The notes beneath the pieces were generated by a model. It saw only the letters and a program-made list of their open reading frames with translations. It did not search any database and was not told the origin of the DNA. A stretch of 46,218 nt of DNA from positions 1 through 46,218 of the forward strand of contig JASFEO010000009.1 in NCBI GenBank assembly GCA_050124795.1, read 5' to 3'. The position numbers were made by a program, and so were the translations under genes. Of the stretch, positions 1 through 46,218 are shown piece after piece. How positions within the stretch are numbered: the stretch's first letter is position 1; each line of letters starts with the position of its first letter. This DNA is from Candidatus Pacearchaeota archaeon. GTDB taxonomy: Archaea; Nanobdellota; Nanobdellia; Pacearchaeales; GW2011-AR1.

Positions 1-137
1 TTATGGTAGGAGAAATAATAAGTGAATATATTTTGACAGATAAGATAAATCCATTAATAATAAATAAATCAGTAGATAGGATTATGGATAATATCAACAG
101 GTGGGAAAAGTCCGATGAAGAAATTTACGATAATGAG
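1..137. repeat. Terminal direct repeat, left copy (circular assembly overlap)
   Basis: 1-137 matches 46082-46218 except one synonymous A/G difference (11 vs 46092). Confidence 0.95.
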
Positions 138-193
138 AATACCGATAAGGACATGGAAGAAGAATTAAGAAATAAATTAAATCCGATGAAGCA

Positions 194-889
194 ATGAATA
201 AAATAAAAACAATAAAAAAAGTAAGAATTGATTTTAATGAGCCGCACATAACCTATAGAAATTCCAAGGAACAGAAAATCGTTGGAGTTACTACTGCCCT
301 GAAAGAACTGGCCATACAAGCACTTGTTGGCTGGGCTTATAAAAAAGGTAAGGAAGGCCAAAATCTTTATGAACAGGGTGAATCTGCTAATGTTGGGACA
401 GTAATTCATGCAAGAATACTCGGTTACTTCTCAGGATATGAAATAGATAAATATAATATAAGCCAGGAAGTATGGGACTGGTCTGAAAATAGCATGAAAT
501 CATTTAAACAACATATTAGGGGTAAAAAAATTGAGGTGATTATAGCAGAAACACCATTAATAAGTGAAAAATATCAATATGGGGGTACACTTGATATATA
601 TGCCTATGTGGACAAAATCCGAGAACTTTGGGATTTTAAGAGTGGTTCGGGGATATATGAAACAAATATTTATCAGTTGGCGGCTCTTAAGAATCTGCTT
701 ATTGAAAATGGCTTTGAACCACCGGAAAGAATTGTTCCGGTAAATATTCCTAAAAGTCCAGACAGTAGTTTTGCATTACAAAATTTAGAAGCTGACGGGA
801 TTGATGATGAATTTCAAATATTTTTAGATAGTGTAGATATTTATTATAGGAAAAGAAAAATTAAAGCTAAGAAGAAAGGAAAGAAATAA
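194..889 (+). CDS. PD-(D/E)XK exonuclease-like protein
   Basis: G-T-x-I-H motif, E-x-P-L, GGTLD...WDFKSG and Q-L-A-A motifs; lies next to a recombination gene. Confidence 0.75.
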   Translation: MNKIKTIKKVRIDFNEPHITYRNSKEQKIVGVTTALKELAIQALVGWAYKKGKEGQNLYEQGESANVGTVIHARILGYFSGYEIDKYNISQEVWDWSENSMKSFKQHIRGKKIEVIIAETPLISEKYQYGGTLDIYAYVDKIRELWDFKSGSGIYETNIYQLAALKNLLIENGFEPPERIVPVNIPKSPDSSFALQNLEADGIDDEFQIFLDSVDIYYRKRKIKAKKKGKK

Positions 890-1845
890 TGCCAATAAAA
901 GATTTTCAAGGACGTGGCCGGATTCCACGTTTAGGTAAGATACGGTTAGGGATAAAGAAACAAGGAACAAAATCCGACTATCCGTCAGCAGTAGACTATT
1001 TCGTTTGTCCCATAGAAGTAAGGGCAGTCTATGGGGACAAACCCAAAAAACTGCAAATAGCTTTTCATTCTGACAGTCTTGAAGAAGTCTTTCCACAGTA
1101 TTACAAACGTTACGGCAAGTCTACCGGCCTTGTCTGTAAGGGTGATGGTGAGATTGCTAATTGTATAAATACCGATACGGGAGAGTTTGAAGAAATTGAT
1201 TGTCGGGGCAGGGATTGTGAGTTTTATAAAAAGAACAAGTGCAAGGCAATAGGAAACCTGTACTTTATGATTAGGGGGGTTAAGAGATTTGGAGTATACC
1301 AGCTTGACACATCAAGCTACAACACAATCTTAAACGTAAATGGCGGTATAGAATATGCAAAGAAACTGACAGGCGGCAGACTTGCTACACTTCCATTTAT
1401 CCTTGAAGTAGTACCCCAGGAAGTAAACCCCGAGGGAAAGAAGAAGACTGTCTATGTGCTTCATCTTGAAGCAGACGTAGATAAAATGATGAAAGCTCTG
1501 GAGAATCCAAGTAAAGATATATTAAGTCTTGAAGGACCGTCAATCCCAGAAGGAAAGGACATTGAAGAAGACTTACATGAAAAGGGTTTGGTCAAATCAA
1601 TTAAAGTAACCGTAGATGAACTTAAAGATATGTGGATTAAGGTCGGCAAGCTTGGAAAGACTAAGGAAAAATTTAAAAAGTACTTGATTGAAAAATACAA
1701 AATCAAAGAGTCCTCAAAAGAACTTTCAAGGAAGCAGTTTGATGAAGTTATGGCCGAACTTAAAAAAGAACAGGAAAAAAAAGATAAGGAAGATGAACAA
1801 CTGGAAAAGGACATTGAACAAGCTGAAAAAGAAGGATTATTTTAA
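889..1845 (+). CDS. Gp3-like (recombination directionality factor-like) protein, probably a recombination function
   Basis: N-terminal PRLGKIRLGIK...YPSAVDYF and a Cys-rich C-x-GDGE...C...C...C segment typical of this family; paired with the exonuclease. Confidence 0.65.
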   Translation: MPIKDFQGRGRIPRLGKIRLGIKKQGTKSDYPSAVDYFVCPIEVRAVYGDKPKKLQIAFHSDSLEEVFPQYYKRYGKSTGLVCKGDGEIANCINTDTGEFEEIDCRGRDCEFYKKNKCKAIGNLYFMIRGVKRFGVYQLDTSSYNTILNVNGGIEYAKKLTGGRLATLPFILEVVPQEVNPEGKKKTVYVLHLEADVDKMMKALENPSKDILSLEGPSIPEGKDIEEDLHEKGLVKSIKVTVDELKDMWIKVGKLGKTKEKFKKYLIEKYKIKESSKELSRKQFDEVMAELKKEQEKKDKEDEQLEKDIEQAEKEGLF

Positions 1846-1975
1846 ATATGGGGCAGCACTTAATTGTTTATGAAAGGAGATTATGTCTTTTAAGGGATGG
1901 ATTAAAAGGTTAAATCTAAAATTATTAAATTCTAAGTGTTGCCCTGACTGAAATATTATTTATAAGGAGGATTAA

Positions 1976-2335
1976 ATGAAAAAAGTTATTGAAAGGGGTA
2001 ATTGGGAAATCAAGGGAGGATATTGTAAGCACTGTATTAATTATTTTGGGATAGTTAACTTCGCTTCAATTGATTATTGTCCATACTGTGGCTCAAAGAA
2101 TATTACTGTACCCACATATACAGATAGGAATAAGATACCCACTCTTGACATATCTCTATCCGAAGATTTGATATGTATGATAAAAGAACCAGAAACTCCA
2201 TCCGAAATAGTAGATAAGATAAAAGAGATATACCACAGTAATCGAGAAAGAGATTTAGCAGAAAGTAATCAAGACGAAGAAGAAATGGAAAAACTACTAT
2301 ATAAGCTAAAAGATTTAGCAGAAAAACATGACTAA
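1976..2335 (+). CDS. Zn-ribbon hypothetical protein
   Basis: CKHC...CPYCGS; strong AAGGAGG RBS. Confidence 0.6.
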   Translation: MKKVIERGNWEIKGGYCKHCINYFGIVNFASIDYCPYCGSKNITVPTYTDRNKIPTLDISLSEDLICMIKEPETPSEIVDKIKEIYHSNRERDLAESNQDEEEMEKLLYKLKDLAEKHD

Positions 2336-2463
2336 ACAATTACAACTAAGCATTATAGAACAAAAGGATTGGAGGAAGTTGGTATGACCTACTACAAAAA
2401 AATACAAATAGCATTTTATATAATAATTCTTACAGGTTTAGTATGTGGGATTGCCTGTAGGTT

Positions 2464-2829
2464 TTGGGGGTGGGGAGCGTGAGCACAACTTTTAAATTAA
2501 AAATTACTCCTGGCTATTCTTCTTTAGTAGATGAAGATTGGACAGAATCTTTTGTAGAAAGTCTTATAGAAAAACCCGATTGGGATGCCATAAAAGAAAT
2601 AGCATTAAATCGTCTTTTTTGTCCTGAATATTGTAGATTTTGTAAAACAAAAATTGATGATTTTGCTAATTATATAATCAAGAAAAACGCTTCACGTGGT
2701 GGGAGCGCAAGCGGTGGCAGAGATTGTAGGGAAATAAAAGAAATACTTCAAAAGGCGTACTTGATTTGGATTATAGAGGAAACAGCTAAAAGAAGGATGA
2801 ATATAAATATAAAATTTGAGACTTTTTAA
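2464..2829 (+). CDS. Hypothetical protein (start uncertain)
   Basis: 121-aa ORF abutting the next gene. Confidence 0.45.
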   Translation: MGVGSVSTTFKLKITPGYSSLVDEDWTESFVESLIEKPDWDAIKEIALNRLFCPEYCRFCKTKIDDFANYIIKKNASRGGSASGGRDCREIKEILQKAYLIWIIEETAKRRMNINIKFETF

Positions 2830-3063
2830 ATGAAAATAATAGCTATTCTTGAAATGAATTATTTAAGAGGTAAGATAATGATTCCAACAGTTTTACCAGA
2901 TTTAAGAATACCATTTTTGGAAGGTAGTAGGATTATGGAATCAGCAGAATCTATGGAAATTCCAGATAAACCATCAATCTCAACACTATTATTCAGATTA
3001 ATAAAAACAGAGCAAATTAATAAAACAGTTTTTGCTTATTATAAATTTGAAAGATTTGATTAA
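2830..3063 (+). CDS. Hypothetical protein
   Basis: ORF in tandem early array. Confidence 0.45.
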   Translation: MKIIAILEMNYLRGKIMIPTVLPDLRIPFLEGSRIMESAESMEIPDKPSISTLLFRLIKTEQINKTVFAYYKFERFD

Positions 3064-3309
3064 ATGAAAAACCATAAACACATACGCTATATAGCAATAT
3101 CTATAGGATTAATTCTTATAGTGGGGATTATTATAATTAAATGTATAGGAGGGTGAAGATGATAAATGCTTTATTGATAAGTCTGTTAGTGATTACTTCT
3201 TTGGAATTGGGTGTTGGTGTTATTATGGCTTTTGTTTGGTTGATATTTATAATCATAACATCATTATATTTCATAGATTAAATTCATTATATTTTAGTTT
3301 TAAATAGTT

Positions 3310-3460
3310 TGGGGTGAATCTATGCAGGTTAATAACCAAGATAAGAAGTGCCTGTCAACGCTAAGGATAAGAAGCAGGGTATCGAGAGGTATCAAGGTGT
3401 CTTATTCGCATTTGCAAATGATACGTTGCCCACAGCTTATCACCTGTATAGAGAACCCCA
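3310..3460 (+). ncRNA. Candidate rod-like structured RNA
   Basis: Nested helices 3310-15/3455-60, 3319-29/3442-52, 3340-45/3436-41, 3356-60/3424-28, 3365-72/3400-07; apical GAGA tetraloop; G.U pairs favour the + strand; intergenic and GC-richer than flanks. Confidence 0.6.
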
Positions 3461-3669
3461 CCCAATTATTATATTTTAGTTTTAGTTAGGGGGGGGGAGA
3501 TGGACTTTATAGGTTATTTAAATCAATTTTTTCAAGAAAATCCCGAACAATTAAACACAACTGAAGAAAAAGCTCTAAGGAAACAGATGGAATTTGAAAA
3601 TGAAATTAGATTAGAGGAATTTGTAAATTCTCCAGTAGAATTACCTAAAAAAATACAGAAAGGAAATAA

Positions 3670-4221
3670 TTGAAAAGAAATAAACTTACAATCTTAATCT
3701 TAATAGCAATGATATTTACTCTTATTATTATAATTCTAATAAGGGAAAATCAGTACAATATAAATATGGCCGATTATCTTAGCCGAGAAGTACAGCGGGA
3801 AAATGTCAGGTTAAAACTGCTTAGTGGATTTGTAGATAATTATAATGAACTGCAAGATGAATACTTAGAGCTTAACTTAAAATACGATAAGCTTGCCAAA
3901 GATTTTGGATATTATAATGATAGCTGGGAAGAATTTATCATTACTGGATATTCTGCCAATGACCCACAGCAAGGCACGAACAATATAATAGCCACCACTT
4001 TTAACCTTGACTTAACCAGAGTCCAAAACTTGCCCATAATCGCTACCGACCCTGACGTTATATCGCTTTATTCCATAGTCGAGATTAAAGACCTGGGTGC
4101 TTATATAAGTTTGGACACTGGCGGTTTGATAAGGGGAAACCGTATAGATATTTATTTTGATAGTAAGGATAAGGCATTGGAATTTGGTGTGCAGGAAAGA
4201 GAAGTGAGGATTATTAAATGA
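3670..4221 (+). CDS. Membrane-anchored 3D-domain protein (putative lytic transglycosylase-like)
   Basis: N-terminal TM segment, coiled coil, TGYS...IATDPDVI...DTGGLIRGNRIDIYF. Confidence 0.85.
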   Translation: MKRNKLTILILIAMIFTLIIIILIRENQYNINMADYLSREVQRENVRLKLLSGFVDNYNELQDEYLELNLKYDKLAKDFGYYNDSWEEFIITGYSANDPQQGTNNIIATTFNLDLTRVQNLPIIATDPDVISLYSIVEIKDLGAYISLDTGGLIRGNRIDIYFDSKDKALEFGVQEREVRIIK

Positions 4222-4916
4222 TTAAACCATATTATGAAGAAGAAAATATTACTATTTACAATGGAGATTGTTTGAAAGTGATGAAGGAATTGCCAGATAA
4301 AAGTATTGATTGTGTAATTACTGACCCGCCATATAAAGTAAGTCAAAAATATGGTGGTGGTATAGATGCAGACAATTTAACTGCAGTAAGTAGTGTCTTA
4401 AAAATAATGCCTGAAATTTCAAGAGTATTAAAACCCAATAGGTTTGGGGTAATTTTTTATGATAATAGAATTTTACCATTTTTATTTGAAAGTATTAAGG
4501 GAACAAATTTGATTTATAGAAAACAAATTTTTCTTTACAGAAGATGGGGAAATGCTAACCGTTGGTGTGGTTGGATGCAAACCACTGACCCAGTTTGTAT
4601 ATTTATAAATGGTTATAATAAACCCTTTATGCCCAAGATTAAGGGGCGAGTATTACACGATGTTTTTATTAAAGATAAACCAGAAAAATTTAATGCAGAA
4701 CATTTAGCACAAAAACCCCTTGAAATGATAAAACACATAATAGGTTGGTGTAGTGATGAAAATGAAATAATTTTAGATTGTTATTTGGGTTCAGGCACAA
4801 CCGCAAGAGCCTGTAAAGATTTAGGACGCAAATGTATAGGTATAGAAATAAGTAAAAAATATTGTGATATAGCAATTAGAAGATTGGGACAGGAGGTATT
4901 AAATCTAAATGATTAA
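4218..4916 (+). CDS. DNA methyltransferase, N6-A/N4-C beta class
   Basis: TDPPY precedes H..QKP and LDCYLGSGTT. Confidence 0.9.
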   Translation: MIKPYYEEENITIYNGDCLKVMKELPDKSIDCVITDPPYKVSQKYGGGIDADNLTAVSSVLKIMPEISRVLKPNRFGVIFYDNRILPFLFESIKGTNLIYRKQIFLYRRWGNANRWCGWMQTTDPVCIFINGYNKPFMPKIKGRVLHDVFIKDKPEKFNAEHLAQKPLEMIKHIIGWCSDENEIILDCYLGSGTTARACKDLGRKCIGIEISKKYCDIAIRRLGQEVLNLND

Positions 4917-5002
4917 ACAACTACTATTCATAATTTTTATTATATTTTTAGCAGTTATAAGTTGGGTGTTGATTACAATTATTAATATGAAAGGAAGATA
5001 AA

Positions 5003-5290
5003 ATGACAAATAAAGAGAAAATGTATCTTATAAGTGAAGAAGATATAAAAAGAATTAAATTTATGTTTAAAACTTATAGAAATGCTTATAATGCCATAGA
5101 TGATTTCCTCAAATCCAAAATTCCAGTAGAGATTATTGCAGACGGTGTTATTGGTGGAATACATTATATTCCACCAAATTCTGTTGAGATTGAATTTAAA
5201 ATTAAACCACCAATAAAAATTACAGTTGGTCAGGTTTTTGAAATAAACAAATCAGGCACTCTCTTTTGGGTGCAGGATAAAGAGGAATGA
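5003..5290 (+). CDS. Hypothetical protein, paralog of 9175-9471
   Basis: Shared MTNKEKMYL start and KSGTLFWVQDKEE end. Confidence 0.6.
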   Translation: MTNKEKMYLISEEDIKRIKFMFKTYRNAYNAIDDFLKSKIPVEIIADGVIGGIHYIPPNSVEIEFKIKPPIKITVGQVFEINKSGTLFWVQDKEE

Positions 5291-5511
5291 TGAAAGTAAT
5301 AGATAGAATATTGGTTGATGGAGTAGGGCAGATTTATAGAAGTTATGCTAAAGAAGTACCAGAAGATATTGAAGTAATTAAAAAAAATGGTGAAATGGCC
5401 GAAGTTGACTGGTATAAGCAGGGTAATATGGAATGGAATGGTAAATATGTAATTGAGGTTGAGTATATTGATTTACCAAGCAATTTAAAAACCAAAAAGA
5501 AAGGTAAATAA
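5287..5511 (+). CDS. Hypothetical protein
   Basis: RBS GAGGA; C-terminus LKTKKKGK shared with 9472-9681. Confidence 0.5.
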   Translation: MMKVIDRILVDGVGQIYRSYAKEVPEDIEVIKKNGEMAEVDWYKQGNMEWNGKYVIEVEYIDLPSNLKTKKKGK

Positions 5512-5866
5512 TGGAGATAAATAATAATAAGGAATCCGAAATGGTAAACCCACACTGGAACAACAAAAACAATTTAGCAAGAATTGGCTATAAAACATTT
5601 AGGGGTTTAGTCGGTATGCTCAAGAGGATAAATGACAGTTGTATCAAAAAGAGATATAAATAAATGATTGAAATAATAAGATATTTAAATAGAAATGATT
5701 TTAATAGATATATAAATAAACATGGAGCAGGCATATTCATATATTTTGATAAATTATCTTATTGTTTTAGTGCTCAAAAAACTAAAGAATATAATATTCC
5801 AATAAAAATTATAATCCCAGAAGAAAAAGATTTAGGACAAGAGGTATTGAATTTTACGGAGGTTAA

Positions 5867-6742
5867 GTGAGAAGAAATTGGATTAAATTATATGTAGACC
5901 AGACACTTAGGGGGAGTTGTTTTGATGAGCTTTTACCTGATGAAAGATTTGTCTGGTTCGGGTTTTTACTGTTAGCTGGAGATAATGCCTGTGAGGGAAA
6001 GATATCAATTACTGAAGAAATGGGCTATACAAACAATCAATTATCGGTACTTTTGAAGTGTAAAAAGTCATTAATTGAGCGTTCAATTGGCAAAATGATA
6101 GCCGTAAATAAGATAAAAATAGGCAAAAATAACGTCATAAAAATAGTCAATTGGCAGAAATATCAATCTGAATATCAGCGTCAAAAGCCATATCGTAGTA
6201 ACGAAAAGTTACTAAGCGGAGTTACTACCGAGGGTGACGGTATAGAAAGAGAAGGAGAAAGAGATATAGAAAGAGATATAGATAAAGATAAGAATATTAA
6301 TATATATAAGGAGCTTTTAGATTTTTTTAATAATAAATTTAATTCTAAATACCGTTTAACCGATAAATTAAAATCACATATAAAGCAACGTCTTAAAACA
6401 TACAGTCAAGAAGAAATAAAACAAGCTATATCAATAATGGCAGCAACCCCATTTTACAGGGGAAAGAACGACCGTAACTGGAAAGCCGACCCGCAGTACC
6501 TTTTTAGAAATGATGACAACATAGATAGATTATTAAACAATATAGAAATTAAGAAACGGTTAGTCCAAGCAGATAAAGCCGAAGCTAAATGGAACGAGGT
6601 CAAGGAGAAACCGGAAAAAGAACTAACTCCCCAGCAGAAGAAACAGCAAAGAATAATTTATTTAAAGACAATGATAAATGCAAAATCTAAAAACAGCGAG
6701 CGGTATAGGAAAGAATTAAGAGAATTGGAAAAACAATATTAA
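5867..6742 (+). CDS. Phage replication initiator (replisome organiser-type)
   Basis: N-terminal WIKL...W..FLLLAG...G.I wHTH, NWQKYQ motif, charged linker, C-terminal FY.GKNDRNWKAD..YLFR domain; GGAGG RBS before GTG. Confidence 0.8.
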   Translation: MRRNWIKLYVDQTLRGSCFDELLPDERFVWFGFLLLAGDNACEGKISITEEMGYTNNQLSVLLKCKKSLIERSIGKMIAVNKIKIGKNNVIKIVNWQKYQSEYQRQKPYRSNEKLLSGVTTEGDGIEREGERDIERDIDKDKNINIYKELLDFFNNKFNSKYRLTDKLKSHIKQRLKTYSQEEIKQAISIMAATPFYRGKNDRNWKADPQYLFRNDDNIDRLLNNIEIKKRLVQADKAEAKWNEVKEKPEKELTPQQKKQQRIIYLKTMINAKSKNSERYRKELRELEKQY

Positions 6743-7152
6743 CATTTAGGAGGAATAAATGAGGTTAGAGATATTAAATTATGAAGTAGATTTTATGACA
6801 TGGTTTGCATTTGCTATTGGTGATTTTTTAGGAATAGATTTACATACTTATTTTAATTATGAAACACATTTAGAGCTTTGGATTGGCAATAAAATTTATG
6901 AAAAGAGGTGGTAGGGGTGATAACAAAAAATGATATTGAGGAAGCAAAAAGAATAAATGGCTTCATAGTTGAGGATTTTGAAAAAGATATTGAAAAGATT
7001 GCCTTAATGGTTGCGAATTTAATAGATAAGAACTTTGCTCCGAATTTAACTATTAGAGAAATCCACAACGCTATAGAGGATAAAACAACATTTAAAAGAA
7101 AAGGGGATGGAGAATATGAATGGAAATATGCAACTAAATTATTACCTTATGG

Positions 7153-7653
7153 GTGTTAGGAGTACCAATGACAACTAAAAATAATAAGGAGATTGTAATT
7201 GAGGAATTGAAAAAAGAATTACCTCTTTGTGATGAACGCGATAGACATTATCGTGATATACATATTGAATATATCGCTACCAATCTCCTATCAAAACTTA
7301 ATAAGCTGGATAGGGAGAATGTTGAGAAGATAATAGAACAGGAAATGGTTAAACATTATTTTGGTGCTATTTCTTTACCCATAGAAGAATGGATAGAAAT
7401 TACTGATACGCATCCTAAGGATTTAATGTTAAATATAACCAACCAAATCATTTCCCTTATACCAGAAGAAGGAGAAGTGATTACTGAACAAAAAGAATGT
7501 CAAATTGTCTGTCAATTGCATATTGAAACGGAATATCGCAAATATGATTATGAGGTTGAGAACGGAGAAATAATTGATTTTGTAAGTCTTAGTGGCAAAA
7601 AGATAAGAATAATACCTAAAATTAAGTTTAAAGAATTTAAAACAAAAACATAA
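7153..7653 (+). CDS. Hypothetical protein (likely start ATG 7168)
   Basis: AGGAG upstream of ATG 7168; ORF in early array. Confidence 0.5.
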   Translation: MLGVPMTTKNNKEIVIEELKKELPLCDERDRHYRDIHIEYIATNLLSKLNKLDRENVEKIIEQEMVKHYFGAISLPIEEWIEITDTHPKDLMLNITNQIISLIPEEGEVITEQKECQIVCQLHIETEYRKYDYEVENGEIIDFVSLSGKKIRIIPKIKFKEFKTKT

Positions 7654-7671
7654 CGATAAGGGTGATAGGGA

Positions 7672-8148
7672 ATGAATAAATATTTTACAAAAGAGTATAT
7701 CAAAGAATGTGATTGTGGGGAGATACAAAATATTAAAAAGGATTATATAGAACAAGGTAATTGGGTATATTCAGATTTTCATAAGGAAGCAACATTTATA
7801 AAAAAGATTGTAGGGGTTGGTAGTGATAAAAAATGGTACACAGCCAATTATGAATTATATTTTAATGATGAATTAAAATCCAAAATAAATAGAGTTAGAA
7901 GTGAATTAATCTGGCTACCCACGGGAGACCAATTAGAGCAAATTCTATTTGAGCAGGAATTAGAAAGAGAATTGAAAATAACTATAAATATTAGTCAATA
8001 TGTAACAACCATAGATATTGGGGTTTTGCATGTATATGGTACAGAAATTCAAGATACCCAAAGACACCGTGATTCAAAAATGGCAAAGCTTTTAGCATTA
8101 AAATCAATAATAAAGAATGATTTTAAATATGAGCCACCAGATTATTAA
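7672..8148 (+). CDS. Hypothetical protein
   Basis: 158-aa ORF with a WLP..DQL segment seen in small phage proteins. Confidence 0.55.
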   Translation: MNKYFTKEYIKECDCGEIQNIKKDYIEQGNWVYSDFHKEATFIKKIVGVGSDKKWYTANYELYFNDELKSKINRVRSELIWLPTGDQLEQILFEQELERELKITINISQYVTTIDIGVLHVYGTEIQDTQRHRDSKMAKLLALKSIIKNDFKYEPPDY

Positions 8149-8484
8149 TAAAACTACTAAAGGAGCTAATTAAAAATGGGAAATAAATATGATAAAGCAA
8201 TTGAAGTTTTGAATTGGCGATTATATGCCTTAAAGGAAAAAGTGGCACGAATAGAAAATTACGCACCCGAATATGGACAAGATTTATCTAAAGAAATATT
8301 AGAGATTAAAGAACTAAAATCTGCAATCAAAATACTTGAAAGAGAGGGGAAATGAAGACATATAAATTGGCAGAATTAGAAATAAAATACAATGAACTCA
8401 TAGGAGAAATTAAAACAGTCATAAATTTCGATTATGACAGCATGGGAGATTTAAAGTATGATTTAAATATTATTTTAGAGGAAT

Positions 8485-9003
8485 TTGAGGAATCCAATGA
8501 AAAATAAAAATATTAAAGATAAGGATATTGAGGGGATAAAAGCAAAGCCCTTGAAATGGGTAAAGGTTAAACCACCAGAATGTTTTGAGGATTGGTCACA
8601 TAATGCAAAGATAGAAGTCTTAAAACTTAATAATGAATCCGCTTATTATCAAGTTCATCAAATGCATGGATATGAGATAAGGGCAAGTTTTTGGTGTGGT
8701 AATAAAGGAATGGATATAGGCGATAGCTTTAAAGAATATTCTTCTTTACGGGAGGCAAAAAACGCTTGTCAAAATCATTATGATAGAGTAATTAAAGAAA
8801 ATATAGACAAAGAAATCCTATCCAAGCTAAAAGAAAATGAGATAGTGCTGGCAGAGGGGAGAGTAGAATATAACGAGATAGCCGATAGCCACATAATAGA
8901 TTGTCTTGAAATTCATGCTGATAATAATGTAACTTATAAAAAATTTATGAGGTTGGAAAATCAGAAAATCCGACTAAAAGCAGAGGTGATTGAAGATGAT
9001 TAG
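8485..9003 (+). CDS. Hypothetical protein
   Basis: 172-aa ORF; start probably ATG 8497. Confidence 0.5.
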   Translation: MRNPMKNKNIKDKDIEGIKAKPLKWVKVKPPECFEDWSHNAKIEVLKLNNESAYYQVHQMHGYEIRASFWCGNKGMDIGDSFKEYSSLREAKNACQNHYDRVIKENIDKEILSKLKENEIVLAEGRVEYNEIADSHIIDCLEIHADNNVTYKKFMRLENQKIRLKAEVIEDD

Positions 9004-9175
9004 AATTTGGAAATGCCCACGTTGCGGAAAAGAAACATCTGGAAGTTACAGTTATGGTGGTTGTCGCATGGCTATTTGTTGGGATTGTCAAGATGAAGAT
9101 AATAAAGAGCTGGTGAAAAGGGATAATCCCAAATATGAAAAAGAATTAATTGAAAGAATTAGAAAGGAACAATAA
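8990..9175 (+). CDS. Small Zn-finger protein
   Basis: CPRC...CWDC; GAGGTG RBS. Confidence 0.55.
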   Translation: MKMIRIWKCPRCGKETSGSYSYGGCRMAICWDCQDEDNKELVKRDNPKYEKELIERIRKEQ

Positions 9176-9471
9176 TGACAAATAAAGAGAAAATGTATTT
9201 GGTGAGTGAAGGGGAATTAGAATATCTACTTAATTATATCTCTAATGAGGGTACTCAAAAAATGATTAAATCTCTTATAAAATCCAAAACCCCAGCAAAG
9301 GTTATTGTGAGTGGAAAGGTTGGGTATATAACACTAAAAAGTATTGATAGAACACATTATGAAGTTTTTAATATTGGCGAAGCTTCTTTTAATGGGGTAA
9401 TAAAGGAAATATTAGAAGGATACAAAAACAAATCAGGCACTCTCTTTTGGGTGCAGGATAAGGAGGAATAG
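9175..9471 (+). CDS. Hypothetical protein, paralog of 5003-5290
   Basis: Identical termini at DNA and protein level. Confidence 0.6.
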   Translation: MTNKEKMYLVSEGELEYLLNYISNEGTQKMIKSLIKSKTPAKVIVSGKVGYITLKSIDRTHYEVFNIGEASFNGVIKEILEGYKNKSGTLFWVQDKEE

Positions 9472-9681
9472 ATGGATAAAAAATTAAAATTTTATGCTAT
9501 TTCTGCACTCGTTGATATTCGCGATTTAATAACAGCTGAATCAGAAGATAAAGCGAAAGAACTATATGAGAAATATTTAATACTAAATAATCATCATGTG
9601 ATGAGTATTTCAGTTTTTGCAGATTATAATAAGGAAATGACAAAGAAATATTGTTTAAAAACCAAAAAGAAAGGTAAATAA
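9472..9681 (+). CDS. Hypothetical protein
   Basis: AAGGAGG RBS. Confidence 0.5.
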   Translation: MDKKLKFYAISALVDIRDLITAESEDKAKELYEKYLILNNHHVMSISVFADYNKEMTKKYCLKTKKKGK

Positions 9682-9841
9682 TGGAGATAAATTACCCAAT
9701 CCATATTTTGAAAAAAGAATTTGTTAGATTGGGACAAGTGTATTCACCCAGAGAATTGGGGAAAAGTTTAAGTTGGATTAAAAAACGTAAAGCCGAAATT
9801 CTAAAAGCCATAAAAGTATTAGAAGAAAATAACAATACCAG

Positions 9842-10213
9842 ATGAAAACAAAGACAAAAAGTAGAAAATATTTAAAAAGAAAAGCAGATCGCCTTTGGTC
9901 TGAAATAATAAAAAGTAAAGGCAGATGTGAGATGTGCGGAAAACCAGCAAATAATCCTCATCATATAGTAGGTCGTAGAAATCATGCTCTCAGGTGGGAT
10001 ATACGCAATGGCTGTCTTTTATGTGCAAATTGTCATACATTCTCAAAATTCAGTGCACACCAAGACCCCATAGGGTTTCTGGAATGGTTTAAAATAGTTA
10101 GAAATGATGATTATGAGTATTTGCTTTCTAAGAGGAATGAAGTCTGGGATAAGGATTATGACAAAGTTATTAAGGATTTGGAGGAGGTGAAGAATGAAAT
10201 TATATCAACTTAG
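9842..10213 (+). CDS. HNH / NinG-like nuclease
   Basis: CEMCG...HHIVGR...RWD..N...LCANCH. Confidence 0.8.
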   Translation: MKTKTKSRKYLKRKADRLWSEIIKSKGRCEMCGKPANNPHHIVGRRNHALRWDIRNGCLLCANCHTFSKFSAHQDPIGFLEWFKIVRNDDYEYLLSKRNEVWDKDYDKVIKDLEEVKNEIIST

Positions 10214-10412
10214 AGAATTTATAGAAAATGCAGTTATGAGAGATATTGAAGAAAGCGATTTTAGAATTGGTGGAGTAATAAATGATAAAATTGATAAAAG
10301 AATAAGGCCGGTTTTGACAAAAATTCTACAGAGACTTGCTAAATTAGAAAAGTTGGCCAATGCAGATGATTATGAATATAAAAGAGAAACAAAGTTAGTC
10401 AAGAAAAAATGA
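10194..10412 (+). CDS. Hypothetical protein
   Basis: GGAGGTG RBS. Confidence 0.5.
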   Translation: MKLYQLREFIENAVMRDIEESDFRIGGVINDKIDKRIRPVLTKILQRLAKLEKLANADDYEYKRETKLVKKK

Positions 10413-10441
10413 AAACAAAAAATAACTAAAAACTCACCCTC

Positions 10442-10469
10442 TTGACTCTTTACTCAAATATGCTATATT
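10442..10469 (+). promoter_or_regulatory. Sigma70-like promoter
   Basis: TTGACT-N16-TATATT with extended TG. Confidence 0.5.
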
Positions 10470-10476
10470 ACACTTA

Positions 10477-10632
10477 GTGGAAACCATAACTGAACAGTTG
10501 CACAAGATTATAGACAAGCTGGAAGATGAAATAAACGAGCATAGGTTTTGTACCCTTATTTTCAAAATAAAAGAAGGGGAATTTGTGAGGTTTGAGAAGG
10601 AATTTTCGGTTAATAGGGATGAGATGAAATGA
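10477..10632 (+). CDS. Small protein (51 aa, weak YezD/DUF2292-like), probably leaderless; not in ORF track
   Basis: GTG 7 nt after the -10 box; stop overlaps the YopX ATG (ATGA). Confidence 0.45.
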   Translation: METITEQLHKIIDKLEDEINEHRFCTLIFKIKEGEFVRFEKEFSVNRDEMK

Positions 10633-11114
10633 GAGAAATTAAATTTAGAATGTTTAGTAAAAAATTATCCCATATGTTTTATGACCAAGACAATGAAAAT
10701 GAGTCCTATCTATGGGATATGAAAAATAATGTAACTGGCGGAAAAATAGAAAATGATATTGATAATATCTTCATGCAATATACGGGACTTAAAGATAAAA
10801 ATAATAAAGAGATTTATGAAGGGGATATAGTAAAAAGACAATGTGTTCAATGTTATTTTTTACATATTGTCAAATTTGGCGAGTACCAAAATAGTGCTGA
10901 CTTTGATTCTGTAGATTATCTTTTTGGTGTGGGGTGGTATGTAGAAGAATATGCAAGTTATTTTGATTTTAGGGGTGAATTAGTAATATCAAAACATAAA
11001 AAAATAGAACCCCTTAGCCATCATGGAAGCAATTATAAGTCCCCAAGTCCCACGGGAATAGAAGTCATCGGCAACATCTATGAAAATCCAGAATTATTAA
11101 AAAAAATGAAATAA
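10629..11114 (+). CDS. YopX family protein
   Basis: MREIKFR...MQYTGLKDKN.KEIYEGDIV...EVIGNIYENPELL. Confidence 0.92.
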   Translation: MREIKFRMFSKKLSHMFYDQDNENESYLWDMKNNVTGGKIENDIDNIFMQYTGLKDKNNKEIYEGDIVKRQCVQCYFLHIVKFGEYQNSADFDSVDYLFGVGWYVEEYASYFDFRGELVISKHKKIEPLSHHGSNYKSPSPTGIEVIGNIYENPELLKKMK

Positions 11115-11157
11115 ACTTAATCTAACAACTTAATATTATCCTTGAATTTGCACAATT

Positions 11158-11191
11158 AGGGATTACGGCTAATAGCTGTAGTCCCTTTTTT
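11158..11191 (+). terminator. Intrinsic terminator
   Basis: AGGGATTACGGCT-AAT-AGCTGTAGTCCCT followed by a T run. Confidence 0.75.
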
Positions 11192-11367
11192 ATTATGGAA
11201 AACAAGTACAAATTAATAAGCTTTTTAGATGATGTAAGCTTAAAGACCTTAAACGAGATAGCAAAAAGGGCAGGGATTAAGTATATCATCAAAAAGAAGA
11301 AACTTAGGACATCAGAGAAGATTAACTATAAGAAGCTTATGGAAACTCCGCCAGGGTTTGGTGATAA

Positions 11368-11613
11368 ATGAGAAAACCCATACCAAAAGCATTAAGACCG
11401 CTTATAAGGGATATGCAGTTTCTAATAGAGCTTGTAGAAGACCCACGGAAAGCAGGTTCTATTGCCCTTATAAAGAAAATAAAAGGTGAAAGCAGAATAC
11501 CGACAAACGAGTATTATGATGATTTACTACATGATATAGAAGATGACATAAAATATACCCACTGGAAGCTAAGGAAAGGATTAGGATTTAAGCTTCCGGA
11601 TGGGTTAAAGTAA
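11368..11613 (+). CDS. Hypothetical protein
   Basis: GGTGA RBS; 81 aa. Confidence 0.5.
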   Translation: MRKPIPKALRPLIRDMQFLIELVEDPRKAGSIALIKKIKGESRIPTNEYYDDLLHDIEDDIKYTHWKLRKGLGFKLPDGLK

Positions 11614-11624
11614 GGAGGTGAAAA

Positions 11625-11903
11625 ATGAAGAAGATAAAGAAATTATTTTGGTTATTAAATAGAAAATTATCAGATAAAATATTTAAATTTAAAGTAGAAA
11701 AGATTTATGGATTGGAAAAGAATGGTAGATATATTTTTGTTGTAACCACCAATAGACCCATAAATAATAGAATGTATGAATTTCTTAAGAAAGCTTTTGA
11801 GAGAGAAAATAAGAGGTTATTAAAAAATATGGAGATAATTTCAGAGTTTATAATTTTAGACAATGGGTTGGATATTAAAATTATATCAAATAAAACATCT
11901 TGA
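11625..11903 (+). CDS. Hypothetical protein
   Basis: AAGGAGGTG RBS. Confidence 0.5.
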   Translation: MKKIKKLFWLLNRKLSDKIFKFKVEKIYGLEKNGRYIFVVTTNRPINNRMYEFLKKAFERENKRLLKNMEIISEFIILDNGLDIKIISNKTS

Positions 11904-11962
11904 CAAAACTTGCAATTTAATAAGAAATGTGCTATTTTCCAGTATGATTAGAATTGTCAGTT

Positions 11963-11985
11963 GAGTCAGGAATGGCTCTTTTTTT
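11963..11985 (+). terminator. Short terminator-like hairpin upstream of the packaging genes
   Basis: GAGTCA-GGAA-TGGCTC followed by T7. Confidence 0.5.
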
Positions 11986-12001
11986 ATGCCCAAATATCTA
12001 A

Positions 12002-12301
12002 ATGCCATACAAAAACCTCAAAAACTGCATGTATCCAGGCTGTAAGAACCTTGTCAGTAGTGGTAGATATTGTCATATCCATAGGGTAAATACACAGAAG
12101 TACAGAAATGATAAGAAATGGAAAGAGCTAAGAGAACAAGTACTGCAAGAAGAACCGATATGCAGGATATGCGGAATTAGACCAAGCACGCAGGTTGACC
12201 ACATTATACCGTTACCAGAAGGAGCTAACGAGAGGTATAACTTGCAGGGACTATGTAAGAAGTGCCATAGTGCAAAGACGCGTAGGGAAGTGTCAAGATG
12301 A
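12002..12301 (+). CDS. Packaging-associated HNH endonuclease (HK97 gp74-like)
   Basis: C..PGC...YC..H; W..LR..VL.EEP.CRIC; VDHIIP...NLQGLCKKCHSAKT; upstream of TerS. Confidence 0.88.
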   Translation: MPYKNLKNCMYPGCKNLVSSGRYCHIHRVNTQKYRNDKKWKELREQVLQEEPICRICGIRPSTQVDHIIPLPEGANERYNLQGLCKKCHSAKTRREVSR

Positions 12302-12438
12302 ATGATATAAAAGAGAAAATAGAAGAATTAAAGAGACGTATACTATATGGCGAGGTTGCAGATGATGAGGAGAGGCTGTTTATAATTAATGAGATTACTG
12401 ATTTGCAGATGAGATTGTATGAGAATTAGGCAAGCAAT

Positions 12439-12514
12439 GGGCAGGGCGGGTCAAATCTCTAAAGACCCCCGTAATTGCAATGCGCGCCAGTATCGCTCTA
12501 TAAATCGCGAAATG
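12439..12514. other. Putative cos/packaging-site region
   Basis: GC-rich GGGCGGGTCAAATCTCT...GCGCGCC...CGCGAAAT between HNH and TerS, the usual position in HK97-like cos phages; cut site not determinable. Confidence 0.5.
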
Positions 12515-12534
12515 AACTAAAATTAACAAATTAA

Positions 12535-12729
12535 ATGGAAAAAATATCTTTTATCGCGTCATTATCCCCAATACAATCAGCAATTAAGATTTCAGGTGAT
12601 GGTAATGGTGCAAGAGTACAACTTGAAATACCGCAAAGTGAATTAGCATCAATAATCAAACTTCAATTACTTACAAATCAAGCTTTCAGGGTAATAATAG
12701 AGCCAGGAGAGGAAAATGGGTACAGGTAG
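12535..12729 (+). CDS. Hypothetical protein
   Basis: 64 aa, overlaps the TerS start. Confidence 0.5.
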   Translation: MEKISFIASLSPIQSAIKISGDGNGARVQLEIPQSELASIIKLQLLTNQAFRVIIEPGEENGYR

Positions 12730-13198
12730 GAAGCCAAAACCCACATATTTAAAAATTTTAGAAGGAAATCCAGGTAAAAGGCCATTAAATGACAATGAAC
12801 CAATACCACCCAAAGAAATGCCCGATTGCCCCAGCTATATAAGGGAAGATCGCATAGCAAGTAAAGAATGGGATAGAATCGTGCCAATATTGTATGATCT
12901 AAACCTACTTACAAGAATCGATAGGTCCATTATCGAACTCTATTGCGTAAATTATGCACTTTTTGTCTGGGCCAATGAAGATATAAAAAAACATGGCCAT
13001 ATAATCAATACCCGCTACGGACAAAAAGCAAATCCAGCAGTTACTATGGCGAGGGAAGCAGCAAAGATAATAAAAGCATGTGCGGTTGAATTTGGCTGTA
13101 CACCGTCTTCCAGAAGCAGGTTAAAAGTGCCTAAGAATAAAGAAGAAGATGACCCGATGGAAGAATTACTCTCATCGGTGGGAAATAACAAAAATTAA
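12716..13198 (+). CDS. terS: Terminase small subunit, P27 family
   Basis: GRKPKPT.LKILEGNPGKRPLN...EW.R...NPAV...EFG.TPSSRSRL. Confidence 0.93.
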   Translation: MGTGRKPKPTYLKILEGNPGKRPLNDNEPIPPKEMPDCPSYIREDRIASKEWDRIVPILYDLNLLTRIDRSIIELYCVNYALFVWANEDIKKHGHIINTRYGQKANPAVTMAREAAKIIKACAVEFGCTPSSRSRLKVPKNKEEDDPMEELLSSVGNNKN

Positions 13199-14734
13199 AT
13201 GTATGATGCAAAAAGAGCTCAGCACGCTATTAAATTTATACAAAGTCTTAAACACACTAAGGGAAAATGGGCCGGAAAGCCTTTTGTTCTTTTAAAATGG
13301 CAGAGAGTCCTTATAAAAAAGCTGTTCGGGACCATTAATGAAAAAGGAAATCGCATATACAGAAAATGCTATGTAGAGATACCCAAAAAAAATGGTAAAT
13401 CAGAACTTGGGGCTGCTATTGCACTTTATCTGCTTTTTGCCGATAGCGAGATGGGGGCCGAGATATATTCTGCTGCTGCGGATAGAGAACAGGCTTCAAT
13501 TGTCTTTAATATAGCAGCACAGATGGTAAGGATGACTCCCGCACTTCTAAAAAGGTGCAATATCATAGACAGTAGGAAGCGCATAGTGATTTATGCGACT
13601 GGTAGTTTTTATCAAGTCCTTTCAGCAGATGTAAAGACAAAACACGGGTTTAATACTCATGGTATAATATTCGATGAACTACATGCACAGCCAAACCGCG
13701 ATTTATGGGATGTACTGACCGAGGGAGCTGGAGACGCCCGTGAACAGCCGCTTATCTTTGCAATCACTACGGCGGGTTATGACAAGAATTCCATTTGTTA
13801 TGAAGTACGGGATTATGCTTTAAAGGTCTCAAAGCACATTATAAAAGACAGGCACTTTCTTTCCATGATATACAGCCTGGATGAAAAAGCCAACTGGCAG
13901 GATGAAAAAAACTGGAGGAAGGTAAATCCGAGCCTGGACCGGATACTTGATATTGATAGGATTAGGCAGGCTTATAACGAAGCAAAGGAGATGCCCGCCA
14001 AAATCAATCTTTTCAGGAGACTCCGGTTATGTCAGTGGACCAGTCAAGAAACTAAATGGATGCCTATTGAAAAATGGGATGCTTCAAAAGGAGGAATAAA
14101 TCCAGAAGAACTTAAGGGAAAAATTTGTTATGGTGGTCTTGACCTTTCGAGCACGGTGGATATATCTGCTTTTGTTCTTGTATTTCCAATTGAAGGCAAT
14201 TACAAGGTACTGACAAATTTTTTTATTCCTGCTGATAATATCGAGCAGAGAGTAAGGAAAGACAAAGTACCCTATGATTTATGGGTGCAGCAGGGTTATA
14301 TCATAACCACGCCAGGCAATGTAATTGATTATAAATTTATCGAAGACACAATTGACAGGTTGGCCACAGATTACGAGATTGAAGAAATTGCCTATGACCC
14401 CTGGAACGCTACCATGCTCACCCAAAGAATTGCAGAAAAGGGCATGACTATGGTAGAGGTCCGTCAGGGTTTTGCTTCTATGTCAGCACCTACAAAACAA
14501 TTAGAAGCATTAATACTACAGAAGAAAATCCACCACGGGGATAATCCGGTACTCAGGTGGATGTTTGATAATATCATGTTAAGAAATGATGCAAATGAAA
14601 ACATAAAACCGGACAAGGAAAAATCAAAAGAAAAAATAGATGGTATTATAGCCCTTATTCTTGCAGTTTCAAGGGCAATGGTAAATGAAGATAGCCATTC
14701 TGTTTATGAGACAAGGGGAATTATAACTATTTGA
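13199..14734 (+). CDS. terL: Terminase large subunit
   Basis: Walker A PKKNGKSE, Walker B IIFDELH, ITTAG, nuclease GGLDLSS..D and KIDG. Confidence 0.97.
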   Translation: MYDAKRAQHAIKFIQSLKHTKGKWAGKPFVLLKWQRVLIKKLFGTINEKGNRIYRKCYVEIPKKNGKSELGAAIALYLLFADSEMGAEIYSAAADREQASIVFNIAAQMVRMTPALLKRCNIIDSRKRIVIYATGSFYQVLSADVKTKHGFNTHGIIFDELHAQPNRDLWDVLTEGAGDAREQPLIFAITTAGYDKNSICYEVRDYALKVSKHIIKDRHFLSMIYSLDEKANWQDEKNWRKVNPSLDRILDIDRIRQAYNEAKEMPAKINLFRRLRLCQWTSQETKWMPIEKWDASKGGINPEELKGKICYGGLDLSSTVDISAFVLVFPIEGNYKVLTNFFIPADNIEQRVRKDKVPYDLWVQQGYIITTPGNVIDYKFIEDTIDRLATDYEIEEIAYDPWNATMLTQRIAEKGMTMVEVRQGFASMSAPTKQLEALILQKKIHHGDNPVLRWMFDNIMLRNDANENIKPDKEKSKEKIDGIIALILAVSRAMVNEDSHSVYETRGIITI

Positions 14735-14901
14735 AAAATAAATTAAAAACATTCAAAAACAATTTAAAGGATAAATTTGGCCTTAGGGATTTTATAATAC
14801 TTTTAGGTATGGGAGTACTATTTTATGGTATATGGCTTATTTATCCACCAGCGGCCTATATTGCTTCTGGTATTGGTTTTATCTACTTAGGAGTTAGATA
14901 A
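14731..14901 (+). CDS. Small membrane protein between terL and portal (56 aa); not in ORF track
   Basis: TTG overlaps the terL stop and TAA overlaps the portal ATG; hydrophobic D..ILLGMGVLFYGIWLIYPPAAYIASG. Confidence 0.7.
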   Translation: MKNKLKTFKNNLKDKFGLRDFIILLGMGVLFYGIWLIYPPAAYIASGIGFIYLGVR

Positions 14902-16892
14902 TGGGAATTTTTACCAAGCTCTTTGAAAAACGCAGTTTTGACAACCAGCAGTGGATAAAAGACTGGTTAAGAGGTGCTGATTACGGCAACGAGACTTTTT
15001 CAGGTATAAATATAACGGAGAATAAAGCACTTAAATATTCTGCCATACTGGCCGCCTCAAGAATACTTTCCGAGGGTATTGCTGGAGTACCGTTATTTTT
15101 ATATAAGTATGTCGGGGAAGGTAAGGAAAAAGCACTAAAACATTCCCTTTATTCAATTCTTCATATGCGGCCCAATAGCGAGATGACCTCTTTTACTTTC
15201 CGCGAGCTCATGATGTTGCATTTAATATTCTGGGGTAATTTCTATGCGGAGATAAAGCGCAACAAGGGAATGGATATAACTTCACTCTGGCCGTTACTCC
15301 CCTGGAAGATGGAAGTAAAAAGGGAAAATGGAAATCTTATATATAAGTATAAACTTCCTGATAGTAAAGATAAGATAATACCGAAGAAAAATCTATTACA
15401 TATTGCAGGTATCTCTTTTGACGGGCTGGTCGGGAAATCCCTTATAAGTCTTGCAAGGGAAGCCATTGGTCTCGGTATGGGACTTGAGGAATTCGGCGCG
15501 AGGTTTTTTGGCAGTGGTGCTCAATTTGGCGGTTTTATAGAACATCCAAAGACTTTGGGGTCAAAAGCACATGAAAACCTGAGGGCATCCCTTAAGGAAA
15601 AATATACAGGTATATCTAATGCACATAAAATAATGATTCTGGAAGAGGGGATGAAATACAGCAAAAATATGATTCCCCTAAATGATGCACAGTTCCTTGA
15701 TAGCAGGAAATTTCAAATACTTGAAATTGCAAGGATATTTAATATATCCCCACATCTACTCAGGGATTTAGATAGAGCCACATTCAATAATATTGAAGAA
15801 ATGGGCATAGAGCATGTTATATACACGCTCCGCCCCTGGTGTGTGCGCATAGAACAATCCGAGACAATTCAACTGCTTGACCCGGCCGATATAAACCAGT
15901 ATTTTATAGAGCATGAATTAAAAGGCCTGCTTCGTGGAGATATAAAGACAAGGTATGAAGCGTATAACACAGCAAGGAACGGCGGCTGGATGAACGGAGA
16001 TGAAATAAGGGCGTTGGAAAATATGAATCCGATGCCCGATGACTTAGGCAAAAAATACTGGACACCGCTAAACATGATGGAATCGGGTTCATCCATGATA
16101 CCGCCACAGACACCGCCACCGCAAAACCAGGTCAGCAAAAGCAAAGTGGAACTGAGAGCCAGGAGAAGCGCGACACTTAAATCAAGGATAGCAAATAATT
16201 ACCGCGGTCTTTTTGAAGAGACCGCTTCAAGGATAATAAAACTTGAAAAAACAGGTATACTAAAAGCAGCTAAATCCATATTTAAAAAAAGGAACATAGA
16301 CATATTAAACTTTACCGAATTTCTGGAAGAGTTCTATGAAAAGAAATACGGAGAAATAAATAAACGCTCGAGGCCAGTAATAGATACTTATGGCAAGGTT
16401 ATATTCGGTGCGGCACTTGAAGAAATAGGAGCTGAGCTTGATAAGGCCAAGCTTGAAAAGTTTATGGAGGAATATACCGAAGCTTTTAATAAAAGATATA
16501 TAGCCACATCAAAGAGCAGACTGAATAAGACAGTTGCAGACGCTGCCGAAAGAGAGCTTGATTTATACAACGAAGTAGAAAATAAATTTAAGGAATGGGA
16601 ACAGACAAGACCACAGACAGTTTCTTTGAAAGAGACTGTTAAAATAGCTGGGGCAGTATCGCTTTTCACTTACGGTCTCGGCGGGGTACAGAGACTTATA
16701 TGGATAAATATGGGTTCTAAGAGCTGTCCGTTCTGCGAGGAGCTTGACGGCAAGGTCGTAGGGATAGACCAGCCGTTTAAGAACAAGACCGACCTTATGG
16801 AAGCAGAGGGCAGAGACCCTCTTACTTTCCCGAGTAATATTTCACATCCGCCGCTTCACGGTGGTTGTGTATGTATGATTAGTGCCGGATAA
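14901..16892 (+). CDS. HK97-family portal protein fused to a C-terminal MuF/gp7-like minor head domain
   Basis: HK97 portal motifs (PNSEMT.F.F, WGNFYAEI, DAQFL.SR.FQI.EIARIF, LLRGD..TR); C-terminal CPFCEELDGK...PPLHGGCVC. Confidence 0.9.
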   Translation: MGIFTKLFEKRSFDNQQWIKDWLRGADYGNETFSGINITENKALKYSAILAASRILSEGIAGVPLFLYKYVGEGKEKALKHSLYSILHMRPNSEMTSFTFRELMMLHLIFWGNFYAEIKRNKGMDITSLWPLLPWKMEVKRENGNLIYKYKLPDSKDKIIPKKNLLHIAGISFDGLVGKSLISLAREAIGLGMGLEEFGARFFGSGAQFGGFIEHPKTLGSKAHENLRASLKEKYTGISNAHKIMILEEGMKYSKNMIPLNDAQFLDSRKFQILEIARIFNISPHLLRDLDRATFNNIEEMGIEHVIYTLRPWCVRIEQSETIQLLDPADINQYFIEHELKGLLRGDIKTRYEAYNTARNGGWMNGDEIRALENMNPMPDDLGKKYWTPLNMMESGSSMIPPQTPPPQNQVSKSKVELRARRSATLKSRIANNYRGLFEETASRIIKLEKTGILKAAKSIFKKRNIDILNFTEFLEEFYEKKYGEINKRSRPVIDTYGKVIFGAALEEIGAELDKAKLEKFMEEYTEAFNKRYIATSKSRLNKTVADAAERELDLYNEVENKFKEWEQTRPQTVSLKETVKIAGAVSLFTYGLGGVQRLIWINMGSKSCPFCEELDGKVVGIDQPFKNKTDLMEAEGRDPLTFPSNISHPPLHGGCVCMISAG

Positions 16893-16904
16893 GTTTTAAT
16901 TATA

Positions 16905-16930
16905 AGACCTCTTTTTAGGGGTCTATTTTT
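16905..16930 (+). terminator. Terminator-like hairpin after portal
   Basis: AGACCTCT-TTTT-AGGGGTCT followed by ATTTTT. Confidence 0.55.
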
Positions 16931-16943
16931 ATTGGAGTTACAA

Positions 16944-17747
16944 ATGCCAATACCAAAACCAAAAGATACGGAGACAAAGGATGAGTTTTTAAAAAGGTGT
17001 ATGGGGGATTCACTTATGAACGATGAATATCCCGACAATGACCAGCGTTATGCTATTTGTAATTCTCTTTGGAAAAATAAAGATACAAAAGAGGTAAAAA
17101 TGGAAAAAACAAAAAAATCATATTTTGAATCCCGTTCATATCCTTTTGAAGTAAGGATGGTGGAAGAAGAAAACGAAGTACCCAAGATTGTCGGCTATGC
17201 TGCTGTGTTCAACCAGCTTTCTGATGACCTGGGTGGATTTAGGGAAAAAATCAAAAGAGGCTTTTTTAGCGATGTATTAGATGATGATGTGAGAGCCCTA
17301 TTTAACCATGATGAGAACATGGTACTCGGCAGGACAAAAAACGGAACACTTATTTTAGAAGAAGATAAAAAGGGTCTGAAAATTGAGATAACCCCACCCG
17401 AGACAAGCTATGCAAAAGATTTAATGAACTTGATTAAACGTGGCGATATAAACCAGATGAGTTTTCAATGGATTACCGAAAAAGACCAGTGGGATTCAGA
17501 AGATAAAAATAATGTCGTAAGGACTTTGGTAAAGGCGAAAGAATTATGGGATGTTTCACCTGTTACATTTCCAGCTTATCCGCAGACTATTGCGGGTATG
17601 CGCAAAACGACACCACCGAAACAGGTATATGAAAATCATCTCGAGGAGCTCCAGGAGGATAACTCAGATGAACAAAGACGCAGAAAAGAGCAGGAGCATA
17701 TTTCTGTACTAAGGAGAAAGTTATTGTTAAAAGAAAAGGAGAAATAA
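16944..17747 (+). CDS. HK97-family prohead protease with N-terminal extension
   Basis: IVGYAAVFN...LFNHD...LGRT..GTL...MSF...DVSPVTFPAYP; ATG 16944 after GGAG. Confidence 0.93.
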   Translation: MPIPKPKDTETKDEFLKRCMGDSLMNDEYPDNDQRYAICNSLWKNKDTKEVKMEKTKKSYFESRSYPFEVRMVEEENEVPKIVGYAAVFNQLSDDLGGFREKIKRGFFSDVLDDDVRALFNHDENMVLGRTKNGTLILEEDKKGLKIEITPPETSYAKDLMNLIKRGDINQMSFQWITEKDQWDSEDKNNVVRTLVKAKELWDVSPVTFPAYPQTIAGMRKTTPPKQVYENHLEELQEDNSDEQRRRKEQEHISVLRRKLLLKEKEK

Positions 17748-17750
17748 AAC

Positions 17751-19049
17751 ATGGACAAGTTGGAAAAACTTAACAAACAGAAGGCCGATATAGTAAAAGA
17801 AGCAAGGACTCTTCTCGATAAAGCTGAAGAAGAAGAAAGGGATTTAAATGAAGATGAGCAGTCTAAATATGATGAGCTTATGAAAGAAATAGATTCCAAG
17901 ACAAAAGCTATTGAAAGGGAAGAAAACCAGATAAAACTTGACAGCCAGATAAATGAACCCGCAGATGAGCCTCCGATAAAGAATACTCCCCAAGAGCCAG
18001 AAGAAAAAAGATTTAAATCCTTGAGTGAGTTTTTGGGTGCTGTAATTATGGCAGATGCTCCAGCAGACATAAGAAAAGTTGATCCGCGACTTGCAGAAAT
18101 AAGAGCAGCTTCTGGGATGGGAGAATCCGTACCGGCTGATGGTGGGTATCTAGTTCAGACTGATTTTGCATCAGAGATATTGCAAAATGCATATCAAACT
18201 GGATTACTTGCCTCTAAAGTAACCAGATTTCCTATAGGTGCAAATTCGAATGGAATTAAAATCAATGCAGTAGATGAATCTTCTAGAGCAACTGGATCAA
18301 GATATGGTGGAATCCAGATTTATCCAGTATCTGAAGCTGATACCGTAACTGCTAAAAAACCAAAATTTAAACAGTTGGAATTGGAACTCAGTAAAATAAT
18401 GGGTCTCTGTTATTTAACTGATGAACTGGTAGCTGATACAACTGCATTAGAAGCTTTTGTAAATAAAGCATTTGCAGAAGAATTTGGTTTTATGATTGAC
18501 TATTACATCATGAGTGGTAGTGGGGTTGGACAACCCCTGGGAATTATGAATTCCAATTGTTTGATATCCGTAACAAGGAGTGGGGCAAATACCATAGCAT
18601 TTTCTGATATAACTGGGATGCTTATGAGATTTCCTGCTTCTTCTAGGGGAAAAGCAGTATGGTTGATAAATCAAGTTGCAGAAGAATACCTATGGAATAT
18701 GACTGTTTCAGATGCTGGTTATATACCTGCATATATGCCTCCAGGAGGTATATCTGGTAGTCAATATTCAACCATAATGGGCAGACCTGTATTAATTATA
18801 GAGCAGACTTCAGATGATGTAGGTACTACTGGAGATATTATGTTAGCAGACCTTAGTCAATATGTAATGATAGATAAAGGTGCTATGCAGCAGGCTTCTT
18901 CAATGCACGTTAGATTTAATTATGATGAGCAGGTATTAAGGTTTACTTACAGAGTAGATGGGATGCCCTGGTGGAATTCTACACTTACTACCTTTGGTGG
19001 TAATAATACAGTAAGTCCATTTGTAGTGTTATCAACAAATAACGGTTAG
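17751..19049 (+). CDS. Major capsid protein, HK97 fold
   Basis: N-terminal coiled-coil delta domain, DGGYLV, G.G.GQPLGI, GRPV, R.DG; follows the protease. Confidence 0.95.
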   Translation: MDKLEKLNKQKADIVKEARTLLDKAEEEERDLNEDEQSKYDELMKEIDSKTKAIEREENQIKLDSQINEPADEPPIKNTPQEPEEKRFKSLSEFLGAVIMADAPADIRKVDPRLAEIRAASGMGESVPADGGYLVQTDFASEILQNAYQTGLLASKVTRFPIGANSNGIKINAVDESSRATGSRYGGIQIYPVSEADTVTAKKPKFKQLELELSKIMGLCYLTDELVADTTALEAFVNKAFAEEFGFMIDYYIMSGSGVGQPLGIMNSNCLISVTRSGANTIAFSDITGMLMRFPASSRGKAVWLINQVAEEYLWNMTVSDAGYIPAYMPPGGISGSQYSTIMGRPVLIIEQTSDDVGTTGDIMLADLSQYVMIDKGAMQQASSMHVRFNYDEQVLRFTYRVDGMPWWNSTLTTFGGNNTVSPFVVLSTNNG

Positions 19050-19082
19050 TTAATTGTTAAATTTTAATTATAGGAGAGAAAA

Positions 19083-19541
19083 ATGATTAATGTAGATAAA
19101 GTAAAAGTTGTGGAGGCTTTAGAGCCAGCAACGGATGCAGGTGGACTAACTGGTAAATATATCAGTCTAAAGAATATAGTTAAAGTCCACATAATAGCCC
19201 AAATTACACAAGGGGCATCCAATACTGTTGCACTTACTATTGAACAAGCGACAGCAGTTGCAGGAACTGGGCATACTGCCATAACCAATGTTGTAAATAT
19301 CTGGTCAAATCTTGATACTGCCACAAGTGATACTCTTGTGTCAAGGACAGCAGCAGTCAGTTATACGACTGATGCAGGAACAACGAATAAGGTCGTAGTA
19401 TTTGAATTCACACCCGATATTCTTGATGACGGTTATGATTGTATAGCTTTGCATGCAGGTTCTTCAAGCGGTTCTAATATTGTTTCTGCTGTTTATGTTC
19501 TTGAACTGAGATATAGCGGTGCAGATGTTGATGCAGATTAG
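19083..19541 (+). CDS. Putative head decoration protein
   Basis: 152-aa beta-rich, Ala/Thr/Val-rich protein directly after the capsid gene; assignment is positional. Confidence 0.55.
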   Translation: MINVDKVKVVEALEPATDAGGLTGKYISLKNIVKVHIIAQITQGASNTVALTIEQATAVAGTGHTAITNVVNIWSNLDTATSDTLVSRTAAVSYTTDAGTTNKVVVFEFTPDILDDGYDCIALHAGSSSGSNIVSAVYVLELRYSGADVDAD

Positions 19542-19556
19542 TCAAAGTTTAGGTAA

Positions 19557-19582
19557 AAAGCGCCTGGGCAACTGGGCGCTTT
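19557..19582 (+). terminator. Strong GNRA hairpin with weak U tract (attenuator or transcript stabiliser)
   Basis: AAAGCGCCTGG-GCAA-CTGGGCGCTTT. Confidence 0.55.
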
Positions 19583-19601
19583 GCCATGAAAGGATTGTAA
19601 T

Positions 19602-20762
19602 ATGAAAACACCTATAGATTTTACGCTATCAGGCATTACCTTGACATCGGCTAATTATACTTTGACGACTTATGAGGCAGAGACATATAGATATTTGGAA
19701 GTGACTTCCGGAAGTGGTACTTATGCGATTGTTGCACCGAATGTTAAAGATATGAATTTTGTGGTGATAAATAAAGACTGGATAAATAATGCAACTATAA
19801 AAGTATCTGGCATGAATGGGTACGCAGTCACTAAGGATACTTCTATGAGGGTAAGATGTAATGGTACTGATTATGAGGCTTACAATGTGATGATTCCCGT
19901 TATAGCTTCTTATAGTCCATCAGCAAGTCCGAGCTCATCACTTAGTCCTTCATCTTCGGTAAGTCCGAGTTCATCATTGTCACCATCAAGTTCGGAATCC
20001 GCTTCAGAAAGTGCATCACTCTCAGCCAGCTCGAGTGCATCGGCTTCGGCTTCACCATCGGCTTCGGCTTCACCATCAAGTAGTGTATCTTCAAGCTTAA
20101 GTCCGTCAGCATCACTCAGCCCGAGCGCATCACTCTCACCGAGCTCATCAGAAAGTCCGAGCTTAAGTCCGAGCGCATCACTGTCGCCAAGTGCTTCACT
20201 TTCACCGTCAAGCTCAGAGTCTCCATCACTTAGCCCTTCTGCATCACTCTCACCGAGTTCATCAGAAAGTCCGAGTGCATCAGCAAGTCTGAGTCCGAGT
20301 GCATCATTGTCGCCGTCAGCTTCGATTAGCCCGAGTGCATCTATATCGCCGAGTTCTTCAGAAAGTCCAAGCTTGAGCCCAAGTGCATCATTGTCGCCTT
20401 CCAGTTCAGAGAGTCCGTCGCTGTCACCGAGTTCATCAGAGAGTCCTTCACTTTCACCTTCAAGCTCTGAGAGCCCGTCGGGGAGCGCATCACTTTCACC
20501 GAGTGCTTCACTTTCACCTTCAAGTTCTGAGAGTGCAAGCTTGTCTCCATCCAGCAGTGAATCGGCTTCAGCTTCGCCTTCCAGTTCGGAATCTGCTTCA
20601 TTGTCACCCAGTGCAAGCTTAAGCCCGTCAGCGTCATACTCGCCTTCCAGTTCGGCATCTGCTTCACTTAGCCCGAGTGCGAGTCTGTCACCTTCGGCCA
20701 GCTTGAGCCCGTCTGCATCGCTTAGTCCAAGTTCAAGTGTAAGCCCAAGTCCAAGCGAGTGA
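19602..20762 (+). CDS. Head-region protein with about 283-aa C-terminal (Ser-X)n Ser/Pro tract
   Basis: About 100-aa beta-rich N domain, then [12 protein letters not shown] repeats to the stop; GAAAGGA RBS. Confidence 0.8.
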   Translation: MKTPIDFTLSGITLTSANYTLTTYEAETYRYLEVTSGSGTYAIVAPNVKDMNFVVINKDWINNATIKVSGMNGYAVTKDTSMRVRCNGTDYEAYNVMIPVIASYSPSASPSSSLSPSSSVSPSSSLSPSSSESASESASLSASSSASASASPSASASPSSSVSSSLSPSASLSPSASLSPSSSESPSLSPSASLSPSASLSPSSSESPSLSPSASLSPSSSESPSASASLSPSASLSPSASISPSASISPSSSESPSLSPSASLSPSSSESPSLSPSSSESPSLSPSSSESPSGSASLSPSASLSPSSSESASLSPSSSESASASPSSSESASLSPSASLSPSASYSPSSSASASLSPSASLSPSASLSPSASLSPSSSVSPSPSE

Positions 20763-20890
20763 TATTAAATGCGTAAAATAACTGAAAAAGCAATACGAAA
20801 AGATGCAGAAAAAGAGATGTTTGAACTTAAAGATAAAAAGCCAGCTTTGCCAGTGATGGTGAGGCTGGCTGACTTTATAAGGAGAAAATT

Positions 20891-21460
20891 ATGCCAGTCG
20901 CAGACACGACAATAGTCACATTAGACGAGATGAGGTCGTTTTTAAATATCCCAGCTGCCCAGACGGGAAAAGATGACCTGCTAATAGGACTTCTGGATGC
21001 CTACAACGGCAAAATGGAAAATTATTTAGGTGTCACGATGATTAGTTCCACTTATTCTGAGATATATGACGGTAATGGTAAAGATTATATGTTCTTAAAG
21101 CACTACCCGATAAATTCAGTTACCTCCCTTTCCATAGATGATGAGGAAGTAGATTCTGATGATTTCTATGTCTATGGAGAAGAAGGATATATAAAACTTG
21201 ATAGTGATACTTTTACCACTACCGATTATCAGAATGTTGATATTGTCTATGTTGCAGGCTGGGGAGCGGCAAAAGCTAATGTTCCTAATGTGCTGAAAAA
21301 CGCATTAAAGACTTGGGTCATGAGAGTATTTAAAGCCGAAGTGATTGATTTTTCGACCAGATTTGATGAGTCCAGTCTGGCAAATATAAAAAGCCAAATG
21401 ATGCCTTGGGATATAAAGCAGGATTTAGATGATTACAGGTGCAGACATTGGGGTAGGTAA
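20891..21460 (+). CDS. Head-tail connector/adaptor (gp6/gp15-like)
   Basis: VTLDE.R.FL.I....DDLL..L...YLG; YP..SVTSL; Y.AGW....VP..LK.A. Confidence 0.8.
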   Translation: MPVADTTIVTLDEMRSFLNIPAAQTGKDDLLIGLLDAYNGKMENYLGVTMISSTYSEIYDGNGKDYMFLKHYPINSVTSLSIDDEEVDSDDFYVYGEEGYIKLDSDTFTTTDYQNVDIVYVAGWGAAKANVPNVLKNALKTWVMRVFKAEVIDFSTRFDESSLANIKSQMMPWDIKQDLDDYRCRHWGR

Positions 21461-21888
21461 TGCAATTAGGTATAAAAATTGAAGTGCCTCAAAAACTTAA
21501 AAGATTTATTTCAAGCCCAAATAAATATGTCACTGATGTAATGACCTCTGCTGATAATCAAGCCTTGGGACTCCTTAAAAGAGAAATATCTGCAGCAGCT
21601 CCAAAGAAAAGTGGCGCTCTTTCACGCTCAATAAAAGTCAGTCTGGCAAATAGAAAAATATATTCAATTCTAAATTATGCAAGAGCTATTGAGCTTGGTC
21701 ATTATGCAGAGCCAGCCCGTACCCCGAAAAGAATGTTTCTTAAATTCAGCGAGGCCGGCAAGGAAGTATTTATGAGATTTACCAGAAGTAAAAAACAGCC
21801 TTATTTCTTTAAGACATTGGAACAAAAAAGAAGAGATATAATTAAAATTTATCAAAAAGCATTTAGAAAATTATTGGAGAGTCTATGA
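21460..21888 (+). CDS. Neck/tail completion protein (HK97 gp10-like)
   Basis: APKKSGAL.RSI...YA.AIELGH...QPYF. Confidence 0.7.
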   Translation: MQLGIKIEVPQKLKRFISSPNKYVTDVMTSADNQALGLLKREISAAAPKKSGALSRSIKVSLANRKIYSILNYARAIELGHYAEPARTPKRMFLKFSEAGKEVFMRFTRSKKQPYFFKTLEQKRRDIIKIYQKAFRKLLESL

Positions 21889-22295
21889 GTAGCGTATCGG
21901 ATATAAAAGACCAGTTAGCCTCAATACTCGGTGAAGTAGATGGAATAAATAGGGCACTTGACTATATGCCGAGATTTTTTGATACAAACAATATGATAGG
22001 CATATTTTACGATGGTGCTACTTTTGAGCCTGCTGAACTGAGTTCACATTGGGCTCATTACAAATTTACAATAACTGCTTTTATTTATATGTTTGATGAG
22101 ACTTCAATACAGCAGACCCAGGAGACATTGGGGGAAGACTTACTTTCAGCTTTAAGGGCAAAACCATCTCTTAATCAGACCTGTCTTAAATACTCTATAG
22201 AGGAAATACGAAATGATTATGTCAGGGCTGGCAATGGTAATGTTTATGCGACTATTGAAATAACAATAGTGGCGGATAAGGAGGAGGATGATTGA
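21885..22295 (+). CDS. Putative tail terminator
   Basis: Size, acidity and position before the tail tube gene. Confidence 0.55.
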   Translation: MSSVSDIKDQLASILGEVDGINRALDYMPRFFDTNNMIGIFYDGATFEPAELSSHWAHYKFTITAFIYMFDETSIQQTQETLGEDLLSALRAKPSLNQTCLKYSIEEIRNDYVRAGNGNVYATIEITIVADKEEDD

Positions 22296-22477
22296 TGAAA
22301 ATCATAAGATATATAGGAGATGTTGAGATATATATTCCTGATTTTAAAAGGATAATCAATAAAGGCGACCTTGTACCTGAAATGTCCGAAAAGGAAGCGC
22401 ACGCAAGGAAAGACTTTATTGTGGAAAGAATAAAATTAAAAAATAAAAGGAGAAAAACGAAAAGGAGAAGGAAATGA
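22292..22477 (+). CDS. Small basic hypothetical protein
   Basis: AGGAGG RBS; overlaps both neighbours. Confidence 0.5.
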   Translation: MMKIIRYIGDVEIYIPDFKRIINKGDLVPEMSEKEAHARKDFIVERIKLKNKRRKTKRRRK

Positions 22478-23580
22478 CAGGATATAGGAGTTCAAAAGGT
22501 TATGTCGGGTTTGCTTCACAAATAGATCAGACAACCGATACTGCTCCTGTTACTTTTGTCAGGCTTGCTTCTGAAGAATCACTTGAACAGGTACAGGATG
22601 TGATGGAAAACAGGACTCTCAATGCGGATAGGGAACTTGACGAGATACTTAAAGTCACCCACAGACCCGGAGGTTCTTTTCAGACTTATGCAAGACCTGG
22701 TAATGGTGGCGAGATTCTCGCCTATACTTTAGGCGCGGATGCAGTCACCGAAGGTGCAGGTGCAGTATATACACATACGATAACAAGAGCTGATACGATA
22801 CCTTGGCTTACAATAGAGCGTAAACTTGACAATGTTGAGAGGTTTATAGGTTGTAAGATAAATCAGTTAGTTATAACTGGTAATACCGCACAGCCGATAC
22901 TTCTGGACGTTAATTTTATGGCCTGTGATGCCGAAATACAATCTTCATCTACCACCGCTTCTTATGAGACAGATGAGCCGTTTATGTTCCACGATGGCAC
23001 TTATACTCTTGACAGCGGAACTATCACTACCATATCTAACTTTGTTATTACCATAAATAATAATCTGGAAGCAATACAGACCACGACATATAAGCCAAAT
23101 ACATTACTGGAAGGTCCATTTGATGTTGATGTCACAATGAGACTTAAATTTACTGAAAATGATTCGCTTTACGGTAAGATACTTTTTGGTGATTCAACTG
23201 CACTTACAGACGCACTCGCAACGGGAGATTTTACTGTTGATTGCAGTTATGGGAGCGGTTCTTCTGCAAGGGAATTTAAGATTGCAATACCCGAACTTAC
23301 ATACCTGAGTTGTGCAAAGCATCTTGACCCAGTTACAAAAGCTGTATATCTTGATGTTCACAGTAAAGCTACAAAGAGTACATCAGAGATAGTCACAGGT
23401 ACAATCAAGAATGACCAATCAGTTGACTGGGTAAGCCCATCGGCAAGTGTATCACCAAGTGCAAGCGCATCACCATCTTCAAGCGAAAGTTCTTCGCCTT
23501 CAGCATCAAGCTCGCCGAGTTCCAGCACTTCACCTTCAAGCAGTGCTTCACCGAGTCCATCATCCAGTCCAAGCGCATAA
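22474..23580 (+). CDS. Major tail tube protein with 48-aa Ser/Pro C-terminal tail
   Basis: YTHTIT...P.LTIE...F.GCKINQL.I...F.ITINNNLE tube-like motifs; position before chaperone and TMP. Confidence 0.82.
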   Translation: MTGYRSSKGYVGFASQIDQTTDTAPVTFVRLASEESLEQVQDVMENRTLNADRELDEILKVTHRPGGSFQTYARPGNGGEILAYTLGADAVTEGAGAVYTHTITRADTIPWLTIERKLDNVERFIGCKINQLVITGNTAQPILLDVNFMACDAEIQSSSTTASYETDEPFMFHDGTYTLDSGTITTISNFVITINNNLEAIQTTTYKPNTLLEGPFDVDVTMRLKFTENDSLYGKILFGDSTALTDALATGDFTVDCSYGSGSSAREFKIAIPELTYLSCAKHLDPVTKAVYLDVHSKATKSTSEIVTGTIKNDQSVDWVSPSASVSPSASASPSSSESSSPSASSSPSSSTSPSSSASPSPSSSPSA

Positions 23581-23589
23581 GGTTACAAT

Positions 23590-23949
23590 ATGGATAAAAA
23601 AATAGATTTAACTGGTTTTATCAATGAAGAAATAGAACTTGTAATAGATGATATGGTCTTCAATATACTTACTGACCCCGATGTTGAAAGCTGGGTATTT
23701 TTGATGAATCTTCTATCAGGGAAATTCAAACCAGAAGAATACATAGAAGCCCAGAGAAAATTGGTCATATCACTCATAGTAAATAATAACAAAAATGTAG
23801 ACATAACTAAACTAAAGAAGAAGCTTGGCTCAACCGCACTGGAACAGTTCATAACGCAGTATACAAATATACTTGTAGAAAAAGGTGTATTAAAAAAAGT
23901 TCTACCTCCCAAAAGGGAGGCAAAGAAGAAGAAAAACCATTTAAAATAA
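23590..23949 (+). CDS. Tail assembly chaperone (gpG-like)
   Basis: Between tube and TMP; contains slippery A-AAA-AAA at 23892-23898. Confidence 0.75.
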   Translation: MDKKIDLTGFINEEIELVIDDMVFNILTDPDVESWVFLMNLLSGKFKPEEYIEAQRKLVISLIVNNNKNVDITKLKKKLGSTALEQFITQYTNILVEKGVLKKVLPPKREAKKKKNHLK

Positions 23950-24179
23950 TAGATTTATTTGCTCAATTTCTAAAGTTTTTCGGCAAAGAATATGAAGAAA
24001 TCAAACATATCCCCATAAGTAGATTATGGGGATATTTTGATTATATGAAACATTATTTTGAATCTCAAGAAGAGCTTATGGATGAGCAGAAAAGAAAATT
24101 CAAAAAAGTCCAGGATGCTGACTGGGGAGATGAAGTAAAAGAATTAAAAAGGAAATTAAATGGCAGAAGAAAAAATTAG
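23892..24179 (+). CDS. -1 frameshift extension of the tail chaperone (gpT-like segment)
   Basis: The -1 frame is open from the slippery site to TAG 24177-79, overlapping the TMP start. Confidence 0.7.
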   Translation, partial: KKSSTSQKGGKEEEKPFKIIDLFAQFLKFFGKEYEEIKHIPISRLWGYFDYMKHYFESQEELMDEQKRKFKKVQDADWGDEVKELKRKLNGRRKN

Positions 24180-26445
24180 AATTGTAATAACTGGAGATAG
24201 CAGTAGTGTCAAAAAAGCTTTTGGGGAAGTAGACAAATCTGTAAAGACTACTGAAGATAAATTCAGGCGTGCTGCACAAACTATGACCTCGCTTGGCACT
24301 AAACTATCCATAGCTGTCACAGCCCCGCTTGTCCTTATAGGTAAAAAATCACTTGATATGGCAATGGATGTTGTTGAAAGTGAAAACTTATTTGAAGTAT
24401 CGCTTGGTAAGATGGCAGATGCTGCGCGTGATTGGAGTAGGGCATTTTCCGAAAGCGTAGGATTAAACGAGTATGAAGTAAGAAAACAGGTAGGTACTTT
24501 TGATGTAATGCTTAAATCAATGGGATTGACCGAGGAAGCTGCATACGATATGTCAAAGAGCATGACAGAGCTTGCATACGATATGGCTTCATTTTATAAC
24601 CTCAGGCCAGAAGAAGCATTTGATAAATTAAAGTCAGGCATAGTGGGTATGCCGAGACCTTTGCAGGATTTAGGTATTGTAGTAAATGAGACAGCGGTTC
24701 AGATGTATGCTTTAAAACAGGGGATTATAGAAGAAGGCGAGGTAATGACCGAATCCCAGAAGATAATGGCTCGTTATGGTGCTATTATGGAACGTACTTC
24801 TGATGCACAAGGGGATATGGCAAGGACTTTGGAAAGCCCTGCAAACCAGATGCGTATATTTAAGGAACAGGTAAATCTTGCAATGATAGAACTTGGTAAG
24901 AGTCTGATACCCGTTATGCAAAAATTTATAGATATGGTCAAGCCCTGGGTTGAGAAGTTTAAAGATTTAAATGATGAACAAAAAAAGTGGATAACAATTT
25001 TGGGTCTTATTGCTGCTGGTATAGGCCCAGCATTATTACTCATTGGTTCAATGACAAAAGCTGTGCTTACTTTGAGAACGGCTTTTGCATCTCTAAGTAC
25101 TACTGCTAAAGGTGCTATTGGTACTGGTGGTTGGATTGCTGCTACTATAGTTGCCTCATATTTATTGAATAAATATTTCATAGGTTTAACTGATACTTTA
25201 AGAGAAACAAATACATGGTGGTCAAGATTATCAAAGACAGCTATAGAAAATACCTTTATTATAGCCGGTGCTAAAAGTAGATTTGATGAACTTAAAATAG
25301 CAATAAGAGCTAAAAATGAATTATCTAAAGAGGAAATTGCCACAATAAGAGACCAATCAAGATATTATGATGAGTTTATCACAAATCTTGAAAAAGCCCT
25401 TGGTGTTATAGGTAAAAGAGGATTAGATAATACTATGATAGGAGCTACAATAGCATTATCTAATACTATGGAAGATTATGCAGATATGACTACTGAAGCC
25501 AAGATTGCAACCGTAGATAATGAAAGTGCTATTAAGTCTTTAATGGAACAATATGGACTTACAAGAGAGGAAGCTGAAAAATATGCGGAAGCACAGGGAT
25601 TATTAAAAGAGGAAATAGAAGAAACTACCGAAGCAGTTGATGACCTTAGAAGTGCTTTCAATGATTTAATGGATACTTTATTTGATGCTATCGATGCTAC
25701 AAATAATTTACAGGAATCAGAGATTGGATTAAGAGAGGCAAAAGAAGAAGTAAATAAATTATTGAAAGAAGGCAAAGAAGGTACTGATGAATATATAAAA
25801 TCCGAAAATGAACTTGACGATGCCTATAAAGATACACTGGAAGATTTGTATCAGGTCTATACTTCACTTCTTACCACAAATGAAGAAAAAGAAAACGCTA
25901 AAAAAAGAGCAATGGAACTTGCAGAAGAATATGTTAATCTGGGTAGAATAGGAGCTGACCAATTTGCCCAGCTTGCGATGAAATTTGGTTTTTCTGCAGA
26001 TGAAATAATGGACAAAGCCAGAGTCATGGGTATTAAACTTGATGATGCTTTTAGGGCAAGAACTATTACAGCAAGATTGGAAGCTCCAGGGTTAAGCGCA
26101 AAAGTAAGTAGTATAATAAGTCAGTTAGATAGAATACCGAGAAGCATTACTACAGGATGGAGTACTGGTACAAGTTTAGAACAGTCAGGCGGTCTCATGA
26201 AAGCAAATACATTTTCATCCGACCTAAACATTCCCCTTTACAAAGGTGAAGCAGTACTGCCAGCTGGTTTAGTAAGGGCAATAAAAGAAGGTAGGGGCAG
26301 TTTTGCAGGAGTCGAAGGAAAGGGCGGTACAGGAATTATAAATAATTTTAATATATCGGAACTTATAGTAAGAGAAGAAGCTGACCTAAAAAGGATCGCA
26401 GACCAGCTTTATGACATGCAACAAGTAAGAGGCAGGTTAACATGA
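24160..26445 (+). CDS. Tape measure protein
   Basis: 761 aa, helical; IRIVITGD start, LA.DMASFYN, AQGD.ART..S.ANQ.R, central hydrophobic segment. Confidence 0.92.
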   Translation: MAEEKIRIVITGDSSSVKKAFGEVDKSVKTTEDKFRRAAQTMTSLGTKLSIAVTAPLVLIGKKSLDMAMDVVESENLFEVSLGKMADAARDWSRAFSESVGLNEYEVRKQVGTFDVMLKSMGLTEEAAYDMSKSMTELAYDMASFYNLRPEEAFDKLKSGIVGMPRPLQDLGIVVNETAVQMYALKQGIIEEGEVMTESQKIMARYGAIMERTSDAQGDMARTLESPANQMRIFKEQVNLAMIELGKSLIPVMQKFIDMVKPWVEKFKDLNDEQKKWITILGLIAAGIGPALLLIGSMTKAVLTLRTAFASLSTTAKGAIGTGGWIAATIVASYLLNKYFIGLTDTLRETNTWWSRLSKTAIENTFIIAGAKSRFDELKIAIRAKNELSKEEIATIRDQSRYYDEFITNLEKALGVIGKRGLDNTMIGATIALSNTMEDYADMTTEAKIATVDNESAIKSLMEQYGLTREEAEKYAEAQGLLKEEIEETTEAVDDLRSAFNDLMDTLFDAIDATNNLQESEIGLREAKEEVNKLLKEGKEGTDEYIKSENELDDAYKDTLEDLYQVYTSLLTTNEEKENAKKRAMELAEEYVNLGRIGADQFAQLAMKFGFSADEIMDKARVMGIKLDDAFRARTITARLEAPGLSAKVSSIISQLDRIPRSITTGWSTGTSLEQSGGLMKANTFSSDLNIPLYKGEAVLPAGLVRAIKEGRGSFAGVEGKGGTGIINNFNISELIVREEADLKRIADQLYDMQQVRGRLT

Positions 26446-27227
26446 GTTTAGATTTTAGTCTTAATGGTACAGATGCATCCGATAAGGGATTTACCACCCA
26501 TAATGTTTATAAGGATATACTTGACCAGCAGAGACGGTATAGTTTAGACCCGCCCGACAGGGATGGCGAGATTGAAGTAGGTAAAAAATTTCCGCCACGC
26601 ATTATAAAAGTTGAAGGCAGGCTCGTAGGTACAAGCTATTCAAATCTTGTTACCTCAATAATACCTGCATTTTCTTCTTATCTTTATAATGACAATGATG
26701 TCCAGCTAATATTTTCCGATGAGACTGATAGATATTTTAATGCACAGGTAAATAAAGTAACGATAAGGGGATATTATTCTGCCTGGAGACTGCTTGACAT
26801 TGAATTTATATGTAATGACCCATTTGCTTATGATACTACCGCAGATACCGATACACAATCAAGCATCACCGTAGATGACACTACTTACAATGTCACAAAC
26901 AGCGGTCATTATTACACTTATCCAGTTATTACAATAACTTTTAATCAAGCACAGACCCATATTTACATTCAAAATAATACTGTTTCGGGTAACAGGTTCG
27001 ATATAACTAAGAATTTCAATATTGCAGATGAACTGGAAGTTGACTGTAAGAATATGACAATAAAGTTAAATGGCTCTCATTCCCCATCAGGTTTTGGTGA
27101 TGGCGGTGATGAGGATGCTGAGATGATTGTATTTGCTACTGGAGTCAATGAGATACAGGTAGGTACAGATGATGCTTCAATAGATGTGGATATAGAAATG
27201 ATATGGAGAAAGGTTTATTTATCTTAA
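26442..27227 (+). CDS. Distal tail protein (Dit)
   Basis: F.LNG...R.I.V.G...LIFSDE.DRYF.A...F.C.DPFAY...N.G....PVITI; follows TMP. Confidence 0.85.
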   Translation: MSLDFSLNGTDASDKGFTTHNVYKDILDQQRRYSLDPPDRDGEIEVGKKFPPRIIKVEGRLVGTSYSNLVTSIIPAFSSYLYNDNDVQLIFSDETDRYFNAQVNKVTIRGYYSAWRLLDIEFICNDPFAYDTTADTDTQSSITVDDTTYNVTNSGHYYTYPVITITFNQAQTHIYIQNNTVSGNRFDITKNFNIADELEVDCKNMTIKLNGSHSPSGFGDGGDEDAEMIVFATGVNEIQVGTDDASIDVDIEMIWRKVYLS

Positions 27228-28196
27228 ATGGTACAGATTATAGATAGTTATAGCGAAAGTAATATGGATTATGCAGGTTCTAAATTTGAACTTGAATCTG
27301 AAGCTTTGGGTCAATCTTTTACCGGTGATGGTAGCGTATTACATAGTACTGTTTTTTATTTAAAAAAGGTCGGTTCTCCTACTGGAAATATACACGCATA
27401 TATTTATGCACATTCAGGTACTTATGGTACATCATCTTTACCGATTGGTTCTGCTCTTGCAACTTCTGATGCTGTTGATGTAACGACAATAGATACAGAT
27501 TATGAACTTGTAGAATTTACATTTAGCGGTGCAGATAAAATCACTTTGGAAAATGAGACTTATTATGTTTTAGTCATTGAGGGAGTAGGGACAGATGTAG
27601 ATAATTGCATCTTTTATACAATGGATACTTCTTCACCGACCCATGATGGCAATTTTTGTTCCTATGTGGGTGGTTTAGAATGGACTGCATTTTCTGCTAA
27701 TGATTTAATATTTTATGTTTATGGAGATGAATCTTCACCCTCTCCATCCGAGAGTCCTTCTCTATCGCCTTCAGCATCATTGTCTCCTTCTGCTTCCGAA
27801 AGTGCGAGTGAGTCTCCAAGCTTATCACCTTCAGCCAGTTTATCGCCATCAGCATCACCTTCTTCTTCTGAGAGCCCTTCACTTTCTCCATCTGCAAGTT
27901 TGTCGCCGTCAAGTTCAGAATCACCAAGTCTTAGCCCTTCAGCATCTCTGTCACCCTCAAGCTCGGAATCACCATCTATAAGCCCTTCAGCATCAGAATC
28001 AGCATCTTTATCGCCATCAGCCAGTTTAAGTCCTTCTGCTTCCGAAAGTGCGAGTGAGTCTCCAAGCTTATCACCTTCAGCCAGTTTATCGCCATCTTCA
28101 TCAGAATCAGCTTCGGCAAGCCCTTCCCCATCTGCTTCACCTTCTCCAGCATGGCATCAAAGACCGCCAATAGTAATCATAAGGGGAAAGGCATGA
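27228..28196 (+). CDS. Tail-region protein: beta-sandwich N domain plus about 139-aa Ser/Pro tract
   Basis: GQSFTG...FYLKKVGSPTG...F.FS....L....YYVLV, then SX repeats 27732-28148. Confidence 0.75.
   Translation: MVQIIDSYSESNMDYAGSKFELESEALGQSFTGDGSVLHSTVFYLKKVGSPTGNIHAYIYAHSGTYGTSSLPIGSALATSDAVDVTTIDTDYELVEFTFSGADKITLENETYYVLVIEGVGTDVDNCIFYTMDTSSPTHDGNFCSYVGGLEWTAFSANDLIFYVYGDESSPSPSESPSLSPSASLSPSASESASESPSLSPSASLSPSASPSSSESPSLSPSASLSPSSSESPSLSPSASLSPSSSESPSISPSASESASLSPSASLSPSASESASESPSLSPSASLSPSSSESASASPSPSASPSPAWHQRPPIVIIRGKA
27785..28096 (+). repeat. Exact 66-bp direct repeat (27785-27850 and 28031-28096) within a Ser/Pro tract
   Basis: TCCTTCTGCTTCCGAAAGTGCGAGTGAGTCTCC...TATCGCCATC present twice. 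Confidence 0.9.
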
Positions 28197-29110
28197 TAAG
28201 TATAGCAATACCAAGCCGAAATGAGATATTTCTAAAAAAGACTGTCGAAGATATACTTGAAAAATCAATCGGGGATATTGAAGTATATCCTATTTTGGAC
28301 GGATACGATATTCCAAAAGATGAAGTAGTGGAAGATGATAGAGTCAAATATATAAGATTACCTAAAAACTACCATACGCAGAAAAGACAGGCAATAAACC
28401 TTGTAGCGTCAGTATGTAATGGTGATTATATAATGAGCTTGGATGCACACTGTATGCTTGACTATGGATGGGACGAGATAATTGTAAAGGATTTAGAAGA
28501 AGACTGGATTGCAATACCCAGACGCAATAGGCTTGACGCGGAGAATTGGTGCATACAAAAACAATGCGATGACCGACCGCCGATTGATTATGAATATCTT
28601 ATGTGGCCTGTAAAGTTTAAGCCAATGGGATTTCATGGTTTTAAGTGGGATGATAGGACACTTGAAAGAGAGGATATAAAAATAGATGACACGATAACCT
28701 GTCAGGCTTCAATGTGGGTAATGCATAAAAGCTGGTATAAAAAGAATGAATTTATGCAGATAAAAGGATTTACTGGATGGGGTATGGAAGCTGAAGAACT
28801 TTGTTTTAAAACATGGATGCGCGGTGGCAGGGTGATAACGAATAAGAATACCCGGTATGCACATCTGCACAAAGGCAGAGAATACGGCAGGATGTATTTT
28901 CTCCCCAAAAAGGATACAAGGAAGTGTAATGCCTATGCTTTTGATTATTTTGTAAATAACAGGGATAAAAAAAGGATACATGATTTTAGCTGGCTCATTG
29001 AAAAGTTTATGCCAATGCCTAACTGGCCTGAAGATTGGGAAAATCAGTTATACAGCAAAAAAGTACAGGATATAATAAAACAACAGCTTATAGATTATCC
29101 AATTGAATAA
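28193..29110 (+). CDS. GT-A glycosyltransferase with polypeptide-GalNAc-transferase-like motifs
   Basis: SIAIPSRNE, LDG, LDAHC...GW, WGMEAEELCFKTWMRGG, YAHLHK; ATG 28193 overlaps the upstream stop (ATGA). Confidence 0.88.
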   Translation: MISIAIPSRNEIFLKKTVEDILEKSIGDIEVYPILDGYDIPKDEVVEDDRVKYIRLPKNYHTQKRQAINLVASVCNGDYIMSLDAHCMLDYGWDEIIVKDLEEDWIAIPRRNRLDAENWCIQKQCDDRPPIDYEYLMWPVKFKPMGFHGFKWDDRTLEREDIKIDDTITCQASMWVMHKSWYKKNEFMQIKGFTGWGMEAEELCFKTWMRGGRVITNKNTRYAHLHKGREYGRMYFLPKKDTRKCNAYAFDYFVNNRDKKRIHDFSWLIEKFMPMPNWPEDWENQLYSKKVQDIIKQQLIDYPIE

Positions 29111-29726
29111 GACTTTAGAATATATAATAAAAAAATATAAGATAGATTTAAATAAGAGGTCTCCGTTTAATATAGACTGCGGCAGATGGGAAAAGCTCCC
29201 TAAACTTTTTAAGGAACTTAAATTTAAGGTCGGTGCAGAAATAGGAGTCCTTAAGGGTCAGTATTCGGAATTACTATGCAAGACTATACCGGGACTTAAG
29301 ATGTACTGCATAGACAAATGGAAGAAATACCCTACTTATAGGGATTTCAGAAGCCAGGATACACTTGACGAATACGAGCGGGTAGCAAGAAAAGTACTGG
29401 CAAGATATGACTGTATAATAATGAAAGCATGGAGCATGGATGCGGTCAAGGTCATTGATGACAGCAGTCTTGATTTTGTCTGGATTGATGCAAACCATGA
29501 ATTTCAGCAGGTTACAAACGATATAGCGGAATGGTCAAAAAAAGTAAGACCTGGCGGTATAGTTGCAGGACATGATTTTTTTAGGAGTGCTAATAGTAAG
29601 CTATATGTTCAGGTAAAAGACGTTGTGCAGGGCTGGACATACGCTTATGGTATTCATCCCTGGTTTGTATTAAAGGATGAACGTACAGTGTCAAGGGGAA
29701 TAAGCTGGATGTGGGTAAAAGAATGA
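29103..29726 (+). CDS. Class I SAM-dependent methyltransferase (Methyltransf_24-like)
   Basis: GAEIGV..G, LDFVWIDANH, PGGIVAGHDF. Confidence 0.88.
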   Translation: MNKTLEYIIKKYKIDLNKRSPFNIDCGRWEKLPKLFKELKFKVGAEIGVLKGQYSELLCKTIPGLKMYCIDKWKKYPTYRDFRSQDTLDEYERVARKVLARYDCIIMKAWSMDAVKVIDDSSLDFVWIDANHEFQQVTNDIAEWSKKVRPGGIVAGHDFFRSANSKLYVQVKDVVQGWTYAYGIHPWFVLKDERTVSRGISWMWVKE

Positions 29727-30685
29727 AAGTACACCAGAACATTGAAATAGATGGTATGGATATAGGGGATAGGAAAGACCGCAGGTATTCAAAGTTCTGC
29801 AATGAGGGTAAGTGGGACAATTTCATAAAACCACTTATACCTAAATGTGTATCTGAACAGATATTTATTGAGTTTGGCTGTAATGCAGGACTGTATTTAA
29901 GACTTGCAAAAGAAAAAGGATACAAGCGTGTCATAGGAATTGATAAAAGCAGGAACGCGGCAAGCATAGCGGAAATTTACAGGGATGAAAACGAGCAGGA
30001 TTATGAAGTAATAAACGAGCAATTAGGCGAGCATTTTGATTTTGATAAGCTTCCAGTAGCTGACTTGATTTTGATGGCAAACTTTCATTATCACCTGACC
30101 GCACAGGATTTTATTTCAATAATGGACGCCATACAATATAAGACTTGCTACTGTCTTGTAGTCTCAGCAAAGGTAAGAAAACAGATTCACTGGAAAGCAA
30201 AGACAAGTTTAAATGACTTAAAATATTATTTTAGGAACTGGCAGCCGGTAAATGAAGTTTACTATGTATCACCGGAGAAAGACCCGCACCCCAGGGAAAT
30301 GTGGAGCATACTGTTTAAATCCGGTCTGGAAAGAAAGCCCATTAAAGATTTATGGAATCCTAAAAATAAGGACAAGTACAATAGAATACCTCAATCATCA
30401 ACTGCTGAACTTTTCAGGAAAGTACTGGAATCAGACAATGTAGATACAAGGGATAATACTTATTATAAAAAAGTCCTAAGGGCAAGAGCAGAGGACGGCT
30501 GGTCAAGAGGCAGGATTGACAGGTTCGTAAGGGATAAGATTGAACTTATGTATGATGTCAAAAAGAACGGGTTTAAAAAGCCAGTGCTGATAAGACTTGA
30601 TAATAGAATTATAGAAGGCAATCATAGATTAGTTATGGCCAGGGAATTAGGATATAAAAGCATAATAACAAGGACGGTCTATTGA
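29723..30685 (+). CDS. SAM methyltransferase fused to a C-terminal ParB/Srx-like domain
   Basis: IEFGCNAG...VIGID; C-terminal KKNGFKKPVLI....IIEGNHRL..ARELG. Confidence 0.75.
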   Translation: MKVHQNIEIDGMDIGDRKDRRYSKFCNEGKWDNFIKPLIPKCVSEQIFIEFGCNAGLYLRLAKEKGYKRVIGIDKSRNAASIAEIYRDENEQDYEVINEQLGEHFDFDKLPVADLILMANFHYHLTAQDFISIMDAIQYKTCYCLVVSAKVRKQIHWKAKTSLNDLKYYFRNWQPVNEVYYVSPEKDPHPREMWSILFKSGLERKPIKDLWNPKNKDKYNRIPQSSTAELFRKVLESDNVDTRDNTYYKKVLRARAEDGWSRGRIDRFVRDKIELMYDVKKNGFKKPVLIRLDNRIIEGNHRLVMARELGYKSIITRTVY

Positions 30686-31329
30686 TAACGATACTATATT
30701 TTACTGGCAATTATGAAGACGAGTATTTCGCCAGGATAATAAGGCAGAACATACTCAGGTTAAAAAGGGATTTGCCGATAGTATCAGTATCACAGAAACC
30801 GCTTGACTTTGGAAAAAATATTTGTGTCGGTGTCCATGACCCATGTTATTTGAATGTAGACAGGCAAGTACAGATAGGGCTTGAAGCTATTAAAACAGAA
30901 TATATTCTTACCGCAAATGATGACTTTTTGTATCCGCCCGAGTATTTCTCATTTAAACCCAGGAAATCGGGGAAGTGTTATAGATACGATAATGTATGGG
31001 TACATTATAGAGGAAAGCCATTTTACTTTAAGGGTTATTCCGATGGCGCACAGCTTATTGACAGAGAATTGTGGCTTGACAATAAAAACAAAATACTTAG
31101 GGGTCGCAAGGTGTGGTCTGAAATAGATGAGGTTCTGCCTAAAGATTTACATATTAGATACCATATAAAAACCGATAAGAAATATACCTGGCATGGCAGG
31201 CCAGCAATAGATTTTAAGACTGGACACAGTATAAATCCTATGACAGAAATAATAAAGGATGTTAAATCTAATTACCTGCCTTACTGGGGAAGTACGGAGG
31301 ATCTAGAAAAAGAGATGTTTAGATGTTGA
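30682..31329 (+). CDS. Putative GT-A-fold glycosyltransferase (paralog group B)
   Basis: TILYFT...VSVSQKP.DFG.NICVG...QIGL....YILTANDDFLYPPEYF (DxD-like position). Confidence 0.6.
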   Translation: MITILYFTGNYEDEYFARIIRQNILRLKRDLPIVSVSQKPLDFGKNICVGVHDPCYLNVDRQVQIGLEAIKTEYILTANDDFLYPPEYFSFKPRKSGKCYRYDNVWVHYRGKPFYFKGYSDGAQLIDRELWLDNKNKILRGRKVWSEIDEVLPKDLHIRYHIKTDKKYTWHGRPAIDFKTGHSINPMTEIIKDVKSNYLPYWGSTEDLEKEMFRC

Positions 31330-31994
31330 GCGTAGCCGTTCTTTACTATACTGCAAACAGGGAAGATGAATACTTTGAAAATAAGGTAAAACAGAATATA
31401 TTAAAAAATAAGGGAAGCCTGCCGCTGGTATCAGTATCGCAAAAGCCCATAGACTTCGGTAGGAATATATGTGTAGGTATGCATGATAACTGCTATCTTA
31501 ATGAATTTCGGCAAATACAGATAGGCCTTCGTGAAATAGATACAGATTATATATTGACTGCTGAATCTGATTTTCTATATCCACCGGATTATTTTAGTTT
31601 TAGGCCAACCACTTCTGGTAAATGTTATAGGTACTGGCCAGTGTGGATTTGCTACTATAAAAATAAAAAAGACAAGACACCCAAATATCATTTTAAGGGT
31701 TATTCCAACGGTGCTCAGATGATAGACAGAAAACTATGGTTAAGAGAATTAGATAGATTTTTTAAGGACCATAAGATTTGGGCAAGCAGTGATGATGAAC
31801 TTGAAATACCTGCAAGTTTAACGATAAAGACTGACCCTGATTTTGTATGGAGTTCAGATATTCCAGCAGTAAGTTTTAAAACGGGATATGGAGTAAATCC
31901 TGCAACCGAGGTAAGTAAAAAATTAATTCCAAGATGGAGACTGCAACACTGGGGACTGGCAAAAGATTTAAGAAAGGAAATGTTTGGTGGCTAA
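31323..31994 (+). CDS. Putative GT-A-fold glycosyltransferase (paralog group B)
   Basis: Collinear paralog of 30682-31329; YILTAESDFLYPPDYF. Confidence 0.6.
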   Translation: MLSVAVLYYTANREDEYFENKVKQNILKNKGSLPLVSVSQKPIDFGRNICVGMHDNCYLNEFRQIQIGLREIDTDYILTAESDFLYPPDYFSFRPTTSGKCYRYWPVWICYYKNKKDKTPKYHFKGYSNGAQMIDRKLWLRELDRFFKDHKIWASSDDELEIPASLTIKTDPDFVWSSDIPAVSFKTGYGVNPATEVSKKLIPRWRLQHWGLAKDLRKEMFGG

Positions 31995-32493
31995 AAAGAA
32001 TAAAAAACCGATGCATGTGATGATGACCCACCTGCTTTTGATTGCAAGGATATTTGATAAAAGCAGCGGGCCGATACTTGAAATGGGAACAGGTTATTTT
32101 TCTACATTATTTTTTGATTGGCTGTGCTGTACGTTCGACAGGAAGGTAATCTCTTATGATAACAATAAAAGATGGGGACAAAGAGCGTTAAGGTACAAAT
32201 CAGATTATCACGAAGTCCATATTGTAAATGACTGGGATAAGGCCGACATTGATAATACACACTGGGGTCTTGTCTTTATAGACCATGCGCCGCAAAGAAG
32301 AAGACATATAGATGTAATAAGATTAAAGGATAAAGCAGATTATATTATAATGCATGACACCGAGCCAGAAGCAGATAAATGGTACAGATACAGCAGGGTA
32401 TGGAAATACTTCAAGTATAGGTATGACTACGATAAGACTAAACCCTGGACAAGCGTAGTAAGTAATTTTAAAGATTTAAAAGATATTAGATAA
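31984..32493 (+). CDS. Class I SAM methyltransferase-like protein
   Basis: ILEMGTGYFST, ISYD, LVFIDH, IIMHDTE. Confidence 0.7.
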   Translation: MVAKKNKKPMHVMMTHLLLIARIFDKSSGPILEMGTGYFSTLFFDWLCCTFDRKVISYDNNKRWGQRALRYKSDYHEVHIVNDWDKADIDNTHWGLVFIDHAPQRRRHIDVIRLKDKADYIIMHDTEPEADKWYRYSRVWKYFKYRYDYDKTKPWTSVVSNFKDLKDIR

Positions 32494-32710
32494 CGACCCA
32501 GTCAGTACCGAGCATGTCGCCATCATTGACTTTCCAGACATACAGTTTTCCATCTGGTTTATGAATCATGAGCCATTGACCATTTAGAAAACCATAATAA
32601 TTATTATTTTTCCATTCAAGTTTTGTGACTTTTTTACCGTTTATTACCTGTCGCATAGCTTCTGGAAAGTCCATTTTCTTTGTAGATAATATATCCGTTA
32701 TATTGTTCAT
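32486..32710 (-). CDS. DUF2829 / Tad2-like protein (start 32710 or 32674)
   Basis: MDFPEAM..VINGKKVTK.EW...W.....DMLGTDW matches the family pattern; fills an otherwise empty gap. Confidence 0.7.
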   Translation of the reverse strand: MNNITDILSTKKMDFPEAMRQVINGKKVTKLEWKNNNYYGFLNGQWLMIHKPDGKLYVWKVNDGDMLGTDWVVI

Positions 32711-32739
32711 ATTAATAATATTATATTTTTTCAAATTTT

Positions 32740-34344
32740 ATGTCAACTTATGATTTAAGTATAATAATTCCAGCCCGCAATGAGATGTTCTTAGGGCTCA
32801 CGGTTGAAAACCTGCTCAAAAACATTAGAGGGAATACTGAGATAATAGTGATACTGGATGGATACGATACTAAAATCCCTGAAATCCCCAAAGCTCCTAA
32901 TATTACTTTAATTGGACATACGACGTCGGTTGGCCAGAGAGCTACCTGTAATGAAGCAGCGAGATTATCACAGGCAAAATATCTTATGAAAGTAGATGCT
33001 CATTGCAGTTTTGATGAGGGTATAGATGTAAAGATGATAAAGGAAATGCACGATGACTGGACCATGATACCCATAATGTATAATCTGCATGCTTTTGACT
33101 GGGTATGTCAAAAATGTGGACACCGTCTATATCAGGGCCCCACTCCCCCCAAGTGTGAAAAATGTGGCGGTGAAATGAAACGTGAAATATTGTGGAAGGA
33201 AAAAAGGAATCCTGAATCTACTGCATACAGATTTGACAATACCCTGCATTTCCAATACTGGGGGGCTTATAAAAAGAGAGCCGAATATAAAAAACAGCTA
33301 AAAGAGACAGGCGTAACTGAGACTATGTCCATACAGGGCAGTTGTTTTATGTGTACCCGAGACAAATGGTTTGAGCTTGATATATGTGATGAAAAGCATG
33401 GAAGCTGGGGACAGCAAGGGACGGAAGTATCGTGTAAAACATGGCTGTCGGGCGGCAAAGTAAAAGTAAATCATAAGACCTGGTATGCTCACATGTTCAG
33501 GACTCAGGGTGGGGATTTTGGTTTTCCCTATCCTAATCCTGGGATAATGAGCGCACGCAGATATTCAAGAGACCTATTTATAAACGGTAAATGGGATAAG
33601 GCTAAATATCCCCTGTCATGGCTTATTGACAGATTCAAGCCAGTTCCTGATTGGGATGTGACAAAAGGAATAGTCTATTACACAGACAATGAGCTTGACG
33701 AAGGCATAATGAAGATGTGCCAGAAACAGTTAAAGGAAAGTGTAAACGGTTCAAAAATAATATGTGTTTCATTAAAAAAGACACCGTTTGGAGACCATAT
33801 AATAATGAATCTTGAGCGTGGATATTTGACTATGTTTAAGCAGATACTAAAAGGTTTAAAGACACTTGATACGGATATAGTTTTTTTATGTGAGCATGAT
33901 GTACTGTACCATAAGAGCCATTTTGATTTTGTACCGCCTAAAAAAGATACATTCTATTATAACGAAAATGTATGGTTTCTCAGGTGGAGTGACGGTCATG
34001 CTCTGCATTATGACGCAAAACAATTATCTGGTTTATGTGCTTACAGGGATATTTTAATAAAACACTTTGAGGAAAGAGTGGCACTTGTAGAAAAAGAGGG
34101 ATTTTCAAGAAGGATGGGATTTGAACCTATGACGCATGGAAGAATCAAATGGCAAAATATGTATAAGTGCGAAGGCTTTAAATCTGAATTTCCAAATATT
34201 GATATAAAGCATGGTGGTAATTTGATAAGGGCAAGATGGAAAAAAAAAGAATTTAGAAATCAGAAATTTACTAAAGGTTGGACGGAATCTGATGTCATAC
34301 CCGGCTGGGGAAAAGCAAAGGAATTAATAAGAGGTAATATATAA
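32740..34344 (+). CDS. Two-domain glycosyltransferase: ppGalNAc-T-like GT-A with Zn-ribbon insert, plus group B GT domain
   Basis: [22 protein letters not shown] insert, [23 protein letters not shown]; C half GIVYYT...FKQILKGL...FLCEHDVLY. Confidence 0.88.
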
Positions 34345-34345
34345 T

Positions 34346-37300
34346 ATGGCTGGAACTATAGGATATGGCGATATAGACCAAGCTTCATCTGGAACTGGTT
34401 ATACCCGTCTGGAAATATATACAGGTACGGGAGCGACCGTTGCTGGATTATTCCATAATGCAAATATCAGGACAGTCACTGACGGTACAGTAAAAATAAA
34501 AGTTTTCCGCGATGATGGTACTAATTATAATTTTATAGGTGAAGCAGAGGTTGAGGTTTCTGCTGGTCTTAATAGTAATATTGATATTTCTGGAGATAAT
34601 ATACAGGTACAGTCGGGTGATTATGTTGCTTATTACAGTGCTGATACAGGAATAAGGGCAGGCAGTAGTTCTGTTGGTGGTTCTTCAGTGATGAAGAGCG
34701 GTGATATAACTTCTAATAGCCTTAAATCTTCCTGGTCTACTTATGACCGCCATATAGCAGTATGGGGAGATATAGAAGAATCAAGTGAAAGTGCTTCGGA
34801 ATCTCCATCACTCAGCCCTTCCTCATCCGAAAGTGCCAGTCTATCACCATCCAGCTCAGAATCAGCATCATTATCACCCTCAGCCAGTGTTAGTCCATCA
34901 GCATCACCTTCTTCATCCGAGAGCCCTTCATTGTCGCCATCAGCAAGTCTGTCACCGAGTGCCAGTGAGTCAGCATCCATATCTCCTTCTTCATCAGAAA
35001 GCGCCAGCCTGTCACCCAGCTCATCAGAAAGTGCATCTATATCTCCATCCTCTTCGGAGTCAGCTTCACTTTCGCCATCAAGTTCAGAAAGTCCGTCTCT
35101 ATCTCCATCAAGTTCAGAGAGTCCATCTCTATCTCCGTCAAGTTCGGAGAGCGCAAGTATTAGTCCTTCTTCATCAGAAAGCGCCAGTGCATCACCTTCC
35201 GCATCACTTTCACCTTCGGCTTCAATCTCGCCATCTGCCAGTCTGTCTCCAAGTGCAAGTAAATCTCCATCAATAAGTGCGTCACCTTCTGCATCTTTGT
35301 CACCATCGGCATCCGAGAGTGCAAGTCTGTCGCCATCAGCCAGTTTAAGTCCGTCATCTTCTGCGAGCGCCAGCTTATCACCTTCAGTAAGTTTGTCACC
35401 AAGTGCTTCCGAAAGTGCAAGTCTGTCACCTTCATCTTCAATATCGCCGTCGTCATCCGAGAGCGCAAGTGCATCGCCATCATCTTCAGTTAGTGCATCA
35501 TTAAGCCCTTCGGCATCTTTAAGCCCATCAGCATCTTTGAGTCCCTCTGCATCTCTGTCGCCTTCAAGCTCGGAATCACCATCTGAGACTCCCTCGGCTT
35601 CACTTAGCCCATCAGCATCGCTTTCACCAAGCTCATCTGAAAGTCCGAGTTATTCGCCCTCAGCCTCACTTTCACCTTCAGCATCAATTAGCCCCTCGGC
35701 ATCTCTTTCTCCCTCAGCATCTGAGAGTGCAAGCGAATCTCCAAGTTTGAGTCCTTCTGCAAGTGCGAGCCCTTCCTCTTCGGAATCAGCTTCAATTTCG
35801 CCTTCAGCCTCACTCAGTCCATCGGCCAGTACATCACCATCGGCATTTCCAGAAATAATAGATATAACAAAAGCAATAAAATTAACAACTACAAAAGAAG
35901 TCAATGGACCGTGGACTGCAAAATTGCAAATACCCTCAAATGATTATATCGAACCTGAAGGCTATGTTGAATTAGAAGGTGAAAATTATCTTGTAAAAAG
36001 GCTTAAAAAAATAAAGCTCAAAGGTAGGACTTATTTTGATATAGAATTAGACCATCTGATGACTGAGCTAAATGACTACACGGTAGAAGCATTTGAATAT
36101 AATAGTGTATCGGCTGAGACTGCCCTTACAAACTTACTTGCAGATACTACCTGGAGCGTGGGAGATGTTGATAATCTTGGAACCGAGAATATGGACAGTG
36201 ATAGAAGAATAACGGTACTGCGTGGTATAACTCTACTACTTGAGACATTCGGCGGGGAAGTATATTTCAATCAGGACAGGACAGTAGATATTAAATCTAC
36301 TATTGGAGATGATACTAAGAAAGTACAAATAAGATATGATAAGAATAGTGATTATATTGAAAAAGAAGAAGACCAATCAAAAATTGTTACCCGTCTTTAT
36401 CCCTATGGCAATGACAACATAACTATAAATACTCAAATAATGGAAGAGTGTGATGTGCTTGCAGATTGGACTACATCAGATGAGACCAATCTTGTAAAGA
36501 GTGCTGACACGGTTGATAGAAAGCATGGCCAGGCTTCACTTAAACTGATCGCTGCTGCCACCGATAGTCTAAATGATACCCTCACAAGGGATTTAGGGGC
36601 TGGCAGCGAGCTTGATTTGACTGACCATACAAAATTAAAATATTGGATAAAATCATCCCGTACTGGTACAAACCTAAAGTTTGGAATGGGCGAGAGTGCC
36701 TGGGATGATAATACTTATAATGTGACGATTGATACTGCTAACGAATGGCAGGAGGAAGAATGGGATATATCGGGAATTGCAAATGCAAATAAAAACGCAA
36801 TACGTTATATCGGTCTAAAGATAGCAAATGCAGATGCTTTAAATACAATAAGGTTTGATTATATTAGGGCATTTGACGGTGAAATATATTTAGAGAGTGC
36901 CAATATTGATGATTATAAAAATCCAAAAGAAGTGGCACTCTTTACTACTTTTGATGATGTCGATGAGCTTAAAGCATACGCACAGGAATACCTTGACCAG
37001 TACGACAGTCCGATAGAGCGTTATTTAGTAAATATGGCAGACCTATCGAAAGCGATGAAAGATACATGGTCAGATGATTCAATTGCTTTAGGTGATACTG
37101 TGAGAGTCTATGATTCCGATTTAGGACTTAATGTAGATTGCAGGGTAAAAAAGATAACCAAAGACTTACTGAACCATACATTGATGAGTATTGAACTTAC
37201 GAATAGCCTGGAAAATATATCAAAGAAATTAGTAGATGATTATAGAAGACTGTCAAGTGCGATGCCTTATGATAATGATAAGACTGCTATAAATGCAGGG

Positions 37301-38110
37301 GCAGTAAAGTTCGGATACTTACAGGCGTCGGTTATTCGTGCTAATTCTATTTATGCAGAACATTATGCACAGCTAAGAAATGTACTTCCCTATAACTTTG
37401 ATGATAGTTTAGACAGTTCTTATCCTTTAGAGTGTGAGTTTTATATGCCTCCCAATGTAGATGAGATTAAAAGTGCCTGGGTTCATATAGTTGGCAGGAA
37501 TTTTAGGGCTTATTCTAAAGGTGCGGCAAGTGGAGGAGGACAGACTTCAAGTAGTGGTGGAGGCCAGACTACAAGCTCGGGTTCTTCTCATAGTCATACT
37601 GTTACTGGACAAACAGCAAGTTCTGGAGGAAATCATAGACATTATGTGGGTACATTTTCTACAGGAGTCGGCACGAATAGTCATTATCATTCAATATTAA
37701 ATGGTGTAACCGATGTTCAGGCTTACAGTGATCATACTCATAGTGTTGGAGAACATTATACAGGATATTCAGATAATCATATACATTCAGTAACGGGTAC
37801 AACATCAAGTTCGGAAAGTTCACATACACATACTGTCAGCAATCATACCCATACTGTATCAAATCACACACATTCATTGACCTTCGGTATTTATGAAAGT
37901 ACAGACCCTACTGGAGTAAATATTTATGTAGACAATGGTTCAGGATATGGAAGTTCTCTTATAAGCGATGATACACCTGTTTCAATAGATTATAATATAG
38001 TGGGTGAACTTTCAACTACTGCTGGTTGGAAAAAATTAAAGATAACTTCGAGTAGATTGGGTAGAGTAGTTGTGGCGATAATTCTTGATTTAACAATTTC
38101 AAGTATTTAA
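34346..38110 (+). CDS. Tail tip/Tal-like protein with N domain, about 355-aa Ser/Pro tract, CBM-like insertion and HxH-rich C-terminus
   Basis: E.FGGE..F...IRY.KN...IVTRLYPYG...LGDTVRV.D..LG Tal-like motifs; SX tract 34781-35845; HSH/HTH repeats near the C-terminus. Confidence 0.85.
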
Positions 38111-38118
38111 TTTAACAC

Positions 38119-38147
38119 TTGACATATATACAGATATGCTATACACT
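38119..38147 (+). promoter_or_regulatory. Sigma70-like promoter
   Basis: TTGACA-N17-TACACT. Confidence 0.65.
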
Positions 38148-38153
38148 TATGAT

Positions 38154-38288
38154 ATGAAATTATTAAAATTAAAATGTAAAAGATGTGAGCATATCTGGAT
38201 TCCGAGAAAAGAGAAAAAACCTCTTACTTGTCCTAAGTGTAGAAGTCCATACTGGGATAATGAAAGGATTAAAAATGAGAATAAATAA
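38154..38288 (+). CDS. 44-aa Zn-ribbon protein, probably leaderless; not in ORF track
   Basis: MKLLKLKCKRCEHIWIPRKEKKPLTCPKCRSPYWD; ATG 6 nt after the -10 box. Confidence 0.7.
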   Translation: MKLLKLKCKRCEHIWIPRKEKKPLTCPKCRSPYWDNERIKNENK

Positions 38289-38577
38289 ATCAATAATATT
38301 TATATTAATAATAATTATTATTTTATTTACTATTGTAGGAATTTTATTCAATATTATACATAAGCAGAATATAGAAATAAAAGAATTAAAATCTGATAAT
38401 ATTGAAATAAAAGAAAAATTAGAAAAATTTGAATCAAATATTAATGATATAGATTACAATCTTGATAATTCTAAATTCTCAATATGGAAAGAAATTAGAG
38501 AATTAATATATACAGCAAATTCATTGGGATACGATTTAGATTATTTGATAAAGGAACATATTGAATCGAGAAATTAA
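38275..38577 (+). CDS. Membrane-anchored coiled-coil protein
   Basis: GAAAGGA RBS before ATG 38275; N-terminal TM helix. Confidence 0.6.
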   Translation: MRINKSIIFILIIIIILFTIVGILFNIIHKQNIEIKELKSDNIEIKEKLEKFESNINDIDYNLDNSKFSIWKEIRELIYTANSLGYDLDYLIKEHIESRN

Positions 38578-38749
38578 AAAAGATTTTCAAGACATAAAAA
38601 TACAAATCACGGTAAAACCCGACAAGATAGAATGGGAAGCAAATTGTGATAATATTGCATTAGTCTTTTATCTTAATAGAGTTATGCACTTTATAAATCT
38701 TGAAATGGACAAAGTGAAATAAGTTAAACAAATAAAACTAAATTATTAT

Positions 38750-38777
38750 AAGCACTTCTTAATTGGAGTGCTTTTTT
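38750..38777 (+). terminator. Intrinsic terminator
   Basis: AAGCACTTC-TTAATT-GGAGTGCTT followed by a T run. Confidence 0.7.
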
Positions 38778-38790
38778 ATTGGGGGGATAT

Positions 38791-39024
38791 ATGGCAAAGA
38801 AACCAGAGATAGAAGAATTTGACAAACTTAGCATTACGGATTTAATGCATAAGCCATCCAAGGAACTCATAGTAGCAATATTTGTCAAAAATAAAGAACA
38901 GAATAATAAACTTAAAAGCCACGAAGATAAACTCCGCTGGCATGACAAAATCCTTTTGGGGATATTTTCCGTAATAGGTCTGGGTATTATATCTGCAATA
39001 ATAATGGGAGTTATAAATTTATGA
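38791..39024 (+). CDS. Small membrane protein upstream of the endolysin (holin/XhlA-like)
   Basis: Short coiled coil plus C-terminal TM segment; GGGGGA RBS. Confidence 0.5.
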   Translation: MAKKPEIEEFDKLSITDLMHKPSKELIVAIFVKNKEQNNKLKSHEDKLRWHDKILLGIFSVIGLGIISAIIMGVINL

Positions 39025-40136
39025 GTATCCGTATAGGTTCAAGTTGCGCCCTGAGCCCAAGTATGAGTTTGGGTCGGTGCGTTGAAACACGCTGGTTTAT
39101 CGGCTCAACTTCCCGCTGCTGGGACGTAGTGGATAAAGCTATAAAAAACAAACAGTATCTTATATTCAATATCTGTACTAATCGTAATGATAATTCTGGA
39201 CATATCCCTACCGATACTGAATGGAAATTAATGGTGGATAATACTTGTAGGGAACTACTGGCTCGTGGTGGCAACAGGTTAAACAGCAGAATAACCATAA
39301 TCAACGAGCCAATGAAATATATCTCCATTTCAAGATATGCACAGTTAATTAATCTTGCTTATCCGATAGCACACAGGTACGGATTCTTAATGGGCGCAGG
39401 CAACGAACAATACACGATGGCTATGAGCAAAGGCAATATGTATTCATACATTCTGCAAAACTGCCAGTTTGACATACTGGACATACACTTACAGGGTGAT
39501 TGTGAAGAAGATGATAAATGCAGAGATATTGCAAATGTCTTTAAAAGGTGGGCGGACACTTATAACAAGCCGATAGACTGTACGGAATGTTTTTATTCAG
39601 ATATAGCCACTTCTAAGGGTTGGAATATTCTGAAATTTCAAATAGGACATGCAGAACGTATTGGCTGTTCTAATGTATGCAATGTATTTAACAACTTAGA
39701 CAGATCGCAGTTTCCCTGGAATACATCAAGCTGGGATAAACTGTGTTTTAACATAAATGGACATCAAAGAAGCGGGTACTACGGACAGTATTTAGATTTA
39801 GTAAACAGTAAAGCTCCGATACCTAATATAAAAATACCAATAGGGGATGATGATATGAAATTAAAATTACTTAAAGTGGGTTCAAAGGGTAATCAAGTTA
39901 GATGGTTACAGGAAATCCTACAGGAAGAATATGAGTTTGAAAATGAGGGTGGATACGACGGTATATATGGAAGTAAGACGCTTGACCAGGTAAAAGCATA
40001 TCAGACAGCTAATGGTCTTGTACCTGACGGTGTAATAGGTAAACTCACTACATTTGATTTAATTACAAAAGCAGTAAATCATTTTACACCTGATTATTGG
40101 ATGAAAAAATTACAAGTATATATGGCTTATGAATAG
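39021..40136 (+). CDS. Putative endolysin: clan GH-A-like catalytic domain plus peptidoglycan-binding domain
   Basis: TIINEP, DILDIH, KPIDCTEC; C-terminal LKVGSKG..VRWLQ..L...DGIYG..T...VKAYQ..NGL..DG.IG..T. Confidence 0.7.
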   Translation: MSIRIGSSCALSPSMSLGRCVETRWFIGSTSRCWDVVDKAIKNKQYLIFNICTNRNDNSGHIPTDTEWKLMVDNTCRELLARGGNRLNSRITIINEPMKYISISRYAQLINLAYPIAHRYGFLMGAGNEQYTMAMSKGNMYSYILQNCQFDILDIHLQGDCEEDDKCRDIANVFKRWADTYNKPIDCTECFYSDIATSKGWNILKFQIGHAERIGCSNVCNVFNNLDRSQFPWNTSSWDKLCFNINGHQRSGYYGQYLDLVNSKAPIPNIKIPIGDDDMKLKLLKVGSKGNQVRWLQEILQEEYEFENEGGYDGIYGSKTLDQVKAYQTANGLVPDGVIGKLTTFDLITKAVNHFTPDYWMKKLQVYMAYE

Positions 40137-40146
40137 GGGGTGAAAT

Positions 40147-40644
40147 ATGACAGCCGAAGATTTAGACTATGATGGTTATCAATGCTATAACGATAAGCTA
40201 ACTCGCAATATAGTTTTTGGTGAATCCTGGAGTAGCGTGGTAAAAATGGGTTTAGTCTTTAGGCGTAGTGTGAAACCCACAATAGAATTTATTGCCAATG
40301 TTATTAGAACTGCCAGAGAAACTCAAAAGATAAGAGATAAGCTCAACAGGAGATACAAGGAAAGCCCAGCAATAGGATATAGAAATAAAGCTGGGGAAAT
40401 AATGATTATTATTAATAGCTTCTGGAGAACTGCAATCTATCAGTATTATCTTTATAAAAAAAAATTAAGTACATGTGACGGTTATAAACGTAAATCGCAA
40501 CACCAATTAGGAAAAGCAGTTGACCTAAAAACACCAAGGGGAATGACTCCATACGAGTTTTACTTATTCATTAAAAATGAATGTGATACAAGATTTACAT
40601 GGTTTAAGATTTACTCATGGGGAGTGCATTGTGACTGGAGATAA
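40147..40644 (+). CDS. Peptidase M15-family Zn peptidase
   Basis: INSFWRT...SQHQLGKAVD...GVHCD.R. Confidence 0.82.
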   Translation: MTAEDLDYDGYQCYNDKLTRNIVFGESWSSVVKMGLVFRRSVKPTIEFIANVIRTARETQKIRDKLNRRYKESPAIGYRNKAGEIMIIINSFWRTAIYQYYLYKKKLSTCDGYKRKSQHQLGKAVDLKTPRGMTPYEFYLFIKNECDTRFTWFKIYSWGVHCDWR

Positions 40645-40874
40645 ATGCTAATAGAACTGACCCAAACTGAAATAGCAAAAATACTTGAATATCTGTTAAA
40701 TCCAGAAGGTCTAAGTAATGGTAAGGTACTTGATTTAATAGAAAAACTGGAGAGAGAACTTGAAAAAGATAATAAAGATAATAATAAATAAGATATTTAA
40801 AAAGCATACTAAAATTTATATAGAGCATATAAGAGATAAGATTATGTCAGAGTTTTATTTTTAACTTGCCCCAT

Positions 40875-41170
40875 ATGGTGGGTAAAGTATAAAGACTTCG
40901 GTCTGAAGACTGGATTAGCTATCCTACGCCCACCGTAGCAGTTTAGGTCGTTCTGCTATAACAAAAACTTCCGGAATAATAGGTTGGCGGTGGGGTAGCT
41001 CCTCTTAAATATCCTGTTGGTAATCGTAAGTACCGCAAAAACCGCCAGTAGACTATGAACGGGTTGGCTGGTAATTCGGAGTAACAGCGAATAACGTAAA
41101 AACGGATAGGCGGAATAATCCGATATATTCCCGGTGGGGTTTCTATCCGAACCTAACACAAAACCAGCCA
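40875..41170 (+). ncRNA. Candidate multi-domain structured RNA or leader
   Basis: GC-rich intergenic stretch with at least eight helices, including a C-UUCG-G hairpin. Confidence 0.6.
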
Positions 41171-41195
41171 TTTATAATTCAACAGGGAGGTTCTC

Positions 41196-41951
41196 ATTTT
41201 AGACAAAAATTCTATTGAAACGCACCTTGTAATAAATGATTTACATGCACCTTATTATCATAAAGAAATACTTGATTTAGTATTAAAGTTTGCTAAGGAT
41301 TTAAAACCGGATAAATTAATCAATCTCGGTGACCAAGTAGATTGCCCGTCACTCTCTCAATTTGATACAAGGAAAGATAGGATAACTACCATAGCACAGG
41401 ATTTTAAAGCTGGTTATATAGCAAATGCAAAAGTAGCAGAGGCAGTTAAAAAATCGGACAAGATTTTCCTGTATGGCAATCACGAAGATAGGTTTAACTC
41501 ATACTTGTCGAGACACCATGCGTCAGAAGGTCTTATAGATATGAACGAAAAGATAGGGCTTAAAGACTTTGGATATAAGTCTATCCCTTACGGAAGTGAA
41601 TATGTTTATAATGACTTTCACTATCAGCACGGTACAAAGGTAAGAAAGTTTGCTGGATATACTGCTAAGAATGAATTGTATGAACAATGGGTAAGTGGAA
41701 TAATGGGGCATACCCATAGGGCAGGTTTTTGCTGTGCTTCAAATAAATCAGGCGGGGATTTTGGCTTCTGGGAAAATGGCTGTATGTGTGATTTCCAGTT
41801 AGCTTGGGAGTGGTTTAAGAAACCTTTTCCCAACTGGCAGTATTGTATATCGGTAGTCAAGTTTGTTAAAGATAAATTTAATGTACATCAGATTATAATT
41901 CCACGCAAGCACCCGTTTATTCTTTACGGTAAGCATTATTACACATTGTAA
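41196..41951 (+). CDS. Calcineurin-like metallophosphoesterase (non-canonical ATT start)
   Basis: DLH, GDQVD, GNHE, HG and GHTH motifs in one frame; AGGGAGG precedes ATT 41196. Confidence 0.85.
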   Translation: MLDKNSIETHLVINDLHAPYYHKEILDLVLKFAKDLKPDKLINLGDQVDCPSLSQFDTRKDRITTIAQDFKAGYIANAKVAEAVKKSDKIFLYGNHEDRFNSYLSRHHASEGLIDMNEKIGLKDFGYKSIPYGSEYVYNDFHYQHGTKVRKFAGYTAKNELYEQWVSGIMGHTHRAGFCCASNKSGGDFGFWENGCMCDFQLAWEWFKKPFPNWQYCISVVKFVKDKFNVHQIIIPRKHPFILYGKHYYTL

Positions 41952-42123
41952 ATATATACTACAATCGTTGTATAAACTGACTACAATTATGTACATTAAT
42001 TTACCATATTCACAATAACCGAACATAACTGTCAAGTAATAACTTACAAAATGTATCATTATTCGTAAGCCATCAACTTACATTTTATGCAAATCATATA
42101 TAAATTTTAAAAGAAAGGAATGA

Positions 42124-42297
42124 ATGGAAAAACAAATTAATACTGAAAAGAATGTAGGAATACCGCCCATGTGCAGAATGACAAATAGTGAAATAAATAA
42201 ACTCATAGAAAATCATGTCTGTCCAGAGTGCGGTTCAAAATTACAAAATGGAGGCAACTGCTATGTGTGTGTCAGTTGCGGGTGGAGTAGATGCTAA
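42124..42297 (+). CDS. 57-aa Zn-ribbon protein; not in ORF track
   Basis: CPECGSKL..GGNCYVCVSCGWSRC; GAAAGGA RBS. Confidence 0.65.
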   Translation: MEKQINTEKNVGIPPMCRMTNSEINKLIENHVCPECGSKLQNGGNCYVCVSCGWSRC

Positions 42298-42308
42298 GGA
42301 GGTGAAAA

Positions 42309-42539
42309 ATGGATAATATAGTATTAGACTTTGCAACAATAGCAATAATTACAATAGCCATAATAAATAGAATAAAGTCAGAGTTACCTGAAATCAAACC
42401 TATATTTTATACCCTTATGTCGGTAGTGGTAGGTGCTGGATTGTATGCAGTCAGTATCTATGCGAGCGATACAGTTATGGGATTTATATTTGCGGGCTTG
42501 ATTGCAAGCGGTATCTATGATGTCTACAAAAAACAATAG
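42309..42539 (+). CDS. Putative holin
   Basis: 76 aa with 2-3 TM segments, ending GLIASGIYDVYKKQ; AAGGAGGTG RBS. Confidence 0.7.
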   Translation: MDNIVLDFATIAIITIAIINRIKSELPEIKPIFYTLMSVVVGAGLYAVSIYASDTVMGFIFAGLIASGIYDVYKKQ

Positions 42540-42555
42540 TAATTTTTATTTGATT

Positions 42556-42564
42556 TGATATAAT
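42556..42564 (+). promoter_or_regulatory. Extended -10 promoter upstream of the tRNA-like RNA
   Basis: TGATATAAT, followed by a near-perfect inverted repeat at 42566-42587. Confidence 0.5.
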
Positions 42565-42603
42565 TAAGATGTTACTAGTAATATCTTCATGGGTATTACC
42601 TCT

Positions 42604-42697
42604 GGGCGTGTCCAAGTTCGGGTAGATATATTGGTGTCAGGTTACCTGATAGCCATTATATTTATCAACAGGAGTGTAATTCTCCTCACGTCCACCA
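42604..42697 (+). ncRNA. tRNA-like / tmRNA-TLD-like RNA with Ala identity elements
   Basis: 7-bp acceptor stem with G3.U70, ACCA end, 5-bp T stem with 7-nt loop, no D stem, one long helix in place of the anticodon arm. Confidence 0.75.
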
Positions 42698-42699
42698 CT

Positions 42700-42740
42700 T
42701 AGGGATAGTATATTAATTTATGCTATCCCTATTTTTTTTT
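42700..42740 (+). terminator. Intrinsic terminator ending the late region
   Basis: TAGGGATAGTA...TGCTATCCCTA followed by T9. Confidence 0.85.
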
Positions 42741-42761
42741 GACTTATGGGTAAAATAACAC

Positions 42762-42789
42762 TTGACAAGTTAAAAATAATCTTTATAAT
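42762..42789 (+). promoter_or_regulatory. Consensus sigma70 early promoter
   Basis: TTGACA-N16-TATAAT. Confidence 0.75.
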
Positions 42790-42796
42790 AAAAACT

Positions 42797-43009
42797 ATGA
42801 ATAATTTAAATGAAATTTTATATCAGAAGCGTATTACTAAATCAGACCTCGCAAGAGCCTTAAACGTAAGTAGACAACGTGTTAATAATTGGACACAAAA
42901 TAAAAACTATCCCCAAAAAAAATATATTAAATTAATATCAAATTTTTTGGGAGTATCAATAGAAAGGCTGTTTTATAATGAAGATAATATTGGTGAAGAA
43001 AGGAGATAA
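42797..43009 (+). CDS. Cro/XRE-family HTH regulator, probably leaderless
   Basis: ITKSDLARALNVSRQRVNNW..NK.YP......IS.FLGVSIERLF; ATG 7 nt after TATAAT. Confidence 0.88.
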   Translation: MNNLNEILYQKRITKSDLARALNVSRQRVNNWTQNKNYPQKKYIKLISNFLGVSIERLFYNEDNIGEERR

Positions 43010-43200
43010 AATGAATATTAGTATTACACAAAATGAACTAGATATTTTGTGGCATATTGTACAGGAAGAACAGAATAAAATGATTTCTGCTCCAGAAAAT
43101 AATGATATTGATGAATACGTTGAAGATTTAGAAGCTCTTCTTATTAAGCTTGAAAAGGCTAACCCAGATTTCGAGCATAGTAGATTTAAGCATTGAAAAA

Positions 43201-43653
43201 ATGAAAAGAAATAGAATAATATTTTTAATAGTCACAATTATTTTAATTATATTTTTTATCTCAATTCCATCAACATTATTTGCTATGCCAATAGAAATAG
43301 GCAATTATGAATTGAATACTTTAAATATAATTAATGATATTAGGGAAGATCATAATTTAAATAGACTTGAAATAAGTTCAAAGTTGATGAATGTAGCTTA
43401 TGATAGATGTGAGTTTATAATAAAGTATAATTACTTCAATCATTACTATGCAGATGGTTCGAGAGTATGTAGATATGGAGAGATTTTTGGCAGGATGCCA
43501 CCCTCGACAAAACCAAAAATTATTGTTGATAGATGGGTTTCAAGCAGTACTCATTTAGCCGTAATATTAAATCCTGTTTACAAATCCGTAGGTATTAAAA
43601 CTATGTCCTGGGGAAATAAAACCCTAATAGTTGTAATATTTTCTAAATATTAA
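43201..43653 (+). CDS. CAP/SCP-domain secreted or membrane protein
   Basis: Signal/TM segment, then IN.IR..HNL..L.....L...A...YFNH...GEI...W.SS.TH...ILNP.Y..VGI. Confidence 0.8.
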   Translation: MKRNRIIFLIVTIILIIFFISIPSTLFAMPIEIGNYELNTLNIINDIREDHNLNRLEISSKLMNVAYDRCEFIIKYNYFNHYYADGSRVCRYGEIFGRMPPSTKPKIIVDRWVSSSTHLAVILNPVYKSVGIKTMSWGNKTLIVVIFSKY

Positions 43654-43783
43654 ATAATGATAAGATTAATAAAAAATAGACTTGAACCCATATATTCTCC
43701 TGAGACTACGGGGGATAGCAGTAAAAACTATCCCCTAAAATCAATTTTAAAGTGTATATATACGCTTAAATCAGGAAGAAAGT

Positions 43784-43990
43784 ATGAGAAGTAATAAAGA
43801 ATACTGGCAAGAGACATTAGAGCGTTACAGGATAAGTAAGCAAATTAGAAAAATGAGGAAAAAATTAAGATTAAGGGATTTAGAAAAGCAATTAGGATAT
43901 TCCAGACAATACATAAATAATATACAGGAAATAATTTTAAAACCAAGTAAAGATTTTATAAATAAATTAAATGACCTAATAAATGTTTAA
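43784..43990 (+). CDS. HTH DNA-binding protein
   Basis: LRDLEKQLGYSRQYINNI.....KPS. Confidence 0.7.
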   Translation: MRSNKEYWQETLERYRISKQIRKMRKKLRLRDLEKQLGYSRQYINNIQEIILKPSKDFINKLNDLINV

Positions 43991-44231
43991 CTTAGAAAAC
44001 AATGAACTAATGGAACAATTTAGAGCATTGAGAACTTTAAAGACAATTAATACACCTTTTGTCACTGATGAATTTATGAAGATACACAATTGTCATAACT
44101 GTAAAAATTGGATTGATAATGAATGTTTAATACAGGGTGAAATCAAAAATATAAAATCATGTTATTGCAGCTGGTATAAGGATAAGAATTTAAAGGTAAG
44201 AAAATCAATATATATATCAAGGATAAGATGA
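43983..44231 (+). CDS. Cys-rich hypothetical protein
   Basis: C.NCKNW...C...C.W. Confidence 0.5.
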   Translation: MFNLENNELMEQFRALRTLKTINTPFVTDEFMKIHNCHNCKNWIDNECLIQGEIKNIKSCYCSWYKDKNLKVRKSIYISRIR

Positions 44232-44232
44232 A

Positions 44233-44424
44233 ATGAGAGAAATAGAAAAGGAATTTTACGAATATTTAATAAGTTATAAGGATGTTACGTTTCAATATGC
44301 CAATGATATTGCGAGACATCTTACGGAAATTGTGGATAAAGCCGATTTGATTTTTGTATGGAAGATTTTAGAACTTCAAAAAGAAAATGATGAACTTAGG
44401 AAGAAATTAGAATTACTAAGATAA
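44233..44424 (+). CDS. Hypothetical protein
   Basis: ORF in tandem early array. Confidence 0.45.
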   Translation: MREIEKEFYEYLISYKDVTFQYANDIARHLTEIVDKADLIFVWKILELQKENDELRKKLELLR

Positions 44425-44431
44425 AAACAAA

Positions 44432-44899
44432 ATGAGAGAGATTAAATTTAGAGCTTGGTATAAAAAAGAAAAGAAGATGTTTAAATTGCATTTTCCCTAT
44501 GGAACAGATGTTACATATGAACAAACATCAAAGAATACAATACTAATGGAATTAAGAAGTAGGGATTTTTTTAAAGATTGTGAAATAATGCAATATACAG
44601 GACTTAAAGACAAAAATGGTAAAGAGATTTATGAGGGAGATATTGTTAAATGTTTAATTATAGCTCATCATATGGGTTGGTATGAAAATTATCCGCGACC
44701 TTATGATTGTTTAGAAATTAAATTAAAAGTTTATGAAGATGGAGAACAATATAATACCAAAAATCACTTTGGTTGGATAGGCGAGGGTTGGGATTATGTT
44801 AATAAAGATTATTGGGATTTTACTCTTATAGATTTAATTAATGAATATAATTGTGAAATCATTGGCAACATCTATGAAAACCCAGATTTACTAAAATGA
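44432..44899 (+). CDS. YopX family protein (second copy)
   Basis: MREIKFRAW...MQYTGLKDKNGKEIYEGDIV...EIIGNIYENPDLL. Confidence 0.92.
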   Translation: MREIKFRAWYKKEKKMFKLHFPYGTDVTYEQTSKNTILMELRSRDFFKDCEIMQYTGLKDKNGKEIYEGDIVKCLIIAHHMGWYENYPRPYDCLEIKLKVYEDGEQYNTKNHFGWIGEGWDYVNKDYWDFTLIDLINEYNCEIIGNIYENPDLLK

Positions 44900-45038
44900 A
44901 AACAAAAACATTAAAAATTTGCAATAAATGTTTATGCGCCACCTGTGGTGATAATGATTGTAAAAGTATGCAGTGTTCTATTTGTAATTCAGTTCCGATA
45001 AGGGAATGTAAATATTATAAGAAATGGGATGAGGAAAT

Positions 45039-45752
45039 ATGGACAAAGACAAAGAAGAATTATTAGTTATTGAACCTATAATTGGATATAGGGAATGGAA
45101 TGTAAGGCTTTATAAAATTAAAGGTAAATGGGAATTTAGATTAATTGGTAATGGGGCTGGCGAAAAAGCCGGCTACTGGAAAAATGGAATTGCCGAAGCC
45201 AAGTGTTTAAAAGAAGCCAAACATAAAGTCCCAGATTTTAATTGTGAATGTGGATTTTATGCTAATAAATATAAAATTGATTTTATTAAGAATTTATTAA
45301 ATATTAATAATAATATAACTCAATTTACTTTTACTTTTAGTAATGGTTTTGCTTCTACTACCGAAGAATCAATACCCCAGGATATCTCCGTATATGGGAT
45401 TGTTGAATTATTGGGAAAGGTCATAGAACATTCTGATGGTTATAGGGCTGAAAAGGTTAAAATTAAAGAGATATTTTTCACCCACAACTGTAGTAAATTA
45501 AAATTTTCATTCAAGGTAAAGAAAGCAAAAAATGAAACCGAACAAAAGAAAGATGATAAGGAGGTTTCAATATATAGATATCCAGTTTATTTAAGTGGTG
45601 GAACATACTCATTCTACGATAACGAAGACAAAGATTATGAAACAATAGTAAAAGAATTTAAAACCGATAAGGTTATAAAATCGCTTAAGGATTATTATAA
45701 AGTACCGATTATTTATTATAAAGATTATTTAGAAAAGGAGCTGTTAAAATGA
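45039..45752 (+). CDS. Conserved-looking phage hypothetical protein with Cys/His cluster
   Basis: GYREW...A.C....H..P...C.CGFYA...G.V...G.V..H..GYRAE. Confidence 0.6.
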   Translation: MDKDKEELLVIEPIIGYREWNVRLYKIKGKWEFRLIGNGAGEKAGYWKNGIAEAKCLKEAKHKVPDFNCECGFYANKYKIDFIKNLLNINNNITQFTFTFSNGFASTTEESIPQDISVYGIVELLGKVIEHSDGYRAEKVKIKEIFFTHNCSKLKFSFKVKKAKNETEQKKDDKEVSIYRYPVYLSGGTYSFYDNEDKDYETIVKEFKTDKVIKSLKDYYKVPIIYYKDYLEKELLK

Positions 45753-46014
45753 CACAAATAGGTGAACCAAAAAGAATTTTAAGGGTAGAGCCGATTGTCC
45801 AGCCAAAAGAAATACCAGTAAAAGAACCAGAAAAATTACCAGTTAGGATAAATAAATGAATAGGGAAAACCAAAAAGAAATAGATAAATTCTATGAAGAA
45901 TACGGAAGAAATAAGTGCAAGGAAGTCAATGGTAAATGCTTTAAAGATAAAAAGAAATGTCCATATACCAAAAGTGGAGCGTGTAGAGGTTGGTGCATGG
46001 AGTAGGGGATGATT

Positions 46015-46218
46015 ATGGAAACTTGGCAAAAACAATTAAAGTTAGAAGCTATTAAATCTTATATGCGGGGTGAAGTCGCACTTATGGTAGGGGAAATAAT
46101 AAGTGAATATATTTTGACAGATAAGATAAATCCATTAATAATAAATAAATCAGTAGATAGGATTATGGATAATATCAACAGGTGGGAAAAGTCCGATGAA
46201 GAAATTTACGATAATGAG
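46015..46218 (+). CDS. 5' part of a hypothetical gene that crosses the circular junction (ends at 197)
   Basis: ATG 46015 with AGGGGA RBS is in frame with ORF 3-197 through the terminal repeat. Confidence 0.7.
   Translation, partial: METWQKQLKLEAIKSYMRGEVALMVGEIISEYILTDKINPLIINKSVDRIMDNINRWEKSDEEIYDNE
46082..46218. repeat. Terminal direct repeat, right copy
   Basis: Matches 1-137 with one mismatch. Confidence 0.95.

Follow-up and report, generated by a model that had tools for sequence, protein, structure and literature searches.

The window, by which we mean the whole 46,218-nt stretch of DNA that was analysed, is an entire contig (JASFEO010000009.1) whose first 137 bases recur at its end with 99% identity, and it is therefore a complete genome, circular or terminally redundant, of ~46.1 kb. 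All of its assigned genes lie on the + strand. They include the genes of a tailed phage (small and large terminase, portal, prohead protease, HK97-type capsid, tail tube and Dit) and a lysis block composed of an endolysin with a PG_binding_1 domain, a second endolysin-like protein and a holin; no match to a tyrosine or serine recombinase (integrase) was found on the contig. Directly 3' of the holin gene lies a 94-nt RNA gene, followed by a terminator and then by the promoter and XRE gene of an early unit. The features of the locus are as follows.

42309-42539, + strand: holin-like gene, with which the protein genes of the late/lysis operon end (PHROG 1299 holin, E 7e-5)
42556-42564, + strand: extended -10-like TGnTATAAT (TGATATAAT), 39 nt 5' of the RNA start, a possible promoter of the RNA's own, in the window phage only (read from sequence)
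42604-42697, + strand: tRNA-like RNA gene of the tmRNA tRNA-like domain (TLD) type, 94 nt, with encoded CCA (MFE fold and homolog in contig L108)
42604-42610, + strand: 5' strand of the acceptor stem, GGGCGUG (G1-G7), with the G3 of G3:U70 (all 7 pairs identical in L108)
42611-42620, + strand: stemless D-loop-like 10-nt linker UCCAAGUUCG (unpaired in the MFE fold)
42621-42666, + strand: P2-like interrupted helix of 20 bp, strands 42621-42641 and 42645-42666, with a UUA cap (MFE fold)
42667-42669, + strand: AAC linker ahead of the T stem (sequence and fold)
42670-42686, + strand: T arm AGGAG-UGUAAUU-CUCCU, a 5-bp stem with a 7-nt loop (MFE fold)
42687-42697, + strand: 3' strand of the acceptor stem, CACGUCC (42687-42693, with U70), discriminator A (42694) and CCA (42695-42697) (identical in L108 and L457)
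42700-42740, + strand: intrinsic terminator, a 13-bp hairpin (42700-42731) followed by T9, the end of the late transcript (starts 2 nt after the CCA)
42762-42789, + strand: perfect TTGACA-16-TATAAT promoter of the next (early) unit (12/12 matches; the same perfect site in L108)
42797-43009, + strand: XRE/Cro-like HTH gene, leaderless, with its ATG 7 nt past the -10 (Pfam HTH_3, E 1e-9)

The original prediction described this RNA as an alanine acceptor with the architecture of the tmRNA TLD and no message domain, and at the level of architecture this description is supported. The acceptor stem with G3:U70, the discriminator A, the encoded CCA and the T arm are all in the sequence where they had been placed, and the stemless 10-nt D region, the helix of about 20 bp with its TTA cap and the AAC linker are exact both in the sequence and in the MFE fold. 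Folded without constraints, the RNA adopts precisely the proposed structure (-35.7 kcal/mol, z -5.03), and none of 200 dinucleotide shuffles folds equally well. Neither a D stem nor a 7-nt anticodon loop forms. The P2-like helix is closed by a 3-nt loop, there is no mRNA-like domain and no tag reading frame, and with 94 nt in all no sequence is left for the pseudoknots PK1-PK4; as modelled, the long helix with its triloop takes the place that the pseudoknots and the tag reading frame occupy in a tmRNA. The linker UCCAAGUUCG resembles the D-loop part of the Rfam tmRNA consensus and that of a real tmRNA.

A single-sequence covariance model of the window RNA, run on 69 metagenome loci encoding relatives of the endolysin, returned a single match, of 95 nt, at L108:14425-14519 (46 bits, E 1.2e-9), on a contig that is also present in IMG/VR (as L170/L458). 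The order of elements there is the same as in the window: a Zn-ribbon gene, the holin, the RNA, a terminator (4 nt past the CCA), a perfect TTGACA-16-TATAAT and the XRE gene. Between L108 and the window the XRE product is 67% identical and the endolysins just 42-43%. The L108 RNA folds into the architecture of the window RNA, with an identical AAC linker and a helix of the same length class (45 nt) that differs in sequence and is capped by UUU. In a model-guided alignment of the two RNAs, in which 95% of cells are paired, 10 of the 32 base pairs carry changes in both partners, while controls in which the 3' partners were slid by 1-3 columns yield 0-1 compensatory pairs; the count comes from two sequences and an alignment fitted to the structure, but it stands clearly apart from the slid controls. 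The changes are spread unevenly, with all seven pairs of the acceptor stem identical, 7 of the 20 pairs of the long helix altered in both partners and 3 in one only, and 3 of the 5 pairs of the T stem altered in both. The collection of homologs and the covariation analysis called for by the original prediction thus produced a homolog with compensatory changes, and because that homolog occupies the same place and keeps its pairing through 10 double changes, positions 42604-42697 are a real, conserved RNA gene. The compensatory changes and the fixed synteny together are evidence of selection on such RNAs. As a control for chance, a descriptor consisting of a 7-bp acceptor stem with G3:U70, a T stem of 5-6 bp with a 7-nt loop, and ACCA was applied to both strands of 3.66 Mb of loci. 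It yielded six distinct matches, namely the window RNA, its L108 homolog, an RNA in contig L107 and three others that have no T-loop-like loop.

The comparison with L108 also bears on the elbow of the molecule. Over the 17-nt 5' segment the two RNAs differ at a single place, linker position 12, where the window has A and L108 has G, so that 9 of the 10 linker positions are identical. In the T loop, positions 55/56 are GU in the window (the non-canonical UGUAAUU) and UC in L108, which has the canonical UUCGAUU. The tRNA elbow contact (G18/G19 with 55/56) leads one to expect a joint change of linker and T loop, and in either purine register the change at position 12 accompanies that at 55/56; in one register it amounts to a clean G-C to A-U exchange between linker and T loop. 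Coming from one sequence pair, this co-variation is suggestive only. It had been suggested that the AA of the D loop and the GU of the T loop may compensate for each other, and G12 with UUCGAUU in L108 agrees with this as far as the second A (position 12) is concerned; the first A does not differ, since L108 reads AGG. The claim that the apical TTA is not in anticodon geometry is borne out by the 3-nt loop and by the UUU of L108.

A third copy lies on another IMG/VR contig, L457 (= L190). From GGUUCG onward it is identical to the L108 RNA, while its 5' end differs (GGGGCUG, then UAAUGG), five of the seven acceptor pairs form, leaving two mismatches, and the copy comes immediately after a terminator belonging to another upstream module. 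It has the look of a recombinant whose breakpoint lies within the RNA gene; a motif scan of IMG/VR found no donor of the 5' part. The XRE product is 67-71% identical to that of the window in L108 and L457. The family as found therefore comprises two intact members and one hybrid copy. BLAST of the locus and of the surrounding 16 kb against 50,697 phage records gave no match, and BLAST of the L108 RNA against phages gave two insignificant matches, both to an RNA phage. Beyond the window's own record, six motif scans of IMG/VR returned only L108/L170 and L457/L190 among the matches listed; the other stretches listed either fail the acceptor and T-arm test or sit in high-GC coding DNA. A pattern scan of one genome each of 185,579 species gave 58 stretches, with only partial, weak matches to the model and no full-length one, and no tmRNA with the 5' end of the window RNA was found in the same genomes. 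On 8 related contigs, a covariance model built from the window and L108 RNAs found L457 only, plus L107 weakly, and the element is absent by this model from the other six (L095, L100, L101, L109, L110 and L149).

The position of the window RNA, with the holin gene directly 5' and with a terminator and then the early promoter and XRE gene 3', makes it the last element of the late unit, since it lies between the holin and the terminator and the next promoter is beyond. The terminator predicted 2 nt downstream is there, at 42700-42731 with its T run. The prediction that the RNA has an extended -10 of its own held in part: the site is present at 42556-42564, and a promoter scan gave an overlapping TTGATA-18-TAATAT at 42555-42584 (9/12 matches), but there is no promoter-like site at the corresponding spot in L108. 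In one RNA-library run, three low-depth assembled contigs fall on the window, none of them reaching beyond 42606 in the RNA gene; being assembled, and with DNA carry-over possible, they are uninformative on the presence or absence of a small RNA. One of the contigs (42438-42606) begins within the holin gene, spans the leader and stops 3 bases into the RNA gene. Its end would fit co-transcription followed by a cut near G42604, although only as a hint, this being a single, low-depth, assembled contig from one study in which DNA carry-over is possible. At the level of DNA, contigs of one marsh run cover 42668-42739 (T arm, 3' acceptor strand and terminator) at >=90% identity, and runs X3 and X8 leave 42572-42638 without cover, which carries no weight as proof.

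The established detectors do not recognise the RNA. The checks proposed at the outset, with Infernal and the Rfam tmRNA and tRNA models and with ARAGORN, came back empty: ARAGORN reports 0 tRNA or tmRNA genes on the window, and at relaxed settings only two spurious intron calls at the region; Rfam at the gathering score has no match on the window; and the tRNA (RF00005) and tmRNA (RF00023) models have no match in 42450-42850 even at E <= 10. At the same E <= 10, no match of the L108 RNA to the Rfam tmRNA model is reported either. What the window RNA lacks is the CGAC...GGAC at the base of P2, which is found in the tmRNA consensus, in the L107 RNA and partly in that of phage DS6A, and which is absent from the window and L108 RNAs; in the window RNA, UUCG runs directly into the helix, and AAC precedes the T stem, the missing letters being the AC of CGAC and the G of GGAC. 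The CGAC/GGAC region at the base of P2 matters for SmpB binding. Its linker and helix start (UCCAGGUUCG-GG) resemble the Rfam tmRNA consensus and the 5' end of a real Clostridia tmRNA, in the form pyrimidines-purines-GG-UUCG followed by a helix starting with GG, and it has in common with the two real tmRNAs compared the alanine identity set, the missing D stem and the nAC linker. Full-length tmRNAs (RF00023, phage copies included) have this same identity set, a stemless D loop GG...UUCG, and a P2 helix adjoining the T arm with an nAC linker; unlike the window RNA, they have pseudoknots and a tag reading frame with resume codon and stop, over ~350 nt. From tRNA-Ala and class II tRNAs, with which it shares G3:U70, A73, CCA and a T arm, the window RNA differs in having neither D stem nor 7-nt anticodon loop and in being rejected by tRNA detectors.

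A link between the window RNA and recognised tmRNA is provided by the RNA in L107, found by the descriptor. This is an 82-nt molecule (7833-7914) with G3:U70, ACCA, a stemless linker, one closed helix, a GAC linker as in the tmRNA consensus and a T arm with UUCGAUU; G3:U70 with ACCA is thus present in the window, L108 and L107 RNAs. On RF00023 it scores 50.2 bits (E 9.5e-19), above the gathering score of 47, in an alignment that spans the tRNA-like domain and passes over 310 positions of the model, and it thus counts as a genuine message-less tmRNA. The phage contig that encodes it has the endolysin in common with the window, at 51% identity, and no other gene. The RNA lies downstream of the endolysin homolog, with a metallophosphoesterase-type gene directly 5' and tRNA-Met and tRNA-His genes directly 3'. 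It has the architecture, the G3:U70 and the ACCA of the window RNA; unlike the window RNA it is RF00023-positive, carries CGAC...GGAC, has a 12-bp helix with a pentaloop and lies in a tRNA cluster. On models built from RNAs of the window type it reaches just 18-20 bits. The predicted likeness to the tmRNA TLD thus stands in so far as an RNA of the same architecture is accepted by RF00023, and falls short in that the window RNA is itself unscored and without CGAC/GGAC. In the reciprocal test, the two-sequence model (window and L108 RNAs) gives 19.9 bits to the L107 RNA, 20.3 bits to the DS6A RNA, 17-30 bits to class II tRNAs and 12.8 bits to a full tmRNA. Models of this type do not separate tRNAs from TLDs, and since class II tRNAs score as high as the TLD-only RNAs or higher, descent from tmRNA rather than from tRNA is not proven. 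We think it somewhat probable that the window RNA works like a TLD-only tmRNA and derives from one, while being no member of RF00023 as tested.

A phage-encoded message-less tmRNA is a concept that is already published, and to which the window adds a divergent variant in another phage lineage. One paper lists "Mycobacterium phage DS6A (TLD only)", notes that its sequence extends little beyond the TLD and, with reference to Mao et al. (2009), states that a DS6A-like molecule is a strong inhibitor of tmRNA whether or not it can be charged, with titration of SmpB as a possible cause (PMC4131195); a 2025 census says as much (PMC11915505). In the parts of these two sources that treat message-less tmRNA, DS6A is the sole phage example named (PMC4131195; PMC11915505). 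The original prediction was made without knowledge of this description of a phage "TLD only" tmRNA (PMC4131195; PMC11915505). In the DS6A record the RNA occupies 28478-28560. It is 83 nt long, scores 43.2 bits on RF00023, and lies behind the two lysin genes and a pair of small genes, so that it, too, stands at the end of a late block. Like the window RNA, it is phage-encoded, lies just downstream of lysis genes, and combines a G3:U70 acceptor stem, a stemless D loop, a closed P2 helix and a T arm with the lack of a tag reading frame and of pseudoknots. It differs in keeping most of the CGAC motif, where the window RNA is without the motif and unscored on RF00023, in a P2 of ~10 bp as against 20 bp, and in a genomic 3' end of ACUA as against the encoded ACCA of the window; DS6A, moreover, is an actinophage with an integrase, whereas the window is a low-GC phage without one.

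Forms without a coding sequence are very rare but have been described elsewhere as well. The category "Standard, no CDS" holds 9 among 97,179 sequences in the pertinent tally of the 2025 census, which also reports CDS-less forms in mitochondria and two plastids (PMC11915505), and those of jakobid mitochondria and some plastids are retained alongside SmpB, for which reason a tag-less function is presumed (PMC11915505; PMC3590771). Such organellar RNAs are, like the window RNA, reduced to the tRNA-like domain, a likeness drawn from their description alone, and unlike it they are organellar and mostly of permuted form. A further parallel is provided by the TLD fragments used in laboratories for structures with SmpB and the ribosome, which consist, as the window RNA does, of acceptor stem, D loop, T arm, the start of P2 and a small closing loop; these bind SmpB and are artificial, being made from genuine tmRNA with its conserved motifs, unlike the window RNA. 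Together with SmpB, a TLD fragment supports template-free polyalanine synthesis in vitro, according to the relevant part of PMC3929946. A two-piece or permuted tmRNA was considered for the window and rejected, as the gene order is standard and the helix closed.

The window RNA has the "TLD only" layout, with a TLD and a closed P2 stub, no CDS, and a phage as its source. By analogy with these systems we tentatively suggest, at a confidence a little short of even, that it is a message-less tmRNA-type TLD RNA of the phage and a rival of host tmRNA for SmpB, EF-Tu and stalled ribosomes. It would be transcribed with the late operon and, in the window phage, perhaps also from its own extended -10; RNase P would cut at G42604, and after termination the 3' end would be trimmed back to the encoded CCA, whereupon the host AlaRS would charge the RNA with alanine via G3:U70. 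These steps follow from established knowledge of tRNA and tmRNA processing. Late in infection, the charged RNA would enter into competition for these three partners, and with no resume codon on offer, tagging would be blocked, or replaced by a tag-less addition of alanine. We base the competition step on the precedent of DS6A and on the in vitro behaviour of TLD fragments (as given in the relevant part of PMC3929946). The benefit to the phage is a matter of speculation: truncated late proteins and non-stop late mRNAs might be shielded from the decay pathways linked to tmRNA. Should the RNA indeed block or rewire ribosome rescue late in infection, it would constitute a compact, RNA-only means of phage control over a host quality-control pathway.

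The original prediction had named four possible roles, as a decoy for SmpB, for AlaRS or for tRNA-targeting defence or as a donor of alanine, all of them candidates here, and the pattern of conservation can also be read without SmpB. All seven acceptor pairs are invariant in sequence and the 5' linker almost is, against a background of drift elsewhere in the RNA, a pattern that fits recognition of the acceptor end; the tmRNA CGAC/GGAC motif is lost, and neither apical loop (UUA, UUU) could decode. The RNA might accordingly be an alanine acceptor that is processed and charged like a tRNA, independently of SmpB, and that acts as a decoy for enzymes or defence toxins acting on tRNA acceptor ends, tmRNA or RNase R, or as a donor of alanine to a transferase that takes aminoacyl-tRNA. 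Phage-borne t(m)RNA fragments that form part of an anti-CRISPR complex and bind RNase R (described in the relevant part of PMC11662646), and SmpB-like domains carried by defence systems (in the corresponding part of PMC10542128), lend this some plausibility. We nonetheless regard it as rather unlikely: no aminoacyl-tRNA transferase, RNA ligase or similar partner was found among 40 ORFs searched with Pfam, the 10 near the RNA also with PHROGs, no gene co-occurs specifically with the RNA in related contigs, and no defence target was identified. No SmpB is encoded by the window phage among the proteins scanned. More doubtful by a shade is the view that the window and L108 RNAs have left the tmRNA-SmpB system, with the P2-base motif lost and an invariant alanine acceptor end and a tRNA elbow retained, and would represent a new, SmpB-free class of phage "acceptor-only" RNAs at the end of the lysis operon, serving as a sink for factors or toxins or delivering alanine outside decoding.

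Three further readings are less likely than an alanine acceptor working without SmpB. That the element always stands between the last late gene and the terminator, that its own promoter is not conserved, and that an RNA-library contig (single, low-depth and only a hint) ends at 42606 would all suit a cis-acting module at the end of the late mRNA, in which an RNase P site and the terminator set and protect the 3' end of the lysis transcript and the released RNA is idle. An RNase P site, however, needs no G3:U70, no encoded CCA, no conserved D-like linker with elbow covariation and no 20-bp helix, and the element is missing from six of the 8 related contigs searched (L095, L100, L101, L109, L110 and L149), so that such a module seems to us distinctly improbable. 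We give still less credence to a decaying relic, an unused fragment of a tmRNA, tRNA or attachment site taken from a host. The family is tiny, its hybrid copy in L457 has two acceptor-stem mismatches, and ssrA fragments are known in prophages (from the pertinent part of PMC9004378), but in the window RNA both acceptor strands are present, 10 double changes maintain pairing between phages whose endolysins are 42-43% identical, the terminator and the position are conserved, the contig has no integrase, and the pattern search of one genome each of 185,579 species met no tmRNA with such a 5' end. An attP site of 3'-ssrA or tRNA type was likewise rejected; the original prediction had itself named a decayed attP fragment as one of the findings that would speak against it, and the contig has no integrase and the gene is complete with both acceptor strands. 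A decoding tRNA, for example an ochre suppressor reading UAA with the complementary apical UUA, is scarcely credible, given a 3-nt loop without the geometry of an anticodon loop, UUU at the apex of the L108 homolog, and rejection by both ARAGORN and the Rfam tRNA model.

The bin that holds the contig is archaeal (1.06 Mb, in a family with genomes of 0.4-1.3 Mb); it has two TBP repeats and tRNA genes with inserts, and genome-wide searches found no sigma-70 region 2, no SmpB and no tmRNA in it. A tmRNA-model search of the bin genome lists only the places of tRNAs, the window RNA not being among them, and the single-sequence covariance model gave 0 matches to the window RNA in 150 other genomes of the family. 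The marks of the phage are bacterial: the large terminase shares up to 55% identity with its counterparts in phages of Clostridia, Streptococcus and Erysipelothrix, the phage encodes YopX, a replisome-organiser N domain, a 3D domain and a peptidoglycan-binding endolysin, and it has consensus sigma-70 promoters and intrinsic terminators. Its G+C is 35.5%, as against ~32% for most of the bin. Because the marks of the phage are bacterial and the bin is archaeal, and because the RNA is absent from the 150 family genomes, the window is probably a bacteriophage mis-binned in an archaeal genome, and would be a clean example of a phage contig binned in this way. If the host were archaeal after all, a mechanism based on SmpB could not apply, the bin having neither SmpB nor tmRNA. 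The census reports the same problem of mis-binning for tmRNA genes in archaeal MAGs, in the passage that deals with them (PMC11915505).

To the actinophage example the window adds a second lineage, that of uncultivated phages of low GC from wetland and marsh metagenomes. Because diverged forms such as this one escape current tmRNA and tRNA detectors, the class is probably under-counted. Finally, we note that relatives of the endolysin of the window phage are found under MAG names as far apart as Atribacterota and Methanofastidiosum.

The stretch (JASFEO010000009.1, 1-46218) is a complete circular phage genome whose ends overlap by 137 nt, and it carries bacterial hallmarks. The bin that contains it, GCA_050124795.1, is archaeal, spans approximately 1 Mb and encodes TBP; neither sigma-70, nor SmpB, nor a tmRNA was found in it. 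We therefore consider the presence of this phage contig in the bin to be probably the result of mis-binning. Relatives of its endolysin likewise bear the names of Methanofastidiosum and Atribacterota MAGs.

Several loci outside the window bear on its 94-nt message-less tmRNA-TLD-type alanine-acceptor RNA, match it in size or resemble the 3' end of a tmRNA:

L457 (IMG/VR contig of 38,141 bp), 5757-5850: hybrid copy of the RNA
L107 (phage contig sharing the endolysin), 7919-7990: tRNA-Met gene adjoining a TLD-only RNA
C26 (another contig of the same bin), 7562-7655: 94-nt 'tRNA-Stop(tta)' called by ARAGORN
L459 (Achromobacter phage JWDelta), about 19,600-19,800: unannotated stretch resembling a tmRNA 3' end
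L460 (Tunturiibacter phage Tunturi_5), about 158,100-158,400: unannotated stretch of the same kind

The hybrid copy, which is directly preceded by a terminator, differs at its 5' end, which is tmRNA-like, and forms only five of the seven acceptor pairs; it implies both recombination inside the RNA gene and an unseen donor lineage. The tRNA-Met gene of L107 has a reduced D arm and a UGCAAUU T loop, sharing with the window's RNA a G at position 55; the Rfam tRNA model gives this gene 26.6 bits, which falls short of the gathering score (29). The C26 gene is of the same size as the window's RNA but unrelated to it: its sequence is that of an ordinary tRNA in appearance, with an insert of some 20 nt beside the anticodon loop, and looks like an intron-containing archaeal tRNA. 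Both the JWDelta and Tunturi_5 stretches terminate in a T arm and an acceptor strand that carries U70 and ACCA, and ARAGORN reported no gene in either; they may be unannotated phage tmRNAs.

In the window itself, two kinds of feature suggest glycosylated virion proteins:

19602-20762, 27228-28196 and 34346-38110: three structural proteins with long Ser/Pro/Ala-rich repeats (SPSASxSPS...)
28151-34344: sugar- and methyl-transfer genes of the tail module

The transfer genes, which lie within the tail module, encode two glycosyltransferases of family 2 and two to three methyltransferases; taken with the repeats, they suggest that virion proteins are glycosylated. The region at 40645-41951 may be a broken gene: approximately 860 nt lack any protein-family match and contain no ORF of more than 74 aa, and next comes an ORF of 148 aa whose match to a metallophosphoesterase PHROG is confined to the final third of that family. 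At 42762-42799, the ATG of the XRE gene lies 7 nt past a perfect -10 hexamer, and the mRNA of this gene would hence be expected to be leaderless; the arrangement is kept in a second phage, L108 (14635-14675), which carries a 95-nt homolog of the RNA. The early region has a YopX-family gene at either end (10629-11114 and 44432-44899), and the two share stretches of 72-87% DNA identity.
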